A stretch of 64,000 nt of DNA from the NCBI GenBank assembly GCA_904063045.1, contig CAJFCJ010000001.1, positions 2,852,001-2,916,000 on the forward strand. Reading direction: 5' to 3'. The stretch comes from Dimorphilus gyrociliatus. Lineage: Eukaryota > Animalia > Annelida. The position numbers and the translations under genes were made by a program. How positions within the stretch are numbered: position 1 is the stretch's first letter; each line of letters opens with the position of its first letter. The notes under the pieces were generated by a model. The model was not told the DNA's origin. It made no database searches and saw only the letters and a program-made list of their open reading frames with translations. Positions 1 through 64,000 of this stretch are shown here, in pieces.

Positions 1-482
1 ATTGGGTACATATTTCTACAAAGAATTTCAAGACTTCATATAATTTTAGTTTACTTGAGGGGAAATTATTGTATGTGGTCATTATACAGTATTTTTACAG
101 CAAAATATCCAATTGTTGACATAAGTTCGGGAATTCCTAACAATAACACCTAGGATAACAGTAACTATAAAAAGTCATTATTTAACAATTAATGTTAATA
201 TGGACAATGACTGATTATTAAGTATTGCGAGTAACGTACTATTTATGTGTGTAAAGTGAATAAAAAGAAGATTTTCCGTGTGTTCTGCTAGCCATATGCT
301 GAATAAACAAGGCAACCGTCGTTCCCCTTTCCCCTTTCCCCTCTAACATAATATAGGCGGTGAATTTTCTTCACAAAGCCCTCACAATATATCGTTGTCC
401 CGACCTACTCGTATTCTATATACGGGTTCATACGGTCTATAAGCCTAATTAATATTCGTACAATTTTATGTATTATACTTAC

Positions 483-2174
483 TCTTTTGGTATTATGCAG
501 CAATTATTCAACCTCGATCGCGGCCTAATACTGTCCGGAGAACAGGGATGACGATTGAATTTCGGGCAATTCACGTCCAGACATTTTTCGAATCCCTTCA
601 GAGAATCATCCGGAAGTGGATCTGTATAGGGAGGCAAATCGAATTTTGTCTATACTATTCATGGCCGATTATTAATGAGACGTCAGTGACTGACAAGAGC
701 CGTATATTTATATATCTTCAACTTTATAGACGTTATTTTTTATCCTCGTTTACCTACTAACTATATAAATTGTATTTATGGTTTTATATAGTATATATCG
801 TAGCCTCGTCGAGGATAGTAATAGCACTATATTTTTCTCTAAGACCCCGCCCGACGATTCTTATACATGTGGCTAACAGTTTGAATAATAAAAAGGGTAA
901 GTAATTAAAAATTGAGGCTAACGTCCGTTAATCGCTAGATTACGGGAATTTATCAAGCAATAACGCGTAGGACGAAAATATGTGGCTGAAAGCGCCCTTT
1001 TGTTGGATCAATCTTATTAATAAAAGAGGGGGTTGAGGAGTTATACGAGCAAGTGGGAGTAGGAACACCAAAAATCGACTTTGCTCTCTGGTCTTTTCAT
1101 CTTCCGTTTGACTTTAAACGGAAGTTGAGCCCCACCCAACAACAAATTATCATACTATACAGAGCCTTTTCTCTTTTTTTATTGAACAATAAAAGAACTT
1201 GCTAATTAGGGGTGAAACTTTTTAAATAAAGAGGTTAATCGATACTAAGCTGCACGTGTGATCAAACAGTAGTATATGTAATTACATACATAATCGATAT
1301 GCAATAACGCGCGCTCTCATCAATCATAAAAGCTGTTTACGGACGGCATACTAGAAATTCTTGTCAATCTCGCCGGTGCACCAAGTCAAATATTCAATAA
1401 AGCTGATAATGGATGATAGCGTACGGGATTTTTTATCTTATTAAAACAATTATACAAATTTTTTTAAAATGGATTATTGCTGTTTCCAAAACTGTCTTTC
1501 TCGTTAATCTCTACTTCTTTTACTTTACTTGCTATTCCAGCTATCTATCTCTATAATTTCTTTTCCTTTTTAGTCTTTCGCTATTAATCTTTTTTTATAT
1601 ACTTCTCTCTCTCCTACTCTTTGCCTTTCTCCTTCCCTGCCTATTTATCTCTCACTCCCTCTCTGTCTCTTGCTCTCTTTAGCTCGTTCGCTCTCTATCT
1701 ATCCCACTCGCCCACTCGCTTTCTCCTTTGTCTTCATCCTTCATTACTGCTTCCGTCAATCCCCCTTTTTTAAGGGGTAGAATTTATGAAGCTGACATAG
1801 ATTTTCTACAGCGATAACGCGATTTTCGCGTGATAGGCCTACATTTCACTTCTACTTTAGCCTAACGAGTGTTTGACGAATGACTCGACACATTCTATAA
1901 CTGGCTTAAGACGACGACAACCAAGAATAATCTATCGTTTTATTAAAAAAATTTCCTCTTATAAAATAAGAGTAATCCTACATAATTTTTGAACAAAACA
2001 CTTAAAAAGTCTGTATTATTATTTCCGGCGAAAAACCAACTACTATCGCTGTATACTGAAATGTACGATGATACGTAGGTACTAAAGTTGGTCCTTGAAA
2101 TCAATTGTTCTCACAGATAAAGTATTAAAAAATAACACCAATAAAGGAAAGTCAGGGAGAGAGATAAAGATAGA

Positions 2175-2205
<31 letters not shown>

Positions 2206-3740
2206 TAGGGGAAAGCAAATAGAGAAAAGAGCAACAAACATATTGAATTTCGATTTTTTTTTATGAGTTGTGAAAATAGCTAAAGAATTATGTTTAAATA
2301 TAAGAAATAATTTGATGAAATTTCGTTATTGAAATCTTAGTCTAGTAAATATTTCTTTTTTAAAAAAAAAAGGAAAAAAATAATATCCTATTCTTTCCTT
2401 TCTTCGTATTTCCTCTAGGCAAAAAAAAATAAATGCTTAACATATTTTCAAGCGGAGATCAATAATTGAAAAATCATTCTTGTAAGGGGAAGTTCGTGCT
2501 TGGAAGATTCGCACTTATTTGTTTTTCGGCAACAAATCAAAGAAAAGCGCTGTTTATGAGCTGGAATAATCTATGTCTTACAAGAATAAAAAGAAAATAA
2601 TCCGGTAAAATTTTGAAGCGAAAGATAGAAGATAAGTCTTTAAAAAAAAACAGCTTATTTTTATTGTTCGAACGTTTTGTTCTGAAAAAATACCTTCTAT
2701 TCAAAATGTTCTTCTTGTGGAACGTTTATGAATAAAGAATTCTTTTTTATTTTCTGACCGTATTAGCGTAATTCTTATCGCCTCATTGAGCTTAATTAAC
2801 TTATTACATTGACTTTAAATTACAGTTAATACTCTCTTATTAAATATTTTATATTTTCAAGAAAAAATATTGAATTATCTGGTAAGCAAACTTTTTAAAA
2901 CAAATTTCCGGTTAATTTCGTGTTTCGCTATATAAAATTGCTTGGAAATAAAGCACCTACATTCTTGAAAGTACACAGTATATAGCAGACTGATTCCACA
3001 AGGTTGATTCTTTAGCACTGCTGATTTATTTGTAACAAAGAATACTTAAATTCCATGAGCTCAAATAATCTGTCACCTATATAGAAATATAATCCCGTAA
3101 TTTTTAACCGCATACATAAAAAGCCTATATTGTTCTTGTGTAAACTGACGTTATCAGCGTGTTCTTTTAGCTAAAGTATGTGCCTTATTATTTCAAAAAT
3201 TTCTTTTTTTTTGTTCCCTAATAAAAAATTCTTTTAATTGGACTAAAACTTCTTTCTATACCCTTTTTCAATCTTTTCAACAGCTTTGAAAAGTAAAAAA
3301 GAATTGAGGGAAATATTATAATAATAACAATAACAATAACAATAATAATGATAATAATGATTATGGTAGGGCCACACGCACTTTTAAAAAAATACATTCC
3401 TTTTTAAATAAGAAAAAAATAAGAGAAAAGCAGATTGTAGCATAACAGAGAAAAACGGTGCCTTACCGATGAGAACGCAGTGTCCTATCGCTTTATGCTT
3501 TAGGGCTTGAATGGGTTTACCACTCCGATCATCGATACAAATCGTATTTTTTCCACAATCTTCTTGTTTCAAACACCTGTATTTCACATTTTTTGGAGCG
3601 CAAATCAGACAGCAATTGCATTCGTCGTAAACCAATTGCGTATGACAAAGATTGACTGGCTTGCATTTTTCTGCTAAACATACATCGCAACTTGCAGTCG
3701 TCCGATGGACAAGAATCAAAAGTAAACCTATAAGTATCAT
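483..3740 (-). CDS. CRIM1: CRIM1-like cysteine-rich secreted/membrane protein, 5' part (continues left of 483)
   Basis: Exon 1 3740-3467: signal peptide MILIGLLLILVHRTTAS plus IGFBP-like module (CDVCLAEKC...ECNCCLICA...GHC), phase-1 donor G|GTAAGG. Exon 2 621-483 (not in ORF track; acceptor cctatacag|, donor GA|GTAAGT) reads DPLPDDSLKGFEKCLDVNCPKFNRHPCSPDSIRPRSRLNNCCIIPK. This resembles, from memory, CRIM1 DDQLLGFKPC and its CxxxxCP...CPxDS...CC repeats. Confidence 0.7.
2182..2205. repeat. (GA)n microsatellite; a CT-rich tract also lies at about 1590-1730
   Basis: Direct reading: gagagagagagagagagagagaga. Confidence 0.95.
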
Positions 3741-4229
3741 GTTCGAACATTTCGAATCAATTCGATCATTTCTTGCGCAAAGTTCGATGCGATCTGAAAT
3801 GATTTGGCGCTCAAGTTGCAGTGCATTAATACTATGCAAGAACTCTCCAATAAACTTTGTGGTATTTCAAAATGGTGATGCTCATATCGCCACTTTAATA
3901 ATTTCGAAATAGTTTACGTCTGATTTAGAGAGCCAATCAGCTTTGCGTAGATTCAAATACAGATAAGGCCCGTGTTCCACTTCGACTTTTCCGGGAAAGA
4001 TTTCAAAATCGAACAGAGAAATCCTCTGGTTTTTGTTAATGTGAAGAAAGACAAATTCTACGATTATTATAGCATAAAGATATCGTAAATGTTTTAATTA
4101 GTCTCAGCAGAAATAATTACAAATTAACATAACAATCTGCAATTGAAGTCAAAAAACCATATGGAAAATATCACGGCTTGAATCTAATTTATAGCCAGTT
4201 CTTGAATTTCGAGCTACAAAAACAAACGA

Positions 4230-5068
4230 ATGAAATTTAAAAGACAAAAGTTAGTTAGTCATTTATTGCATGCTGTGACTACAATATTTATTCTTTACAC
4301 AATCTTATATTTCTGCGGTAAGTTTCGATTACGTAACGGGAATATTCTTTGTATATACAAAACATTATTCAAATAGAAAGCCCCGGAGATGAACCGTCAA
4401 GATCTATTTACGTATTCTCAGCCGTCATTACGACGATATTTTACTATATTCTGTGCTATAAGAATCCCGGTTTCGTTGCCTTGCAAGAAAATCAATTAAC
4501 CAGACAAGAAGCCGAACTTGTTCAAGAAGTGGACAAATCTTTTGAATATTGCGGCTTTTGTGGTCACAATAAGCCTTTACGAAGCAGGCATTGTGAAGCA
4601 TGCGGATTCTGCGTAAAAAAATTCGACCATCATTGCCCATGTTTGGGTCAATGTGTTGGTGAAAGGAACCATTCCTTTTTCATGGCCTATCTTATCGCCG
4701 AATCATTAATCATCGGGTGGACCATGTTGATTCTCTATCAGAATAGATGGCGACTATTAAAAGAACCTTGGGAAAACAATAACTTTTTGTTACTCGTATC
4801 GGCTGTCACCTGCTTTTTGCTGTTTATAATAACGAACTGCTTAGTTATTTTTCACACCATTCTTCTATTAAAGAATTTTACTACAAGAGAATTTTTAGAG
4901 AGGCATAAGGTGACATATCTTCGAAATAATCCAAAACAAAACCCATTCGACGAAGGTATATTTAAAAATATTTTACTCTGTATTCGACCACCAAGAGACA
5001 AATCCTACTGGTACAAAGTTTACACAAAAAATTTCAATGATAATAGCTTAGATCCTTTACTCGAATAA
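4230..5068 (+). CDS. ZDHHC12: DHHC palmitoyltransferase (ZDHHC12-like)
   Basis: Exon 1 4230-4317 (MKFKRQKLVSHLLHAVTTIFILYTILYFC, donor GTAAGT), exon 2 4377-5068. Contains CGFCGHNKPLRSRHCEACGFCVKKFDHHCPCLGQCVGERNH and flanking TM helices. Paralogue assignment is less sure than the family. Confidence 0.85.
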
Positions 5069-5154
5069 AAATTTTATATTCGCCTCTTTATCAAGTTTTA
5101 ATGTCTTTTTTTTTTTAAAAGAAATACAAAATCAGTTGAATTATAAATCTTCTT

Positions 5155-6328
5155 TTACTTTTTTTTTACTTTACCGTTCTTCTTTCCTTTTTTCTGGTTA
5201 CCGCCATACTTTGCTTCAAGATTCTTAAAAAAATCATCGGCCATATTTCCTCTTTGAGCGTTTCTAGCTAAAATTAATGAACTTAAATCGTCATCTTTTC
5301 CTTTTCTAATTTTCCTTAATTCCTCTTCAGCCTCGGCTGCTTCTTCTTCAGCTTTTCTTTTACGATTTTCTTTCTTCTTTTTTGATTCATTTGTGTATGA
5401 CTTAAAGGCCTTAACTTCTTTTGTTTTAATGAGATCATCTATTATTTTACGATATCTATCTTCATCATCGATAGTTGAACACATAACAGAATTCATTATT
5501 TCGTCCATATTCCCTTTATGTTCTATATAAGCCTTTTTAATGTCGGTTTTTTCTTCTTCCGATCCTTTATACTCTTTCTCAAAAGCAATTATATCTTCCT
5601 TTGTTAAGGGTTTAAATATTAATCTCCAATAATTTTCCCAATCGCGATTCTCATCAATAATAATATCTTCTCCATCAATCTCACCTGATTATTTAATAAA
5701 TAATTAACAACAGTGATTAGCTTCGTTTATAATCTTAACCTGTTTCGTCGTAAATTTTTCTCTTCTCTTTGTCAGACAGAATGGAATAAACTTTTCCGAG
5801 ATACTGAAATCTTTTTGTAGCCTCGGCTTTTCTTTCTTCGTCAACCCGATCAGGATGATACTTCAACGACGCCTTATGATATGCTTTCTTTACTATAAGA
5901 AAAATTAAAAATCCATGTAGTTGTACTTTTAAGGAAATCTTTGGATTGTAATAAAATCTGGGCGTTTTATATTTTTTATCTGTAAAAATAAGTTGCTGGA
6001 TTGCTCATTTTCAAAATATCCGGTCGATAGATTGACAAAGTGAGATATTGCACCTTCTTCACTAATAATATCAAATTATAGACTTATAAGTATAGCTATA
6101 TTTCAACATTTTATTTTTACATAGAATAAGAAAATGTATGAAAATTTAAGCGTTTATAAATTCTATAAAATTTTCTCAAGATAAAAATCTACATTATCGC
6201 CCACGAACATTTAAATTTAATAAATCAGACTAACGATTCGATTCAGATACTTTATCGTTGACATTTAATATTTCATATAAATTGTCATTGCCAAAGGTTT
6301 CTCTAAGTTCTTCGGCGAGATTACTCAT
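5155..6328 (-). CDS. DNAJC9: DnaJ homolog subfamily C member 9 (histone co-chaperone)
   Basis: Exon 1 from ATG 6328 ([23 protein letters not shown]); J-domain exon with [16 protein letters not shown]; C-terminal [13 protein letters not shown] followed by a Lys-rich tail. Confidence 0.92.
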
Positions 6329-6404
6329 AATTTAGGTTATTGGACAGTAAAATTTGAAGATATAGGTTGGTAGGGATTTCTTAATTGTTATTACACAAAT
6401 TAGT

Positions 6405-6549
6405 GGCGGGGAAGCCTTCACTTTTGCTTCCGGTCAAGGAAATAATTTGTTATTAACTTAAATATTTTAATTATGTTTGATTGCGTTGATTTTTTAAAAT
6501 TTTTAATAAGTACGAATAAGAAAATGATGTTTCCCTAGTGCGCATGCGT
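6405..6549. promoter_or_regulatory. Bidirectional promoter DNAJC9/WDR43 with NRF1-like TGCGCATGCG (6539-6548) and ETS-like CTTCCGG
   Basis: ATGs 6328(-) and 6572(+) are 243 nt apart; motifs read directly. Confidence 0.6.
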
Positions 6550-6571
6550 CCTATTTCACGTGTTTCAAGAA

Positions 6572-8972
6572 ATGGATTTGCGTACTAATTTTTCTCCTAA
6601 TCATAATTATCTAGCCTCTGCTTCTCATGATGGAGTATTAAAAATATATGATGTTGATACATCAACTATTAAACAGCAATATACACCCTCTGCGCACTTA
6701 ACAACAACTTGTACGTGCTTATCATGGGCACCGCGTGAAGTGACCGAGGTAGAAATTTACTAATTAAAGTCGTTTAATAATGACTTTTAATAACCTCTTT
6801 TTCATAATTCTATAGGAGGTAAGGGCGAAGAGACGAAAGAAGGTTGATATTGCAAACTCAAAGGATACAAATGACCTGTTTGCTTTTGGAACCTTGTCTG
6901 GTCAAGTTTTTATATATAGTGTAAAGAATGGTGAAATACAAGCAGAATTTGTAAGTGATATGAAATTTTTTACTAATGCCTTAACTAAAATTGGTTTATT
7001 TGCCCCCAGAATAAGGGTCATAATGCTAGAGTGAATTCAATATGTTGGTCGGAAGATGGTCAGTCTATATATTCTGGAAGTGATGATAAATTTGTTGTTG
7101 AATGGAACGCTTCCTCAGGCAAATTAAAGCGGTTTGTATATTTCATAGTTCAGCAAAAAAGTGATAAGGAGTCCTCTATATATAAACAACTAGATATGAA
7201 AAGATATACTGGGAAAAGTCGTCAAAATTAAATTTGTTATTGAATCAAGGCTAATCTCTGCAAAGAGAGAGAAGCAAAGAAATATCATTTAGTTAATAGT
7301 AGGCTATTACAAAAACTGTGAGCATCCGTCGTCTATCTGTTGGTGAAGAATCTAATCAGTAGGTTGAAAAAACATATTTGCAAATTAAAACCTTTATTGT
7401 GCCGTAAAAATTTGCAATAGTTCAAGGAGTTCATTATTATTAGCATATATATATAAATTTATATATATATATATATTTGTACTATAACAACGAGATTTTC
7501 TAATTGTAATTAAATTTCATAGAAAGTGGAAGGCGGAGAAGACGGGTGTTAAAGTTCTAACACTTTGTAAAGCCCATAGGAGACTTTTAACTGGTTCTAG
7601 AAGTATACATTTATGGTGTTTAGATACGGAAAAATTACTTAGAACTTTCTCCGCTCATTCCGGATCAATCAGCCATCTTGCCCCATTTTGTATGGATCAA
7701 GATAAATCTTATTTTTTATCATCAGCTAATGGTGATCGTTTAGTAAATATTTGGAATATAGACGATGAAAGACCAATAGCAACGATAACGGCAGCGAGCG
7801 AAATTCGAAGATTATCTGTTAATGAACGAGTTAATCCCATAATATTTACTATTGTAACTAATGATGGATGCGTATATTTATATGAAGCTGTGATTAATGG
7901 AACTTGCAAACCTTTAACATATTCTGTACATTTAACAATAGCGGCGGATGATGACGAAAATGTCTTACAGCAAATCGGAATTGTTGACGCAAATTTCACT
8001 GCTGCTAAGCGCCTTGTATTGGCCTACGGGTTGAATTATTTGACAATAGAGGAGCTGACCTATGCAGGATTGGAAAAAGAAACTGTTTTATCAAGAAAAT
8101 TACCTAAGAATGATTTGATCAAAGAAGGTACCTTTCGATTGGAAAAAGATGTTATTAGGAAAGGGAAACAAGTAGAAATTTTCGATAATTCAAATATGGT
8201 ATTAAAACGTGCCAACTTTGCTCATGAAACTTCCGAACTTTTAGGATCAAAAGACATTAATAAAGAAAAACCGACAGCTGACAATATGGCAATATTATTA
8301 ACACAAGCATTGAAATTTCAAGAAAAAAAGACTTTGAATTACATTTTGCAACAGAGAGACGAGGATATGATTAGAAAAACTGTTGAAAAAATTTCTTATT
8401 CAGCTGTAATTCCCTTAGTGAATGAGTTGATGGAGAGACTGTCAGGCAGAGCTCAAGGAGCAATTACGGCAATGGTGTGGATTAAAAGAGTTCTTTCAGT
8501 GCATATGAGTTACTTGATGAATTCAAAATCTGCAACAGATCTATTACAACCCCTTATCGATGTTCTTACGAACAGAGAGCAGATGCATACGAAACTATGC
8601 AGATTGCAGGGTAAAATTGATTTGGTTATTGCTCAAATTGCTTCTGCTAAACACGAAGATGACGAGGATGACGAGGAGAAGCCCGCCGGATTGGTCTACG
8701 ATGATGGTAGGTTATCGTTTAATAAAGGGAAGCAATTGAATTTTTTTGACTTATTATCCTTTTTTATAGATTCGTCGGATGAAGAGAATACTGCAGTTGG
8801 TATGCAATCAATGTCTCCCTTGAATAAACTAGATGATGAGGGAGATATGGAAGTAGATGATAACCATTTAGAGGACGAAAGTGATGAAAGCGAAGACGAG
8901 TGTATTGACGTTGATGAAGGTGATGACGACGATGAAGCTGATGACGATGATGATGACGATGAGGACGATTAA
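6572..8972 (+). CDS. WDR43: WD repeat protein 43 / Utp5 (SSU processome t-UTP)
   Basis: WD40 exons (FSPNHNYLASASHDGVLKIYD; YTPSAHLTTTCTCLSW), Utp12-type helical domain (LLTQALKFQEKKTLNYIL...KLCRLQGKIDLVIAQI), acidic C-terminal tail; intron about 8708-8769. Confidence 0.92.
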
Positions 8973-9327
8973 ATTCGGAGACTGTTCATTCTTGTTTGTT
9001 AATGAATCGTTAAAGTTTTTCATGTACAGAGGAACATTTTTGGAAATTTTGTTCGAATATACTGTGTAGTTAGTTACTATTTTTTCTAAATGAGTTTTTA
9101 AGTAAACGGCGCTCATAAGAAAAATGAAACTGTACGCCGATCTGATTCATTTATAAATGCTGAATTGTTTTCCTAAAGAATTTTTACGCCATAAAATAAT
9201 GTTCAAGTGTTCAACTTTATTCTTAAAACGAACAAAATTTCTCAAGAAAACATGAATAAAAAATTTAAAGCTAAACCAAAATATTGAACTAGAGTTGTTC
9301 TTTTAATTAAAACCACACTAAAACTTA

Positions 9328-11793
9328 TTAAATTAGATACTTTGAGAGTAAAAACGAAAAAAATGAGCCAGCTGTTAATCCCAGAGCTAGAAAGAAGGAC
9401 ATGAGAGCACCAGCAGTCTCTTCATCCTCCTCTTGAGCATTCATAGGTCCATACATCATACAAAGAGTTGATAAATATCCGTTAGTAAATGCAAACAATA
9501 CCATTATCACGGCTGGAGCAATATCATTATCAAAGTAAACATTCAGGTGTTGACGAGGTTGAAAGTTACAAAATATAAATAACGGTATAAAGATTATTCT
9601 TGAAACACTCAAAAAAGGTAACCAATTACTTCCAAATTTAGGCTAAAAATAATTTTTGTAATAAATATTCAAGTTAATTAATTAATTAATTAATTGTAAA
9701 ATTTATAATAATTATCTACCCATTGATAAAACCCGCATGTGGAACGACCAACTAAGTCGAATAGGTTAAATAATAAGAAGCATACAACTGGTGTAAAATA
9801 TTTATCTCTCCATTCGCTTTCGACTCGATTATTTTCCATTAAAGTATCATTTTGTCCAGGTGAATTTTTTATCGGTTGAATTGATGAACTGATGGCCGGA
9901 AAGCACGCAAGTGTAACAAAGAATGTTATTGAAACACTAGAAGCGTATTTAAAAATCTATATAATAAATAATAATTAAGATTTCTATATATATATATATA
10001 TATTAATATATATAAAGAGAGAGAATATAGCAAAAATTTACCATTCTATATACTCTCCATAATGGTGCACCAGTAGTTTTTGTAAAAGCAACATTACTTT
10101 TTGTATCGTTATCATTCGTTTCGTCTATACCATTAAAAGTGCTTGTTCTTAAAGATTTCTCTACAATTAATTAGAATAAATGAATATGTAAATTAACTAT
10201 TGAAATATTTAAAAAACTTAGTAAGTTTCACTTACTATCCGTATGGTATCTTGCAAATTTCTACAAAAATGGACAATCTCATAAGTTTCAAATATTATAT
10301 ATACTAATATATACATAAGTAAGTAACATACTAAACATGGTAGTATAAGATACGCCAAAAAAGCCAAAATAAGAACTATTAGAGCAATAGAAAAGTAGAA
10401 TAGGCCACTTTGTAGCGCGTCCTTTGTTGCAGCAATACTAATTATATTCGCTATTGCTGCCATAGTACCACCAAAACCCTGCCACAGAAGTTAATTTATA
10501 CATATATATTTATATGTCCATGTTATTATACATATTTATTCTATTAGTTAGTAAAATGAATTACTTGTCCCGCCATGACTGATTGCGAATATCTGGGTGG
10601 AAACATACTCGCTAAACCAAACACTCCTCCCTGCAAAACTGCACTTGCAGCTAATAGAAAACAAGCAAAGTTATTAAGATAATAATATTATTAATTATTA
10701 ACTACTTAACCATTCATTATGACAATGCATACAAGCGTTATAGCGAAAAATTCAACTTGCCCTATTAAAAGAGGTTATATGAGTTATAATTATATATAGA
10801 ATTGAATACATAACAGGAAATAACTTACACATATCAGTGTTCAAAAGGGCAAATACAATTGTCGAAGCGAATATCAATATCATTGTACACACTGCAATTA
10901 TTATGCGTATTTTTAACCTAATTCTGTTTGGAGAAAGATGATAAAAGATAAGAAAAAAACTCTCAGACATACAGATACAAATGTAATCCCTTTCCACTCC
11001 CCCCACCCTCCCCATCAGAAAAAAAAAACTTACAATCTCGTTGCAACAGTATTTAAAAACATAAAAAGAACATTTGGAAGCATTGCAGCAACGGCCAAAT
11101 AACTTTCAAATGAAACTTGAAAATCCGTTTCATATTCTGGTTTAATGTATTCGGTAAAATTCTTTGGTAATGTGATGTTTCTTAATTTATACATAAAATA
11201 CTGAAAAAAAACAATATTAATTATGAATATATTTGAATAAAGCCTATTATGTATCAATAACAATAATTACTACTTGACTTTTTATCTTAGTTCAATGACT
11301 GAAGAGTTATGTCTTATCAGTTATAGGTTATCTTTTAATTATTTAGGGCTTATATAGGTTATACAAGTATATAGAACATAACTATATATATATATATTAA
11401 TATATAATACGTTTATATGTTAAGTAATAGAACTATAAGTATACTTTATATACAGTAAATAATTAAATATTTGTTTATAGGCCTGGATACTAGTCCCCTC
11501 GTTACGTAATCAAAAGTAAAAAGAGCAAAAACATGAGAAAAAACGGAATACATACGTGTTTTCCATTGATAAAAAAGTTCCATGGTAGCAGAGTACCAAT
11601 CCCTAATAAATAGAATATAGCATAGACGATTTTTAATCTGAAAAGTCGAAATATTAGGAGTAGGTATTGAGGGATTAATTCATTACATCTCTATTAATTT
11701 ATAGTTCAATTTGATTTCTTACCGATCTTTTGGAACTCCTATAGCACCTTTCCTAGGTAGAAGGGACGTGGACTCTTGATCTGAATCGTACAT
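9328..11793 (-). CDS. SLC29A1: Equilibrative nucleoside transporter (ENT1-like)
   Basis: Exon 1 ATG 11793 (MYDSDQESTSLLPRKGAIGVPKDR), then LKIVYAIFYLLGIGTLLPWNFFI, SFESYLAVAAMLPNVLFMFLN, and final FAFTNGYLSTLCMMYGP...TAGALMSFFLALGLTAGS. Family sure, paralogue not. Confidence 0.9.
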
Positions 11794-12553
11794 ATTTATT
11801 TAAAGCTAAATACTTCTGTTTCTATACATCGTATTAAACTCAAGGCTCTTTCAGTAGGTACATACTGAAAGTGGACAATTGGACACGAAAACGAGGCTAG
11901 ATTTGGCGCCAATTAAAAATTCAAATTACTCTAATATAAGACACTGTGTATTTTTTAGTCCTATACTTCTGGAACTACGCACTTTTATATAACGATATGA
12001 TAAATTGTACTCTATTTTCTGTGGTCTTATTGTTATTCATATTACATTCATATCAAAATTATTACATAATAATGTTTACAAAGCCTCCTTTATATAAAAA
12101 ATTGATCCTTGAACGTAACGATAATAAGAGATTATTGATAGCCTTCTATCAAGGATAAAAGAGTAATTTATTAAGAGATTAATAAAAAAGGATAAGATAA
12201 TCCTATGCAAAATTGGTTTAAATCTTATCAATTTTCATATAAAATAAGTTTTATTTCCATTTCTTTTCCTCCTTTTGAACTTGACTCCATTGTCATTTAT
12301 GATTAGAAAGCTAATAGACTAGATTGGCATATAGATAGTTAGATATTAATAAATGCTATATATATATATATATATTTAATAGTGAAGTTTTATTACATGT
12401 ATTAATTTAAAATTGTTGAAAAATTTGGATATTTTCAATAGCATTTTTAACTTTAATAGATCCATAGAACCTTTTTTCATGACCAAAATCAATATTTGTA
12501 ATAGAAAAATACATTCAAAGAATTCTAAAAGGTCTTCAACACGAGATATAAAA

Positions 12554-12556
<3 letters not shown>

Positions 12557-12591
<35 letters not shown>
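12557..12591. repeat. (AT)n microsatellite; similar tracts at about 55780-55810 and 56134-56163
   Basis: Direct reading. Confidence 0.95.
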
Positions 12592-12594
<3 letters not shown>

Positions 12595-12830
12595 TATATA
12601 CTATATACTTATTTATATACTGTATATAGTGTTTATATGTAAATATATAGAATGGATTGAATCCGAATGAATGTACTATTTAATAATTGTAATAATGGAA
12701 TCTAAGAGCCATCAATCACTCTAAAAGGCAATTTTTAACAATTGACTAAAAGTATGGCAAAAAGTCTCGTGTTGAAAAAAGCCTTTAATGTTTTTATAGA
12801 TTGTTTACATAGTTTAAACATTTTTTTGTA

Positions 12831-14943
12831 TTATGTAACCGTCCACCGCCATAACTTTAGAGAATTGTCGAATATTTCTTCTCCTCCTTTAACATTCGCT
12901 TCACTTTCATCACTATCATATTCGTAAGGAAATGGAAATTTTCGTTCCCCAGATCCTGTAGCTACTATTGGTAGACTAGGATGTATACTGTAAAGGAAAA
13001 AAAAAAGAAGCAAATTATAGTAGTTGATCTAGAATCTTATTTAAACTTTGATAACAAACCTTATTCCGTTTATGACGTCATCGTGTAATTTATGAACTGC
13101 TAGAGGTATTAATATAGCCTCATTTTGAACATCCTTAGGCGCCGATTTTAAATCCCATATGGAAACGGCTTGATTATGATTTCCAGATATTAAATATCGA
13201 CCAGAGCTATGGATAAAAAAGAAAGTATTTATCTTGTTTCAATATTTAGTTTATATCTATTACTAAGCGGAGGAAACTTACGGATCCAGATCAAAAAACA
13301 TGCGTTGATTGGTCTCAACTCGTCTTTTAAGACAGTACACAATTCCTCCAACTCGAATATCCCAACAAATAATTTCAGGATCCTTAGTTTTAATTAAAAA
13401 TAAGAATTAATAGTATAATATAAGAAACAAAGATAATATAAATACTTTTCTTCCGCCGGCGAACAGATAGTAACCATCATTTGAAAATAAAAGGTGTGTT
13501 ATACCACCAACTTGACCTTCGAACATCATCTGAGCACTTAAAGTGTTTTCGCAATATATTGCTGTTGAGGTTGAATAGGATCCTGCGGCGAACAACTTAG
13601 GTTGTTGCGGGCAATTGGCAATACAAGAAATAATTCCCTTTTGACCGACTGATTTTTTTGCTATAATTTAGAAAAATAGATATTATCATCTTGTAAATAC
13701 TGTACGTAGTGTGTATACAGCTTCTAAATATAGAATTGTAATATATACCTGTTTTAATCGAGCTGTATTGTCTACCTGGTTTGGCTATATCAAATACATT
13801 TATTTGTTGATTTAAACCGCAGATTAGTTTTTCTCCTTCAGCATTGAAATTAATTGAATAAACTGACGTCATTTCATCCTGAAGAAATTAAAATAGATGT
13901 AAAATATATAAAAGGAAAATAAAAGTAATTTTTATTTCTTCAATTGAAAGCTGTTATATAATCGAAATTCTACTTACAACATTATCGTATGACCGATAGC
14001 TGGCTCGTAAATGACCATCAAATGCATCGTATAAGTGAACAGGACAACGTCGGCTTGTTGTGGCAAAGCTAGATATAAGTACAAGTGTATTTTTCTTAAT
14101 TAAATCCGTAAATTATTATACATAGGTTCTTACTTACCAACACGTTTGCGGGTCAGCTGAAGACATACATGGGTACCAAGCATAATCATATATCATATCT
14201 CCATCTTCTATAGCAACTACAGAAGCCTGTTAGGAGATAGAACAGATAAAAATATTGTTTCTATCAGTGAAAAAAACACTTATACCATCTCAACAGGTGT
14301 TTCTTCGTCATCTGACGTGCCGTAGAGTTGTTGAGGAGAATTAAATAAACGTAAGTAAGAATCATTGCTAGCCGTTAAAATGCATAAACCGTCAGGTGCC
14401 CTTTGTAAATAAGTAGTGAATAGTTATTTTTGTCTTTAACTTCATGATATAGTATTGAACTTGAAGAATTTTTACCATTTACATCCTTTCAAGAAATTTT
14501 CTGGAATCTTATTAAATTCTCTTTTTGCTATTGCAATTTCTTTAGGTTTAAGATTAAAGTTACATGTAAATGTTCTGGAGGGGAAAAGAGAGCGATATAT
14601 TAGTGTTTTGTGAATATAGTTAACAAATCAACTTGATAAACTACTTTATCTCTGGTAATTTTTCATCTGCCTGGTCTATGCCTTCCTCAAGTTCACTTCC
14701 CTTAGATTCAATATTTTCTTCTTGCTTATTATCTGGAATGAAAAGTGTTATTTGTTCGAGTAGAAATTTTGTTTACAAAGGATGTTAAAGCTTAATAGTA
14801 CCATTTAAAGTTTCTGTTTCTATTTTATGCTGCTCTTCAACCTCATGATTTTGCTCTTGAGGAACTTGAGGCCCAATAAATGGCAAATCAGTTTCCATTG
14901 GAGATTGTCTAGGGGTAGAATCTGTATTTATATCGGCTTCCAT
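12831..14943 (-). CDS. WRAP53: Telomerase Cajal body protein 1 (WD40)
   Basis: Acidic N-terminus from ATG 14943; exons encode NFLKGCKW..PDGLCILTASNDS, PVHLYDAFDGHLRASYRSYD, VFDIAKPGRQ, GGITHLLFSNDGYYLFAGGRK, HPSLPIVATGSGERKF. Confidence 0.9.
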
Positions 14944-15196
14944 TGATGGTTTGCGCAACGTTATCTTTCAATAAACTATTTTAATTTTTATTCGCAATTC
15001 TTGGGGAAATGAAATACTTAAAGAGATATGAGAGCCTAAATGAATTATGAAGATTTTAGATTTTCAATTAGCGTATTTTCAAAGCATAGTCTTTTGCATA
15101 TATTCTATCAGAAAAAAGAAGCCGAATTTCGCCGGGGCGCCATATTTACAATCAGAAAGTGTTCGATGCATACGAGGCAGTGTCCATTATAAAATC

Positions 15197-15209
15197 GTAA
15201 CCAAGCAAC
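15197..15209 (+). promoter_or_regulatory. RFX X-box-like element GTAACCAAGCAAC upstream of LRRC27
   Basis: Fits GTNRCC(N0-3)RGYAAC, about 130 nt before the ATG. Confidence 0.55.
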
Positions 15210-15339
15210 TATTTATAAATAATAAGTCACATTTGGCAGTACAACGTGTTTATTTTACTGCGTAAAATTAGTATTATCAATAGATTTATTATAGTTTTTA
15301 AATCAACACATTATCGAATGTATTTACATTATTAAAAAG

Positions 15340-17583
15340 ATGCAAGAACAAAAAGTAACTCAAGAGGAGGCAAATAGTGAGAAGAATGTAGTAGTTGACA
15401 GATTATCACTCAATTTTGATGGTCAAGATGAGGTTGATAGGACGAGACTCCCAAGTGATAGAATAATGAGAAAAATATTTGATGCTACTCATAGTCTGAG
15501 TACAACTTTGGATTTATCGAATTATAATTTAACAGAGGTACCCGAAGAAATTCTTGACATGTCTCAGTTACAAAACTTATATCTTAGTTATAATAAAATA
15601 ACAACTCTTCCAGGAAATTTCTTTGATAAACTATCTAACTTACAGTGGTTAGATTTAAGATTTAACCAACTAAAAAGTCTACCGACAACGTATATAGGCC
15701 GTCATAAATGCTTAAGGAATATGTTGTTGGAAGGTAATAATTTGAGAACTTTACCATTGGAATTAGGTTTAATAACAACAATGGATGGTTTAAATTTAAG
15801 GGGTAATCCTTTAGAATTTCCTCCATCCGAAGTATTATCAAAAGGAACCAAAGAAATTCTTAAATTCTTTAGAGAGATACTTTTTGCAAAAAGTGGTAAG
15901 AAAGTTAAATCGGATGATTCTGTGACAAATAATAGTCGAAAGACATCATCATCAAGTGAAAACGATTCGTCAACTGAACAACAACAACAACAACAACAAC
16001 AACAGCAACAACAATTAGAACATGGCCTAGAAAATATGGATAAAATATATAATCGTTCAAAATCTATAGAACGTGAAGAGTTTGTCGGACCAATACTAAA
16101 ACCAGTTGATTTACAAAGGAAAAGTAGTTCAAAGAAATCTCTTAAAAGCGGTGGAAACAGAAGTGGAAAGACTAGATCAAAACAATCAAAACGCATAATT
16201 GATATTACTGAAAGAGTTGAAGATTCAGAATATAGAGATTCAGATAGAAGATTGCAAAAACTTTTGGAACACGAAAGGAGATTGGCTTTGATGAAGGGGA
16301 TAAATGAGGAGACTGATAAAATTCTCCAGAAAAGACGGTAAATCTACATCAATTCTTTATTAACATGAACAATGGAGAAGGTGAAAATTAATTGTATTAT
16401 TTTTCTTCTTCCTTTTCATAGAGATGCTGAAAGGCTACAAGAATTCCGAGATGAAAGCCGAAAGCGACAAATTCAAAAGGAAAGGGAAAAATTCTCTAAA
16501 GGATTATGTAAGATCATATTTCATCAACTTCAATTCTTCTTCACTTTTTAATTGTTTTTGCATATCTATTTTCCTTACATAGTCTATAAGAAAGCTGCCG
16601 AAACTGCTCCGTTTGCAACAGAACAGTCTAAATTAGTTACTGATACAAAAAAGCATGCGGATAGGCTAAAAGCGGAGACGGATATAACTCTAAAGATTGA
16701 AGAACATCTTAAGAGGATACACGAACGACGTTCTAAGCCAAAACAATCTGCTCAAGAGGAATTAATTGCCGCCCAAAAGGAATTAGAAATAGTAAGTTGC
16801 TATATACTAAGTATATAAGTATTTACATAATGACTCTTTGTCACACCCTCTTACTCTACCCCACCCACTTTACCGCCCCCTCCTCTCAATTTTCCTCAAC
16901 AAAGTAGTTTTATATATATATATATATAAAACGAAAAGAAAAACATGAGGGTGTGCATAAAGATAGAAGATCTATTTTTAGTAAATTATTCTATAAATAT
17001 ATTGTATTAAACGAATAATATAAATCATAAGAAGACTAGTTATTAATTAGTCAAATATGTCTTTTTTTTTATCTAATTTTTTATCAGATACAACAATTAC
17101 GTGGCGATTTAAGGAACACCTCACAATTCCGACCGTATTTTCCACACTCTTAAAAAAATTATACATCTTTGTAAGATTAAAAAGCTAACAAGACTTATAT
17201 AATGCTTTCTCTTTTTTGTCTGTTTATTTTCAAAGAAAGCTTCTTTCGTTTGGCTAATCATTTTTCCAGTATTATACATACTTTTACTGTATATTTTCCA
17301 GTATTTTTGTTTTTTTTACATATGTATATATATATTTAAATAGTATTTGCATATTTTATTATTATTATTATTATTATTAATTGTACCACTTTATAACAAC
17401 TTTATCTGCACTAAATATGGTTTTTTTTATTAAAAAACAAAAAAAAAGCTTTTAAAACGATTAAGTTATTAAGAGACAATTATTAATATACGTGTCTTTT
17501 AAAAACAGGCTCATCAACTCCAAAATGAAGTTCAAAAGAGAAAGAATATTGAATATAGATTAACTGCCTTCACCGGGGACTGA
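15340..17583 (+). CDS. LRRC27: Leucine-rich repeat protein 27-like with polyQ tract
   Basis: N-terminal LRRs (LQNLYLSYNKITTLP, LQWLDLRFNQLKSLP, LNLRGNPLEFPP), 12-Gln tract 15979-16014, coiled-coil exons, last exon 17509-17583 ending EYRLTAFTGD. Confidence 0.75.
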
Positions 17584-18131
17584 ATAGCTTCTTTTGTTTG
17601 TTTGTTTGTTTATTTTTTAATTATTGAGCTTTATGCTCAGTTCCATTTTATAAGGATAGGTTTTTTTATATTTATTTTATCTTTGTGACAAAAAATTAGC
17701 ACCAAACGGATTTTTATTATAAAATTCTTTTAATAATTATCTAAATAATTATGATAAAGAAGAGATAAAGATGAAAAAAGGGGTAATAATATAATTTTGT
17801 TTGTTACAAGTTCTTTATTAATATTTTACTTCTCTTCCAAACGGAAGACAAGAGATTAAAATATATGATAAGGGTAACAATGTCTGTTCATATTTTTTAA
17901 CACTTAATTGTTTATGACAAGTGGAAGATGAGATTTATTTTCTTTGCGTATGACTATCATTTTTAAATGGAATTCTATACTAATATTTTCATATTTGATT
18001 TATTTATGGCAATACACAGTGTTTCTTTTTCTTTTTATCTTCCTCTCTATCCTGCTCTGTTGTTTTTGTTACCACGACTATTTTCATATAAATAAAAAAT
18101 ACTGAATACATAGTTTTTCAAGTTGTTTTAT

Positions 18132-20147
18132 TTATGTTTGTATCATCCTTTTCTTTGAATCATAGATGTATCTTTTAAATTTTAAATTAACCCTAACAAT
18201 TTCATTATGGGCTTCCTGTTTCTTCTTTTTTGACGATATTAATTCGCTCGTTTCTTCTTTTAGACCATCTTTAAAAGACAATTAGAATATATAAGTTTAT
18301 GATATTGATTCAACTATTTTCAATGAAAAATGAACAAACCTGAAAGTCTAACTTTAAACTTTCCACTTTGACCAAAGCTACTTTCAATTACCCCTTTTTC
18401 GCCCGTTGATAATTCAACTTTAAGATTTCTAAAAGCTTCTATATTACTTTCTTTCTTGAATAAACCATTACAGACAACTGTATAATCATCGGTTTTTCGT
18501 TCCACCACTCCTTGCCGTTGTTTCCATTTAAATATTTTAAGAGCTTCGAGGTCTTTAGAATAGTTTGGTCCAAACGTTTTTACAAGAGATCCATAAAATG
18601 CAAGTCGACATATATTAGCGTGAACATCGGTATCTAACCTTGAACCAATTATATAACTATCAGCTGAACAAATAACTGGTCTTTCGAATTCTACGAGTAA
18701 ATATTGTTTCCCTACGTCTAATAGCTCTTCTTCGTATTTATATTCCGAGTCAAAAGTAAATTTACTATCAACTTTTCCTTCATCGTTGTTGTGATTACTT
18801 TCAGAGAAGAAAGTTAGATTTCCCATTACAGTTTCATAGCCAACTGTTATATGGAATTTAGATTTCGTTTGGACGCTACCCTTATAATATTGAATCTTTT
18901 TTATATCGACTATAGCTGCGTCAATAGTTGGAAGTGCATTAATTGAACAGACAAGACCCCTTTCCAAAAGTTTTGGATCAAATTGAGTAACGCATAGACC
19001 AATTCTATCGCCCTTTAAGAAAAATAAGAAGAAAACTGTTATAATATACCAATTAAGAATACTTGTAGGTTTTTACTTGAATAGCTTTTTCAATAGGTTT
19101 CTTGAACATTTGCATACTTTTCACCTTTTTAACTTCTTTTAAAGCGGGGATTTCAATTTGCTATATGTATAAAAGTGACCATTATATAATAATTATAATA
19201 ATAAAAGAAGGAAAAGCTATCTATAGAATAAATTACATCATTAACTGAAACTTTTCCAGATAGAATTGTGCCAGTCATAACCGTTCCTTGTCCTTTAATT
19301 AAGAAGCAATGATCAACTGCATATATAAATGGGCCAGTTGTAGATCTCTTAGGAGAGAATGCATTAGATTTTAACGTATCTATCAATCCTTGTATATTAA
19401 TACCACTTGTATCTGTTGACTGTGTGATGAAACGAGTAAAAATATAAGTGTTCAATATACAAAAGTTTATAAAATTGTTAATGTTCTACCTCTGGTCCAC
19501 CTGGTTTCGCTGATACGGATACAATAGAACTCCCAGCAAATTTTGTTGGTTCCAATGTTTTTTGAATGCGTTTTGTCATCTATAAATTAATAGAATCACT
19601 AGCTATAAATTCTGAATTATGTATGATTATTCTTTTATTACTTTATCAATAATGGCTTGTCTCTTAGATTCATCTAGAAGATCTATCTTATTTAGAACAA
19701 CTATCATTTTATCGCATGTTATTTGACCTATAATAAGGCATTCTGCTGTTTGGGTCTGGATTCCTTTTGTCACATCGACAACCAACATCATTAAGTCAAT
19801 AATTTGGGCTCCTATGAAATATTCTCGTATAGTTTATGAATAGTTTATATTTCTCACCAACCTCCCATAATTGTTCTAATAAGGCTTGCATGACCAGGAC
19901 AATCGACTAACGTAAACTGGAACTTTTCAAGTTCTAATTGTTGTAAATGATCTGGCGGTTCTACAATGAATGATGAAAAGCCCAAATCGAGAGTTATTCC
20001 TCTCTCTCTACTTTGTGGATTTTTATCAAAACTAGCTGTACTAGCAATAGAGCTAAGAATCTTTGCCAAGCTAGTTTTTCCACTGTCAACGTGGCCTAAA
20101 ACACCGACGTTGAAGTTGAGAAATTTTTTCTTCTCTGATGCCGCCAT
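18132..20147 (-). CDS. EEFSEC: Selenocysteine-specific elongation factor
   Basis: NVGVLGHVDSGKTSLAK, ERGITLDLGFSSF, VDCPGHASLIRTI, AVDHCFLIKGQGTVMTGT, SRLDTDVHANICRLAFYG, C-terminal LKFKRYIYDSKKRMIQT*. Confidence 0.97.
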
Positions 20148-20789
20148 GTTTATCGTCTGCTAAAGTTTTCACTGTATATTCGTTTCTTACGATATACTAA
20201 TATAAATGTATATGACCTAATAAAAGAAATATATGTATCATTTTATCACAAATATCTTAAAATTTTATTTAATATAAACCTTAGAACTAATTAGACTATC
20301 ATTTGATACTAGATATTATATTATGAAATACTGTATAGAAAAAGACGTAATGCCCTAGATAAAAAATTTCGCGCGCTTTTTTAGTACAGACACGTTCCAA
20401 TATAGAATTATTGATGTTGTTCTTTTCCTCTAAACGAAATATATATTATATTTCATGAAATATTTCAAACTTGTATTCAAATCTCCTTAATTAAATTAAA
20501 CTCCAGAAAAACAAGTATAGAATAGCAATAAACAAAAATATTCTAAAATATCTTTCAAAGGAAGTTCAAAATTCTCAAATTCAAGGAATTTAATATTGAC
20601 CTAGAAAACGAACTTAAAGAATCTATAATCCTCTACTTGGGAAAGAATTAGGAGAAAACAAGAAAATGAGAAAAGTAAATTATATATCCATTATTGAAAA
20701 TCAACTATATCTAATTTTCATTTATACCTAGATTTCCTCTATTAAATCTATTAAATTTTTAATACCTTTCCCTTTTGATTTAGACAGAC

Positions 20790-21419
20790 AGAATATAGAT
20801 ATTTTTAAAAATTTTCAATAAAGAACAATCGATTGATGGCTGAATATTGATTGGAAAGTTTAAATTCATCAATTTGTCAAGAGGAATACTGGAGAAGACA
20901 GAGTTTAATTAAGATTTTTTTTTATCTGTATTTACTATATATACAGTATATATATAAATTCATATATATATATACTTTAAATTTTAGTTTGCCTTATATA
21001 AACTAGATTATCTTTCTAATTAAGCCTATTCAATATTAATTTTAACCTTCTAAAGTGATTGAATATTCTCCATTCTACTTTCTCCCCTTTTCCCAGGTTC
21101 ATATGTTCAAACAGTTATATAGTTACATAAACTTATTCTTTTAAATCATAATATATACGTATTTAGCTTTAATTTCTTGGTAAAAAGTCACCTTTTCTGT
21201 TCAATCAACTTTAACACTTGGATAAAGGCTTTATCTTTAATGAAAAGCCATCTAGTGGTAGATAAATGTTTTTTTAATCGGGGAGTGGCGTCCTGTTCCC
21301 TTAAGGGCGCTGAATCAGAACGAGGCTGATTACCCTTAACGACGCGACTGTTTGCCTGGTGACGTTTAGCATAGGCGCGTGCCTGTTTTACTTCGACTGA
21401 CATTTTCATATTTGTTTTC
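20790..21419 (-). other. Possible small orphan spliced gene, or structured RNA island
   Basis: Exon-like block about 21419-21191 (acceptor ccgtag|, donor AAAG|GTGACT) with 73-aa ORF. Phase-compatible downstream exon after tctgtcttctccag| adds SIPLDKLMNLNFP...ILSV*. No recognisable domain. Confidence 0.35.
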
Positions 21420-21606
21420 CTACGGTTCAGAAATAAAATAGATAGACTTTAAGAAGAAATGACAAAAAGTAGATGCCATATCATCTTATGTTTTATACTT
21501 TTATTCTTCAGTGAATATTCATCAGGTTTGTACCCGAAAAAATCAACTTTGTATAGAAATATGAATGGAGTGAAGAAGGAGCGAGAATGAAAATATTTCA
21601 TATAAA

Positions 21607-24600
21607 ATGTATACAATTCTCTCTCTCTCCTTTTCACTGACAATAACAGTTAAGTTGTAGTGTATATGTGATATTCGCATATCTATATCTTGAACGGGCA
21701 AATGTAATCAATATACTTTTATTTCTTATTGAGTTTCATTCAAACCGTTTAGCCGGCTAAAGGCTACAAATGTCGATTGAACTTTATTTATTATGAAAGC
21801 GTAAGAAAATCTGAACTACTTTACAAAGAATTTAAGAAACAAGATGACAAATCCCTAGAGAGACCTCTTTCCAGTTAATTCTTTTGTTTCTTTTAGTTTC
21901 ACAATAAATATTTCATATACCGTTCAATAAAAGCTATGTTATTGAATCAAAGACGCCCACGGGATTGCTAGGTCTAATTCGCTTATTTAGGTACTTTTTT
22001 ATATACCTTCTTTACCGAACAGCTTATACCTATAGATAATGTCGTTCAATAATTTTATAAAAATCACCGAATGGTCAACGTTCTACAATATTTTGTTCTT
22101 TTTTTTTTCTTTTAAAAAAAAAATACAGCCCAAACTTGCAGTGGAACTTTAATTGATGGATGGTGCTTTCTATCGTTAAGTACGATAGGAGATCGAAATT
22201 TAAACGATGCTACTGCAGAATGTAGAGCCAAACATGGCATAAAATCTACTTTACCCTACGTTTTCAATAAAAACAGTCAAGATTTTATGAGAAATGTTAT
22301 GATACAAAATCAGCTTAATTTTACTTGGTTAGGATTTCAATTCGTTGAAGATCAGCCAGTAGCTCAAAATACTGCTAGAAGACCAAATTATTGGAAATGG
22401 ATAGGTAAGAAACATCTCTTACAAAACATCGCTCAATTATTAACGCTACCATAGTAACATTCGTAAACTTTCGCCAGATGACTCAATAATGGAACACCAA
22501 GGATGTTTTGACGACTGGGCTCAATCGCCCAGTAGAATGGATATGGAATTAGAGGTTACCCAATTATTAACAAAAATAACTATCGACGACTGTAAGGCCC
22601 GGTGTCAAAGGGAGAATGAGAATAAACCAGCATTCGAACGTTTCTTAGTAGCTGGTCTTCAGGATGGTAATAAATGTTTCTGTTCCAAGTATTTTGGGAA
22701 ATTTGGCCCAATAGACTCATGTACCGTTCCGTGTAAAGATAATGCAAATGAAAAATGCGGCGGTTATGGAAGAAATAGTGTTGTTTATCTAAGTGGCTCA
22801 TACGGCCCGTGGTACTACAAACAACCAAATAGCCATAGAGGTTCACCTCAGGCTTGCGCAGTTACTTCGAATTATCATCAAATGAAAATGGGCGACGAAA
22901 ATTGCGAAAATATTTATGATTATCTCTGCGAATTACGTAAGTTAATCTTCTTTGTCTTTGTTTTAAACGTTTTCAACTGTTGAGACTGTTTTTTATAGCA
23001 ACGTCATTTTGTAACGGAAATGGCAACTATTACTTACGAAATGGAACTTGTATTTTTGTGGGAACATCGAAAAATTGGTTTGATTCAAGAAATGATTGTA
23101 TAGAAAGAGGAGGAGATTTATTAATATTTAAAGACGACTTAACAAGAACAACGATAATGAAAATGGTATCAGCAGATGACTTAAACCTTGATAACGACGC
23201 TAAATTCTGGTTAGGATTAACCAAATGGCGTTGGAGAATTCACGGTAGAAATGATGGTCCTGAATTAAAATATTCAAATTTTCATTCTTCCGTCTGGGGA
23301 AATGATCCACAATCGACAAATTTGGAACAATGCATAGTTATGTCCGCCGAGCACAATTACCAATGGATATGGGTACCTTGTACAAAACTGTCGATAACAG
23401 ATAAAGAATATCCCTTCTTATGCGTAATAGGTTTGTAAAGAGATAATTCAATTCTTTTATTATACAATTATATTTAGCAAGAAAAAGCTATAATAAGATA
23501 ATTACATATAACTGCTGCTTAACCATGCTTTTCTGCTTTTTTTTCTCATCCTCTCTATTTACTAACAATCATTCACTTTGGGGGAAAATCAATTATCAAC
23601 AATACAATAAAAAAGAAATGCCTCCACCAAAAATCACTGAAACTCCAACAACCACTCCCATTGCTACAACAAAATTACCAGCAATTATAAGAAAAACAAC
23701 AGGAAGAGAAATAACAACTCCTCCAATAAGGAGTAGTCCTACCACAATTGAAACTACAACACCTGAAATTACCACTATTCCTAAACAATCAACTACAGCC
23801 GGTAGGCCTATAAATGTTGTCAAACAAGTATTATTCACTTATTATATACAGTATGTATATTAGTATATATACACAGAGAGAGAGAGAAAGTAGTTGTAGC
23901 ATTCCTTTAGAACAAAAACAAAAACAAGGAACTTCAACTGTTAATAATTTCATTTTAGTTGTCTTTCATATTTCAATATGGTTTTTGCGTGTTTTTCCTA
24001 TCCATATCTTTTTTTAATTAAAAAAAAAAGAAGAAGAACATGAAGAGAAACAAGAACAAAAACCATCAATACAAGAACAAACGAAGAATATCTCTTTCTA
24101 ATCAATGATTTAACTAACTACTATCTAACTAGTTTAATTTGTTAATTAACTAATTAATTTTCTATTGGAAGTATTTAACAAAGCAATGTTTGAAAAGTAT
24201 AGATAAAGCACATTTGAGAGTTTTTTTTGATCACTCTTAATATTGAAATCAATTTCAAAAAGAAGAAGAAATCTATATTAAACTAATTTTTTTTTAATCT
24301 TCATTTTTTGATTATTTTTTTTGTTTTTATAAAAAAACAAATATCAAATTTTCTACTAATTTTCTAAATTTTGTCTATTGAAACATATTTTAACAAAAAA
24401 AAAGCATTAATATAACTAATAAGAAACAACATTTCTCATCTGGATTCGAATATAAATGCAGATCTTCGTTCATCAACAACTACATCAACATCAACAACTG
24501 TTACAACACGTGAACCAACTACAAAAAGTACTGTAAAGAGTACTGTAAAACCTACTGTAAAAACTACTATAAAAACAACAGTAAAAACAACTATTAGTAA

Positions 24601-26315
24601 GTGATCAAAAAAAATTTGATTCTGCCCTAAAAATTTGATTGTTTTCTTAATTATTCAATTAAAAACAAAGTATAGACAATTTTGAAAGAAACAATCAATC
24701 TATTAAAATATTATATAATAATATTATAGATGTATCATACGAATCAAATACGCATGAACAGTCTTTCTCGTCATTTAATTTGAATGCCATATAATCATAT
24801 TATTCACTATTAAACAGTTCTTCGTCATCCATTCTATCTTATCTATCTATATTTTGTTTTTTTTGCTTTCTCTGTCAAACACATTTTTTATTTTTTTTTC
24901 GTTAATTATTTCCTCTATTTTACTTTCTTAGCTAAAAGATATGCATGTATTATATAATTGTTAAATTTATATATGAATATAAAGAAAACACACGTACATA
25001 CGCACATACATACACTTGTACTATACCCAAATTATCTCATCACTAACGTTTACTATTATTCAAATAGATGTTCCGGTTACTACAGTCAAAACAACTACTG
25101 TTCAAATTACATCTACACCTATTCCACTGGTTTGTATTATTAAATATATGTATTTATAGAAGTATAAATAATACTTTACTCTATTAGACACCTGGAACCG
25201 ATCCTAATTTAGGAGCTTCAACAAGTGATTCTTCTGGTCTATCCAAATTTCAAATTGGTATAAATAACTTAGTTTAGCATATTTAATACTTATAAATAAA
25301 TTATTATTTTTTTTAACAGCCTTGATCATCGTGCTTATTATTATACTAATCGTTATAATCCTTGCGATTATCTTCTGCGTCTACTATAGATATAAAAATA
25401 AGGAAGGATCAGTACAACCCGAAGATCCAAAGTTTGACGCAAGACCAGATGCTCCTATCCCACAACAAGACATGTATCTAGATCCCAAAGGAAGGGATAA
25501 AAGTAAGTTTAGTCAGTTGATTTGTATTCTATTAAATGTAAAACAAACAACAAAAATAATAGACGCAAACAGACATAAAATAATTTTTCTTCTAAAGATA
25601 TAGATATCTTTAAGTACAACAAGATTGAGAGTCTAGCCTAAGAGAGGTTTTTTCACTATAGCTTTTTCTCTTCTTCGATTATTTACTCTTTAGCTCTTAT
25701 AGCTTTCGCTAACATCTTTAATACATGCATTAATAGACTACCGAAGAAACTGTAATAGAATAATATAACAAGAACTGCTTATAACACACCAATAACTAAA
25801 TATATATTAATTGCTGTTATAACAACTTTTATAGCACACATGGATTCTTTCATAACAGTCCGTAACAAAAATGGCATTTTAACCTTCCAAGGACGTGATG
25901 AAATATCTAGAGGATTCTTTTATTAAAAATTATAAACTAAAAACTTTTTATCAATTTCAACCAAAAAAAGACTTTCTAACGCTTTTTATACTGTTTTAAC
26001 CATACAAAAAATCATAGAAACTATAAACAATTATCTCTACCCCCCGAACAAACTTTAAAGGATTAACTGTAAATAGAAATGACTTCTCTACACTCCACAG
26101 TTCATTATGCAATAATATTTTGAGTAGTTGCCAAATAAAAGAAAAGAGATACTTTTTTTCCCCTTATGAAACAAAATGAATGAAGCTTAAAATTTTCAAC
26201 AGCAAATTTATTGGATAATCCAGCAGTTTATGCTCCAATAACCGAAAGAAATATTCCTCCGAAATCATCTACAGCCCGATTTGACGATGATAGATATTCT
26301 ATAAAAGATGAATGA
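21607..26315 (+). CDS. Type I membrane receptor: C-type lectin domain interrupted by a WSC domain, second C-type lectin domain, Thr-rich mucin stalk, TM helix, Tyr-containing tail
   Basis: Exons 22129-22404, 22478-22936, 22999-23430 (all phase 1), mucin exons about 23.6-25.3 kb, TM exon 25320-25502 (LIIVLIIILIVIILAIIFCVYY), last exon ending YSIKDE* at 26315. The 5' exons (signal MYTILSLSFSLTIT|PAKG from 21607) are uncertain. Confidence 0.8.
24529..24595 (+). repeat. 12-nt coding tandem repeat (TVKS/TVKP/TVKT/TIKT) in mucin stalk
   Basis: actgtaaagagt actgtaaaacct actgtaaaaact actataaaaaca acagtaaaaaca. Confidence 0.8.
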
Positions 26316-27037
26316 AAACTGTATGATTGATTAATTGATTATTAATTTATTATACTTTGTTTTTAATTATCATAACATGATTTGTATATTGGTAAAAAAA
26401 TGATTTTTCATTAAAATACTCATGAATATTCAGTATGAAAGAAAAAACAAAAATTCAATAGAAATTCTACTTATCTACTGAGTTTAAGAGAAAAGAAAAA
26501 TGGAATGAAAGACTCATTTACTTTCACAAGAACTCTCCTTTTGTATTATTCTATAAAGAAATGTTAATTTATTGTATAAAGTGATGGATGTAATTTATGG
26601 CGTTTATGTTAAATTATTTCATTATCAATGTTAAAAAAAAGAGACTAAAATAACAAGAAACACACTGCCATTTATCGTATATCCATCTAATATATTCATT
26701 TATTAATAAATAAAAGATGATAGAAAGAAAGTAAAAAAGATAAAAAAAGAGTATCATAAATAAAAGATGTAAATCAAATACTTAAAAGAATTATTGAGTA
26801 TACTTGAATATAGTTTATACATAAATAGTATATAAATATATACAATATATGTCTTTATTAAACTTGTATGTTTGTTTATTTTCTAATTAAAATATTCAAT
26901 AAAAGAGATGCGAAAAAGAATAAAGATATAAAGTCTTTTATTATTTCTTAATAATTAGTTCAAAATATTCTTTTATTATTAAATAAATAATTATATTAAA
27001 TTAGATAGGGTGATACAAATTGTACAATTTCTTCATC

Positions 27038-30000
27038 TTATTCGTTATTATAGAATGCCATGTCCGATTGACCAGTATTGTCGCTAAAATGAACATGGTT
27101 GTGATGCTGTTGTGACTCGTCCATATGGTCCTTTTTTATAAACAAATTAATTGTTAAATTACTATTCATATAATCAAATAAATAAGTAATAATAATAAGG
27201 TGATCTTAAACGTTATCTCATTTGACAATAATAATAAAAAACAGTGATTTAACAGCAGAAAAGAAAACCGCTAAATTGAGAAAGATAGTACAAATAACTA
27301 TAGTAAAACGGTAATAGTTTATTGTGTTTTGCTTTTTATTCCTTGACTTTTAAAACATTGTTTTGGTGTTTTTACTTACTCTTCATCTATTACATAATCG
27401 GTTCCTACAATATATTCGTTTTGTAGTGAATATATTATATTCTTTGTTTAAAATGGTATTCCTTCTATTATTAACATTCGATAATTACCTGATTCAATTT
27501 CTTGAATTCTACCACTTGATTTAATACATATTCTAATATGTTCTTGGCGCTTCTTCTCTCCAAAGGTAAAACTTGAGTTACTCCTAAGATTTCTCCGCAT
27601 TCTCTTACGTAATATTCAAGATCTTCTTCTCCGCCTATAGGAAAAATATAAGTATATATATATTGCGTTCTAATTAATTTAATTCAATTACATTTATTTG
27701 TCACTTGAGCTAGACGGACTTTATCTGTTGAAAATTGTTCATCCAAATCGAACAAATCAAGATTTGGCGGAACTGGTTCGCGAAATTGTGGATGATAAAC
27801 AGCAGGATTTAGTGGTGGTAGAGGAGTCTCAAATTGTGGAGTTATCAGACTTAAAGCCTCGTGCTTCGTATTCAATTCTTTATAGGCTCTAGTATAAGAT
27901 GCAAATATTCAATATTCAATTAATTATTAGAAATAATATATTACCGAATTGTTTTGGGTACCAATGACGTATCCAAAGAGAAGAGGGTTTTATCAAAAAG
28001 TGTGGTAATATCTCTTGGAATATCTTCGGTTTCTTGAAGGCACGCTTTTACTTGATCTCCAAGTATTGTTGTATCTGGTTGTTGATTATAATCGCTTATT
28101 TCAGGATCCTCGGCGTCTATGTTGTTCAAGACAACTTCGTCGGTAGTCAAGTAATTTATTATCACGTCCTAAAAAGAAAAAAAGCTCTTGGTTAAATATA
28201 TTGAGAATTGAACGAAAGTGTTATATTACAAGTATCTTTGCGTTTTCTTCCTTTTCCAGATACTGATCCGTAAACATATGTACAGAGCCGAGAACAGCAA
28301 TCTTTCCTTTTCCATTTTTACCAGGATAGAAGGCACAGACCGGCCTATTTAAAGGAAATGTAACGCTTCCCGAACTTAGTACAGCATGAGAAGGTTTTAT
28401 TACGTTTAGAGTCGATCCATAGGGATAAACAAACGATAGAGCTCTAGAAATGATAGAAAAACAACATATTAAAAATTAAACCTACTAATAAACAATAACA
28501 CAATTGATTAGCTCTAGAATGAGCAACTAGCATTATTAGCAATAATAAACATTCTAATACATTTCTATACAATTTAAAATTTAGTTATTAGCAAATGTGA
28601 CGAAGTCATCATAGATTATCTTTTATAATCTAATAAAATATTATTAATTTATAACTAATGAGATTATTGCGATAATCTATGATAAACAGTTTAAAGCTAT
28701 TATGAGCATTTTTATATTTTGTTAGTACTGTATATATCCTATTCAAAAAAACAATTCTGATATTACTACTAATAGTAGTAATAATAATAATATAATACAA
28801 GAAAAGCTTCTATTTAAAGCACTTGAATGATTTGTTTGTTTGTTTGTTTTTTAAAAGCTTCGGTGACATAAAAAAGGCTAAATACTTATGAAAAATTTCA
28901 TCCAATTCAAAATCAGCTAAATTTGCACCCTTTTTTTTTCTAGATTTTTGCCTAAAAATTGATTTTGTTTGTTTGTTTGTTTATTTATTTGTTTGTTTTG
29001 TAAGATAAAACTATAAGAGTATTATTTTATGTATTAATTATATCCGTTGTTAAAATAAATAAAGGAATACCGTTATGAATGGACTTACTGTGAATTATTA
29101 CTCTCATCGTCAGCTGATATTGCTTTTCCAGCTGCCTGACTTATTGCTCTGTTCAATATTCCATTTGAAACGAGAGCTTCTTTAGGATGATAATATTTGT
29201 AATAATGTGTCCTTACAACTGCATCTATTACGTAATAGTTTATTAGTTTAGAGTCGTATTCTTAAAGATTAATAAGAATATTGAATATAATATTTACCAT
29301 TATTCACCATAATGCCGAATTCTTCTAGAAAGAAATTAATATTTGTTTCCAATTTGGTTTCTCCTCCTTCCGTCATTAAGACTAATATACTTCCTCCACC
29401 GTTTATATACGATTTTAAGGCATCAAACTAATAGAGACAAAAATTACTAATTTTTCTTCCGTCTTTTTTATAGATATATTGTTTATTGTAATAAGGAATG
29501 TTTACCTCTGTCATTGAGAACTTATCCCTAGGTGCTGGAATAATTAAAAGTTTTCCATCTCTTAATCGATTCTCTTGTAAATCTTCCCGATTTCTGTATA
29601 TAGTGTTATGTAATGTAAATTATTCTTTTAATATTTTTTTGTTATAATTAGACAAATGACTTACGCAACGAGTTTCCAATTACTCCTTAGCTTTTTGTTC
29701 AAATTCTTCAAACCACTCTGTAACGAGAACATTTCTCGTTTCGATTGATTAACGATGATCGTTTTAGAGTTGACTCTCTCATCTTGAATCTATTAAACAG
29801 AACGATTATGCTTTGTATTTGCAAATTTTTAGCTTGCCAAACTGAAATATGCCGATCGAAAATAAAGAGCCGTACGATTTAACTTAACAACGGAATAGTT
29901 TATGAAATCTAGCTAAATATCTTAAAATTTTTATATGATTTTCTTCAGATAAACTTTATTTTAATTTTTTGTATTATTTCGAACTAACGATTTACAATGA

Positions 30001-30059
30001 CATTAATAATTTTTATATAAATATCATAATTTTTCAAATACCTCTGTTGTCGGCGCCAT
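27038..30059 (-). CDS. IFT52: Intraflagellar transport protein 52
   Basis: MAPTTE| then KTIIVNQSKREMFSLQSGLKNLNKKLRSNWK; LITPQFETPLPPLNPAVYHPQFREPVPPNLDLFDLDEQFS; VVEFKKLNQ; last exon 27130-27038 ending SDMAFYNNE*. Confidence 0.96.
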
Positions 30060-30489
30060 GATGATAGAAATATGTGAATATTCGATATTCTAAGAGTAAT
30101 TTTCTCGAAGTTTGAACGCTTTAATAAAGATGAAAAAAAAAAGAAAAATTTATTATTTTTTGAAAGGGGAGAAAAATATATTTTTTGAAGGAAATGTCAA
30201 CTCGAGAATATTTATATATCAGAATTACGCTATGACAATTATCGCTCCGATAAACATGCTAGTGTCCGCACTTTGACATCACCTGTCGTGCTAATCGCCC
30301 GTAGATAGGCTGTTAAAAAATCAACGAGTAAACCAAGGTAAAACGAAATTGATTTAATTGCGCAAAATATTTGTCGATATAATAAATGGAGTTGACACGT
30401 CAAGAACGAACTAATAGAGGCTTATAGAGGATATTGTTCTATTATAGTATTTTTGTTGTATAATTTCTTTTCAGACAATATTAATACTT

Positions 30490-31460
30490 ATGCTGAAATC
30501 TTTCTTCAGTACTTTGTACACTGTCTCGAGAAAAATGTATAAACCTCATGTTATTTTCGTTTTGGGAGGACCGGGAGCAGGCAAGGGAACACAATGTGAA
30601 AAAATAACGAATGTAAGCTATTATCCTTTTCATTTCACAATGATAACTGGCTTTAAAAGCTCCTATTCAATTATTACTCTTGTAGACTTACGGATATACT
30701 CATCTATCTGCCGGAGAACTCCTTAGACAGGAGAGAGCATCAGGATCACAGGAAAGTGATATCATTGAACAATACATACGACAAGGTCAAATTGTTCCTG
30801 TCGAAATTACCATCAGTCTCTTAGAGAAAGTACGTTTTTCTCTTAATTAGTTAATTGCTAATTATTTAAAAAGCGATATCATGAAAAAAAAGGCAATGAT
30901 TAATACCAAGAAGAACAATCCTAATAATCGTGGTTTCCTTATTGACGGATTTCCCAGAAACCAGAACAATTTGGATGGATGGAATGATAAAATGGACGGA
31001 AAAGCTGTAGTGGAAGGTGTACTTTTTTTCGAAGCAAGTGACGACGTAAGTTATTCTAATGGCATGTGTTTATTTATTGATATATGCGTTTTATTTTATT
31101 TTATTTTATTTTTTTTGACACGTATTTTACAACTAATTGTTTAATTTTTCATAGATCTGCGTCAACCGTTGTCTAACAAGAGGCCAATCGAGTGGTCGAA
31201 GTGACGATAACCTTGAAAGCTTAAAGAAACGTTTGAAAACATATCACGAATCAACAATGCCTATCTTGGAGAAATTCAAGGAGCAAAATCTTCTACACAG
31301 AATCGATGCCACACCTGGACCAGATGAGGTATGTCAATAATCTATTAAATTCCTTTCAAAACCAACTCACAATCAATACCCTTTTTTCACCCTAATTTCA
31401 ATTCAGGTGTTCTCAGCGGTTCAGGGAGCTTTTGGAATTATAGGAGTGAATCCTGCATAA
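30490..31460 (+). CDS. CMPK1: UMP-CMP kinase
   Basis: [58 protein letters not shown]; four short introns. Confidence 0.96.
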
Positions 31461-31663
31461 CTCTAACCCATAACACGTCGAAATTGTCTTCGTTTCTCCT
31501 TCAATCTATATGATTTTCAGCTCAGCTGTGCTTTTGTGATTGTGCTATTTTTAAGCAATTAAAATATAGGGCGTATAACAGGAATTCAAAAGAGTCTTTT
31601 TTTTGTGTAAAAATACATCGATAGATGGCGACTACCTAACGTTAGGTGGCGTTAGGAAATAAC

Positions 31664-31676
31664 GTAGCATAGCAAC
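31664..31676 (+). promoter_or_regulatory. RFX X-box-like element GTAGCATAGCAAC
   Basis: 25 nt upstream of the strong-context ATG gccATGG at 31702. Confidence 0.55.
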
Positions 31677-31701
31677 GTATTCAAACTAACTACACGCAGC
31701 C

Positions 31702-33255
31702 ATGGATAATAAAGTAAGCTTATTAATTTTAATAATTGTCGATATATTCCAACTAACAACTACTGCTTTCATAAACAAAAGCATTTGTAATGATTTACTT
31801 TTAAATTTGTATTCATTTTTGCTTTGGAGAAAATTAGTAAAGAATTTTTGTTCACCTCTTTATTCGTTATAGTTTTTTTAAATGAACTTCATATTCTTGA
31901 GAATGAAACCAAAGTAAGCCAACTATTAGAGTTTATATAACGTCATAAAACATTATCACTTATTTTCTTCATACTTTAGAGTTGTTTCAATTCTTTCGAC
32001 CCCTATAGGGCAAATTTGCCTACTAATCGATCTTTTGAGGGCGCCAAATTAGCTATACAACCGCAATTTAACTATTTAATCATTCCCACTTTAGGAAAAG
32101 GAGAGTGACAAATTCGGTGTACTCGTACTTATTAGAATCAGTACCTGCTACGCTTTGGATGGACGAAATACTCTTGTTCAGCAGAAAAGTGTTATTAGAA
32201 ATTACCATGGTAAGATTTTGGGATTGGCCAAGGACTTTGAATTGATTGAAGATCCTGAAAAAAAGTGGGGAGATGGAAGAACATTGATCGTTCTACATTT
32301 TCCATCTTGGGAATACGCCAAGATGTGGTAAGAACTTTTAGTTTCTATAAAATTTATAGTTGTTCAATTGGTTATCTTAGCTTTTTATATATATATATTG
32401 TATTGTGTATTTCTTTATTTCTTTTCTTTATATTTCTATTTTTGTTCTACGATTATCTATCGATTTTCCTCACACACCTTATGCCTGTTTAGGAAGGACT
32501 GCACCCCTGATATGAAGCAACCCGATTGGTTGGGAGGAGTTGATATTGTAGTTGTCCCCTTAAGAACCTCTCTAGATGGTAATCAAACCTTCTTTGTCTC
32601 CGATATTTCTGTATACGATCTAGACGGCTTTAATGCCTGCTACATTCAAACTATTGCCGACCAACTGAAGTCAGCTGGTGCCAATACTGTTGTTGGTACT
32701 GATAGGTTAGTAGATATATTATTTACCTCTCTCTTTCCATACATATATACTGTATTTATAAATATATATATATATGTATACTAATAAATAGATCCCTCAG
32801 TTGTTCTCCACTTAGATTTTATATTCGTTTTATTGAAAATTTCAATAACATTTGATCGATTTATTGAAAAGTGTCAAAAGAACTTGATAAGAATGATCGT
32901 TTTAAGCTTTTTTTCGTATTTTCATTTTTCTATTATTAATATTGTTTGCATTACGCATATGTAAACGAACTCCTTATTCTTAAACAAACTTTACTATTAT
33001 TAAACAGTTACCTTAATTTTCATTAGACCTAAAACTATATTATACTTAATATTATCATAATTTTTCAATAGAAATGAAAAGTATAGAGGCTTATGGGACA
33101 GTGGTTATATTCTCATGACGCAATGGCAATGTGGAAAAGCTTTCACAGAATGGTACAATTCTGAAAATTATCAAAAGTGTCTGCAAGAGAGATCAGTTTA
33201 TGGTTGCGCCACATCATTCTGTTTCCGTCTTGAACGTTTGGATCAATGCCATTAG
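31702..33255 (+). CDS. Tandem DUF1330-like (dimeric alpha/beta barrel) protein
   Basis: Exons 31702-31713 (MDNK), possibly 31980-32009, 32095-32330, about 32492-32704, about 33072-33255. Repeat 1: VIRNYHGKILG..FELIEDPEKKWGDGRTLIVLHFPSWEYAKMW. Repeat 2: EKYRGLWDSGYILMTQWQCGKAFTEWYNSENYQKCLQER. Both match the DUF1330 pattern YGG..EG.W....v.ieFPs.e.A..Wy.S.eYq...R from memory. Confidence 0.75.
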
Positions 33256-33656
33256 ATTAAAATAAGAAAAAGAAAAAAAAAGAACAGACTCTTACATTTT
33301 CTATAGTAAAACTCTAAAAACTTTCGCTTTTGTCTTTTTTTGTCGTATTATTACTGCATTTCATTCAATTTTCAACTTTTTTTTCAACTAAAACTTAATA
33401 GATTATTGTGGCGTCTAAACATTTTATTCAATAAAAAAACACACACAAAAATCCAGTCTCCCGTATACTTACTCTCTTACACGCATTATGTACTATTAAA
33501 TCCAAGCTTTTAGCTGTTAAATTAAAGCTGCTTGTCGCATTTTCATCAACATTTTCCCGCCATAGCAGGGGGCGACACATGTTACAAGAATCACATGACC
33601 AACTGCTGGTCACATGAACTTTTTATTCTTAGTCAGTACAAAAAGAAACAATAACA

Positions 33657-34761
33657 ATGAAAAGATTTTTCATTTTAGCATTATTTTATCTCCTACCCGA
33701 CCAGATCATCTATGCAGAATCAAATAGCTCATTTAACTACATAGTACTTGGCGATTGGGGAGGATTACCTTTCTATCCTTATAAAACGTATATCGAAACA
33801 GCAACTGCAAAGAGGATTGGTATTGTTGCCGAAACACTGAACAGTAAACTTTTACTTGCACTGGGTGATAATTTTTATTTCGACGGTGTTAAAGATATCA
33901 ACGATAAGAGATTTTTTGACACGTATGAAAACGTTTTTACAGCTCCTGCTTTAAAGGTTCCATATTTAAATGATTAATTCAATTACTTAGTCCTATAAGA
34001 ATATTAAATTTATCAATTATTATAGAAATCCAAATGGTACGTTATTGCCGGAAATCATGATCATTACGGAAATATATCTGCTCAAATTTTATATACTAAC
34101 CGGTCAAATAGCTGGTATTTTCCACATTACTATTACACTCAAAGTCATAACATTCCATTTTCGAAGAAAACTGTCCAATTTGTTATGATAGATACAATTC
34201 TATTGTGTGGTAATACAGGCTATGATATTCTTTGTAAGTAAAGAGAACAATAGCAATATTTATTAACAAGTTGATTGTTAATATTTAGATGATCAACCCA
34301 AGAATGTAGATAATAAAAAAGCTAAGGTTCAACTTGATTGGATTGAGAATGAATTGAAAAAGAGTACTGCTGATTATTTAATTGTATCAGGACATTTTCC
34401 AATGTATTCAATTGCTGAACATGGACCTACTAAATGCCTCATTGATAAATTAGAACCTTTATTTATAAAATACCAAGTTTCAGCTTACTTTTGTGGTCAT
34501 GATCATAATTTGCAACACTTAAGAGTTGGAAACATCGATTATTTATTATCGGGGGCTTCAAACTTTATTGATACAGGTACTCAACATAAAGACTCAGTTC
34601 CTAATGGAAGTTTGAAATTTCATTGGGCCGATCAATTCGCCTTAGGTGGATTTGGTATTGTTCAAACTAATAAAGAGGAAATGAAGTGGTCGTTTTTAAC
34701 TGCTGCAGGACAACTGCTTTATTCGACAAACATTAAGCCTAGAAATAGAGGAAAATTTTAA
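33657..34761 (+). CDS. ACP5: Tartrate-resistant (purple) acid phosphatase type 5
   Basis: Signal peptide; metal-ligand motifs GDWG, LGDNFY, AGNHDH, GHFP, GHDHN all present. Confidence 0.95.
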
Positions 34762-35023
34762 ATTGCAAATATTCCATATCCCACTATAACAGGACTATGC
34801 AAACTATCAACACTTATCGGAACAACTTTTTTGCAGTTCTTGCTTATCTTGATAATTGTTTGATAAAGTGTAACTCATGAGTGTTAAGTATTTACTCGTG
34901 CAGAAAGAATAAACGTGATTTTTATTGTATAAAAATTAATATAACTTTCGAGTGTTATATAACTCTGTGGTATTAAACTACTCAACAATCTGAAAAATTC
35001 CGGATTATCGCTCTGTTGAAGAA

Positions 35024-36339
35024 ATGAACATTTTGAATATTTTTTGGGTTTATCCCATAGCTAAATGGATACTTCGAAAATTTCGTAGATTATTAGATCC
35101 TATTATTCGTCCAATAATAAATTTGATGAATAAAAGTGCCAGAGGTGCTGTAGTTCTCAGCTTGATGATATTTATAGTTTGTGGTTTATCTATCTTTTTG
35201 TACGCTGCATTCTACTATTCTGTAATGCCGGCTGCTATTCATTCCCGTGATGTTAATTTCGTTTTTAGGTAAGTGTTATATCCTGTAACTATTGCATTTG
35301 TTAAATAGCATATTAACTTCTGATGACAAGCTTTCATTAAGAAAACATTTATATCAAAGATTCTTAAATCTTTTTCATGTCATAGTTCAAACTGCGACAC
35401 CGACACAAGAACTTGTGGCTTTCCCCAAGCTAATTTTAGTCTCATGGACGATTACGGAGCCGTAAGTTATCATATTTAAGATAATATTCCAATAAAAAAA
35501 TGTATTAAACCTACATTTTGTCCTTTCAACAATAGCTGTTATCTAGGGGTCAGGCTTATAAAGTCAGCTTAGACCTAGCTCTACCAGAATCTCCCGTCAA
35601 TCAAAATTTAGGTTGCGTCTTGAAAATTGTTCACATAGAATAGATTTATTAACAAATCAATTTCTTTTCTATCGTAGGGATGTTTATAGTTCATATTCAA
35701 TTCTATACATTGAATGGTCAAGTTGTAAGAGCTACTAGCCGTTCAGTAAGTAAAATCCTTGTTCAATTAAGCTCATTTTAAAAGAATAATTCATTTCCAT
35801 TAGGCTATTTTGAAATATAAATCGTATATTGTTCGAACTGTGGAGACAATATTACGTTTACCATTCTTCATATTATGGTATGGAGAGGAGCAGCAAACAA
35901 TGCACGTTGTATTATTCGAACACTTTAGGGAAGATCCGTACAAGCAATCTTACGGTGTTTTTATAGAACTACAGAATAAATTTGTTGAAGTATATTCTGC
36001 TAAACTCAAAATTGCAGCGCAATTTAGTGGATTGAGGTTTGTTTCTTTTTTATCATTTATCAAATTATCTTTATATATTCATTTCTCTAATTTCTCTTTC
36101 ATAGATATATCTTGTATAAATGGCCATTTGTAAGTTTGTTGCTGGGCGTCTCAACTAACATGTTCTTTATTAGTTTTGTTATGTTGATTTCTTATTTGAA
36201 ATTATCTTCCTCGTCGAGTTCGGATAGAAATGTTAAAGTAATTGATGAGGACGAAGAAGACGAGTATTTTATGGAAGAGAATAAAGATGAATACGTCAAA
36301 GAAAAGAAGAATAAAGTTGGAAAAGTAAAAGTGAACTGA
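35024..36339 (+). CDS. BSCL2: Seipin
   Basis: TM1 SIFLYAAFYYSVMP, CGFPQANFSL, LPESPVNQNLGMF, LKYKS, YSAKLKIAAQFSGLRYILYKWP, TM2, acidic tail. Confidence 0.95.
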
Positions 36340-36756
36340 TTAAAAGATATTGTAAAATAAGAAAAAATAATTGTTTAAAGCATTTGGTTTAAAAAGAAAT
36401 AATAATAAAAGAGTCATCTACTATTTTTGATAAATTTTGAACAAACTTCAAAGAAGATTCGTGTTTTATGAACGTTTGAAGAGAATATATATAAATTTTA
36501 TATATATTTCGTAATTTGCCGCCATTTTAGTTAGACTAAAGCATGGAGTCCTGTCCGAAAGCTGATCATTTTTTTTCAATATTGAGTCCATAACCATACT
36601 ATCGAGAAAAACATATCTGCCGTCCGCCAGCAGTTAACGTGTGTACATCAATAAATTAAAACTAATTGAACTCGATTAACAGAATTCATTTTACATCTGA
36701 TTAAATTGAATGAAGGCCAGTTCAGCTGATGATTAGCGTATGAATTTAATCTGGGA

Positions 36757-37883
36757 ATGGTAATTGTAGCTAGAGTTGAACGCTTTTTCACTAGAAAATT
36801 GACAATGAAAGCTCTATTTATTTTATATATCGCATCCACTTTTCTTGGGTTATTTTGGATAGGATTTAACTTTAGTAAGTTAATTTTCAGAAATCATTTT
36901 ATTCATATTTGAACTTTATATCAATACTATTTTTTATTAAATAGATAATAACGTACCTCAAAACTCTTCAAAAGAGGATATAGCCTTCCTAACTAAACGT
37001 TTAATAGAATTAGAAAAGAGTGAAGAACACCTTAAATCACTGATAAAATCAAAAGAGACAAACAATGAGGATTTACCAATCATATTTGTAGTAACACCTA
37101 CTCATAGTAGACTTGAACAAAAAGCTGAACTAACCAGACTTTGCCAATGCTTTATGCACGTGCCAAAACTGCATTGGATTGTTGTAGAGGATAGGGAATC
37201 TAGAAGTAGACTCGTTGAAAATTTCCTTTCAAAGTGTAAAGTTGTCTCAAGTCATTTATTCGTCAAAACTCCAGATGAAAGTGTTCTAAAAGCAAATGAA
37301 TCGAGGTGGAAAAAACCAAGAGGCGTTCAACAACGAAATGTAGCTTTAAGCTATTTAAGATTCGAACATTCCAGATCGAAGGGTGTTGTATTTTTTGCCG
37401 ATGACGATAACGTATACGACCTTGAATTATTTAATGAAATGAGACACACTCAGAAGGCTAGTGTATGGCCGGTTGGTTTGGTTGGAAAATTAAAGTACGA
37501 AACACCAGTATTGGACTCTCAAGGAAAGGTTATTTTTTGGAGAACTGCCTGGAAAGGTACTAGAAAATTTGCTCTAGATATGGCAGGATTTGCCGTTAAC
37601 CTAAAATTGATAACTGATAGTCCAAAAGTTCAATTTAGATCTGGTCGCTCAATTGGAATGTTGGAAACAAATTTTTTGTCAGATTTAAATTTGGAATTAT
37701 CAGATCTAGAACCAAAAGCTAATGGTTGTACTCAGGTATTTAAAAATAAATTATAACTTTATCTTTAATTAACAAAATTTTCTCAAAAAAAAGGTCCTTG
37801 TTTGGCACACAAGAACGGAAAAACCGGTTATAAAAAATGAAGGCAAAATGTTAAAAATTCCAGTAGATCAGAGAGAAGTGTAA
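36757..37883 (+). CDS. B3GAT3: Galactosylgalactosylxylosylprotein 3-beta-glucuronosyltransferase (GT43)
   Basis: Type II TM anchor exon; [69 protein letters not shown]. Could be a co-orthologue of B3GAT1/2/3. Confidence 0.9.
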
Positions 37884-38565
37884 AAAAAAACTCAACCAAT
37901 CAATTAAGTGACATCTGCTCATTTATAAACACAATTGTTTTTTTTTTTACCGATCCAGCTGAAATTGAAATTATTTTCAATAGTTTATCAAATTTTTTTC
38001 AATTGCTCAAATAGTTTTGATATTCTATTGTTCAGGAAAACAATTTCTTGAACTTTTTCTATACTTTCTTCTTTTTATTCTTAAATTCTAATCAAAAAAA
38101 CAAACAAAACATTTAATTGGTGAAAGTTTATCAAAAGTATTAAAAAGGCAAAATTTTATTTCTCAGATGAAAATGATAAGGTAAGAAATAATAACAGTTG
38201 CCCATCTTTATTACATTTGAAAATATATTCTTCATATGTGATGAGATAACTAATTAGTCAAAGTTATGTTTTACAAAGTTAAAGTAATTGAATATTATTT
38301 CTTATTGAATATATTAAAGAAAAATAGAAAATGAGACTTGAAGATATATAATACATATAATGTATACTTTCTTTTTTGAACAGCAATAATGATAATAAAC
38401 ATGACAATGATATTCAACAACAACAAAAAAGTATTCAATATTTTTTTATTGCCTAACTTGACCATAAGATTTTGAAAAGAATAAAGCATACTGCTAATTA
38501 GAAAAAAGGTAGTTTAAATGAGAAAAATTAGAAAGTAATTTTAACTAGCATCTTCCAAAATAGGT

Positions 38566-41326
38566 TTAAGCATAAACTATTTCGTTCGGCAACAAAACTT
38601 GAATAATATCCGTAAGAGCGTTCTGACTGGTATTATTTATCAAAGAACTGTTCCAAACTTCTGTAAATGAGTCTCTTAAACTTAGAAATCTATTAGCCAG
38701 ATCAGTCTTAGTAGTAGCTGTTAAATTACTAACTCCAACATTAACAACTGAACAACCAGTTCCACTAGATGGCTTTCTTCCGGCCGATATTAACGATCTA
38801 CATAAACGACAGGCGGCCAATACAGAGTCGTGAGATATTTGCGCTTGTTGTAATATCAGTTCTTGCTTGTAGCAATGAAGTTGGCAAGTTTGCAAATTAG
38901 ATTCGGATGCTCGTAGTTTCTTGAATGATTTCTTTAAAAGGCATACAAAATAAAAGTTAATAAATGGTCGGTTGTAGTATAAAAACATATACAAACGTTT
39001 AAAAGTTCAACTGGAATTTTATCAATATCAATTTCATCTGGATGTATCATTAGTTCGAATAGTATGCTTCCTTTATCGTTTGGTAGATTCGAATCACCGT
39101 GCACAGCTTTATCAATAAGGGATTCAGCTTCCGATATTTCAACAAGCACTTGAGCAAATTTACCATTCACGTCCTCAAAAACATATTGATTTAGTATAAA
39201 TGGTAGATTTGCTTTCAATAAATCCAAATCAACATCGGCATTCCACGAAAGGCCGGCAGATAATACGAATCCAGGCCAACTGAACACATTTGGCGTTAAT
39301 AATTTTTGCCCTGACCAATGACATACTATTGAACCAAGTGCTCCATTTGAATATCCTGCTTTTACACTTTCATGTATATTCGTTGCAGCTGCATCCACAT
39401 TGGCTGTACAACTATTCCAAGCAGCTGTTCCATTAAGAATATAAAAAGCTACACCGCTTCTTAGATAGGAATCACATAGATCTCCAAATGGATATTCCGT
39501 ATTAAAACCGTATTCTGCTAATGCAGTATTTGGTGGCAGTTGTTGTAAAATTTCTAATCCACTATCTCTTAGCACGTACGCGCAAATAGACAAAATTTGA
39601 TTTTCTCCAACTGATACATAAGATCTAGCCTCGTCCATGCAAAGTACATCATTTTCAATACGAACTATTAATGTAGTTAAACGTGGCCCGATATGCACAA
39701 TATTACTTCCACTACAAACCGATACAAATGATGAAAATGACGTTTGCAAATTTGTAAGATTTTCAAACGTAACTGATGAATCAACGTCTAAAACTGGTAC
39801 AAGTGTCATAAAATTCCTATAACATTCGCTATTTAATTCCGTTAATTCTCTGTTTAATAAAACAACGATATTAATTATGGTATTTATTAATTAATTCTAT
39901 AATACTAACTGTTTTGTATATGGAAGTTGCCATGTTTCCCTATCATTCTCCCTATTTTGAAATCGGAAATATAAAAGTAAACGATTGACTTTCATAAATG
40001 CCAGTATTTTAATGTTACATAATAGAATATCTAATCTAGGAGCCTCTTTTGTTATATCAACAAGTACACCGCGTTCGTTTAATGATGGAAAATCGTGAAT
40101 TTGTAAGCAAGGTAAATTATCATTCTGATAAATCATTAATAGTTGAGTGAATGTTGTTAGACAATAAAATAGTCCAGTCAAGTCCGATGAACATAATCGA
40201 ATTGAATTTGTAAATATTGATAATCGATAACTGCTTGCTTGACTAAATAATTTGTCGTTTACTTCGCAAATAACACCAATATTGCTGGAATTTTTTAAAT
40301 AGCCAATTTCTAATTGAATATTTATACCTAAATTTTGAATATCAGGTATTAAATCATTCCATAACTGAATTATTTCATTTGTTTTATCACTATTCGGTGA
40401 TATATGGACAACTAATTGTGATCCTAATTTTATAAATTCATCCTGATGTAGTAGCATTCTTGGTAAAGGCCATAACAAACTAAGTTTCTTATGGGAAAGT
40501 GGATCAAAATTTTCATCTACTTCTAATCCATTTTTTACAATTACCGATGAACAATCGGATGCATCAGTCCCATTGTCAGTAAGTAATGATAATAGGGATA
40601 CATCTTCGGCAAGTTTCTTTACAGCGGCAGAGGAATGAGGTCCACTTTTTGGTAGAGCTTCTAAATTAGCTCCGGCTTTTAAAAGACATTGAAGAATTTC
40701 GGCATCTTTCCTTTGAACAGCTTCAAAAAGAGGTGTTCTTCCCTCTATACTACAAGCATTTACATCCGCCCCGTTTTCACACAGTAAATTAATAACATCA
40801 GCATTTCCCCATGTGGAAGCCCAATGGAGGGGCGTATTCTGAGTTGCCTCTCCATCTGAGCAGTTGACATCGACACCGGCTTTTAATAGTTGTTGAACTC
40901 TGTCAGCAGACGATTGTGCACAATAATTAAACAACTCTTGGCAGTATATTTTCTTTATTTCCTCATCGGCGATGTCAAAAGACGTTTCGCCATTTGAATT
41001 TTTCAAACTTGGATCAGAACCACAAAAGAGCAAAGCTCTTACTGTATCGGTGTGCTTAAGGCTAGTGGCCAAATGCAATAAAGTCCCGGCAGATGAACAA
41101 TTAGAATTTAATATATCTTTTAGATTGCTTTCTGTGGATTTTTCTGAAAAAACATTTCATTAGTTTTCTATAAAATACTCCTGTACACGTGTAACTTTGT
41201 CGTTAACTTTCTTGTATTGTGATAACAATATTTACCATTAAGAAGAGCTGATGTAATTGATCTAACGATATCTGTTCGATTTTGTTTTACGGCAGATAGA
41301 AGGTTTTCTACAACGTTTTCAACCAT
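38566..41326 (-). CDS. Ankyrin-repeat protein fused to a degenerate glycoside hydrolase family 20 (hexosaminidase-like) domain
   Basis: Ankyrin repeats (TLLHLAT, NTPLHWASTWGN, RTPLFEAV); GH20 N-domain SYRLSI...GLFYCLTTFTQLL; DFPSLNERGVLVD; later GTAAWNS, GALGSIVCHW, AGLSWN. No signal peptide. Confidence 0.85.
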
Positions 41327-42071
41327 TTTTATCTCTATGAGCGATAATTGGAGAGAGAAAAAGAATTACACAATAAAATATTCATTAAATTTATTCACTC
41401 TATTTTAAACTTGGATTAAATATTTGAACTAAGACGTTACTTGTATAGTTAATACGCTTTTTTGAGTTTCTTACGAAACTATGGTGACCTTGACCTTATG
41501 TGTAATTTTTAAGGAGAATAAGAAAAAGGGTATAGTAACAGAATCAAACTCCTGAAATGTGTAACAAAAACTCTCTAATAGTTGACAGATATATAAAAGA
41601 AAATAACCATAACTTTAAGATTTGATTAAATGGCCAATTAATTTCATTTATTCTTTTATTATTAAAAATATTTCAAATATAAACATTACAAGTGTAACTA
41701 TTAAAACTAAACGATAACTAACTTAGCCATCAAGTTTAAAGAAAACAAAATAAACTATATACAATTTTTCATTAATTATTTAAATAAATTGAATAATTTA
41801 TAGGAATTTATTAAAATTAAGCGTGAATATTATTTCCCTTGTTTTTAGCAACACAATTATTGGACAGGTCTTTCCATATCTACAGTTTCAAAAGAAGTTA
41901 ATAAAGCTTATTTTTATATTATTCAATTGGTGGTATAAATATTTTTCTCTCTTTCTCTCTCTTTCTTGGTCTTTCTTTCTCTCTACATCTATCTCTATCT
42001 CTGTCTCTCTTTAAGAGAAAAAGAAAATTTTATTGTTTATGGACTAAATTTAAGCATTTGCTTCTTTTTAT

Positions 42072-45000
42072 TCAGCTTAACGTATGTTTAATAAAGGCCA
42101 TTCCGTGTTTTCTCAAATGCTTAGCCAACACATCTTTATCATCAAACTCCTCTTGACATTCTCTGCAAGATAGAGTTTCTTCTTTCTTCACTGACATACA
42201 CTTTTCACTCTCATTACTATCAATTAGACTAGAGATCATTTGTGGAATTTCCTCTTTTGACGTAGATTTTAGATCAATACTATCTCCAATATCATGAACA
42301 ATAAATACATGTCGCTTTAAACCCGCCACTCCAACGAAATTTAAGCCACAATAAGTACATTGAACAACATGATCAATTGTTTGAACAGCATGCTTCCTTA
42401 TATGAATAATAAAATCCTCTGAATTTTTCGTTTCAAATGAGCATCTTGCGCAAATTCTTTTACCTTTTGAAAAAGATAAAAGTCGAACATCATTTGCTGA
42501 TAAACTGGTTGACAAATCTTCTTTGCCATTCTCGATAAAATCCGCCAATTCCTCCTTTGTTAAATTTTTATCATGAAAAGTTAATAAATGTTGGCGAAGT
42601 TTGTCCTTTTTGGCAAATGTTTTAGATTTTCCGCAAATATTACAAATTAATTGAGTTATTTGTTGGCGAACTCTTCCCAAATGTTCAAATGATAAATGTT
42701 CATCCAAATAGTTTCTATTAGAAAATGATGAATTACATAAATGACAAATTGCTGGATAATTTTTATTGTGACATGTAGATTCGTGTTCTCCAAGTTCTCT
42801 CCAACTTAAATATTTTTCGCCACATTCAAAACATATTTTCTTACCGATTTTTTCCATGCTTGCTGTAGCCTGGGAGGAAAATAGCATTGTGTTAAAGACG
42901 CGAAATCCGTGATAATTTATAAGTTACGATTTTTATAAATAACTTTAAATTGCCACTATCGTTCGTTATATTAAATATATATTTTGTTTTATCTTTTTGG
43001 TTAAATACTTACAGGTTTATTGGTCTTTTTCTCCATTGGCTTTACTTTTAAAATCGGTTGATACGGTTGAATATCTTGAGATATTCCATCATGCTTCTCT
43101 TTCATATGAATTTTATAAGCATCATTTGTACGGAAAGCAATTAAGCAGAAATCGCATTGTTCGTGAGTAAACTCTTTTACCTTTGGATAGGTGAAAGCTT
43201 TTTCATCTTTATTTTTAGGACAAGTTGCCACGTGCTCTTTTAAGCATTTCTCATTCTGCTCAACGTAATTTGATCCGCATACTGGGCACATAAAGAGACA
43301 AAGTTGAAAATCATGTGTCTGCTTCAGATGATGACGAAAATCTTCATAGCTAAGAAAACCCTTAGGGCAAATATAGCAGGAATAAAATACAACTAAATTT
43401 TGCTTAGCATGAGTTGCCATATGCATTGTATAGGAATGACGCTGAACAAATAACTTCTTAGGACAGAAGATACAGGAATAAGCTTTAGTAGTAGATTCAA
43501 TATTCATATCTTTATGATCCTTATGGTGATTTGTCATATGCTCTGCAAATCTACTTCCGACAGGAGTTTCACCGTGAACTTTTATTGCAACCGGGCACAA
43601 TGGACATTTCCGCAAAAGGCTGTCATGATTGAAAGATAGATGATCTATATAATGAGAAAAATCGTCAAACAATGATCCACAATCTGTTAAGAGAAAAAAA
43701 AAACAATTTATAAAAACAACTTCAGTTCCAAAATTAGAAAAAACTGTACCTGGAAAATGACAAATAAATTTCATTCTTCTAGAATTGTGATGGCACGTGA
43801 GATAGTAATGTTTTGTTAATATTTCCAAATCTCGAACAATGAGACCGCATTCTGGGCAGGAAGAATATGAAGAGACATTGTCATCAATTTCCTTCTTTTC
43901 CCTTTTTCCCACGTATTGGCAGGTGTTCATATGAGCTATTAGTGCACACTTTGATCCAAACAATTGTTGACAATGGGGACACTAAAATAACAAATGAGCC
44001 ACACGTTACAAAAATGTAATAACAACTTTTAACTTTTAATGTCGTTAACTCCTCTAACAATTATAAGATTATTACCTGACTCCTTGCCTGCTCTTCTGGT
44101 TCACCTCTAAGATGGCTTTTCAAATCATCAACAGTTGCACTACAGTACAGACATTTTCCTCTAATTGATGGTTTATCCGTATTAGAGAAATAAGATATAT
44201 CTAATTTGTTGTCTTGGGAAGAAATACCACTATCTAAATGCCATTTGACTGACATTTGTAAAATTCCAGATTTCCAGTCAGTATGATGGCCCTTTAAATG
44301 AGACAATATTGAACAAACATTATGAACAATTAACATTTTGTCACAACGATGACAGATTAATCCTAATTCGAAAGAATGCTTTTCATGCTGATTTAAAGCT
44401 GATTCGTTGGTGAATCTAAAAGTACACTTTCGACAAGGTTTTGATGCTGATAAGCTACCATCGTTTTCTGGCTTTTCTCCAATTTTTTCCATATAATTAT
44501 GAAATAAAGATGTAAAATGTTCCATGTCTTTTTTTCTACTAGACTTGGGTAAATATAAACTTTCTGGTGCTACTTTACAAGGACTCTTTTTCTCCGAATC
44601 AGTCGATGCTTTCTCTAATCTTGGAGCAAGTTTTGGTTGACCTCCAGCTGCTGTTGTTGGTATTAGTAATAATTGTCTTCTCTAAAAGTTTAAGGAAATA
44701 CGTTAAATCCTGCCAAAAAACATAAATTAAAACAATTTACTGACTTGATTTGGAACATTTGTTGGACCAGGAACTAAAAGGAATTGATTTTGTACGGGAA
44801 CTTGGTTTCCAGGAAGCCTAAGCAGAGACATTCCGCTGGTGGGTAAACGATTGGGCGACTGTCCAGGTTGTTGAACTATTAAATAGGTTCCTTTATTTTG
44901 GTTGTTTAATGAATTAACTACCGAAATATTCTGGGTTTGAGGTAAAATTTGAGATACGCCACCAGATTTGGTTTTTGACTGTTCAACTCTAGCTATTTTT

Positions 45001-45257
45001 AATTTGTCAATCTTTAGTTGTTTATCTGAAGGAATCTCTGACCAATCAACATCTTCACCCTCTTGACCACTCTGATCAAAGTCCGCGGACTCGCTATCAG
45101 CCTTCCTCTTAAGAGATTTGAAAGAATCATTAGACTCATCCTCAAGAATTTCTATCCGATCATCAATAGAAGATTGACTTGAAGAGGATGAAGTTGGAAT
45201 GCTATCCAAATCGCTGCACGAATTATCGGATTCATCTTTTTTCTCATCTTCTTCCAT
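42072..45257 (-). CDS. Multi-C2H2 zinc-finger protein (ZNF532/592/687-like architecture)
   Basis: Acidic N-terminus from ATG 45257, Q/P-rich linker, more than 10 CxxC...HxxxH fingers in ORFs 44061-44525, 43001-43963 and 42072-42887; apparent 5'UTR intron about 45280-45859. Confidence 0.85.
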
Positions 45258-45918
45258 GTTTAAGACCACTCAATCTGTGAAGATTAAAATAGAAGATTCT
45301 TGTTTGAACTCTCGTAATAGATTGATATCAAGTCTATTTGAAATTATAAAATCAGCAGTTAAGCGATAATTCCAAGTTTTAAAAAGTATAACGCTAGACT
45401 TTGTCTAGAATATCGATCAATTCTTAAATTTTTTATAACAATTTTCTATTATAAGATATTAACTATATAAAAGTGTTTAGTTACCATTGGTTACAAGAGA
45501 TAATTAAGTATTCATTTAATGAATTGCATACCAAATCGGATGCTTTACAAATCCTTTTCAGTCTATGTAAACAATTGGTTTGTAGTATATATTGCAATGG
45601 AGATGACACTACCAGTAGTTTATCGATTTCCGTCAATAATAATAAAAGTGAATTTTTTACGGTATCTTAGTATTTCACATTTGTATACATTGATGCTAAC
45701 AGTAATTTTCTCAGAGTCGCATCCACTGGTAGGCCGATGAGAATATTTACTTTCAATTTCTATCGAAAAAATTCTTAAAATCAAATTTATCGATATTTTA
45801 GATAATAGAATATTCTATATTCAATTATTTATGTACAAATTGAATATCTGGTAAAATACCGCTTTTAGTTCCAGCAGAAGCAGCGTAGAACTTCGAGAAA
45901 AAACGTTGTTTTAGGATG

Positions 45919-46075
45919 ATCACGTGATTTCGGTCTTTAGTATCCCAGAATTCTGGGAAACTTTAGCCAATCATCATAGCCAGCGATTCCTGAATAGTCC
46001 CAAAGTTGTTGACGATTGGATGTTTCAGCAGCTCTACGCATGCGCTCTTCCTGAATTTTACTCCATTAGGATTGG
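45919..46075. promoter_or_regulatory. Bidirectional promoter: palindromic E-box ATCACGTGAT (45919-28), three CCAAT boxes (45967, 46015, 46071), NRF1-like ACGCATGCGC (46036-45)
   Basis: Dense motif cluster in a GC-richer island between the minus-strand zinc-finger 5'UTR exon and the plus-strand snoRNA host. Confidence 0.7.
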
Positions 46076-46243
46076 TTTCGACAATTCAAATCTCCAACAT
46101 GGGTGGAAGCCAAAAAGTGTCAGCAGGTGTACAGAATTTAGCGTTTCACCTTCGGAGAAGTCTAATATACAACCTCATATCGTGATGATGAAGCTTATGA
46201 TGGTGAGAATACTCATGTTATATACTTCAGTAAATACTTATAG

Positions 46244-46315
46244 TTAACATGATGAACTTTGTCAGTATAATTTAATGATTTAGTGATTATTAGACTAATC
46301 TTCTCTCTGACTCGC
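46244..46315 (+). ncRNA. SNORD7: Box C/D snoRNA, SNORD7/mgU6-47-like (predicted U6 Am47)
   Basis: C box ATGATGA 46249-55, D' ATGA, C' GTGATTA 46283-89, guide CTAATCTTCTCT 46295-306 perfectly complementary to U6 AGAGAAGAUUAG (nt 43-54, human numbering), D box CTGA 46307-10. The fifth-nucleotide rule gives A47. Confidence 0.88.
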
Positions 46316-46471
46316 AAAGTTTTGATGTTACTTTCACTGACTTTTAATGAAACTCATAGATTTTTTTATTGTTTGCTAGGACTTGCCCAAGGGAACAGGC
46401 TGATCTCTATCATTTTGTTACATATCCTACGGTAAATATTCAATATATGAAACAAACAAATGTGACATTAG

Positions 46472-46585
46472 CAAATATGATGAAAGTGCAGGGGTCCTGA
46501 AAGCAGTACAGATGTGACTGCAAGTTCAGGAATGATTTTGATATTTGCGTGTGGTGAATATCAATTAATTCCTAAGCTGAAAAGC
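46472..46585 (+). ncRNA. SNORD94: Box C/D snoRNA, SNORD94/U94-like (predicted U6 Cm62)
   Basis: C box ATGATGA 46477-83, guide GTGCAGGGGTC 46486-96 pairs U6 G58-C68 with two G-U pairs, D' CTGA 46497-500 (fifth nt = C62), internal hairpins, D box CTGA 46577-80. Confidence 0.82.
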
Positions 46586-48532
46586 AGAATCTGATAAAAC
46601 AGTCCATATAACAACAAATCCTACATTTGCCTTCTCCGCCTGTAATGAGTTTATTTTCAGGGAAAGTGAAATGACAACGACTGATCCGCCATTTTAATAG
46701 AATTCGAAAGAAGTTAATGTGCTCTTTTCGTTCCTTCTATTGAGAAGACTAACTTCTAAGAAGTAAATAATTTGAATATATAGTAAAATAGAATTAACTG
46801 ATACGATTTTCTTTCGTATAAGGAAAGACAGCAGAGCAGGGACAGCAAAATTGAAACACGTGGGAACGATAAAACACCATTATATGGCATAATAGTCCTT
46901 TTGATGGCGCAAAATCCCTAAATACTGATCATAGATATACAATTGCCGTAGAAACTTAATTAGAGGAAAACATGAAGAAGAATAGTGGTGCAAGCAGATT
47001 ACTGAAGATTCTATAAGCTTATACCAAAGTGGAAATGGCGGCAACCAAAATTACTCTAGAATAGAAAAACTAAGTAAAGAAATAGATATTCGGTAAATAA
47101 CAATATCTTACGAATAGACCAGACAATTTTCTGGGCCATCCTTAAAGAAAACAATGAAAAACATGCACCAATAGGTTATGGAGGAGCAATAATTTGAGGA
47201 TGTATGATACTCTTCTGCGCATTTCCCGAATTAAAAAGCTACTATATCAGAGAGTAGCAAACTGTATATCTCTCCTTGAAAAAGCGTTATTGAATGCCCC
47301 TTGTCATAAGGCACACTTAATACTCTACCTTGACGAGCTTACTCCCATTGAGAAGACCTGAAATATTTAAAAAATTTGCAATATGACGTTCTACATTTCA
47401 CGAAAAAATGATTTTGTGGATAAGAGAAATAAGTAACTCTTAGCAAATGTACTACTCAAAGCAAAGGACTGAATTTTGTTAATATAATAGCTTAAAATAA
47501 ATTAAAAATGCACTGATTGTCCTTTAAAGTAGCCCTTAGAAAAAAAGATAACGTATGAAACAGTTCTGCGAACATTGTATGTATATACGTTGACTAATGC
47601 TATTATCATAACTGCTATTCTTTTTATTAAAATAAATGGGGCGATAATTTCCCCAAAATTAACTTGGCATTGAAGTCAATCTAGCAATCATTTCTATTTA
47701 AATCTATTTATTGTATAGACGGAACGTAAAACATTTCGAAGTAGAAAACTAGAAAGTCACAGGAAGCAAACCGGGTGTGAAATCTAGTCTACATGAACTC
47801 TCAATTGACCTTCAATATAATAATATATAAAGGAAAAAATCAGGTCATGTACATGTCTTCAATGTCTTTTCAAAACAAGAAATACAGTATAATAGACCAG
47901 ATTCTAAAAAATGTGAAATTTGGTTCTATAAGAAAATCTATCAGTGTGTATTCGTGTAAAATAAAAACTTTGAACCGCTATATAGTATTAGGCCTAGGTG
48001 TAAATATATATTTATTTATTGGTAAATTAAATTGCACTCTGGCATATCAATGGGATACATTTGTTTTAATTTAAGTGCAAAATGTGTAGGAGTAATCTAT
48101 AGTACAAGTTTCATTAGCAAATTAGATAAAAAAAACCATATATCTTTTTAAACGCAATTTTAATATAATAATCCGATTCTATATTATCTTTCTCTTACTA
48201 ATAACTAAACAAATACGTTTAAAGATAAAAAGAATATTATGAACAGCAGCATTTTTCATTATTTTATCATTAAACTAATACAGTATACTTTATACATTTA
48301 AAAATTGATTACAATTTAAAAAAGAGAACAACATCTTGCATTCCTGCCTCCTTGCCATTTCATCCCCCCCCCCTTCCTCCCCCTTCTCCTTTTCACTTTT
48401 TTTTGTATTGTTTTGTGTTGAAAAGATGCTATTTCAGAAGAAACACAATAATTGTTAACAGTTAAAAGTTGTTATTACAAACTTTTCCAAGGTTAGAAAA
48501 CAGGCGCAGACGTGCATAGTGCTTAGAGTGGC

Positions 48533-48562
48533 TATAAAAAGGAGCTGTTTGTTCAGTTTAAG
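48533..48562 (+). promoter_or_regulatory. TATA box (TATAAAAA) with Inr-like TCAGTT/TAAGTT downstream
   Basis: About 100 nt upstream of ATG 48639. Confidence 0.6.
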
Positions 48563-48638
48563 TTAGAAAATCTGTTGAATAGAGACAAACTTTGGTAGTT
48601 TGTCGTTTTTTTGTTTTTTATAATATAAAAGCTTGAAG

Positions 48639-49331
48639 ATGAAATTAAGTATATTTATATTTATGCTTGTTTACCTTGTTCTGAGTAGCCAGGAAGGTGA
48701 CGCCGAGTTGTCACGTCATCATTTTGGTTCTAATCATGATGGCTATAATAATAATCGTGATAATGGTCATGATAATGAACGGCACCATCGTTTTGGAGAA
48801 GAGAAATGGGAGAGAAGATTTGCAGCTTCTGATGGCGATTTGGAAAGAAACCACTGGGAACCTGATCGAATGTATGCTAACCCACCCAGCCGTTTACTAT
48901 GGAAAAGAAGATGGAACAACAGTTCAGACGGACATTTATTTCATTCTAAGCATGTATACAGAAAATTATTCAAAGCAATTATAAGACGACCCGAAATTTT
49001 GGATTATTTGTTCAAGACTTTAAATATTTCCGATAGTGTAAATTCAACAGTTTCTTTCAATAACATGAGTCAAAATGGTACAAGACTGACCAACACCACG
49101 ACGAATAGCACAAGTGTGACTGATCAACCTCGTACGCAAAATATGTGGAAATCTTTCAAACTTCGTCGGAGGTTGCTTCATTCGCGAGATCATAAAGGTG
49201 GATGTGGACATTTAGGTAAAAAACATAGGAGACATCATTCCCGTAGAGCCTTCAAAAGACACCACTTGGAATCGAGAAGAGAACATATGAGACAACGCAA
49301 TATCAAGCGTCGTTTTGATATTCCTGTATAA
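48639..49331 (+). CDS. Intronless secreted His/Arg-rich orphan protein (230 aa)
   Basis: Signal peptide MKLSIFIFMLVYLVLSSQEGDA, many dibasic sites, cluster of N-x-S/T sequons, upstream TATA, AATAAA downstream. Confidence 0.8.
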   Translation: MKLSIFIFMLVYLVLSSQEGDAELSRHHFGSNHDGYNNNRDNGHDNERHHRFGEEKWERRFAASDGDLERNHWEPDRMYANPPSRLLWKRRWNNSSDGHLFHSKHVYRKLFKAIIRRPEILDYLFKTLNISDSVNSTVSFNNMSQNGTRLTNTTTNSTSVTDQPRTQNMWKSFKLRRRLLHSRDHKGGCGHLGKKHRRHHSRRAFKRHHLESRREHMRQRNIKRRFDIPV

Positions 49332-49882
49332 ATCAGATTGATTGTTATTTTAACTAATACAATTTTAAAATAATCATTGCAATAGAAGTTAAAAGATGTG
49401 ATATTATTTCTATATTTTTCTATTGCAGATTATTACTATTATTATTGATTATAATTAATACAATAAACTTTTCCTGCGCAAAAATTCTATGCTATTTGAC
49501 TATATTAAACAGTAGTATTATTTAGCTAGCTAATGATTGTTTGTCTTGTATGTACAGTTATTATATATCATATACCAAGTAATATTGTACTTTTGAAGAA
49601 ATACAGTAGATACAGCAAACTTACAAACTTAAAACAAAGATCCCTTGATTCTATATATTCTGCCTATATATTCAGTAAATATGAATATTAAAAATACCAC
49701 TTAGAGTGTTGTAGTATAACTGACAGGTTAAAATATTCATACGTTGCTTAGAAATAATTTCCAAAAAAATTCAAAATTTACCACTAGATGTCACTCAATT
49801 ATTTTACAAAATGTTTGCGGGACTAGCACAAGGTCAAGGTTGAGTTCAAGATCGTCGGACTTGGAATAAATATATTGTTAAA

Positions 49883-50494
49883 ATGTGGTATGAAATAATC
49901 CCAGCAGCCACTCTAGTTGTTGGTCTCTTAACTGTACCCCATTATGTAGCCGGTGCGGCCAACTGGCTATTCCACAATCGTCATGTAAGTAAGATATTCA
50001 CTTGTGTTAAATGACATTCGACAGACATTGTTTTTAGTTGAGAGCAAGAGACTGGGAACAACATCCAGATTACTTTCACTGGTATCTTCGTGATAGAAGA
50101 CTAACTGGTAGTGAATATAAACCCACTGTGAGTATGATCGGACAAATACCCTATAATTTTAACATGTTATTTCTTCGAAGAACATGGACATAGTAGTTTT
50201 TTTTACTAAATCTATAAAGAAAAATAGTTTTAAAAGTAGTTTCCTTTTCATAAAAGTAAAGAATACTATTATCTAGGATTAATTAAGAAAATGAGCTTGT
50301 GTTACTTTGATTTATTAGCAGATTTATTAAGAGAAAAAAAAGAACAATGATATAGAAATTTGTGCTTTTCATGAGAAATAAACTAGTTTTCTTTTAATAT
50401 TACTATTTATGCTGATAAAATTTTTCTCTACGTATTCTTTTCTTTTTAAAAGGGCCTGGAAGGACTACCAACGTTAAGTGGGAAAGCCGAATAA
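49883..50494 (+). CDS. NDUFA1: NADH:ubiquinone oxidoreductase subunit A1 (MWFE)
   Basis: Three exons: MWYEIIPAATLVVGLLTVPHYVAGAANWLFHNRH | LRARDWEQHPDYFHWYLRDRRLTGSEYKPT | GLEGLPTLSGKAE*; absent from the ORF track. Confidence 0.92.
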
Positions 50495-51490
50495 TGAAGT
50501 CATTAAGAACTGATTCATTAAACTTGTAAGAAATGACATTAAGTTTTCGAACTTTAGTATAAATAAATACAACAATACACATATGCATTATCTATATAAA
50601 AGGCAATGTATATGACAGCTAAAAGAAAATATATTTGTGAAAGACTAGTAGATTTTTCTTTTACTTATTCTATGATGAGTAATAAAGAAAGATGAAATAG
50701 TTAAAAGCTTAAAATCACTCTCTAAGCCACTGTTTAGTTGTTTATTTTCATATTAACGTACTGTTTTCTAGTTCTCCTTCTATTCTTCATTTTTCTTTAC
50801 GATTATCCTCGACACGTTCTATTTACTTTAAAACATAAAGAAGTATTAAAAAGTTTTATAGAGCTAGTTGTGAATCAATAACTAAATATCTATAATTATA
50901 AATATAAATTGTAAAACTATATTTTTCTTTTACTTATTCATGCAAAAGTAAAATAGAGTTTTCAAGACTACTCATCGAGAATTGCTAATTATTAATATGT
51001 ACGTGTCTACTTTATCAGATTTTCTTAATGCCATACTTTGCACGTGTTACGTAAAATCGAACTACGAACAATTACTAATATATACTCTTGCCATCTCTTC
51101 TGTCTATCTCCCTATCTATAATGGGAAAATGAACATTATTATTTTCATTACTCCTTATGAAATATTCAAAGGAAGAAAAGTTGATATGTCTTTTCTTTTT
51201 AGGTGCTATTCTCTATATAAGATAGATAAATTAAATATTTTATAGCTACTATCTGTTTTAATACATGATTTGAGTTAATGGTATAGTTGATATCTAATTG
51301 TTCTCAGCTAATTAAGTATCGAGTTGTGGCAATTATTAGGCCTAAAAAAATAAAAATGTTATAAACTGAGTGATGATTGGGTGTAATTTAACCGGAAATA
51401 GAATTTTTACGAATATGGCGTTGACACTAGGTAGCGCTTCCAAATAAAGTCTCATGACATATTTCGGATAAGTATAAGTGAGACAGGAGT

Positions 51491-54400
51491 ATGACGGACG
51501 ACAAAGCCGACGTCCTGAGTTTAACGGATGATGAGGAAAATGAGTTAGAAGATGAACTACCTATAAAGCAAGGAGTGTTAAGTAAATGGACAAACTATAT
51601 CCACGGTTGGCAAGATAGGTTTATAGTGTTAAAATCGGGTACTTTGAGTTATTATAAATCGGAACATGAAACGAAATACGGATGCAGAGGTGCTGTCAGT
51701 CTAGCCAAAGCTATAATAACGGTATTTTCTAACTTTGTAGTATTACCTTCAAAAAAACCGGTGAGTGAGCAGGTGTTCTTTTTTTGTATAGCACCTGGCA
51801 AAATCTTTAAATGAAGTAAAACCAAAAAATTTAAAGCACAATTGAGCATCTTAACATATAAAATCTGATATAATTATTAATTAATATTGAATTCAAGTTA
51901 TTAAAAGTTGAAATGAAGAGGTAATAGTGAAAAAAAATTAACGATAAAACTTTTATAAGTAATATTCCAATATAAAATATCAATATTAGAGAGAGAATAT
52001 AACAAAAAAAAAGAAAAATCTCTAATTTTATTATAGATTTATATATAAAAGATTATTTTTCCTTTTCAAAACAAAAACAAAATATTGATTAATATTTTAA
52101 AACGGGGATTAACTATGTACTCTCTATAATAGATTTTTAATATTACTATAAAAACATTAGAAAAGTACAAGAAAACATTCAATTCGTTTTAAAATTATAA
52201 ATACTAATGTAAATGTAAATATATAAATATATATATATATATAAAGAGTATTCAAATGTATTTCTGCTCATTTAACCGGTTTTTATTTTTACTTATTTTT
52301 AAGTAAATAGTTGTTTTTATCTGATTTCTACTAAAAACATATACACAGTATACACGAATATTAATATTCATTATATTTTTTTTTCATTCTCTACTAGCCT
52401 CACGAATACGATGAATGTCGAGTTGATGTTTCTGTGAATGATTCTGTTTGGTACTTAAGAGCAGAGAATAACTTGGTTAGAAATGAATGGATTGAAGATA
52501 TGGTTGCGCATAAAAAGGAAATTAACGACGCTGATGGAAGCTTAAGAAGGCATGGATCAGTTTTATCTTTAACTTCCGGTACCTCAATGTCCAATGCATC
52601 TACATCGTCGTTTAAGGTTTGTATTAGAAAAATAACTTTTTTCAAAGTCAAATTCAACCAACTATTTAAGGTCAATCGAATGATTTATATCTTTCCGTAT
52701 GTAAATGATAAGGAGATAGCATAAAGTAATATATAATATTAGCTATGAATTATGTAGGTGAATAAATTCTTTTGCAATGCTCATAAGCTCATTTCTATTA
52801 ATGAATCTCTCCAATTTATGGTCCAAATATTATATTAAAGTTATTTTTTTTATATATAAAAAAATGAAAGGAAAAAGACAACTCATTTCCGGAAATTAGC
52901 TTAAATAATATAATTAATTTGTAAATTAATTACGAAAAAGAATAGTTTATAATTAAAATAATTTTATATTAATAAATGAATTTCTAGTAACAATATACTA
53001 ATATATATAAATTTAACGTATAGTATATTGTATATTCTTGATAAAGTATACGCTTTACGGAAGTGATTTTTCCAGAATTTTTCTCTTACGTAAAGAAGAC
53101 GGTTTAAAAACTTCTTTAACGATTTTTTCCCCCTGTTCTCTAAAACAATAATAATAATAATAATCAATAATGGAATGAGTAAAAAAAGAAAAAAATCATA
53201 TAATAATTATATTTGCAGTATTAACTCAATACTGATCGTAGTTGGCCTGGTTTACGTTAGTTTGTTAATGTAATAGCGTAGTTTATTAAAACTTTCTTCT
53301 GTTAGTATAATTCTATGCCTTTCGATGTATGAAAGAGAGAATGAATGAATGAATGACATAAATGACTGAATGAGGAAAAGAAAGAAAAGGAGTAATACTA
53401 TGTAATCAGTTTTAAAGTATGCGTGCGCGGTAAAATGTAAAAATCATTCATGTATAAATCAGGTTTTTGTACTTATTTTCAATGAAACTTGAGAAATATT
53501 AAATAAGATTTCTATTTTTTTTTGTTGATGATAAAAGACACACCTGAATCGATAAGAGAATAATTCCTAGTTTTTATTTTGTCATGACTAATATTAACTA
53601 TGATTCATTCTAATCTCTTATCGATCATTATCAAAGGTACTGATGAATTCCGATGTATCTTTATAAAACTAGAACAATCGTTATATATTTATATTTTTTT
53701 TTAGATACAAAATATCTCCTTTTAATAAAAATAGCCTATCTATTATTGTAATATTGATATTTTGAATTAAATAATTAATTTTCAATTTTTTTATTACTTT
53801 TAAAGAGGGGAAGAGGATTAAGAGAGAGATTATTAGAAATTGAAACGTTTAGGGATATACTCTGTCGTCAAGTTGAAGGGTTGCAAAACTATTTCGATGC
53901 TTGCGCTTCGGCAGTTCAACACGGTGTAATAGAAGACCGTAAGTGACTACTTTTTTTAGTATTAATCTGTTTTCTCCATCTTTCTTACCTTTAATTTAAC
54001 TTATATAGTGGAAGATATTGGCGATCCTGATGAAAATCCACAGAATAATGTTGTTAACGGCTATTCTAGTGAAACAACGTCACCTTTTATGCCATTTTCC
54101 GTTTCTAAAAGCTCAAAAGATATAGCCAGCATCCTTCGGCAGCATGGAGCTCACGCTATTGATTTTAAGGGTGAATCCAATACTTTCAAGGCAACCACGG
54201 CCGGTATTATGTCTACTTTGTCTCATTGTATTGAAATAATGAATCAAAGAGAAGAAGCGTGGAGGAAGAGATTAGATAAGGAAATGGAAAAGAGAAAAAA
54301 ATATCAAGAAGCCTATAAGCAGGAATTATTGAGGGAACAGCAAGTTCCAAAGACCGGTCTCTTTTCTAGCCCAGATTACGAGGAAGGTCCTCACTCTAAG

Positions 54401-55774
54401 TTGAAGGAGGAGGAGTTTTACGATGCTGTGGAAGCTGCTCTAGACACATTAGACAGAGACGAAGAGGTGAGAAAACAAAGGATTGCCATAGTTCCAAGCG
54501 AGGAAAAACCTCTCTGCTCTTTACCTGTAACTCACGAACTATATCCGGAAATTAAGAGAGTTGTTGATGAACATATTCGACATGCTGATCTCAAAGGATC
54601 TGAATTAACTTCCGATTGGCAATTAATTGCCGAAGAGGGAGAAATGAAAGTGTATAAAAGAGAATTAGAAGAGAACGGTGTGGTTGTTGACCCAATTCGA
54701 GCAGTTCATACTGTTTCGGGGGTTACAGGCCATGAGATGTGCCATGTCTTTTGGGATCCCTCCGTTCGAATGGAATGGGAAACAACATTGGAAGATTCTA
54801 AGGTTGTCGAATGGTTAAGCAAAGATACTCTAATCTCATTTCAACTTCATAAACGAATGTGGCCATCATCGCAACGTGATTCATTATTTTGGACAACAAT
54901 ACAACATTATCATGATACTGAAAACGACGATGGGCCAGAATATTGGGTAGTAGTTAACAAAACAACTGAACACGTAGAAGATCCAGTAAGTTTCTATTTT
55001 ATTTTATTACAATTCTTTTTCCTTTATTACTTCATTTTCGTTATCAAAGATGATCAAGCAAAGATAGGAAAGAAATTAGTTTTTACATTCTTAACAGTAT
55101 TATTCAGATAATGCAATAGCCAATAAAACTATGTCATACATTGGCATCTCGAATAATCTTTGACAATACCAAAAAAGTCTACATTCCATTTAAAAATAGG
55201 TTGACAAATTAGAGATAGACCATTTTGTTATTTATATAGTTTATACTTAGAGAAAAAAAGGGGCGTATAAGTACTTGAAACAATTGTAAAAATGAAAAGA
55301 AGAGTAAAAAATAAACCATAGAGAAATCAATTAATATATAAATATATGAATAACCTATCAGGCAGGGTACTTGCAGGCTTTTAAAGCAAACACCTTTTCT
55401 ATCTCCATTTCATGTACAGTTTTTTAAAATCTTAGTACTAGTATATACAGTATATATATATATCGTATCATCTCTTAATAGTTTCCGAAAGATTAAGAAA
55501 TGACTTTATAGACTGATAGTTTTCTGTTGTAAACCTAAATATAGAAGATAATATGTACATATATACTGTATATATATAGATTTTTTTCAAATGTTTTTAC
55601 AAGATCTTTTCTTTTTGTAGAAAAATTCTAAATGGATAAGAATACGCTTTAACGTATCACTTATCTGCGAAACTGTTGTAAAGCCACCAGTAGATGGTAA
55701 ACAATTAACAAGGGATAATGTTTCTTGTAAAGTACAATATGCTGCTAATAGTGAGTATTTTCGTATCAATTATA

Positions 55775-55815
<41 letters not shown>

Positions 55816-56049
55816 CATGTAGTATGCTTTAATGTTTAATTAACTAGTTTTTATATAAGTAAACTCAAATATTGTATCTTTTTTTTCTGTATTCAATACT
55901 TTTCTTTTCTCTCTATAACAGTAAATCCAGGTGGTTGGGCTCCGGCATCTGTTGTTCGGGCTTTGTCAAAGAGAGAAATTCCGAAATTTTTAAGGACATT
56001 TACGAAATACGTACAGGAAAAGACTAAGAACGAACCAATTATGCTTTGA
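51491..56049 (+). CDS. CERT1: Ceramide transfer protein (PH - serine repeat - FFAT - START)
   Basis: [48 protein letters not shown] domain ([18 protein letters not shown]; [11 protein letters not shown]), end [23 protein letters not shown]...EPIML*. Confidence 0.97.
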
Positions 56050-56129
56050 AAAAGTATAAAAAAAAGGAATACTTTTGTAAAAAAAAAGGAAAAGAAACAA
56101 AAATTGAAAACAATTATATAAATATATAA

Positions 56130-56165
<36 letters not shown>

Positions 56166-57978
56166 TATTTATATAGGTATATTTTTTCAAAATAATACTC
56201 CAAAATAACTATTTTTTGTGTGTCAATGCAATGCATAAAACTTTGTAAATTAAAAAGGAGAGAAATAAGAGAATAAAACAGAAAAAAAACAAAAAAAACA
56301 CAAACTAACAAGAGGATGGATAAATAGTCATATTCCTTGTTTATATTGTCAACGTTCATTTACCCTATTTTTTTGTACACTTGAACAAAAGAGTGTTTTT
56401 CTTTTTTTCGCGTTCATTATTTACTTTATACCAAAAATTTCTCATAAGAAGAAGAGATTACATTTTGATTGACTTTTCCGTTTTTCTTCATCTCTCTCGC
56501 TTGCTAAGAGTTTCCAACGGAAAAAGGAAATAAGAATATAGAATGAAATACAAGAAAGAGAGGAAAGAAACAGAAATTAAAATAATGCGAGAATTAGTAA
56601 TGTTTTGTTCATTTTACTTGAACAACAAGCAAATATAGTTTTGCTAGTTGTTGTTTCATTGTAACTGAAAATATGTTTTCCTTTAAAGAATGAAAAAATT
56701 GAAATAATTGTGCTTTTTCTAAAAATAAAAAAAATACTTTGACTTTAACTTTCTAAAACATAAAGACAATCTTTCATTTTATGCCATTGGCAGAACTCTC
56801 CTTTTAACCTACTTATAAAAATTTACTTAGGAAAACGAGAGGGAAGGAGAAGTTCTTGGAAACGTTTAGCATACGCAATATATACAGTATATACAATACG
56901 GATAAAACATGAATTATGTAGGGTAAAGACGAGGACCAGGATTACTAATAACTGTTTTATAAGCAGAGAATGGAATTTATGAGCTATTATTCCTTTGTGA
57001 CATTTCGACGGAATTTGTATTTTTTGGAGGAGGATGAGAGAAAAGGAGGATAATGGTAGAAGAATAATTCAATAAATTCGATACACACGATAGTCTTAAA
57101 ATCTTTTTGAATGAGAATCGATCAATGATATAGGCGTGTTGATATTCTAACTCGGAAATGAATCTGTTTAATGTGAGAAAAAATAAGGGAAGGGGAGAAT
57201 GATAGAGATGTTAATACTTAATAAATATTCATTTAAGCTTTTATATGACAGAATAAAAGAACGTTTTAACAATTTAGAATGTGTCATAGTTTATTTATAT
57301 ATATGAATTGAAGTATTTTTGTAAATATTCATAATTATATACTTTCTATTCTAAACTATTCCTCTCTAAAAGAGAGATGCTGTTAACTATCCCACGAGTA
57401 TTAAATGAATAAATTATCAATAATTATTAGTTAACTAGCAACATAAAGATGGCAATTAGAACGACAATATTGTTCATACAGTAAATAACAAGAATACTAA
57501 TAGATACAAAATATCCTATTGTTTAGACCTTAGACTTTTAGATAGACATTAATATCTTTTCATTCAAGAAAATTAATCACGATATCTTTAACACTTTGAT
57601 GATTTTTTTTCTTTATGGTACAGTTTAAATCAATCAAAACCAATACAATTAAAGATTAGTTTTACAAGAGCATTTCCACGAAACTAATCTATAGAACTTA
57701 CATATGCAAGCCGTATACTAACAAATGTGTTATTTAATATTCTTTTTTGTGTTACTACATCTCTTTTCAATTAAGAATGATAACTATATCTATTAGGAAA
57801 ATTTTAGAATTCTTTGTTAAAGAAATGTTATGCACACAATGAAAGAAATTTCAAAATATATATTTTTATAGAGCTTTTCAATATCAAACGGAAACGGATA
57901 TAGAATGCAGACGCCCTCTATCGCCTATGAAGATTAAGCAGCTGTCGTAGATGTTATGAAGAAAATCGGCTTGAAAAG

Positions 57979-60900
57979 ATGAATAAAATTAGTATGACAT
58001 GCTTAATCACTGTCTCCATCTTCCTATTGATCAATTTATCTCATTCTTATACTGAATTTTCACCCGGATATATAAGCAAACGTGGAAAAAGATCATCAAT
58101 CGAACCCACCTGTCCCTCTAAAATAGAAGAACGAAAAATCATACAAACTACAAAGTCTATCAAAAATGGAGCACTATTTATACCTCTAAAAGTAAAAATA
58201 AAATCACAATCAGATTGCTTAAGAGAATGCTGCCAAAGGCCAAACTGTTCCTTGGCTGTTTTCAGAGTCCAGGTTGGTTTATTTATAATATCGTATATAT
58301 CTTTCGCTCATACTTTAACAACAGTATCATTTAAAGAGTTTTGTCAATAATTTCCATTATATATTAAAGTTTTCATACTTCCTTGAAGGGTTCTCCATCT
58401 TGCTATCTATTCAATTGCGGAAAACCTGATAAATGTAAATTGGCGGACAATGCTAAATTTTCTGTTATAAGAAGAGTAAATATAGTCGATCACGAATCTG
58501 AATTGGAGGGTTTGGCGCAAAAAACAAAAAGTATACCAACTACGACAACTACAACTACTTCACAACCAACAACAACTACGAGAAAACAATTGGTTGGTTT
58601 ATACGGAAATTGTAATACCGACAAGGATTGCGCCACTCCGAGCACAATATGTTTAAGCGGATATTGTCAATGTCGACAAAACTATCATCCGAAGGAAGGA
58701 TATTGTCGTTAGTATTGGAAAGGAGAAAGATTTTTATTATTATTTGTATTACTACCATATTTTAACCGCAGGTCAAACTTGCAATCGATATCAATTTGAA
58801 TGTAGAAATGCTGGTCAACCATTAATGACACCTCAATGCGTAGCAACATATAATGTATGTGATGGGATAGCTCATTGTAAAGATGGCTCTGACGAAGAAA
58901 ACTGTCGTCCAACGACTTCTTCAAGTAAGCGAAAATCATTTTTTTTTAATATAAAATGCTAAAGTCTCTTTATAGTTTTTATCTTTTGTATTAAATTGTA
59001 TAGTTGATATTTAAAGGTTACTTATTATATATTGTAATATAAAATATTTTTACTTCCATCAGTCGATGATTTACTAAAGTTTTTTGAACAAGTAATAAAA
59101 CACAGTAAGTTAAATGATAGAGTATAAGAAACTAGCAGCATAAAACCTAATAATAATACGAAAACTTTAACTAATTGCTTTTCTCTGACTGTCCCTCTTT
59201 CTATATAGAAATTATATAAGTATATATGTATAAATAGACACAATACATGTAATATTTCTATTCGTAGAAAGAGAGACTGAAATACCAGCTTTACTTTACG
59301 CCTCTATAATATAAATGGCTTAACTAACTAAAATAATAGCCTAGCCAAGCTTTTAGGTGTATCTTTTTTGTCGATACTGCCATATTAATTATATATATAT
59401 ATATATGTTTATCTTATACTGTATGTTTCTCTATATTCATTTTTAAGCAAAGATCAAAGCTATAATTTTATTTGTTTTTTTTCTTGTTATTTTATATAAA
59501 GTAATTTAAAAAAAGCACAATGTTACAAACAAAAATTGGAAACGGTTGAATGATTCGTTAACAGCTACCCATCAACCAGAACAAATACCATTTTTACGCC
59601 CAGTTAATCCGAATGCGCAATTGCCTCATGGACGAAAGGTTTACAGACCAATTGTTATGAAAACTGAAAAACCGCCTACTTATCCTCCATCCATTCAATC
59701 TCCTCAACTTATCACACAACCGCCAACAGAGAAAAAAATAAACAACGTTCAAAAACAGCAAGAGAATGTTGATATACCTAATCAGGAAGAAAATGATCAA
59801 GTTAATACTAATAACCAAAATGAAGACAACTTATCTAAAATAGCTGAAAATGAGAATAATAGGGATAGGGGAAGAGAAAATCAAAACAAAATATATCAAC
59901 AAAAAGCTCCAGAACGTAAACCACAACCCACCTTTGTTCAACAAAAGTTCCCTACAAATTCGAATAATGATAACCTAGATGCTTTCCCAGGGAGATCTCG
60001 CCAACAATTTAATAATAATCGTCGATACGATCCTCGTTACTGGGCATATATATATCAAAATCCGCGCAGACCTATCCAGAATTATTACGACGCAGTGGAT
60101 TATGATATAGATTATTCAGGTTGGTCCAAAAATATTATATAGATCAACCGAAAAGAAAATAATATCCAAAAAAGTACAGCTTTTATTATTGCTATAATGA
60201 CAATTTTTTTATTCTAATAATCGAAAAGACCAACAAAATCCGGCAAAAGGATCTCAAGTAAACGGTTATCGTCGACCAATGTGGCCCGGTAGAATATTTA
60301 TATGAAAGCATTTGCATTTATGTGATTTCCTTCCCTTCATCACTCAAAAATTTCCATATTTTACTTGTTTCACCTATATATCACATAGCATGTTTCCCTC
60401 TTTTATGTTTTTTTTTTAATAACACCTACAGTATACAGTATACATTATACATCTTATTGTATATGTATGTAGTTTTCGCGTCCTTTTCGTAATGCATATT
60501 TGTTTATCTTTCTCGACCCGTTTCTCTAGTATGCTTTAGTTGTTTGTTTTTTTTTTCTTTCTTTGCTTAATATTGCTAATTATAACATAACTAAAATAGC
60601 AAAGTATACTATATAGAAAGAAAAAAAACAAACTAATTATATCAGAATATTCCTCTTTTTTTTATTAGTAGTATGTTTTTTTTCTATGAAATTGATGTTG
60701 TTTTAACAGACTAATTAATTGGTTTATTTTTACTAAATTAAAACAAAAGTAGTACATAATTTCTATTTCAACAGGAAAAATGAAACAAAGTCAAACTATA
60801 AAAAAACCTGATGGTAAAATATTCTTTTAACATTTTCCTATTCTATTTATTGTTTATTTATTTAAAAAATTAATTTATAGGTCATGAAGCCTCAATGACA

Positions 60901-61386
60901 AGACCAAAATCTCATGGTAGTGACAATACTGATGACAATGAGCAGAGTAAACCCAGTACAACAAAAATACCTGTTGAAATTAAACAAACAAAGGGTAAAT
61001 TGTCGTTTATTATTTCTTATATTTTATATATAAATGCAATATGTGTGCAGTAAATATATATATTAATATTGTTATTATTTTTTATAGCAAAAACTGAGGC
61101 TTTTAAATCAACTACAAAGAGTCTAATTGAAGCGAAATCACTTGTAGACGTTACGACTAGAGCAGTTAAAAATGTTTCCAAAGTACGGATAGAAAATGAT
61201 CATCAGAGCCAAAGTGTTAAAGGAGCAGTTATAGCTCTATGCCTGGGCCTAATTATTACTTCGATTCTTCTATTTTTCATTGCTTTTAAATTAAGGAGAT
61301 CAGTTAGAAGATATAGAAAAGCTAGGCACTTGAACGGGGGTGGAGCTGTCGACGCTGATTATTTGGTTAATGGAATGTACTTATAG
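57979..61386 (+). CDS. LRP11: LRP11-like MANSC/LDLa type I membrane protein
   Basis: Signal peptide, MANSC domain (CLRECCQRPNCSLAVF..CYLFNC), Cys-rich module, LDLa (CDGIAHCKDGSDEENC), low-complexity stalk, TM, family-typical tail DADYLVNGMYL*. Confidence 0.8.
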
Positions 61387-62846
61387 CATGTACTTGTAAT
61401 TGAAAATCAATTGAAGTTATAAGAAAGAGAATTTTTCATAATTATCAAAAATGGGTTGGATAAATAAAATTGGGGAACATAGAAAAATGGGAATAATGAA
61501 TCAATTCACCGAACTAACAAAGGCAAAAGAAAAAAAAATCAAAAGAAAAAAAATAGTATAATCCTAATTTCTTTCTTATTTTTTTACATTTTTTCAATGC
61601 TTAAGTTTCTATTTTAACTAATTTCAAAATGTTTATTTGTCAACAACACCTACATATTATTATGTAAATAGTTGTTGTGTATATATACTAACGTATACAA
61701 CTTTTACGTTGATAAGCTATTTTTGTAGAGAGAAAGACATCTTTCTTTTTCGAATGGTATCTTTAACATTCTTCTATTTTTTTAAAATATTTTTAATATT
61801 TTGTTTTTTCGTTGTCGAAATCTTTTAAGAAAAGAAAATAAGAGAAAAAAAAAGCAAAATTGAAAGAAATATAAATGTATTTATATTACTTTTTAACATT
61901 CCAATTTTGTTGTCTGTGATAATTATTTCGTAATAGAATTTAAAACATTAAATCTAACAAGAAGACATGTTTATGCTTTATGCGTCTGTACTTAAATGTT
62001 AAACATATATATATATATAAGAATATATATATATATACGTTTACTATTGAATAACCTTGTCCTCTGCAAGGAAAAGAAAATTATCTTGTGTTATTTTTTC
62101 TTGCCTCCTTAAAAAATTAATTATATTCTACTGAAAAAAAACTTAATAAAGGATAATCAAAATATAAAATGTCATCGTTATAAAACCTTTATAGACCTTT
62201 TTAACGTTTAGATATATTGTATATAATATATTTAATTTCAGCTTTTTTTCATTACTATAATTATAGGGATAATGTACTTTATTAAACATAATCTTTCGTT
62301 TTATATATTGCTATTAAAAGTCTCTTTTTTTTAAATATATAGTATAGCCAAATCAAGCAACTTTAATAATATTGTGATTTAACCTAGTAACTATACTTTT
62401 CATATTCTTTTTCATTTAGAACTATTAAGTGATTTATATTTATTAATGTACATATTTTTGGGTACATTTTCGCTCCTTAACTGAAAAGAAAAGCAACGCT
62501 CTCCCGTATTTAAATTGCTAATATATCAATATAATTTAACATACATAATCAAATTTCTTTTTTATATACCTTGGTAGGGTAATATTGAATTAAATCTATT
62601 GTATAGAAAATACCTATCAACTTTTATAAATGACTGGTTTGCTTATTTGTTTTGATTCACTTGTTTGAATACCGTAAAATTAATAAAATGTAAAGATAAT
62701 TTGCCGTAAATAAAAAAGTACGAAAATAGCTCTTCTGCTGAAACCGGAAATACGTCATAGAGTTAATGTTTGGATTTTGTCGCTCAACGAATTTTATCGA
62801 AAAAACACCCATAAATCTGTCTATATGCTGTCTTTAATTATCTATA

Positions 62847-64000
62847 ATGAAGGGAAAATCCAAATCTAATAATTCTACTTCGGCAAATAATAACGATGGA
62901 GAAGAGGAAGAGTGTCCTTTGCAATTTCCAGATTTCAAGCCTGTCGATCATGCCCGAGTCTGTCCCAGGTTTGTGTGGTTGTAGGCCTACTAGACCAAAA
63001 CAATTGCTCAATCATACTATATTTCTCAGTATGTCATTGTAAAGATGTACATATTTAATCAAATCACTGTAAATATTAGTAATTATCCGGGATTGCAATA
63101 TTAGATATTGATATTCTATACTCTACATAAAAAGTGTTCTTTAAAAAGAATACTTTTACAATTCATTTAGTAACGGATTTTTTTTTTAGGTATACATCAG
63201 TCCTGACTAGACAACAGTCCGAAACGATCGGGCCTGAGGAATTGGATACTTTACAATCAGAATTAGAGACCCTGCTATCTTCCGCCGCTAAAAGGATGAA
63301 ATTGCTTGAAGAGGAAAAAACAACCCTTACTCTTTGGCAAGAAAAGGGTGAGATTAAACGGGCACCAAATAAATCAAAAGATTTAAAACGAATGGCTAGT
63401 CCTGTGTCCTCCGAACGGCCATCTAAAAAAGCAAAAGTTGAAAAGAAGAAGGCCGTAAAGTTAGAACTCGTAGAAGAACCAGACGCTGCGGCAACTATTC
63501 CTAAGATTCCCAGAAACGAAACTCCTTTAAAATTCTGGCGAACAGTTGATATGTATTGCAATGATTTTTCCGGAGAGCATCTAAAAACACTGGAAGATAT
63601 AATACGAAGTTTATCCGACCAATTAGATTATTACAAAGTTCCTGCTTTAGGTAAAGGGGAAAATTATAAAAAATCTTTTTCATTTAAATTTTACAATGAT
63701 TGTTATTGTTTTAATTAGGTAAGCATTACTCTGAAAAATGGGCCATAAAAGATTTAGAAAATGAAAAATCGAAAACTGACAAAGATAAGAAAAAACGCTT
63801 AGGAGAAGATTTTACTCCCCCCGAAGATAGGGAACCGGAAATTTTAATGAAAAATTTGCAGGCAAATGAAGAAGATGATCCGTTTCAACCTCTTACAAAG
63901 TATTTATTATTAGTTTAAAGCAAATTATCTCAATTGATTTTCATATTTTTTCTCAATCGCAGATTACTCGTACAGTCTCTCCTAGACGATCCGGAGGCAT
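62847..64000 (+). CDS. TADA3: Transcriptional adapter 3 (5' part, runs off window)
   Basis: ECPLQFPDFKPVDHARVCP|RYTSVL...EELDTLQSELETLLSSAAKR, PLKFWRTVDMYC, YYKVPALG|KHYSEKWA; ETS/CRE-like CCGGAAATACGTCA upstream. Confidence 0.95.

What the first reader, a model, noticed from the sequence alone, without database searches (positions are those of the whole stretch)
38566..41326. Cytosolic ankyrin-GH20 pseudoenzyme
The GH20 catalytic motif HxGxDE is replaced by HIGPRL (39695-39678). The substrate-binding D-x-x-R reads DITK, and the PNxNSxGH segment reads PVLDV. Yet the barrel scaffold motifs are retained (GTAAWNS, GALGSIVCHW, AGLSWN) and resemble bacterial GcnA-like GH20s more than lysosomal Hex. 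With N-terminal ankyrin repeats and no signal peptide, it looks like a catalytically dead scaffold or O-GlcNAc/HexNAc sensor. The region also has unusually few introns for this genome.
Basis: partly seen in the sequence, partly recalled or inferred. Interest (0 to 1): 0.7.

Follow-up and report, generated by a model that had tools for sequence, protein, structure and literature searches.

The report
Dead ankyrin-hexosaminidase-like protein, conserved in animals
This is an intact, well-conserved four-exon gene for a cytosolic protein that joins ankyrin repeats to a sugar-cleaving (GH20 hexosaminidase) fold that has lost its catalytic residues; it belongs to an uncharacterised family found across animals, whose choanoflagellate relatives still have the complete active site.

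Summary
A minus-strand gene (41326-38566, four exons, GT-AG introns of 92, 60 and 65 nt, 847 codons) encodes ankyrin repeats, a GH20b N-domain (Pfam 2.9e-9), a divergent (beta/alpha)8 barrel and a C-terminal helical domain. No signal peptide or membrane segment is apparent.

- **Pfam:** it does not recognise the barrel in the window's exon pieces.
- **Relatives:** a phmmer search of exon 3 finds about 35 animal proteins of 830-1000 aa with the same architecture. These come from nemerteans, annelids, molluscs, priapulids, arthropods, echinoderms, hemichordates and corals, and all are unnamed. Bona fide bacterial GH20 enzymes follow.
- **Homology:** animal and bacterial profiles align at E 1.6e-86. 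AlphaFold models best match GcnA and GH20C.
- **Active site:** the catalytic G-x-D-E reads G-P-R-L (HIGPRL, 39695-39678). Of 11 conserved active-site positions, the window keeps two tryptophans.
- **History:** choanoflagellate proteins with the same architecture keep every motif. A coral keeps the Asp but not the Glu.
- **Selection:** a syntenic orthologue in a sister species gives dN/dS of about 0.04-0.14.

It is a conserved pseudoenzyme, not a pseudogene. A canonical HexNAc-sensor role is unlikely. The "few introns" remark is not supported locally. I found no description of the family in the searched literature.

The parts
41236..41326 (-). Exon 1: start codon and the first 30 codons. This hydrophilic N-terminal helix (motif RTDIVRSI) is conserved across the animal family.
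   Evidence: ATG preceded by an in-frame stop, donor GTAAAT; the N-terminus aligns with the N-termini of P0004, P0006, P0009, P0012 and others; 26 of the 28 aligned residues are identical in the sister species.
39910..41143 (-). Exon 2 (1234 nt): ankyrin repeats, GH20b N-domain, and the first strands of the barrel (RGVLVDITK...).
   Evidence: Ank 5.6e-24, Ank_2 1.7e-19, Glyco_hydro_20b 2.9e-9 (38.2 bits, cut-off 26.1); phmmer against PDB hits GH20 6yhh (5.5e-7) and, for the N-domain, GH84.
40632..41326 (-). Ankyrin-repeat region (spans intron 1). Pfam matches three repeat stretches; the N-terminal helix that precedes them is conserved family-wide.
   Evidence: Pfam stretches at residues 73-161 of the exon-2 piece; family N-termini.
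40092..40475 (-). GH20b (zincin-like) N-domain. It begins at the family-invariant LLWP-x-P motif (40478-40461).
   Evidence: residues 223-350 of the exon-2 piece.
40047..40058 (-). DITK, at the position of the GH20 D-x-S-R motif. The sugar-anchoring Arg is replaced by Lys.
   Evidence: The role of this Arg (GcnA Arg95) is taken from PMC4449183.
38997..39849 (-). Exon 3 (853 nt): barrel strands beta3-beta8 and the start of the helical domain. No Pfam or NCBIfam hit.
   Evidence: no family hit; phmmer finds 752 hits, of which the roughly 35 best are animal Ank-GH20b proteins, followed by bacterial GH20. AlphaFold pLDDT 86.2, and the best PDB matches are GH20C and GcnA.
39783..39797 (-). PVLDV, replacing the P-N-Q-N-S-F-G-H loop. 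The invariant His and about 45 following residues are absent.
39678..39695 (-). HIGPRL at the C-terminal end of predicted strand beta4. This is the position of the GH20 catalytic (H/N)-x-G-x-D-E, with Asp replaced by Arg and Glu by Leu.
   Evidence: The strand is at residues 50-53 of the exon-3 model. hhalign instead treats D-E plus six residues as deleted; either way the pair is absent.
39315..39587 (-). Remaining pocket motifs: ICAY for F-W-G-D, AEYGF for E-W-G-Y, GTAAWNS for G-T-S-S-W-N-S (Trp kept), CHWSG for T-D-W-G-D (Trp kept, Asp lost).
38566..38931 (-). Exon 4: the rest of the C-terminal helical domain (the counterpart of GcnA domain III) and the TAA stop. It holds the family-invariant T-x-K-T-D-L-A-N motif at 38712-38692.
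   Evidence: exon 4 aligned to the family. T577, T580, D581, A583 and N584 are invariant in 17 animal sequences; hhalign runs to the C-terminus; coordinates.

Best explanation
The gene encodes a cytosolic, non-catalytic descendant of a GcnA-like GH20 beta-N-acetylhexosaminidase fused to N-terminal ankyrin repeats.

Shown:
- The architecture is Ank, then GH20b, then a (beta/alpha)8 barrel, then a helical domain III.
- It is homologous to bacterial GH20 enzymes over all three non-ankyrin domains.
- The catalytic Asp-Glu pair, the loop His, the sugar-anchoring Arg and Asp, and two of the four pocket Trp are absent.
- All sampled animal members lack the catalytic Glu. The coral keeps more of the ancestral site than the ambulacrarians and protostomes.
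- Choanoflagellate proteins with the same architecture keep every motif.
- The window's gene is intact, syntenic and under strong purifying selection in two species.

Inferred:
- The protein cannot carry out the substrate-assisted hexosaminidase reaction.
- It probably no longer holds a HexNAc in the canonical -1 subsite.
- It most likely works as a structural or adaptor protein. The ankyrin repeats would recruit protein partners. The GH20-fold body would provide a rigid, possibly dimeric platform (domain III forms much of the dimer interface in GcnA). The remodelled pocket and the animal-specific T-x-K-T-D-L-A-N insertion in domain III would bind a partner or ligand that is still unknown.
For: Gene model and coding status:
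- The gene has canonical splice sites, and the sister-species contig L001 has the same sites.
- Neighbours are syntenic: zf-C2H2 genes on one side, GT43 and seipin on the other.
- Per-exon dN/dS is 0.036, 0.135, 0.078 and 0.137, with dS of 0.9-1.7 and no gaps or stops.

Domains: Pfam finds Ank and GH20b.

Family:
- Exon 3 hits proteins of 830-1000 aa with Ank + GH20b, at E down to 5e-58.
- They come from Tubulanus, Owenia, Nucella, Ridgeia, Saccostrea, Argonauta, Priapulus, Gryllus, Tachypleus/Limulus, Oratosquilla, Strigamia, Nymphon, Nilaparvata, Patiria, Antedon, Strongylocentrotus, Ptychodera, Saccoglossus and Pocillopora/Stylophora.

GH20 homology:
- The bacterial hits pass Pfam PF00728.
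- hhalign of the animal profile against the bacterial profile gives probability 100, E 1.6e-86, 564 columns.
- The AlphaFold model of P0003:270-899 has pLDDT 89.4 and pTM 0.90, and its top Foldseek hits are GcnA and GH20C at TM 0.62-0.64.
- The model of the window's exon 3 has pLDDT 86.2 and the same top hits.

Active-site table:
- Bacteria and the choanoflagellate-type clade keep S-R, N-Q-N-S-F-G-H, G-x-D-E-T, F-W-x-D, E-W-G-Y, S-S-W and T-D-W-G-D. One choanoflagellate-type row is missing from the N-Q-N-S-F-G-H block and another is truncated at T-D-W-G-D.
- The coral P0028 reads H-V-G-L-D-L, F-W-A-N and E-Y-G.
- Ambulacraria read G-A-T-L, G-P-Q-I or G-P-N-L, and F-C-A-N.
- Protostomes and the window read G-P-R-L.

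Tree: bacteria | choanoflagellate-type | (coral-type, (Ambulacraria, Protostomia including the window)). The key branches have 100/96-100 support, and the animal and bilaterian stems are long (0.65 and 1.01).

Choanoflagellate architecture: precomputed Pfam gives Ank + GH20b + GH20 for S. rosetta PTSG_02041, M. brevicollis MONBRDRAFT_28983 and P0117.
Against: - No activity or binding data exist.
- The acidic residues conserved on the catalytic face (the Asp of L-D-x-S, the Asp of P-V-L-D, the Glu of E-Y-G) are shared with active GH20 families or vary within the animal family, so they do not look like a new catalytic pair. This argues from sequence only.
- Several pocket-lining positions stay conserved within the animal family (G-P-x-L, the Cys replacing the F-W-G-D Trp, G-T-x-A-W-N-S, the D-W-S-G Trp). 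That pattern would also fit a retained ligand-binding function rather than a purely structural one.
- The full-length fold rests on a 37%-identical homologue.
Confidence: 0.78

Rival explanations
1. Lectin-like sensor. The dead barrel still binds GlcNAc, GalNAc or O-GlcNAc-modified proteins without cleaving them, as catalytically dead chitinase-like lectins do. The ankyrin repeats couple that recognition to partners.
For: Two pocket tryptophans (G-T-A-A-W-N-S and C-H-W) and the barrel scaffold are retained, and several pocket-lining positions are conserved within the animal family. The protein appears cytosolic, where O-GlcNAc occurs. The ancestor was a HexNAc-specific enzyme fold.
Against: The residues that anchor the sugar in GH20 are gone: the D-x-S-R Arg and the W-G-D Asp (GcnA Arg95 and Asp376; PMC4449183). 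The Asp that polarises the acetamido group is also gone, along with two further invariant Trp and the loop carrying the invariant His. Chi-lectins, by contrast, keep their sugar-binding aromatic residues (my own knowledge). The window's lineage has additionally lost the animal-invariant Arg172 and the G-C-P-E motif.
Confidence: 0.13
2. Still an enzyme. The barrel has acquired a different catalytic apparatus, for example using the animal-specific conserved Cys residues or other acids, and acts on a different substrate.
For: The family has been kept under purifying selection since at least the cnidarian-bilaterian ancestor. Nearly invariant animal-specific residues sit at predicted strand ends on the catalytic face: the Cys replacing the F-W-G-D Trp, and the Tyr of E-Y-G.
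Against: No new invariant acid or nucleophile specific to the animal family was found on the catalytic face. The G-C-P-E Cys is not kept in the window's protein. GH20 chemistry needs the Asp-Glu pair. The long stems after the loss suggest relaxed or shifted constraint rather than refinement of a site.
Confidence: 0.06
3. Decaying pseudogene or mis-assembled ORFs: the motif losses simply reflect a gene on its way out.
For: Pfam does not recognise the catalytic domain in the exon pieces, and the window's lineage sits on a long branch (1.22).
Against: All four exons are open with canonical splice sites in two species. dN/dS is 0.04-0.14 with dS of 0.9-1.7. The same 'dead' state is conserved in many phyla. 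AlphaFold models are confident.
Confidence: 0.02

Closest known systems
GcnA (Streptococcus gordonii, PDB 2epk-2epo) and GH20C (S. pneumoniae, PDB 5a69-5ac5): three-domain GH20 beta-N-acetylhexosaminidases
   Same: Same three-domain body: GH20b, (beta/alpha)8 barrel and C-terminal helical domain III. These are the best Foldseek matches for the homologue model (TM 0.62-0.64) and for the window's exon 3. They are also the top hits, though not significant ones, for the animal-only exon-3 profile.
   Different: The window's protein lacks the catalytic Asp-Glu pair, Arg95, Asp376 and the His-bearing loop. It carries N-terminal ankyrin repeats and an animal-specific insertion with T-x-K-T-D-L-A-N in domain III. 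It is eukaryotic and spliced.
Bacterial ~620-aa GH20 proteins (Pfam PF02838 + PF00728), e.g. P0045-P0066
   Same: Homologous over 564 aligned columns (hhalign E 1.6e-86). Exon 3 alone reaches them at about 1e-15.
   Different: They keep every active-site motif and have no ankyrin repeats.
Choanoflagellate Ank-GH20 proteins (Salpingoeca rosetta PTSG_02041, Monosiga brevicollis MONBRDRAFT_28983, EukProt P0117)
   Same: Same Ank + GH20b + GH20 architecture. They form the sister clade of the animal family in the tree (100/98 support).
   Different: The active site is intact (H-V-G-L-D-E-T, N-Q-N-x-x-G-H, F-W-A-D, E-W-G-Y, T-D-W-G-D) and they pass Pfam PF00728. They are presumably active enzymes, but none has been assayed as far as I found.
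Uncharacterised animal Ank-GH20b proteins (e.g. Tubulanus XP_074652559, Owenia CAH1790961, Priapulus XP_014663784, S. purpuratus LOC581115, Pocillopora XP_027042970)
   Same: Orthologous family: same domain order, same dead motifs, and the same N-terminal and C-terminal hallmark motifs.
   Different: The window's protein is a fast-evolving member (at most 37-38% identity). It is shorter (847 aa) and has further lost the family-invariant Arg172 and the G-C-P-E motif.
Glycosidase-derived pseudoenzymes such as GH18 chitinase-like lectins (my own knowledge, not tested here)
   Same: A glycoside-hydrolase barrel kept under selection after loss of the catalytic acid.
   Different: Chi-lectins are secreted and keep their sugar-binding groove. 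This protein appears cytosolic, is fused to ankyrin repeats, and has lost most canonical sugar contacts.
GH84 O-GlcNAcase (BtGH84, CpNagJ)
   Same: The N-domain is similar (phmmer 1.7e-6; profile positions 88-160).
   Different: The catalytic-domain profile matches GH20, not GH84. GH84 structures score lower and with large rmsd.

Membership tests
Glycoside hydrolase family 20 (as an evolutionary family) | GH20b (zincin-like) N-terminal domain preceding the barrel (Model A architecture; PMC4449183) | tested here: met
   Pfam PF02838 at 2.9e-9, 38.2 bits against a cut-off of 26.1, in exon 2.
Glycoside hydrolase family 20 (as an evolutionary family) | (beta/alpha)8 catalytic-domain fold homologous to PF00728 | tested here: met
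   The window's exon pieces give no PF00728 hit. However, the animal-family profile aligns to bacterial PF00728 proteins at E 1.6e-86. The coral member passes PF00728 at 43 bits. Foldseek's top hits are GH20 structures.
Glycoside hydrolase family 20 (as an active enzyme) | Adjacent catalytic Asp-Glu at the end of beta4, (H/N)-x-G-x-D-E, needed for substrate-assisted catalysis | tested here: not met
   The window reads H-I-G-P-R-L. The pair is absent in every sampled bilaterian member, and the Glu is also absent in the coral.
Glycoside hydrolase family 20 (as an active enzyme) | Conserved -1 subsite Arg (D-x-S-R) and Asp/Glu (W-G-D), marked as conserved in PMC4449183, plus pocket tryptophans | tested here: not met
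   Arg is replaced by Lys (DITK) and Asp by Gly (CHWSG). Two of the four invariant Trp are replaced (ICAY, EYG). The 3D positions were not checked.
GcnA-like three-domain GH20 subgroup | C-terminal helical domain III after the barrel | tested here: met
   hhalign extends to the C-terminus. Full-length structural matches to 2epk and 5a6b cover about 640 columns. The Atlas features search points to PF18088 clusters.
Ankyrin-repeat proteins | Tandem 33-residue Ank repeats | tested here: met
   PF00023 at 5.6e-24 with three stretches; PF12796 at 1.7e-19.
Animal Ank-GH20b uncharacterised family | Same domain order plus the hallmark motifs: N-terminal RTDIVRSI, LLWP-x-P, G-P-x-L, G-T-x-A-W-N-S and T-x-K-T-D-L-A-N | tested here: met
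   The tree places the window within protostomes at 100/99 support.
GH84 O-GlcNAcase | GH84 catalytic barrel (Pfam NAGidase) | tested here: not met
   No Pfam NAGidase hit. PDB profile matches to GH84 are limited to the N-domain.
HEXD/HEXDC (animal nucleocytoplasmic hexosaminidase D) | Orthology to HEXDC | not tested
HEXDC has no ankyrin repeats and is an active enzyme (my own knowledge).

The most novel reading that the evidence does not exclude
Animals converted an active ankyrin-tethered cytosolic hexosaminidase, still intact in choanoflagellates, into a pseudoenzyme at or before the cnidarian-bilaterian ancestor. The remodelled pocket (G-P-R-L, the conserved Cys, E-Y-G) and the animal-specific T-x-K-T-D-L-A-N insertion now form a new binding site. 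That site would regulate a cytosolic glycosylation or signalling pathway, for example by binding an active glycosidase, a transferase or a modified protein.
Probability: 0.2. Interest if true: 0.75.

Novelty: new variant of a known kind. Interest (0 to 1): 0.55.

Why it matters
Pseudoenzymes derived from glycosidases are known, but I found no description of a GH20-derived one, nor of this ankyrin-GH20 family, in the searchable literature. Database names are 'uncharacterized protein', automatic 'beta-N-acetylhexosaminidase', or wrongly 'tankyrase'.

The family is present in cnidarians, ambulacrarians and many protostome phyla. It offers a clean natural series:
- intact in choanoflagellates;
- Glu lost but Asp kept in a coral;
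- whole site dismantled in bilaterians.

This series can be used to study how an enzyme fold is repurposed near the origin of animals. It also flags automatic 'hexosaminidase' annotations of these genes as functionally wrong. Function remains unknown, so the biological weight is still open.

Tried and rejected
- **Family scans:** Pfam and NCBIfam on exons 3 and 4 gave no family.
- **PDB by sequence:** phmmer of exon 3 against PDB returned only a chance hit.
- **Word-index searches:** searches with exon 3 and with the GH20b part of exon 2 found only the sister species, because full-length relatives fall outside the length window.
- **Animal-only profile:** the exon-3 profile against PDB reached only E 0.19. 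GcnA was the top hit, but this is not significant on its own.
- **GH84 reading:** rejected, because only the N-domain matches.
- **Pseudogene reading:** rejected by dN/dS and conserved splice sites.
- **Origin of P0117:** The look-up of encoding contigs had no record of it.
- **Earlier scan notes:** none bear on this locus.
- **Literature:** searches for the family, its locus tags, or GH20 pseudoenzymes found nothing relevant.
- Exons were handled by reference and added as separate fragments to alignments. The tree uses exon 3 only.
- **Catalytic-motif alignment:** MAFFT first misaligned the motif by a gap. Three other alignments agree that D-E is absent. They differ on whether it was substituted (R-L) or deleted with six more residues. 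The coral intermediate (D-L) favours substitution.
Full report
**1. What is there**

The minus strand between 41326 and 38566 carries one gene of four exons: 41326-41236, 41143-39910, 39849-38997 and 38931-38566. All junctions are GT-AG, with introns of 92, 60 and 65 nt. The total is 2544 nt, or 847 codons plus TAA. The ATG is preceded by an in-frame stop.

- HIGPRL at 39695-39678
- DITK at 40058-40047
- PVLDV at 39797-39783
- GTAAWNS at 39431-39411
- GALGSIVCHW at 39344-39315
- AGLSWN at 39257-39240

The N-terminus is hydrophilic (maximum 19-residue hydropathy in exon 1 is 0.07). No segment reaches membrane-like hydropathy: the maximum is 1.59, in a predicted barrel element. So no signal peptide or transmembrane helix is apparent.

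**2. It is a real, constrained gene**

A word-index search found only one relative of exon 3, at 79% identity, from Logan assemblies of another species. Its 13.8-kb contig, L001, is syntenic: zf-C2H2 genes lie upstream, and GT43 and seipin downstream. It has the same four exons with GT-AG sites at homologous positions and the same phases.

The alignments are gapless. By exon, dN/dS is 0.036, 0.135, 0.078 and 0.137, with dS of 0.9-1.7. The catalytic-site replacement is kept, reading HLGPRL. A pseudogene is excluded.

**3. Domain content**

Pfam finds ankyrin repeats (5.6e-24) and Glyco_hydro_20b (2.9e-9, above the cut-off) in exon 2. It finds nothing in exons 3 and 4, and neither does NCBIfam. 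The C-terminal half of exon 2 hits GH20 6yhh in PDB (5.5e-7), and hits GH84 through the shared N-domain.

**4. The family**

Because the scans left exon 3 open, I ran the exhaustive phmmer search with it. It returned 752 hits.
- The best ~35 hits are proteins of 830-1000 aa matched at about residues 485-790. Those scanned carry Ank + GH20b, with at most a stub of PF00728.
- Their sources are animals from many phyla. Protostomes: Tubulanus, Owenia, Nucella, Ridgeia, Saccostrea, Argonauta, Priapulus, Gryllus, Tachypleus/Limulus, Oratosquilla, Strigamia, Nymphon, Nilaparvata, Centruroides and Meganyctiphanes. Ambulacrarians: Patiria, Antedon, Strongylocentrotus, Ptychodera and Saccoglossus. Cnidarians: the corals Pocillopora and Stylophora.
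- All are 'uncharacterized', or carry automatic names ('Beta-hexosaminidase bacterial type N-terminal domain-containing protein', 'beta-N-acetylhexosaminidase', 'Tankyrase').
- Below them come bacterial proteins of ~620 aa, matched over exon-3 residues 99-245 at about 1e-15. These are bona fide GH20: PF02838 + PF00728, above cut-off.

**5. Homology to GH20, GcnA type**
- A profile of 17 animal sequences aligns to a profile of 26 bacterial ones with probability 100 and E 1.6e-86 over 564 columns. This covers the N-domain, the barrel and the C-terminal helical domain.
- A mixed profile hits GH20 structures at 2e-33. It hits GH84 only over the N-domain.
- AlphaFold on the closest full-length homologue (P0003:270-899, with the family alignment) gives pLDDT 89.4 and pTM 0.90. 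Its best Foldseek matches are GcnA (2epk) and S. pneumoniae GH20C (5a6b), full length, at TM 0.62-0.64.
- The window's own exon 3, folded with an animal alignment, gives pLDDT 86.2 and the same top hits at TMq 0.55-0.64.
- The Atlas searches agree.

**6. The active site**

One search aligns bacteria, the choanoflagellate-type clade, a coral and a second coral-like sequence (source not looked up), ambulacrarians, protostomes and the window's exon fragments.

Bacterial and choanoflagellate-type sequences keep all of the following:
- D-x-S-R
- P-N-Q-N-S-F-G-H
- (N/H)-V-G-x-D-E-T
- F-W-x-D
- E-W-G-Y
- G-T-S-S-W
- T-D-W-G-D-x-G-H

The window reads, in the same order, D-I-T-K, P-V-L-D-V-D-S-S (with ~45 following residues missing), H-I-G-P-R-L, I-C-A-Y, E-Y-G-F, G-T-A-A-W and C-H-W-S-G. 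Of 11 positions that are invariant or nearly so in the bacterial set, the window keeps only two tryptophans.

The alignments differ on one detail. HMMER and MAFFT align R-L onto D-E. hhalign instead deletes D-E plus six residues. The coral sequence H-V-G-L-D-L keeps the full segment, with Asp retained and Leu at the Glu position, which favours substitution. Either way the pair is absent.

In the exon-3 model, HIGPRL follows strand 50-53. This matches the beta4 C-terminal position of the GH20 catalytic pair (established knowledge of GH20).

PMC4449183 names GcnA Arg95 and Asp376 as the conserved -1 subsite residues. Both equivalents are lost here.

Acidic residues that remain conserved on the catalytic face are the Asp of L-D-x-S, the Asp of P-V-L-D and the Glu of E-Y-G. 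They either also occur in active families or vary within the animal family, so I see no candidate replacement pair.

**7. Evolutionary history**

One phmmer hit, P0117 (942 aa), has Ank + GH20b + a strong PF00728 match and a perfect active site. Its closest relatives with the same architecture include Salpingoeca rosetta PTSG_02041 and Monosiga brevicollis MONBRDRAFT_28983.

A maximum-likelihood tree of the exon-3 region gives this order:
- bacteria as outgroup;
- a choanoflagellate-type clade (100/96 support);
- an animal clade (100/99), containing the coral-type sequences and the bilaterians (100/100);
- within bilaterians, ambulacrarians and protostomes (100/99);
- the window plus its sister species inside the protostomes, on a long stem (1.22).

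The stems to animals (0.65) and to bilaterians (1.01) are long. The fusion therefore predates the choanoflagellate-animal split. The catalytic Glu was lost at or before the cnidarian-bilaterian ancestor, and the rest of the site was dismantled on the bilaterian stem.

Two caveats apply. The active-site columns were left in the tree. Only two of the seven 'choanoflagellate' rows and one of the two 'coral' rows are named by a source.

**8. What it most likely does**

Shown: it is a conserved, intact GH20-derived protein with ankyrin repeats, no secretion signal and no GH20 catalytic machinery.

Inferred: it is not a hexosaminidase, and it probably does not hold HexNAc in the canonical way. I consider an adaptor or scaffold role most likely.
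- The ankyrin repeats would bind protein partners.
- The three-domain body would act as a stable, possibly dimeric platform. In GcnA, domain III forms much of the dimer interface and reaches the partner's active site (PMC4449183).
- The most conserved animal-specific element is an insertion in domain III ending in T-x-K-T-D-L-A-N (window 38712-38692; invariant T, T, D, A, N). Together with the remodelled pocket, it is the best candidate for a new binding site.

The lectin/sensor reading, a new enzymatic activity, and a pseudogene are rivals at about 0.13, 0.06 and 0.02.

**9. Comparison with what is known, and novelty**

It is an evolutionary member of GH20 (GcnA-like, Model A plus domain III), but it fails the defining catalytic features. 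It is an orthologue of an unnamed animal family already present in sequence databases.

I found no paper describing the family, its locus tags, or a GH20 pseudoenzyme. The GH20 domain-organisation paper was searched by terms only, and no returned passage mentions an ankyrin fusion. The nematode GH20 phylogeny paper has no occurrence of 'ankyrin'. I class it as a new variant of a known kind: a glycosidase-derived pseudoenzyme.

**10. Not supported or not done**
- The 'unusually few introns' remark is not supported locally and could not be tested genome-wide.
- The joined spliced protein was neither searched nor folded. All searches used exon references, and the full-length fold is that of a homologue.

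Noticed in passing
P0117, P0197 (S. rosetta PTSG_02041), P0254 (M. brevicollis MONBRDRAFT_28983); Choanoflagellate-type Ank-GH20 proteins are 45-53% identical over the GH20b and catalytic region to many bacterial GH20 proteins of ~620 aa, and 42-43% identical to Promethearchaeota (Asgard) ones. A Physarum transcript (P0285) has the ankyrin-less form. This is high for a eukaryote-prokaryote pair, so ancient horizontal transfer or unusually slow evolution is possible. I did not analyse it.
   Followed up: no
P0028 (Pocillopora/Stylophora cluster); The coral member is an intermediate. It keeps the long loop after beta3, the Asp of the catalytic pair (H-V-G-L-D-L) and the F-W Trp, and it still passes Pfam PF00728. 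It has lost the Glu, the loop His and the D-x-S-R Arg. UniProt names it beta-N-acetylhexosaminidase automatically, which is probably wrong.
   Followed up: partly
window 42072-45269 (minus strand); L001:1152-3524: A run of C2H2 zinc-finger ORFs (271, 320, 154 and 180 aa) lies directly upstream of the gene. It is syntenic with zf-C2H2 genes in the sister-species contig.
   Followed up: no
window 37154-37756 (plus strand); L001:7562-8530: The convergent downstream neighbour encodes a GT43 glucuronyltransferase-like protein (Pfam Glyco_transf_43 on the sister-species product). A seipin-like gene follows in the sister contig. The window's ORF is only 200 aa, so the gene is probably split by at least one intron here.
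   Followed up: no
window exon 3 (39411-39431 and downstream) and exon 2 (40047-40058): Compared with other protostome members, the window's lineage has lost two otherwise near-invariant animal-specific features. These are the Arg of S-x-G-R-x-P (here T-K-E-A-P-R) and the G-C-P-E motif after G-T-A-A-W-N-S (here C-T-A-N-V-D). The lineage also sits on a long branch (1.22). Both changes are shared with the sister species.
   Followed up: partly
GLH15836.1 (Gryllus), KAG1664104.1 (Nymphon), PFX32766.1 (Stylophora); Several family members are annotated as 'tankyrase' in public records, evidently on the strength of the ankyrin repeats alone. Among those I scanned (e.g. P0010, P0028), no PARP domain appeared in the Pfam results.
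   Followed up: partly

Follow-up and report, generated by a model that had tools for sequence, protein, structure and literature searches.

A spliced, apparently non-coding host transcript of Dimorphilus gyrociliatus carries two candidate box C/D snoRNAs with predicted target sites in the U6 core

The plus strand of the 64-kb window, that is, of the whole stretch of Dimorphilus gyrociliatus DNA that was analysed, carries at 45975–47669 a real gene, whose transcript is spliced and polyadenylated and whose first two introns each contain a box C/D snoRNA candidate. The gene structure derives from public sequencing runs over positions 45700–47900, among which X2 and X3 contain spliced contigs and are therefore RNA whatever their label, X1 corresponding to unspliced genome. 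In X3, a single 1227-nt contig connects 45975–46201, 46379–46430, 46660–46762 and 46823–47667. Exon 1 extends over 45975–46202, its 5′ end being approximate as it is set by the start of the X3 contig, and is followed by exon 2 (46380–46431, 52 nt) and exon 3 (46661–46762, 102 nt), both taken from the RNA contigs, and by exon 4 (46823–47669, around 847 nt). The contigs end at 47667 in X3 and at 47669 in X2, which places the end of the transcript 31 nt downstream of an AATAAA motif at 47631–47636 and gives a spliced RNA of around 1.23 kb (1229 nt).

All three introns have GT..AG ends and are removed in spliced contigs of both X2 and X3, in agreement, except for the donor of intron 1, with the junctions proposed in a preliminary description of the locus. 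Intron 1 (46203–46379, GTGAGA..TAG) corresponds to the joint 46201/46379 and intron 2 (46432–46660, GTAAAT..CAG) to the joint 46430/46660, in both cases with a cut of +1, and the empty intron 3 (46763–46822) corresponds to the joint 46762/46823. The lengths initially given for introns 2 and 3 (229 and 60 nt) are retained, whereas the 150 nt given for intron 1 came from choosing a GTAAAT donor at 46230, the actual donor being GTGAGA and the actual length 177 nt. The RNA contigs also agree with the arrangement that had been proposed for the two candidates, one in each of two consecutive introns. An unspliced X2 contig spans 46403–46689, and the coverage of intron 2 resembles that of a precursor rather than that of a mature snoRNA; over intron 1 there is no RNA contig in X2 or X3. 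The median intron of this species has 66 bp (PMC7854359), from which it follows that the 60-nt intron is ordinary and that the two carrying introns are around three times the norm.

Upstream of the host, minus-strand open reading frames at 42072–45269 carry C2H2-type C..C..H..H repeats, as recognised by eye, and the first intron of this divergent zinc-finger gene lies at 45760–45859 on the minus strand (joint 45759/45860, CT..AC ends). The X2 coverage runs without gaps from host exon 1 into the first exon of the divergent neighbour, down to 45860, and this coverage of both first exons, together with the divergent intron, points to a shared bidirectional promoter region. The assembly depth of the host RNA is comparable to that of its neighbours or higher. 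A 5′TOP start, considered on account of a pyrimidine tract at 46045 that follows a GCATGCGC motif, finds no support, as the RNA contigs begin upstream of it, at 45975 or earlier. The possibility that introns 1 and 2 originated by tandem duplication was rejected, since there is no similarity between them above that of shuffled sequences. A comparison of ‘organism A’ with ‘organism B’ at the locus yields no differences and hence no conservation signal.

The host transcript appears to code for no protein. The ATG open reading frames of the spliced RNA include frames of 68 amino acids (the longest), 53 and 28; neither of the two longer ones has a Pfam match even at an E-value of 10, and for the longest a collection of 5.8 billion protein clusters contains neither a homologue nor the sequence itself, which sustains the earlier view of a non-coding host. 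In contrast, the Met-rich open reading frame of 22 amino acids that was formerly assigned to the spliced RNA is absent from the real mRNA, since it resulted from the misreading of intron 1: the Met cluster either reads MMKLMMDLPKGTG followed by a stop or, if the start lies near 45975, forms the tail of the 68-residue frame. As the latter frame terminates 130 nt upstream of the final junction, nonsense-mediated decay is plausible, and by analogy the host RNA may be a decay substrate of the GAS5 type. The presence of three short frames in the spliced RNA, together with the length of exon 4 (847 nt) and the depth at which the RNA is assembled, could alternatively indicate that the transcript also encodes a lineage-specific micropeptide (of 68, 53 or 28 residues) or has a function of its own as a long non-coding RNA. 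However, the sequences of these frames look random, the database comparisons returned neither domains nor relatives, and the upstream frames terminate 130 nt or more ahead of the final junction, as is typical of non-coding hosts; we thus regard such an additional role as quite improbable.

The pairing of the two candidates was evaluated against a U6 sequence retrieved from elsewhere, no U6 being detected by Rfam within the 64-kb window. A scan of a collection of prokaryote genomes with the 41-nt U6 core as query returned 14 loci that represent eukaryotic contamination in MAG contigs, and the U6 pattern has no match in viral contigs. Full-length U6 genes lie within the contaminant loci (Rfam E-values of ~1e-23 to 1e-31), one locus adjoining a metazoan SRP RNA and another U2 and 5S, and positions 33–84 are identical across six independent Rfam-confirmed U6 genes, which come from four of the 14 loci and from two others. 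The reference for all pairings is one extracted contaminant U6 with human numbering, and not the U6 of Dimorphilus gyrociliatus. In human U6 eight positions are 2′-O-methylated (A47, A53, G54, C60, C62, C63, A70 and C77), A47 being assigned to SNORD7 and C62 to SNORD94 (PMC5855946, PMC7960923). The two catalytic-core sites at which the guides had been proposed to aim, A47 and C62, are therefore both methylated in human (PMC5855946, PMC7960923).

The candidate in intron 1 (snoRNA 1, mgU6-47/SNORD7-like, predicted target U6 A47) lies on the plus strand at 46244–46315, with approximate ends. A C box that perfectly matches AUGAUGA (46249–46255) is followed by a possible C′ box GUGAUUA (46283–46289) and by a D box CUGA (46307–46310), which is directly preceded by the 12-nt guide CUAAUCUUCUCU (46295–46306). 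The guide forms 12 of 12 Watson-Crick pairs with positions 43–54 of the retrieved U6, with A47 opposite the fifth nucleotide upstream of the D box, and both the perfect match and the predicted Am47 are thus as originally put forward. In a permissive scan, the guide and D box taken together (GACUAAUCUUCUCUCUGA) are identical at 18 of 18 positions to the Rfam snoU6-47 consensus (positions 110–127), and matches to the snoZ30 and snoZ30a models overlap the guide as well. Like mgU6-47, SNORD7 and Z30, the candidate has a box C/D architecture in which a D-box guide faces the ACAGAGA-proximal part of U6 and poises A47 at the fifth position, and its GACUAAUCUUCUCU plus CUGA equals the Rfam consensus. 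As in human, where SNORD7 resides in LINC02001, it is intronic to a non-coding host (PMC6466398); unlike that of SNORD7, however, the annelid host also carries a second U6 guide.

In respect to the Rfam snoU6-47 family, the similarity of snoRNA 1 is confined to the guide and its length is around 72 nt against a model of 132 positions. The score remains under the gathering threshold for snoU6-47 (RF01221, 19.7 bits versus 54) as well as for snoZ30 (RF00288, 14.1 versus 50), no terminal stem was found by folding, and the predicted fold is no better than that of shuffled sequences. An alternative layout suggested by an alignment to snoMe28S-Am982, with GUGAUUA as C box, D′ at 46307, C′ (UGAUGU) at 46325 and D at 46338, was rejected because it leaves the second guide with 8 nt and because curated U6-47 RNAs carry their guide at the 3′ end. 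Guides of this type are widespread: mgU6-47 is known in human and Xenopus, in Drosophila, where it is nucleolar and occurs alongside mgU6-68 (PMC3884663), in S. pombe (PMC5855946), in Neurospora as CD11 (PMC2780460) and in Arabidopsis as U27-2 (PMC2685112).

The candidate in intron 2 (snoRNA 2, U94/SNORD94-like, predicted target U6 C62) lies on the plus strand at 46471–46598, the 3′ end being provisional. It has a perfect C box AUGAUGA (46477–46483), and the 11-nt guide GUGCAGGGGUC (46486–46496) directly precedes a perfect D′ box CUGA (46497–46500). The guide forms 11 base pairs with U6 58–68, of which nine are Watson-Crick and two are G-U, and C62 faces the fifth nucleotide before D′; the retrieved U6 thus gives the same pairing as that from which Cm62 had been predicted. 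Hairpins are predicted at 46502–46521 and 46528–46573, and the RNA folds better than shuffled sequences (z of −2.5). There is no clear C′ box in snoRNA 2, and three possible D boxes have to be considered, namely CUGA at 46591–46594, CUGA at 46577–46580 and UUGA at 46538–46541. With the latter, the 6-bp terminal stem GCAAAU (46471–46476)/AUUUGC (46543–46548) would delimit an RNA of 78 nt, and three Rfam models indeed close snoRNA 2 by this stem after UUGA.

The geometry of the introns bears on this choice. The C boxes start 46 nt (snoRNA 1) and 45 nt (snoRNA 2) after the respective 5′ splice sites, and the distance from the end of the D box to the 3′ splice site is 69 nt for snoRNA 1 and, for snoRNA 2, 66 nt with CUGA 46591 or 80 nt with CUGA 46577. 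Of the two D-box distances reported at first, the 69 nt are therefore confirmed and the 80 nt apply only if CUGA 46577 is the D box of snoRNA 2. With CUGA 46591 the size difference between the two introns (52 nt) equals the length difference between the two snoRNAs and the flanks of the cargo become equal, which favours the long form of snoRNA 2. Equal flanks also fit the work of Hirose and Steitz (2001), according to which the processing of intronic box C/D snoRNAs reportedly depends on their position.

The likeness of snoRNA 2 to SNORD94 concerns mostly its 5′ part, whose start, UGAUGAUUGGCGCAGGGGUACGGA, aligns to UGAUGAAAGUGCAGGGGUCCUGA of the SNORD94 consensus. The C box, a short spacer, the GxGCAGGGGU guide and then D′ come in the same order, and both RNAs have the core GCAGGGGU, with an identical register for C62 and a U-G59 wobble in common. 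In its long form, snoRNA 2 would also share with SNORD94 an unusual length, of around 125 nt against a model of 137 positions. In contrast, the D′ box is a perfect CUGA in snoRNA 2 and degenerate in the consensus, and SNORD94 is hosted by PTCD3 in human and by rrm2 in zebrafish (PMC6023535). Against the Rfam SNORD94 model (RF00613) snoRNA 2 reaches 10.4 bits, the gathering threshold being 60. A match to snoR118 (E-value of 0.04 in a 135-nt search) was attributed to the boxes and to chance, since snoR118 is a plant family which guides 25S Cm1280 (PMC2685112). U94/SNORD94 is the RNA assigned to human Cm62, with a homologue in the zebrafish rrm2 gene (PMC7960923, PMC6023535), and a non-exhaustive literature search returned no report of the family outside vertebrates. 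In view of the annelid candidate, the vertebrate C62 guide seems to have an older origin than its curated family implies.

A second U6-complementary element, AUUUGCGUGU, is found in snoRNA 2 at 46543–46552 (plus strand) and forms 10 Watson-Crick pairs with U6 76–85. A complement of this quality is equalled in 14 of 2000 shuffles (p of about 0.007) and in 10 of 1278 window segments. The element has no canonical box in register with it and lies mostly within a predicted 11-bp stem of snoRNA 2; it may serve for accessory pairing with the opposite strand of the internal stem-loop of U6 or may be part of the structure of snoRNA 2 itself.

These features allow weighing whether snoRNA 1 is the only one of the two that works as a U6 guide, snoRNA 2 being an orphan, differently targeted or decaying RNA that directs no methylation of C62. 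Such a scenario would account for the two wobbles in the snoRNA 2 duplex, a quality encountered at ~1.5e-3 of random positions, for the ambiguous D box and the lack of a clear C′ box, and for the low score obtained with the SNORD94 model. However, snoRNA 2 combines a perfect AUGAUGA three nucleotides upstream of the guide with a perfect CUGA in the exact C62 register, its layout and U-G59 wobble agree with the SNORD94 consensus, and it contains a further U6 complement which is infrequent among shuffles. Also, its intron adjoins that of the other U6 guide and has matching geometry. We consequently consider it distinctly unlikely that snoRNA 2 is not a C62 guide, and keep to the reading in which both candidates are directed to U6.

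The chance level of these matches was established over the 64-kb window. In a ranking of the 315 CTGA sites of the two strands by box-adjacent pairing to U6, snoRNA 1 and snoRNA 2 occupy the first and second places. The third-ranked site, at 2682, reaches 11 bp (seven Watson-Crick and four G-U) and is regarded as a chance match, as there is no C box upstream of it, and all sites ranked below the third have at most 8 bp. Among 127,960 window positions, 11 bp with at least nine Watson-Crick pairs to U6 occur at a frequency of ~1.5e-3 and 12 Watson-Crick pairs at ~8e-5. A single weak CTGA-adjacent match is thus expected around 0.5 times per window and could, taken alone, be due to chance. In the present case two matches are located 190 nt apart on the same strand, each with a perfect C box at the correct distance. 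The paired complementarity of snoRNA 1 and snoRNA 2 to U6 is not a product of chance, given that these are the top two CTGA sites, have canonical C boxes, occupy adjacent introns and face two of the eight positions that are 2′-O-methylated in human U6.

The contrary view, that both matches are coincidences in AT-rich introns from which no snoRNA is made, could invoke the weak folds and the scores below the Rfam gathering thresholds. Clearly, it would then also have to explain why two canonical C boxes and two CUGA boxes accompany the best two U6 matches in 64 kb, why these fall within adjacent introns of a verified transcript, with equal flanks and in register with two known methylation sites, and why snoRNA 1 is identical to a curated consensus at 18 of 18 positions. 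Taking these points together, coincidence is to our judgement extremely improbable.

The resemblance to the SNORD7 and SNORD94 families that had been anticipated is observed for the guide and D box of snoRNA 1 and for the layout, register and wobble of snoRNA 2 but does not extend to a gathering score in either; in fact, the whole 64-kb window has no Rfam match at gathering thresholds. To evaluate how much weight such thresholds deserve, it is useful to consider the 23 metagenome loci that carry the 18-nt U6-47 guide string, among which around four sequence groups resemble real snoRNAs. These plausible U6-47 snoRNAs also score nothing with the Rfam models, which indicates that the models are narrow and that their thresholds are uninformative here. 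No C62 guide is found in the flanks of the 23 loci, an observation of little weight as the organisms are probably not animals. Judged from their sequences, snoRNA 1 and snoRNA 2 are likely functional counterparts of SNORD7 and SNORD94, rather than members of the Rfam families, and they are probably orthologues of these RNAs.

We consider it likely that the locus works in a conventional manner, in which a small non-coding host sets free its U6 guides, one for A47 and one for C62, as the introns are spliced. The host RNA, around 1.23 kb long, would be a Pol II product that starts near 45975, within a promoter region shared with the divergent zinc-finger gene; its three GT..AG introns are spliced out and it is polyadenylated near 47668. 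The job of the host would be the delivery of the two intronic box C/D snoRNAs, one from each carrying intron. Splicing and debranching would be followed by exonuclease trimming down to stable RNAs protected as snoRNP cores, containing Snu13, Nop56, Nop58 and fibrillarin. With the D-box guide of snoRNA 1 paired to U6 43–54, fibrillarin would then methylate the ribose at A47, which immediately follows the ACAGAGA box. The D′-box guide of snoRNA 2 would pair with U6 58–68, within the 5′ strand of the U6 internal stem-loop, and direct the methylation of C62.

A more ambitious scenario builds on the second U6 complement of snoRNA 2. The U94/SNORD94 guide would be at least as old as the bilaterian ancestor and would act here as a two-handed clamp, with its D′ guide on the 5′ strand of the U6 internal stem-loop (58–68) and the second element on the 3′ strand and beyond (76–85); as the A47 guide would come from the same transcript of a non-coding, U6-only gene, modification of the catalytic core could be controlled as a unit. 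We find this scenario doubtful, and the discussion below refers to the ordinary release of two guides.

Non-coding hosts of several snoRNAs are known, such as vertebrate UHG and GAS5 and the Drosophila Uhg genes. The annelid host resembles these genes in being spliced and polyadenylated, in having only short open reading frames, of which the upstream ones end well before the last junction, and in carrying one box C/D snoRNA per intron. It differs from them in that there are two snoRNAs only, both for U6 and not for rRNA, and in that no 5′TOP-type start is seen. Human U6 guides are mostly distributed over separate loci: SNORD7 (LINC02001, chr17) and SNORD94 (PTCD3, chr2) have different hosts, as had been stated in the preliminary description, SNORD67 is hosted by CKAP5, and SNORD8 and SNORD9, which are directed alike to U6 A53, share the host CHD8 (PMC6466398, PMC6023535). 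CHD8 is thus a precedent for two U6 methylation guides from one host; however, it is protein-coding and its guides are paralogous and directed to one site, whereas the annelid host is non-coding and its guides are unrelated and directed to two different sites.

The locus had been presented as an undescribed cassette ‘dedicated’ to U6. In our partial coverage of the literature there is no paper on annelid snoRNAs or on a U6-only host, which agrees with the first part of that claim. The term ‘dedicated’ is overstated, as it rests on two snoRNAs. The guides have long been known, the type of host is known as well and CHD8 offers a precedent. What is unusual is the U6-only packaging in one gene, and the understanding of U6 modification remains unchanged by what is a modest curiosity. 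For a compact annelid genome the analysis provides additional annotation, snoRNAs not being mentioned in the paper that describes the genome (PMC7854359). A U6-only host implies one promoter and therefore a single handle to lower two methylations of the U6 core in a small animal, and the joint lowering of the A47 and C62 marks could help to test their roles. In human U6, Cm62 and Cm63 have been linked to the installation of m2G72 (PMC13109388).

The second snoRNA, a U94/SNORD94-like box C/D candidate (46471-46598, plus strand) in intron 2 of the non-coding host gene with U6 C62 as its predicted target, contains at 46543-46552 the sequence AUUUGCGUGU, a perfect 10-nt complement of U6 76-85. Complementary runs of this length arise by chance at a rate of about 0.7%, as estimated from shuffles and window segments. 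The element could serve as an accessory contact with U6, pairing with the 3' strand of its internal stem-loop. It mostly falls in a predicted 11-bp stem of the snoRNA and could otherwise be one half of an alternative terminal stem, with GCAAAU at 46471-46476 as its partner. Another U6 complement in the window, at 2662-2685, comprises 11 bp to U6 88-98 adjoining a CTGA; it was rejected as a further guide and regarded as a chance match, as four of these are G-U pairs and a C box is absent upstream.

Putative guides for U6 A47, as in mgU6-47/SNORD7, were found in two distinct layouts among metagenomic eukaryotes. In L020 (1540-1585) and L029 (AT-rich metagenomic eukaryote), GUGAUGU is directly followed by the guide and CUGA, just 3' of an exon that appears to match the HSP70 motif DVLLLDVTPLSLG; this looks like a guide working from the D' position within an hsp70 intron. 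The putative U6-47 snoRNA of L018 (640-700) and L026 is very compact (~62 nt) and is matched by no Rfam model at gathering thresholds. Its AUGAUGA lies 17 nt before a first CUGA; after a short spacer come GACUAAUCUUCUCU and a second CUGA.

Eukaryotic U6 genes occur at five loci (L001, L005, L008, L012 and L013) on contigs filed as bacterial MAGs, under Desulfobacteraceae, Ekhidna, Fermentibacteraceae and other labels. Features of these contigs are U6 genes in tandem arrays, a 5S-U6-U2 cluster, tRNA clusters and a metazoan SRP RNA. These contigs are eukaryotic contamination of species-representative genomes.

Despite the labels 'DNA?' (X3) and '?' (X2), both of these public sequencing runs, when compared with the host-gene region, contain spliced contigs and are therefore RNA. 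X2 has another organism label, although its sequence shows 100% identity over 2.2 kb; the label is probably an older name for this species. Head-to-head with the host gene, in an arrangement seen at 45759-46000, lies a minus-strand gene (first intron 45760-45859), whose ORFs appear to contain C2H2-type zinc-finger repeats, recognised by eye only. In X3, the RNA contigs from this pair of genes share only ~26 nt (45975-46000), suggesting start sites that cross each other.
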